Of a DNA stretch of 64,000 nt, positions 1 to 64,000 are shown one piece after another (the first letter of the stretch is position 1; each line of letters begins with the position of its first letter). Where the stretch lies: the NCBI RefSeq assembly GCF_009914755.1, contig NC_060931.1. One strand, given 5' to 3'. The DNA comes from the human T2T-CHM13v2.0 reference genome, Homo sapiens. A program made the position numbers and the translations under genes. Below the pieces are notes generated by a model. That model was not told the DNA's origin and searched no databases. It saw nothing but the letters and a program-made list of their open reading frames with translations.

Positions 1-768
1 TATATGGATTAATTCATTTAATATCAGGTTAAGACTGTTATGATCTCACAGAACAGCTGAGGAAACAGAACTACAAGAAGGTTAAAGGGTTCGCCCAAGG
101 CCTTCACCTGGCAAAGTAGTGGCGTTTGGATCTGGCAGTGATTTCGCAGCTTGAGACCTATTTAATAACAGTGTGAGAGAAGGGTCACACAGTCAAGCAA
201 AAAAACAGACGAAACTCTGGTATAGCGAAGGACCAAAAGTTCTGCGGGCTGAGCAGGAAAGTTGGCTCCAAATGTCTGCCTGCCTGCCAGCAGACCTCCA
301 GCCCCAACCTTCTGCTTTCCCGGCTTCCCCACCCCCTCATTCCCGACAGACCACAGCCAGCCAGCCAGGAAAGGAGGGGAAAGGTCGCAGTGGGGATGGC
401 TCCTCCCTTCCCGTCTTAGAGCCCTTCTTAAGCAGAGCCCGCCGAGCTCGCTGAGATGTGGAAAGTCACAGGGTTCTTTCCCATCCGGCACGGGCACTTG
501 ACCCGGGTACACGGAACCGCCAGTTCTAAAGCCACCAGCGGCCTTCCCTTCCACGGCGTGTACACCCCTTCCCGGGGGTCCTCCCCATTCCCAGTGTCTC
601 TCCGGGACTCTACTTTCTGAGATCCCCCGTTGCGTGCTCTCAAGACAGACCGCACAGTCTTGGCTGGGTGGGTGGGGGGTGATTAGTAAGGCAGCCTAGC
701 CCCCAAATCTGGACATAAGGCTGGTCTGTGACCTCCTGGCTCTTTAGTTCAAGCCGAAAGCACCCTTA

Positions 769-929
<161 letters not shown>

Positions 930-1448
930 AAATCATCTAGTGGCCAATGTCTTCATTACAGATGAGAAAACCGAGGCCCATTTAAATACCAAGTGACTTG
1001 CCCATATGCAGTTAGGATCCCACACCAGGGCCAGGAGTATTTCACGTTTTCTGAAGCGACACGACAAACTCTCATAGAAAGCAGAGCTTGCAGAGCTTAA
1101 TATGTTGCACAAGGGCCTCACCATTCCAGAGATACCGATGGCAACTGAAACTCGGGATTTGGAATCTTGGTACAGCTATGAAGTGAAACAAAACCAGCTC
1201 TTCAGTCCTTGAAATGAAGAAAATAACGAGTGGGGTAGGGGTCTGGTGCCCTCTGACAATTTAGTGCACCCGAAATCTCTGGGGAAGAACCCACCCTTCA
1301 CGGCGGGGCTTCACGGACACGAAGGCCATCGGTGTTTTTCACCTACTGGGGAGAAGGGATATGTGCTCTCTGACTCCTTCAAATGTTTTCTACAGCAGAG
1401 ATGGCAGTCGAGATTAATACACACGCCTCGTCTCACTCCAGAACACAA

Positions 1449-1643
1449 TGACTCAAAACCGCACGACGTGTACTTTTGGAAACAGCTCCGCGGGAGAGCA
1501 CCCGGGACAATCCCCAAACCCCGTTGCCCGCGGGGTGGGGCCGCGGACGTGCGCCACGTCGTGTGCGTCCCGGGCGTGCGTGCGGCCTCCAGTGCGCGTG
1601 CGCGTGCCCTCCTGGGGCGTGCTCGCGGCTATAAGGGGCGGAG
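1449..1643 (+). promoter_or_regulatory. HILPDA: HILPDA CpG-island promoter: AP-1 site, HRE cluster, NRF1-like repeat, TATA box, GC box
   Basis: TGACTCA 1449-1455; ACGTG 1466-1470 and 1547-1551, CACGT 1555-1559; GCGTG at 1574, 1578, 1596, 1602, 1617; GTGCGCGTGCGCGTGC 1592-1607; TATAA 1630-1634; GGGGCGGAG 1635-1643. HILPDA is an established HIF-1 target. Confidence 0.85.
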
Positions 1644-1657
1644 GCTGGGCGGCGTTG

Positions 1658-1807
1658 CTCTGCGCTCTGCGGCTGACGGCGCTTTTGTCTCCGGTGAGTT
1701 TTGTGGCGGGAAGCTTCTGCGCTGGTGCTTAGTAACCGACTTTCCTCCGGACTCCTGCACGACCTGCTCCTACAGCCGGCGATCCACTCCCGGCTGTTCC
1801 CCCGGAG
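1658..1807 (+). other. HILPDA: HILPDA non-coding exon 1 with two alternative donors (after 1693 and after 1807)
   Basis: Starts about 25-30 nt after the TATA box (TSS approximate). Donors CCG|GTGAGT (1694) and GAG|GTGAGC (1808). No ATG in the exon. Confidence 0.8.
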
Positions 1808-2445
1808 GTGAGCGGCCCTGTGGGCTTCCCCGGCTCCCCACCCCCATCGCTAGAGTGCTCGCCGCGCTAGCAGCCTCGCGTTCCAGGGCTGGGGGTGCGC
1901 CGCCGGGATCCTCTCTGATCGCCCACGCCCCATCTGGGGTCCCCATTCAGCCGTCAGCCCTGTTTTGTCCTAAGGTGGTCCTAACTAGGATCCACGTGGC
2001 CCATCCCACGCCCACAGGTGCTGAGTTAGGCATCCCTGCCATGCCCTCCCAGAGCACCTTCACGATCTCCTTGCTGTCCCAACACTTAGCGTGTTGCGTG
2101 TTAACTACCCTTTGTCTATAAGGTTTGCAATGTGGCCCTAGTATCTTCCAGGGTACCTAACACATTGCAGATATTCATGGTATGTTTGTTAAATAAATGA
2201 ACTTGATAGATTTGACCCTCATAGAGTTATTTGGACTTGCAAAAAGTTTGTAGTTAACTCCAATCTGTGATGTGGGAGAGACTTCTAGGCAGGTTCCTTT
2301 CTCCAGGGCATGTTCTTATATTTCCCATTACCCACCACCCCCCTGCAAAAGGACTGGGCCTATTTCAGGAAGGTGACTGATGCCTGCACTGTAGCACAGG
2401 GGTTGTGCATTGTGCCTTGCAGGAACAAAATTTTCAATAAAGTAA

Positions 2446-2812
<367 letters not shown>

Positions 2813-3052
2813 TGAAGTTTGCAATGTAAAATATTCTTGGAGAGTTGCTGTGCAACTCCCTGGTCCCTGTGTCCCTCACTGGCTAAGCCTCTCCTTCAGC
2901 CCTGTGAGAGGACAGAAGAGTCAGGGCTGGATGCATGCATATCCCCAAAAGGCTATAGATTCATCCTTTCCTCTTTTTTCTCAGGGTCCAGAGGCCTTTC
3001 AGAAGGAGAAGGCAGCTCTGTTTCTCTGCAGAGGAGTAGGGTCCTTTCAGCC

Positions 3053-3244
3053 ATGAAGCATGTGTTGAACCTCTACCTGTTAGGTGTGGTACTGACCCTA
3101 CTCTCCATCTTCGTTAGAGTGATGGAGTCCCTAGAGGGCTTACTAGAGAGCCCATCGCCTGGGACCTCCTGGACCACCAGAAGCCAACTAGCCAACACAG
3201 AGCCCACCAAGGGCCTTCCAGACCATCCATCCAGAAGCATGTGA
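3053..3244 (+). CDS. HILPDA: Hypoxia-inducible lipid droplet-associated protein (HIG2), 63 aa
   Basis: GCCATGA Kozak. MKHVLNLYLLGVVLTLLSIFVRVMESLEGLLESPSPGTSWTTRSQLANTEPTKGLPDHPSRSM matches recalled HILPDA. Exon 2 acceptor TTTTTTCTCAG|G at 2984/2985. Confidence 0.98.
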   Translation: MKHVLNLYLLGVVLTLLSIFVRVMESLEGLLESPSPGTSWTTRSQLANTEPTKGLPDHPSRSM

Positions 3245-3412
3245 TAAGACCTCCTTCCATACTGGCCATATTTTGGAACACTGACCTAGACATGTCCAGA
3301 TGGGAGTCCCATTCCTAGCAGACAAGCTGAGCACCGTTGTAACCAGAGAACTATTACTAGGCCTTGAAGAACCTGTCTAACTGGATGCTCATTGCCTGGG
3401 CAAGGCCTGTTT

Positions 3413-3713
3413 AGGCCGGTTGCGGTGGCTCATGCCTGTAATCCTAGCACTTTGGGAGGCTGAGGTGGGTGGATCACCTGAGGTCAGGAGTTCGAGACCA
3501 GCCTCGCCAACATGGCGAAACCCCATCTCTACTAAAAATACAAAAGTTAGCTGGGTGTGGTGGCAGAGGCCTGTAATCCCAGCTCCTTGGGAGGCTGAGG
3601 CGGGAGAATTGCTTGAACCCGGGGACGGAGGTTGCAGTGAGCCGAGATCGCACTGCTGTACCCAGCCTGGGCCACAGTGCAAGACTCCATCTCAAAAAAA
3701 AAAGAAAAGAAAA
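3413..3713 (+). mobile_element. Alu (S-type) in HILPDA 3'UTR
   Basis: Full Alu with A tail, flanked by GCCTGTTTA direct repeat. Confidence 0.9.
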
Positions 3714-4177
3714 AGCCTGTTTAATGCACAGGTGTGAGTGGATTGCTTATGGCTATGAGATAGGTTGATCTCGCCCTTACCCCGGGGTCTGGTGTATGCT
3801 GTGCTTTCCTCAGCAGTATGGCTCTGACATCTCTTAGATGTCCCAACTTCAGCTGTTGGGAGATGGTGATATTTTCAACCCTACTTCCTAAACATCTGTC
3901 TGGGGTTCCTTTAGTCTTGAATGTCTTATGCTCAATTATTTGGTGTTGAGCCTCTCTTCCACAAGAGCTCCTCCATGTTTGGATAGCAGTTGAAGAGGTG
4001 TGTGGGTGGGCTGTTGGGAGTGAGGATGGAGTGTTCAGTGCCCATTTCTCATTTTACATTTTAAAGTCGTTCCTCCAACATAGTGTGTATTGGTCTGAAG
4101 GGGGTGGTGGGATGCCAAAGCCTGCTCAAGTTATGGACATTGTGGCCACCATGTGGCTTAAATGATTTTTTCTAACT

Positions 4178-4215
4178 AATAAAGTGGAATATATATTTCT
4201 ACTGTGTGTCATGTT
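4178..4215 (+). terminator. HILPDA: HILPDA polyadenylation signal and downstream GU-rich element
   Basis: AATAAA 4178-4183 followed about 20 nt later by CTGTGTGTCATGTTG. Confidence 0.8.
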
Positions 4216-5259
4216 GACTTCTGCTCTTGAAATTCGTGGTAGGGAGGGTCTTAATTTCTAGACCTGAGGTTTAATTTTAACATCTCAATACTTTGGAGCA
4301 GGAAAGTGCTTAAATCACTTTGTTTAAAACATAGTATCAGTAGACTTCTGAATTTGGGGGCAGAGGCAGTTGGGTCTGCCATGTATCAACCAGTTATGTG
4401 AGCCTAGGCCACGATTATTGCAGGCCTGTCATGACTAGATCTGTAAAGAAGAAGAAAAATGATCACCACTTCCAGCCCCTCTCCTTGAGTCTCTGGGGCA
4501 AAGAGGACTATCAGTCCAGGAGGCTGTGGGCTTTTTCTTTTGTACTCTTCAGCGTGTTTTACTTACCCACCAAAAAGGCTGCTTAATTCAGATTGTTCTC
4601 AAAGTCAGTTGGTAAAGTGTCCACACCACACAGATGATTATATCTGCTCTCCCAGATCTAAGCAACTTGGCCTTTACTCAAAAGTTGGAGGGGTTTTTTT
4701 TTCTTGTATCCATCACTCTTGTACTTCCTGTCCCACGTACAATTGTATTCACTCCTTTGCCCTTCAGAATATATTTATTTACACTCCCATCTGGGCGTGT
4801 GCATCATTTTATTAACTTGACTGACTTTTGCTAAAGCGCAACAATGAAGTACAGTGTCTTCTGTTAAGCCAGTTTTGCTTCCTGAGTGTTCTTAAAATGT
4901 CACTACCCTAGAAGCCTGTGGGTTAAGCATCACTTTCATTTATTGCACAGTGGTTGTCACTAGTGTTATTTATCAAGTATTTCCAGTTTCCCACCTTTCG
5001 GGTACATGGTAAATTGGTCCCCTTGTGGCTGGCAGGGTTTATATGACTGTTACTTTGTTAGCATAGTACTACTCTCAAAAGTCTATTTGGCTTTTTCTCT
5101 GGTTTCAGTTTCATGTGCCAGTAGTTACCCTCTTCTAGTCATATTTCTTATATTTGATATATTTTCTCATTCTCATGCTTCTAATTTGGGGTATTTTTGA
5201 ACCTTCAATTGGAGAGCCTGCACCTTAAGTCTCTCCTCCAAGTGGCTTAGTTTAATTGA

Positions 5260-5706
5260 AGTGATCTGTGTGCCACCACCCCCTTGTGGTTGGATGGAGC
5301 CATGTCATTAGTTCTGGCCAATGAGCTGTGAGTGGTAGTGGCTTGCGTTAATTCTACGTGAGAGCATTTCAGTGCTGGAGAAACCTGCGAGGACCTCTTT
5401 TTCCCTCTGTGCAGTGACCAGCAGTGCTTCCTATGGAACTGTTCATTAGTGTAGGTCCTGGAATGAGGATGCATGGCGCAGGGCCCTTAATCTGTCCAAT
5501 CTGACTGTGATGTGGGAGAGACTTCTAGACATGTTGCTTTCTCTAGGGTATGTTCTTATATTTCCCATTACCCCCCACCCCCTGCAAAAGGACTGGGCCT
5601 GTTTTGGGAAGGTGACTGATACCCGCACTGTAGCACAGGAATTGTGCTACTGATATCTGGGGGTTTTGTTAACTGAAGTGTAACTTAGCTTATCCTGATT
5701 GGTACA
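5260..5706. mobile_element. MLT1 (MaLR) LTR remnant, interrupted by a 150-bp insert
   Basis: GTTCTGGCCAATGAG...GTG motif and terminal TAACTTAGCTTATCCTGATTGGTACA resemble MLT1 consensus from memory; boundaries approximate. Confidence 0.55.
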
Positions 5707-6042
5707 TTGTGTACAGCACCTATTGGATGCCAGGCATCAGCTAATACCTCATCGCTACCTGCCTCAAATGTACACAAGGTATTGGGAGGAAGGCATGTGA
5801 ACAAATAATGTGTCATGGTTTTGTGATAGAAATACGTATACAGGATAGTGGGTATATAAAGTTATTTGTAGGCAGGAGAGGGGTGTTCAGGAAAAGCTTC
5901 TTAGAGGATCTCAATTTTTTAAAAATGCGTAGGTTGTAGGCTGCTGGCCAACTTAGGAAAAGGTGTCTCAGCGGAGGGAACAACGGGAGCAAAGGCATGG
6001 AGATGAGCCTATGCACAGCTCATTTAGAAAACTGCAAGTTCA

Positions 6043-7332
<1,290 letters not shown>

Positions 7333-7473
7333 CTAGTACCACCTAGTGGACCCTAAAGAAGGGAATATTTTATATACTGTATGCTGTGTAATGCTTTCTG
7401 AATTTGAATGACACTACCTCTGAAGCTTAAGATAACTATGAGAATATTAAGGGCTGGAAGATAAGATCTAGCC

Positions 7474-7730
7474 CAGCACTGTCCAATAAAAACATAATGC
7501 AAACTACATATATAATTTAAAATTTTCTAGTGTCCCATTAAGGAGTAAAAAGAAACTGAAGATATTTTTAACATATTTAACGCAATGTATTCAAGATATC
7601 ATTCCAAAATATAACATAAAGTGTTATTAATGAGATATGTTAAATACTTTTTTTGTGATACTAAGTTTGTATACTGGTGGGCATTTTATACTTAAAATAT
7701 GTCTCTACTTGGATTTGCCACACATTTTCT
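7474..7730. mobile_element. MER33/MER3-like hAT DNA transposon, truncated
   Basis: CAGCACTGTCCAATAAAAACATAATGC...AAATTTTCTAGT...GTAAAAAGAAAC; other terminus not found after the adjacent Alu. Confidence 0.6.
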
Positions 7731-7750
7731 TTAGTTTTTGTTGGTGGTGC

Positions 7751-8020
7751 TTTTTTTTTTTTTTTTTTTTTTGAGAGTTTTGCTCTGTCGCCCATGCTGG
7801 AGTGCAGTGGCACAATCTCGGCTCACTGCAACCTCTGCCTCTGGGTTCAAGCAATTCTTGTGCATCAGCCTCCTGAGTAGCTGGGATTACAGGCACCCAC
7901 CACCATGCTGGGCTAATTTTTTTTTTTTTTTGGTAGAGATGGGGTTTCACCATGTTGGCCAGGCTGGTCTCAAACTCCTGACCTCCAGTGATCTGCCCAC
8001 CTTGGTGTCTGTGCTGGGAT
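7751..8020 (-). mobile_element. Alu, truncated at its 5' end
   Basis: Poly-T then reverse Alu; breaks off after GTGCTGGGAT. Confidence 0.85.
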
Positions 8021-8226
8021 CCTTTTCTGTTAACTTGCTTATAAAAATGTCACACTCTGTATTAAGACATAAGGAGTTAGAAAATCACTGTAAAAATAAA
8101 GTTGCTTGTTGTACAGGTACTAACAAGCATTTTCTGAAATGGAAATTTGTTTTTTTATTAACCTAATACAAATAAGGTTCAAGCACTGTATTTAAATATT
8201 TAAAAGATAGGAGTTTCTTAAAATAC

Positions 8227-8300
8227 CACATATGGTGCTCTTTCTTGTGAGCTTGCTTTTCTCCACAATTTGGCAATTTGCTTCACTCTAGTAGTCCAAT
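8227..8300 (-). pseudogene. KMT2C: Orphan duplicated exon of KMT2C (MLL3), HMG-box segment
   Basis: Minus strand CTGTTCTTTTGTTGCAG|AT TGG ACT ACT AGA GTG AAG CAA ATT GCC AAA TTG TGG AGA AAA GCA AGC TCA CAA GAA AGA GCA CCA TAT GTG|GTATTT = (D)WTTRVKQIAKLWRKASSQERAPYV, identical to the recalled KMT2C sequence; canonical AG/GT. Confidence 0.88.
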
Positions 8301-8571
8301 CTGCAACAAAAGAACAGAATATAACACTTTCTCAGAGCCATGCTAATGATGTGTTGTATTAAAGAATGTTGATGAACTGCTGACAGTTAATCTTATTCAG
8401 GCCGTATTCTCATGAGGTCATAGATCTATATTAAGTTTTTTTACAAAGAACAAAGATCCTGGCACACTGTAGGCCAAACAAACGTTTTCTAAATGAAGTG
8501 TTGCCTTATTAACAACCTAGCTTGTAGGTTGGGAAGTTTTTAGATTCAAGGGACAAAGTAGCAAAAATGTG

Positions 8572-12260
<3,689 letters not shown>

Positions 12261-12339
12261 CTTCTATAATAAAATATACTTATTTATTATGTCTTTTTGT
12301 TGTATAATTCAAATTAAAATGTATTACCTTCTTTTTTAA

Positions 12340-12489
<150 letters not shown>

Positions 12490-13203
12490 TGAGTTCCTTC
12501 CCAGAAATCACTGACAAAAATATTGTCCACTTCAATACTACACCATAAAACCAAGAGAATTTTTATCTGCTCTATGTCTTTAAAATGAGACAAGGTTGTT
12601 TCTCATGTTTACCCATTGTAATAACACCATTTCTTTCTCTATAATCAAATGGATTCAAATGTTAAGTGTTATGATTCATCCTGCTATTCACCTATGCAGC
12701 TATACTCACTGTTATTTCTGGGACATTCATTTGTGTTATTCCAGAAATATCAAACTAATTAAGGTAGTTAACCAACAGTCACAGTGAGTAGTGTACTCAG
12801 AGATTCATGGTGAAAGAATCTTACATCCTGAGGCCTCTAGCCCTGGGGCACCAGCTGCACCAGGGCTAAGAAGCTTGAGAAGATCAATAGTTTGGTATTA
12901 ATACATTGGAAATCTTGGCATTAGGTAAAGAACAGCTAGGGCAAGTATTCTTTGGGCTATCTCAATCTATCCTCCTTGGTTCAGCTGCCACCTATGTACT
13001 GATTACTGTTAAAGTTGTCACTAACCTAACTTCTTTCCTCTATTTCTGACCTATCTCACTGACCACTTGATGACTATTTCTGCCTCTACGCAGGGTCTCA
13101 TAACATAACAAACTCAACGTGTCCAAAACAAAACTCATCATCTTCTGCAGCCAACTGGTTCTCCCCTGGGAATTCTGTATCTCAGGTGTTTTTTGTTTGT
13201 TTG

Positions 13204-13206
<3 letters not shown>

Positions 13207-13250
<44 letters not shown>
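13207..13250 (+). repeat. (TG)22 microsatellite
   Basis: Perfect dinucleotide run, followed by a short antisense L1 3'-end fragment at 13263-13323. Confidence 0.98.
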
Positions 13251-13253
<3 letters not shown>

Positions 13254-13459
13254 AAATAAGGTCAACTTTTATTTTAGATCCACGGGGTACATGTGCAGGT
13301 TTGTTATGAGAGTATATTGCATGTGTCTCAGTTGATAGCATCTACTCAGTCACTGAAGCTAGAAGGCCAGGAGCTATCCTTAACTGGGGTTTTTTCCTCA
13401 TTCCTCACATCTGCTAATCCCCAAGTCTGGCCGATTGTCATTCTCTTAAAGATTTTTCA

Positions 13460-21540
<8,081 letters not shown>

Positions 21541-22379
21541 GTACTAATTACCAATGTGCTATGTCTAGCACTGCACTAACCCTTTCCTTTTTTAAAAAAA
21601 TTCATCTTTCCCTTTATTCTGACATTATGACATTAAATAAAGTCCAAGAGATATTGGGCTGGTCCTTGTTTGGTCTCTGCCCTTTCCTTCTTTTCCAAGT
21701 GGTATTCATCATGCTTCTCTTGGAAGTCTTCTCAAATAACCTTATGTCTATAACATACTTTCTTCTAGATTCTTTTGAGAGTCTATTTGTATTAGATCTA
21801 GAAATAGAAATGTAAGGCTGAAATGTATTACTATGACAAACTGTATGTGTGTATTACAATCTTAATTGTGCTAATAAGGATAATTATAATAAATATAATA
21901 TGGATGATTCAAAAAGGTTAGATGGTTATAATTAAAAAAAAATTGTCCTTGGATATTCCATTTGATTTGCTAAGCCTCGTGTTCTCTAATTTCATATATC
22001 CATCTCCCCCACCCCAACCAAAATATATATACACACTGTGTATACATATACACCCACACTATGAAGAGCTGACTATAGAAGCGGGAAATTGCCCTGTTTC
22101 TTTCCGCTGCTTGCTACCTTCTTCAGTTCTGGACATCGGCTCCGCAGTGGAACTAGGTAGCCTCAACTCTTATAATGATTCAAGATTATTCCTGTTTTAC
22201 AACTTGAGGGAAGCTGGGGAACCTGTTAAGAGGATCCCAGCAATGAACTGGGCCTCAAGTGGAATGTCTCCCACTTTCTGCCTAACCTGCACGTCCATCA
22301 GCACCTCATCAATGAGATACGACTCCTCCGGGGAGAATTTCCCCCTGCCTGGTCCCCTTCCCTAGAGAGCCCTTCGCCA

Positions 22380-22550
22380 ACCCTGGGAAAGCCCCAAACG
22401 ACAGCTCCCGAGCGCCACCCGGACCAGACTCCAGGACCGCCCTGTCCCGCCACCCTTTTTCCCGCCCAGACTCCACGTCTTCTGAAAGAGGGCGTGGCCC
22501 GCAGGAAGTTCTCGCGTTACGGAAAGTGAAGTGTTTCCGGCTCCGGTGTC
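22380..22550 (+). promoter_or_regulatory. METTL2B: METTL2B TATA-less CpG-island promoter
   Basis: CpG-rich about 22380-23050; ETS/GABP-type CAGGAAGT 22502-22509 and TTTCCGG 22534-22540; TCTCGCG (BANP/ZBTB33-like) 22510-22516. Confidence 0.7.
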
Positions 22551-47721
<25,171 letters not shown>

Positions 47722-47792
47722 GAGGCACCTGCTGCCAACACGATGCAAGCCCGTTGTGTTTCCGAGCTTTTTTAAAAAAAAATTTGTAGCAC

Positions 47793-51920
<4,128 letters not shown>

Positions 51921-52385
51921 CCCCACTTAATGGGTTTTCAGAGGTGGGAGCAAAGAATGAAGGGAGGAAGAGAGCTCCCATCTTTTCCATTACCGTATTT
52001 ACTTAAAACTGGAAAAAACTGAATCACTGGGATGGTATTTCATTTATCTTTTGAAATGAAGAATAGATACATTAATTTAAATGATTCTCTAAAGACTGTC
52101 CTTCAGCATCCCTAAAGCATTGCAAAACTATAGGCACAGTTTTTATTTTATCTTTCTGGCACCTGGTTTGGGCTTTGGCTTAGATTAAAAAGACGAGCCT
52201 TCTCCTGCCCCTGCTCCCTTTTATTCCCTGCCATCTGCTAAGCTCGACTTTTTATCTCTCAGGCCAAATTTGACTCTGTAAGGGACTTTGCATAACGTTT
52301 CATCCTCAGAATCGCTAATGATGGGCAGAGGACTGTTACATGTGTTGGGAGGGATTAAAGTATATGACCTCAGTGCCACTTAAAA

Positions 52386-52391
52386 AATAAA
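52386..52391 (+). terminator. METTL2B: Candidate distal METTL2B polyadenylation signal
   Basis: AATAAA in unique (non-Alu-tail) sequence after the Alu array; other AATAAA hexamers occur more proximally. Confidence 0.5.
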
Positions 52392-52401
52392 TACTGTCTC
52401 A

Positions 52402-62440
<10,039 letters not shown>

Positions 62441-63179
62441 AAAAAACAATAGAATACAAAGAATTAATTAATACAGCAGTCCTAGTGGCCCCCATAGTGA
62501 AATTCTAATGCCTTGCAGAGAACAGAATCAAATTGTCAACCTCTGTAGGCTATTCTGTATTCACAGATTCATTTGTAGAAGATGCATTTCATTACACGTT
62601 GTGTTTTTAGCAGTTACAGTGATGGCATGTTCCTTGGCAACTTCAGCCTGGAGAGATGAGATTTGTAGCAGAAAGCACTCATCTGCATTTCTTGTCTTCC
62701 ATCTCAAAGAGCAGTGAAGAGGCTGTAAGGCCGTCTGGTTTCCGAGGAACTTCAGCTTTACCCTCAGGCAGGTTCCACTGCTCCATCAGGCCTATGACAC
62801 TGTTAGGGGCCCTGGAAACTGTTTTAATTAATTTTAAAATCAGAAGAAAATATGCATATAATAATAATGAATATTATGAGAATGAATCTAGACCAAATGA
62901 TGATCCCTTACCCCCGCCCTTGTCCAGGTGAATGGAGAAGGCCATGCATGTGTCCTGAGCTGAGCCAGTCAGAGCCCCTGCCCCGGACCCCAGATGGAGA
63001 GGACAGCCTGCTCCAGGCAGCAGGATCTGGACAGTGAGTGCTGGGGAGTTCTGGGAGGCCAGGAAGGTGGAGGGGAGGCAGCCACGGGAGATTCCAGGGT
63101 GACAGCATGGCAGGCCAGGGTGAAAGCAAGTATAAAAGCCCCCAGGCAGGAAAATATCCGCATTCAAGCAGCTAAAGGC

Positions 63180-63830
63180 AGGCCCCGGAGGGTCCCCGGC
63201 AAGAATGGTGGAGGAGGCTGGAGATGAGATAGAGGCAGGGTTGGACCACCTGGGCCTTATAAGCCAGAGGGAGCTGAGGTTTTTTTTTTACTCCAATGAG
63301 CAGCTATTAAAGGGTTTTAAGGGAGGGAGTGACCAGATCTGATTTACATTTTAAAGAGATTAGCACTGTGGAAAGTGTACTGTGGAGGTGGGGCAAGAGC
63401 TGAGAGCCGCATAGAGAGCCCTGGATACTTCTGGACTCTGAATGGGGGGCCAGGCTTCAGCGATGTAGGTGAGGATGGAGACAGGTGGGTCCAAGAGGAC
63501 CTGTGGGTGGAGGGGCTGGAGGGGGAAAGGAAAGGCTGTTATCAAGGATAAATGGTGGTGATGGTCGTGCTGTTCTGCTCCTGAGCTGGGGAAGAAGGGA
63601 AGACATGAAGACTTCTGTTCAGACCCATTGAGGTACCCATGGCACACACACATGGAAGTGTGGAGAAGGCAGTGGAACATGTCAGTCTGGAGTGGGGGAC
63701 ACAGGTCAGGGCTGAACGCCCCAGGATGCTGGAAGTGTGGGTGGCATCAGTGCACAACTCGTGTTTGAAGCCGCAAATCTCTGAGTTAGGGAGGAAATGG
63801 GAATGTGCTGTGACCCAGAAACTCAGAGGA
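63180..63830. mobile_element. L2 remnant
   Basis: AAGGGTTTTAAG...GGGAGTGACCAGATCTGATTTACATTTTAAAGAGAT-type L2 motif. Confidence 0.55.
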
Positions 63831-63906
63831 AACTGCCCTTGTTGAGTCCCTGCTGAAGACAGAATGAAGACAAGACAGAGAAGGATCCTTTCTTTTTTTT
63901 TTTTGA

Positions 63907-63999
<93 letters not shown>

Positions 64000-64000
64000 A

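What the first reader, a model, noticed from the sequence alone, without database searches (positions are those of the whole stretch)
8021..8571. Orphan KMT2C (MLL3) HMG-box exon with intact splice sites, fused to the 5' end of an SVA
Seen: a 74-nt minus-strand exon (8300-8227) with pyrimidine tract, AG and GT, encoding (D)WTTRVKQIAKLWRKASSQERAPYV. It sits in about 550 bp of non-repetitive flank between a broken Alu (ends about 8020) and the SVA hexamer (8572). It is absent from the ORF track. Known from memory: this peptide is KMT2C, whose gene lies at 7q36. Intron flanks are retained, so it is not a processed pseudogene. Inference: an SVA 5' transduction or a DNA-level template switch. It could be spliced into antisense transcripts and could cause mis-mapped KMT2C variant calls in exome or tumour sequencing.
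Basis: partly seen in the sequence, partly recalled or inferred. Interest (0 to 1): 0.85.

Follow-up and report, generated by a model that had tools for sequence, protein, structure and literature searches.

The report
KMT2C exon scrap at duplication junction
A 545-base unspliced copy of one KMT2C exon with its intron flanks sits glued to the front of an old SVA retrotransposon exactly where a 150-kb block copied from chromosome 17 joins chromosome 7, and it looks like a scar of that rearrangement rather than a working gene part.

Summary
Window 8025-8569 is a genomic (intron-bearing) copy of chr7:153358246-153358791, the only other copy in this complete genome. The 74-nt minus-strand exon 8300-8227, with its AG and GT, is identical to the parent. 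Its peptide matches the MLL3/KMT2C HMG box 24 of 24.

The KMT2C piece plus a full-length old SVA (8572-10082) forms the proximal junction of the chr17q23-to-7q32 segmental duplication that made EFCAB3P1 and METTL2B.
- DNA to the left is unique chr7, ending in a truncated Alu.
- Chr17 homology starts inside the SVA poly-A, at a site that reads TTTT/A on the bottom strand of chr17.
- There is no target-site duplication.
- Chr17 has neither the SVA nor the KMT2C piece.
- The KMT2C parent site has no SVA.
- The piece is as diverged from its parent as the duplication is from chr17.

Best reading: an SVA transcript carrying upstream KMT2C sequence was reverse-transcribed on chr17-type DNA and joined aberrantly to chr7. 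DNA-level patching is a strong rival. No function is indicated. Interest is modest.

The parts
7745..8020 (-). Native chr7 Alu. It starts with its poly-T and is truncated at the right, lacking about the first 26-28 nt of the element. It is the last native chr7 sequence before the junction.
   Evidence: Read. Window 4200-8020 has only its own full-length match in the genome, plus repeat hits of at most 822 bp.
8021..8024 (.). Four unassigned bases (cctt) between the Alu and the KMT2C homology.
   Evidence: Alignment; the BLAST match starts at 8025.
8025..8569 (+). KMT2C-derived 545-bp duplicon, same orientation as parent chr7:153358246-153358791. It has 10 substitutions in 543 aligned sites and 4 indel events.
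8227..8300 (-). Orphan copy of the KMT2C HMG-box exon (74 nt), with AG and GT intact. It is 74/74 identical to the parent and lies inside a 110-bp identical run (8209-8318).
8570..8571 (.). Two extra bases (tg) between the KMT2C homology and the SVA hexamer.
8572..10082 (+). Full-length old SVA. Parts: CCCTCT array 8572-8622; Alu-like region to about 9053; VNTR 9054-9553 (about 13 units of 37 nt); SINE-R about 9554-10066; AATAAA at 10048-10053; poly-A 10067-10082 (16 A).
   Evidence: The nearest other SVAs are at most 92% identical, among 40 scored of 10758 first-look candidates.
10080..64000 (+). Start of the chr17q23-derived segmental duplication (EFCAB3P1, METTL2B). Homology to C17:63281357 onward begins within the last A's of the SVA tail. 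Only 10080-17700 was aligned here; the rest of the window is taken from the gene table.
   Evidence: Further samples up to chr7:129929882 are.

Best explanation
The piece is a non-functional, sub-kilobase genomic copy of the KMT2C HMG-box exon with its intron flanks. Together with an old full-length SVA, it forms the proximal junction of the roughly 154-kb chr17q23-to-7q32 segmental duplication.

Most likely sequence of events:
1. An SVA once lay in the KMT2C intron, in + orientation (antisense to the gene). It is not present at that site in this genome.
2. That SVA was transcribed from about 545 nt upstream, giving a transcript with a 5' transduction.
3. The LINE-1 machinery nicked chr17-type DNA at a TTTT/A site and reverse-transcribed this RNA from its poly-A.
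4. The far end of the cDNA was not resolved normally. It was joined to a break in a native chr7 Alu, leaving no target-site duplication.

Step 4 could have happened in either of two ways. It could have happened after the duplication, with loss of the original junction (an insertion-mediated deletion). Or it could have happened during the duplication, with the cDNA bridging the two chromosomes.

Shown: the origin of each segment, the junction positions, the absence of a target-site duplication, the endonuclease-type site, and the equal age. Inferred: the lost source SVA, the RNA intermediate, and the order of events.
For: 1. Segment origins: 8025-8569 matches chr7:153358246-153358791. From 10080 onward the window matches chr17:63281357 onward at 95.5-96% identity. 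Window 4200-8020 is unique chr7.
2. The SVA is complete from its first hexamer to a 16-A tail behind AATAAA. This fits a transcript-defined unit.
3. At the join, chr17 reads TATAT|AAAAG. On the bottom strand this is TTTT/A, the LINE-1 endonuclease preference. The tail merges with those A's.
4. The native chr7 side has no A-run, so priming was not there.
5. No shared word of 7 nt or more links either left flank (7985-8032, 8535-8580) to the right flank (10060-10125). A second SVA 225 kb away keeps a clear 13-bp duplication, so such marks do survive in this region.
6. Ages agree. Non-CpG divergence is 8/535 = 1.50% for the piece against its parent, and 128/7376 = 1.74% for chr7 against chr17.
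7. The piece and the SVA have the same orientation, as a 5' transduction requires.
8. Precedent: a retroelement with a poly-A, an endonuclease motif at the 3' breakpoint and no target-site duplication marks SVA- and L1-associated deletions, translocations and duplications. Sources are PMC4229983 (abstract and section 6), PMC3362811 (abstract) and PMC7058536 (passages).
Against: - No SVA lies beside the parent sequence in chr7:153352000-153361999.
- No other genomic copy carries this transduction.
- No close relative of this SVA was found. The best is 92%, though only 40 of 10758 candidates were scored.
- Two extra bases separate the piece from the hexamer.
- An A-run at the chr17 breakpoint would also be favoured by a microhomology join to the poly-A at DNA level.
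- The ages overlap but have wide error (8 substitutions), so the order of events is open.
- No outgroup genome was available, so a deletion at the site cannot be shown.
Confidence: 0.45

Rival explanations
1. DNA-level origin. The 545 bp were copied as DNA while the duplication junction was made or repaired. Either they came alone, or together with an SVA that then sat in a KMT2C allele. The mechanism would be a replication template switch or a templated patch at a double-strand break. The switch to chr17 would have used A-run microhomology with the SVA tail. No SVA transcript carrying KMT2C sequence is needed.
For: - Introns are retained, and both ends of the piece are blunt or carry 2-4 filler bases.
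- The locus is a mosaic. The chr17 block ends at chr7:129929882 directly against a multi-copy subtelomere-type duplicon. Several DNA segments were therefore stitched together here.
- The donor lies on the same chromosome in the same orientation.
- There is no target-site duplication.
- Patches templated from distant regions at break repairs are described in PMC5110952 (abstract).
- SVAs at duplication breakpoints through DNA recombination are described in PMC9132208 (abstract).
Against: - The SVA runs exactly from first hexamer to end of tail. A DNA switch has no reason to respect those ends.
- The chr17 breakpoint is a full TTTT/A site.
- If the piece and SVA were copied together, this reading also needs a lost SVA in KMT2C. 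If they were copied apart, it needs two independent joins at the exact ends of the SVA.
Confidence: 0.3
2. The SVA cDNA is ordinary, with no transduction. The KMT2C piece is a separate patch added at the cDNA's far end during an aberrant integration. It came either from the reverse transcriptase switching to a second template or from end-joining of a stray fragment.
For: - Two extra bases lie before the hexamer, where a capped full-length SVA RNA would end. That such extra bases arise at RNA 5' ends is recalled knowledge.
- There is no SVA at the parent site.
- No other copy carries the transduction.
Against: The second template would have to be an antisense intronic KMT2C transcript or a free DNA fragment, and nothing here supports either. 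From recall, described chimeric retrocopies mostly carry small abundant RNAs at the 5' side.
Confidence: 0.15
3. The composite inserted in the ordinary way into the native chr7 Alu before the duplication arrived. The chr17 block later landed exactly at the end of the SVA tail.
For: The poly-A and the chr17 A-run could pair. Duplications tend to land beside earlier insertions and repeats, which is general knowledge.
Against: - The chr7 side has no A-rich endonuclease site.
- A scan of 264 kb found no isolated Alu 5' end outside the chr17-derived block. The single isolated remnant, at local 88059, lies inside that block, so it is not the displaced native Alu end.
- No Alu end preceded by a matching duplication lies at the block end I located (chr7:129929882) or at about 129972396, the point where homology to the other duplicon copies was last seen.
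- The true point where native chr7 resumes was not fixed.
Confidence: 0.07
4. The exon copy is used: it is spliced into a minus-strand transcript or acts as a regulatory element.
For: The splice sites and 18 nt on each side are identical to the working KMT2C exon.
Against: The hub table lists no minus-strand gene and no functional element at 8021-8571. The exon is 74 nt, which is not a multiple of three, and it stands alone. No expression data were available.
Confidence: 0.03

Closest known systems
SVA 5' transduction (Damert et al. 2009 and Hancks et al. 2009, recalled; neither paper is held; an example of a 5' transduced flank is in PMC4229983, Figure 2 legend)
   Same: Unique non-SVA sequence sits directly before the hexamer, in the same orientation, on a full-length SVA with AATAAA and a poly-A.
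   Different: There is no SVA at the donor site in this genome, no target-site duplication and no sibling copies. The transduced part is unspliced and antisense to the donor gene.
SVA or L1 insertion-associated deletion and rearrangement (PMC4229983 abstract and section 6; PMC3362811 abstract, 13 SVA insertion-mediated deletions; PMC7058536 passages)
   Same: A retroelement with a poly-A sits at an endonuclease-type site on one side. The other side is unrelated DNA, and there is no target-site duplication.
   Different: In this case the two sides come from different chromosomes within a fixed germline duplication roughly 10 million years old. The lost or bridged DNA cannot be shown without an outgroup. 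The elements in the NF1 cases were 5' truncated, whereas this one is full length with extra 5' sequence.
SVA as a breakpoint of segmental duplications (lcr16a; PMC9132208, abstract only)
   Same: An SVA sits at the edge of an interspersed primate duplication.
   Different: That work invokes SVA-to-SVA recombination and circular intermediates. In this case chr17 has no partner SVA at the breakpoint. The next + strand SVA, 225 kb away, is an ordinary insertion with its own 13-bp duplication.
Class 2 templated sequence insertions (PMC5110952, abstract only)
   Same: A few hundred bases templated from a distant site are placed at a repaired break, without a poly-A or a target-site duplication of their own.
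   Different: The patch here is welded to the exact 5' end of a retrotransposon and lies at a duplication junction.
Known KMT2C paralogous copies (missing in GRCh38, added in T2T-CHM13; bioRxiv 10.1101/2021.07.12.452063, passages; the link to the BAGE family is recalled)
   Same: KMT2C-derived genomic DNA lies outside the gene.
   Different: Those copies are large and cause known false calls. This exon has only one extra copy in the whole genome. That copy is 545 bp, which is below the usual 1-kb threshold for duplication maps (threshold recalled).

Membership tests
SVA 5' transduction | Unique non-SVA sequence contiguous with the SVA 5' end, in the same orientation | tested here: met
   8025-8569 (+) is followed after 2 nt by the hexamer at 8572.
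SVA 5' transduction | The donor locus has an SVA immediately downstream of the transduced sequence | tested here: not met
   No SVA match in chr7:153352000-153361999. The parent continues with unrelated unique sequence. Only this one genome was examined.
SVA 5' transduction | A target-site duplication flanks transduction plus SVA plus poly-A | tested here: not met
   No shared word of 7 nt or more between the flanks.
LINE-1-mediated (target-primed) insertion | Poly-A tail behind a polyadenylation signal, abutting a TTTT/A-type site | tested here: met
   AATAAA at 10048-10053 and 16 A at 10067-10082. Chr17 reads TATAT|AAAAG at the join.
Retroelement insertion-mediated deletion or bridged rearrangement | No target-site duplication, with the 5' flank unrelated to the 3' flank | tested here: met
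   The left flank is unique chr7, the right flank is chr17-derived, and there is no duplication.
Retroelement insertion-mediated deletion or bridged rearrangement | A pre-insertion allele shows the DNA that was lost or the unjoined ends | not testable with these tools
   No ape or other primate genome is held.
Processed pseudogene | Introns removed, with a poly-A at the 3' end of the gene sense strand | tested here: not met
   202 nt and 269 nt of intron are retained on the two sides of the exon.
Annotated segmental duplication (at least 1 kb and at least 90% identity; threshold recalled) | Length of at least 1 kb | tested here: not met
   The homology is 545 bp. Identity of 97-98% would qualify.
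KMT2C HMG-box exon | Encodes the MLL3 HMG-box peptide with intact splice signals | tested here: met
   24/24 identical to 2yuk_A residues 48-71. AG and GT are present, and the exon is 74/74 identical to the parent.

The most novel reading that the evidence does not exclude
The SVA did not insert afterwards: it made the junction. On this reading, an SVA cDNA primed on chr17 DNA bridged to a broken chr7 end. That seeded the interchromosomal duplication which gave rise to METTL2B. It would be a germline, evolutionarily fixed counterpart of the retroelement-bridged translocations and duplications so far documented in tumours.
Probability: 0.2. Interest if true: 0.65.

Novelty: new member of a known kind. 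Interest (0 to 1): 0.35.

Why it matters
The finding gives a base-pair map of one edge of the duplication that created METTL2B and EFCAB3P1: native Alu, 545-bp KMT2C scrap, full-length SVA, then chr17 DNA at an endonuclease-type site. That signature links retrotransposition to the making or remodelling of a primate segmental duplication, and it can now be tested directly in complete ape genomes.

It also shows that duplicons under 1 kb, which usual duplication maps miss, can carry intact exons of disease genes. In practice, one KMT2C exon has a second, perfectly identical copy with a 110-bp identical core. Short reads of 100 bp or less can be ambiguous there. No function of the copy is indicated.

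Tried and rejected
1. Searches with repeat-rich 10-kb queries failed. Even the query's own place was not returned, because only 38-39 of 30,000-80,000 candidates were scored. These blanks say nothing. I switched to locally unique segments chosen.

2. The far end of the chr17 block was sought in order to find the missing Alu end.
- The block ends at chr7:129929882, matching chr17:63431505.
- It abuts another multi-copy duplicon there, not native chr7.
- The point where native chr7 resumes was not fixed.
- A scan of 264 kb found no isolated Alu 5' end outside the chr17-derived block. One isolated remnant at local 88059 lies inside that block.

3. The circular-intermediate / SVA-to-SVA recombination model was considered. 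The only other + strand SVA in the 264 kb (chr7: about 130000975-130002600) has its own 13-bp target-site duplication and is 87-88% identical to this one. It is therefore an unrelated ordinary insertion.

4. A source or sibling SVA was sought, but none above 92% identity was found.

5. Literature:
- No paper with SVA, transduction and KMT2C/MLL3 describes this locus. One search found 309 papers and listed 15, none relevant by title or abstract.
- The one METTL2A/METTL2B duplication paper (PMC13333887, passages) dates the duplication to the human-gorilla ancestor. It contains no occurrence of the term 'SVA' or of 'HILPDA'.
- The two 2009 catalogues of SVA 5' transductions are not held. Their tables and supplements may list this element, and I could not see them.

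6. A processed pseudogene, a chance match and a chr17 origin of the piece were all rejected.

Full report
**What is there.**

On the minus strand, window 8300-8227 is a 74-nt exon. A pyrimidine tract and AG precede it, and GT follows it. It encodes WTTRVKQIAKLWRKASSQERAPYV. This peptide is 24/24 identical to residues 48-71 of PDB 2yuk_A, the MLL3 (KMT2C) chain, at E 6.9e-11; the next hit has E 1.

A search of the window's own complete genome with 8021-8571 returned 2 of 2 candidates. One was the window itself. The other was chr7:153358246-153358791, + strand, 97% identity, E 7.9e-262. Local alignment sets the homology at 8025-8569, with 202 and 269 nt of intron on either side of the exon.

The copy differs from its parent by 10 substitutions in 543 sites and 4 indel events. 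None of these lies in the exon. The longest identical run is 8209-8318, 110 bp.

- To the left, window 4200-8020 has no second copy in the genome apart from interspersed repeats. It ends in an antisense Alu that lacks about its first 26-28 nt.
- To the right of the piece, after two extra bases, comes a full-length SVA. It has a CCCTCT array at 8572-8622, an Alu-like part, a VNTR at 9054-9553, a SINE-R, AATAAA at 10048-10053 and 16 A at 10067-10082.
- From about 10080 the window matches chr17:63281357 onward at 95.5-96% identity.
- Chr17 has neither the SVA nor the KMT2C piece at that place.

The composite is therefore the proximal junction of the chr17-to-chr7 duplication that produced EFCAB3P1 and METTL2B. 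One paper describes this duplication as about 200 kb and dates it to the human-gorilla ancestor (PMC13333887, passages).

By sampling, I followed the chr17 block collinearly to chr7:129929882, matching chr17:63431505, about 154 kb. The stretch between window 17700 and chr7:129904021 was not aligned. At its distal end the block abuts a multi-copy, subtelomere-type duplicon that is 97% identical to copies on many chromosomes. The locus is a mosaic of duplicons.

**Junction anatomy.**

- At the join, chr17 reads TATAT|AAAAG, which is TTTT/A on the bottom strand. The SVA tail merges with those A's.
- The chr7 Alu side has no A-run.
- No word of 7 nt or more is shared between either left flank and the right flank, so there is no target-site duplication.
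- As a control, another SVA 225 kb away keeps a clean 13-bp duplication.
- The parent KMT2C site has no SVA within chr7:153352000-153361999 and continues with unrelated sequence.
- The closest other SVAs are at most 92% identical, among 40 scored of 10758 candidates. The element is old, and no source or sibling was found.
- Non-CpG divergence is 1.50% (8/535) for the piece against its parent and 1.74% (128/7376) for chr7 against chr17. The two events are therefore of about the same age, within wide error.

**Most likely mechanism.**

Three features form the signature reported for retroelement-associated deletions, translocations and duplications. These are a complete SVA with a tail at a TTTT/A site in chr17-type DNA, unrelated DNA on the other side, and no target-site duplication. 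The sources are PMC4229983 (abstract and section 6), PMC3362811 (abstract) and PMC7058536 (passages).

I therefore favour the following. An SVA transcript that began about 545 nt upstream, in the KMT2C intron, was reverse-transcribed on chr17-type DNA. Its source SVA has since been lost or was never fixed. The far end of the cDNA was joined to a break in the chr7 Alu. This happened either after the duplication, deleting the original junction, or during it, bridging the two chromosomes. Confidence is 0.45.

The lost source, the RNA step and the order of events are inferred.

**Rivals.**

- A DNA-level template switch or repair patch is the main rival (0.30). It fits the mosaic locus and the blunt ends. 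It does not explain why the SVA is bounded exactly by its own ends.
- A separate patch added to an ordinary SVA cDNA is second (0.15). It fits the two extra bases and the missing source.
- An ordinary earlier insertion into chr7 is unlikely (0.07), because the chr7 side has no endonuclease-type site and no displaced Alu end was found. The point where native chr7 resumes was not fixed, however.
- Use of the exon is very unlikely (0.03). No minus-strand gene is annotated in the window, and the exon is 74 nt and stands alone.

**Comparison with what is known, and novelty.**

The structure resembles an SVA 5' transduction, but it fails two defining tests: an SVA at the donor site and a target-site duplication. 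It meets the tests I could run for a retroelement-associated rearrangement. SVAs at duplication edges are known for lcr16a through recombination (PMC9132208, abstract), but no partner SVA exists here on chr17.

I found no description of this junction in print. The two 2009 catalogues of 5' transductions and their supplements could not be read.

I class it as a new member of a known kind. The known KMT2C mapping problem concerns other copies. This exon has only the one extra copy.

**Verdict.**

This is a real and well-defined structural scar, about as old as the duplication it borders, with no sign of function. Interest is 0.35. The boldest reading still open is that the SVA cDNA itself bridged chr7 and chr17 and so seeded the METTL2B duplication. 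I give that a probability of 0.2.

Noticed in passing
window 8968-9276 (also 9018-9276): The annotated EFCAB3P1 exon lies wholly inside the SVA. Its acceptor is cccag|gctggag in the Alu-like part and its donor is gag|gtgagg in a VNTR unit. The SVA therefore supplies an exon to the read-through RNA that starts at the HILPDA promoter. The KMT2C exon copy lies antisense in the preceding intron (3465-8967).
   Followed up: partly
chr7:129929882/3 (165 kb right of the window start; loci L025, L026, L038): The chr17-derived block ends 10 nt past an antisense Alu. It is joined directly to a duplicon present at about 97% identity near many chromosome ends and at interstitial sites (for example chr1 at 0.2 Mb and chr4 at 121.9 Mb). 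That duplicon runs to at least chr7:129972396.
   Followed up: partly
L003, parent locus chr7:153358792-153358820: A CCCTCT hexamer, the SVA 5' repeat unit, lies 20 nt downstream of the point where the copy stops matching KMT2C. This may be chance (roughly 1-3%) or a trace of pairing with the SVA 5' end. It is unexplained.
   Followed up: no
L003, parent locus about 27-34 nt upstream of chr7:153358246: An A/T-rich TATA-like word (ctaaaatag) lies about 30 nt before the first copied base. That placement would suit a transcription start for a 5' transduction. The intron is A/T rich, so this carries little weight.
   Followed up: no
chr7:130000975-130002610 (loci L033, L034): A second + strand SVA with a clear 13-bp target-site duplication (aataataacggtc) on both sides. 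It is an ordinary insertion and was used here as a control.
   Followed up: yes
window 8609-8695: The SVA 5' region holds 2.2 copies of a 40-nt unit ending in ctttccacgg. This is an internal duplication between the hexamer array and the Alu-like part.
   Followed up: no
chr7:129888211-129890299 (locus L021): A third SVA, on the minus strand, lies inside the chr17-derived block. It is 86-88% identical to the junction SVA. Whether chr17 has it too was not checked.
   Followed up: no
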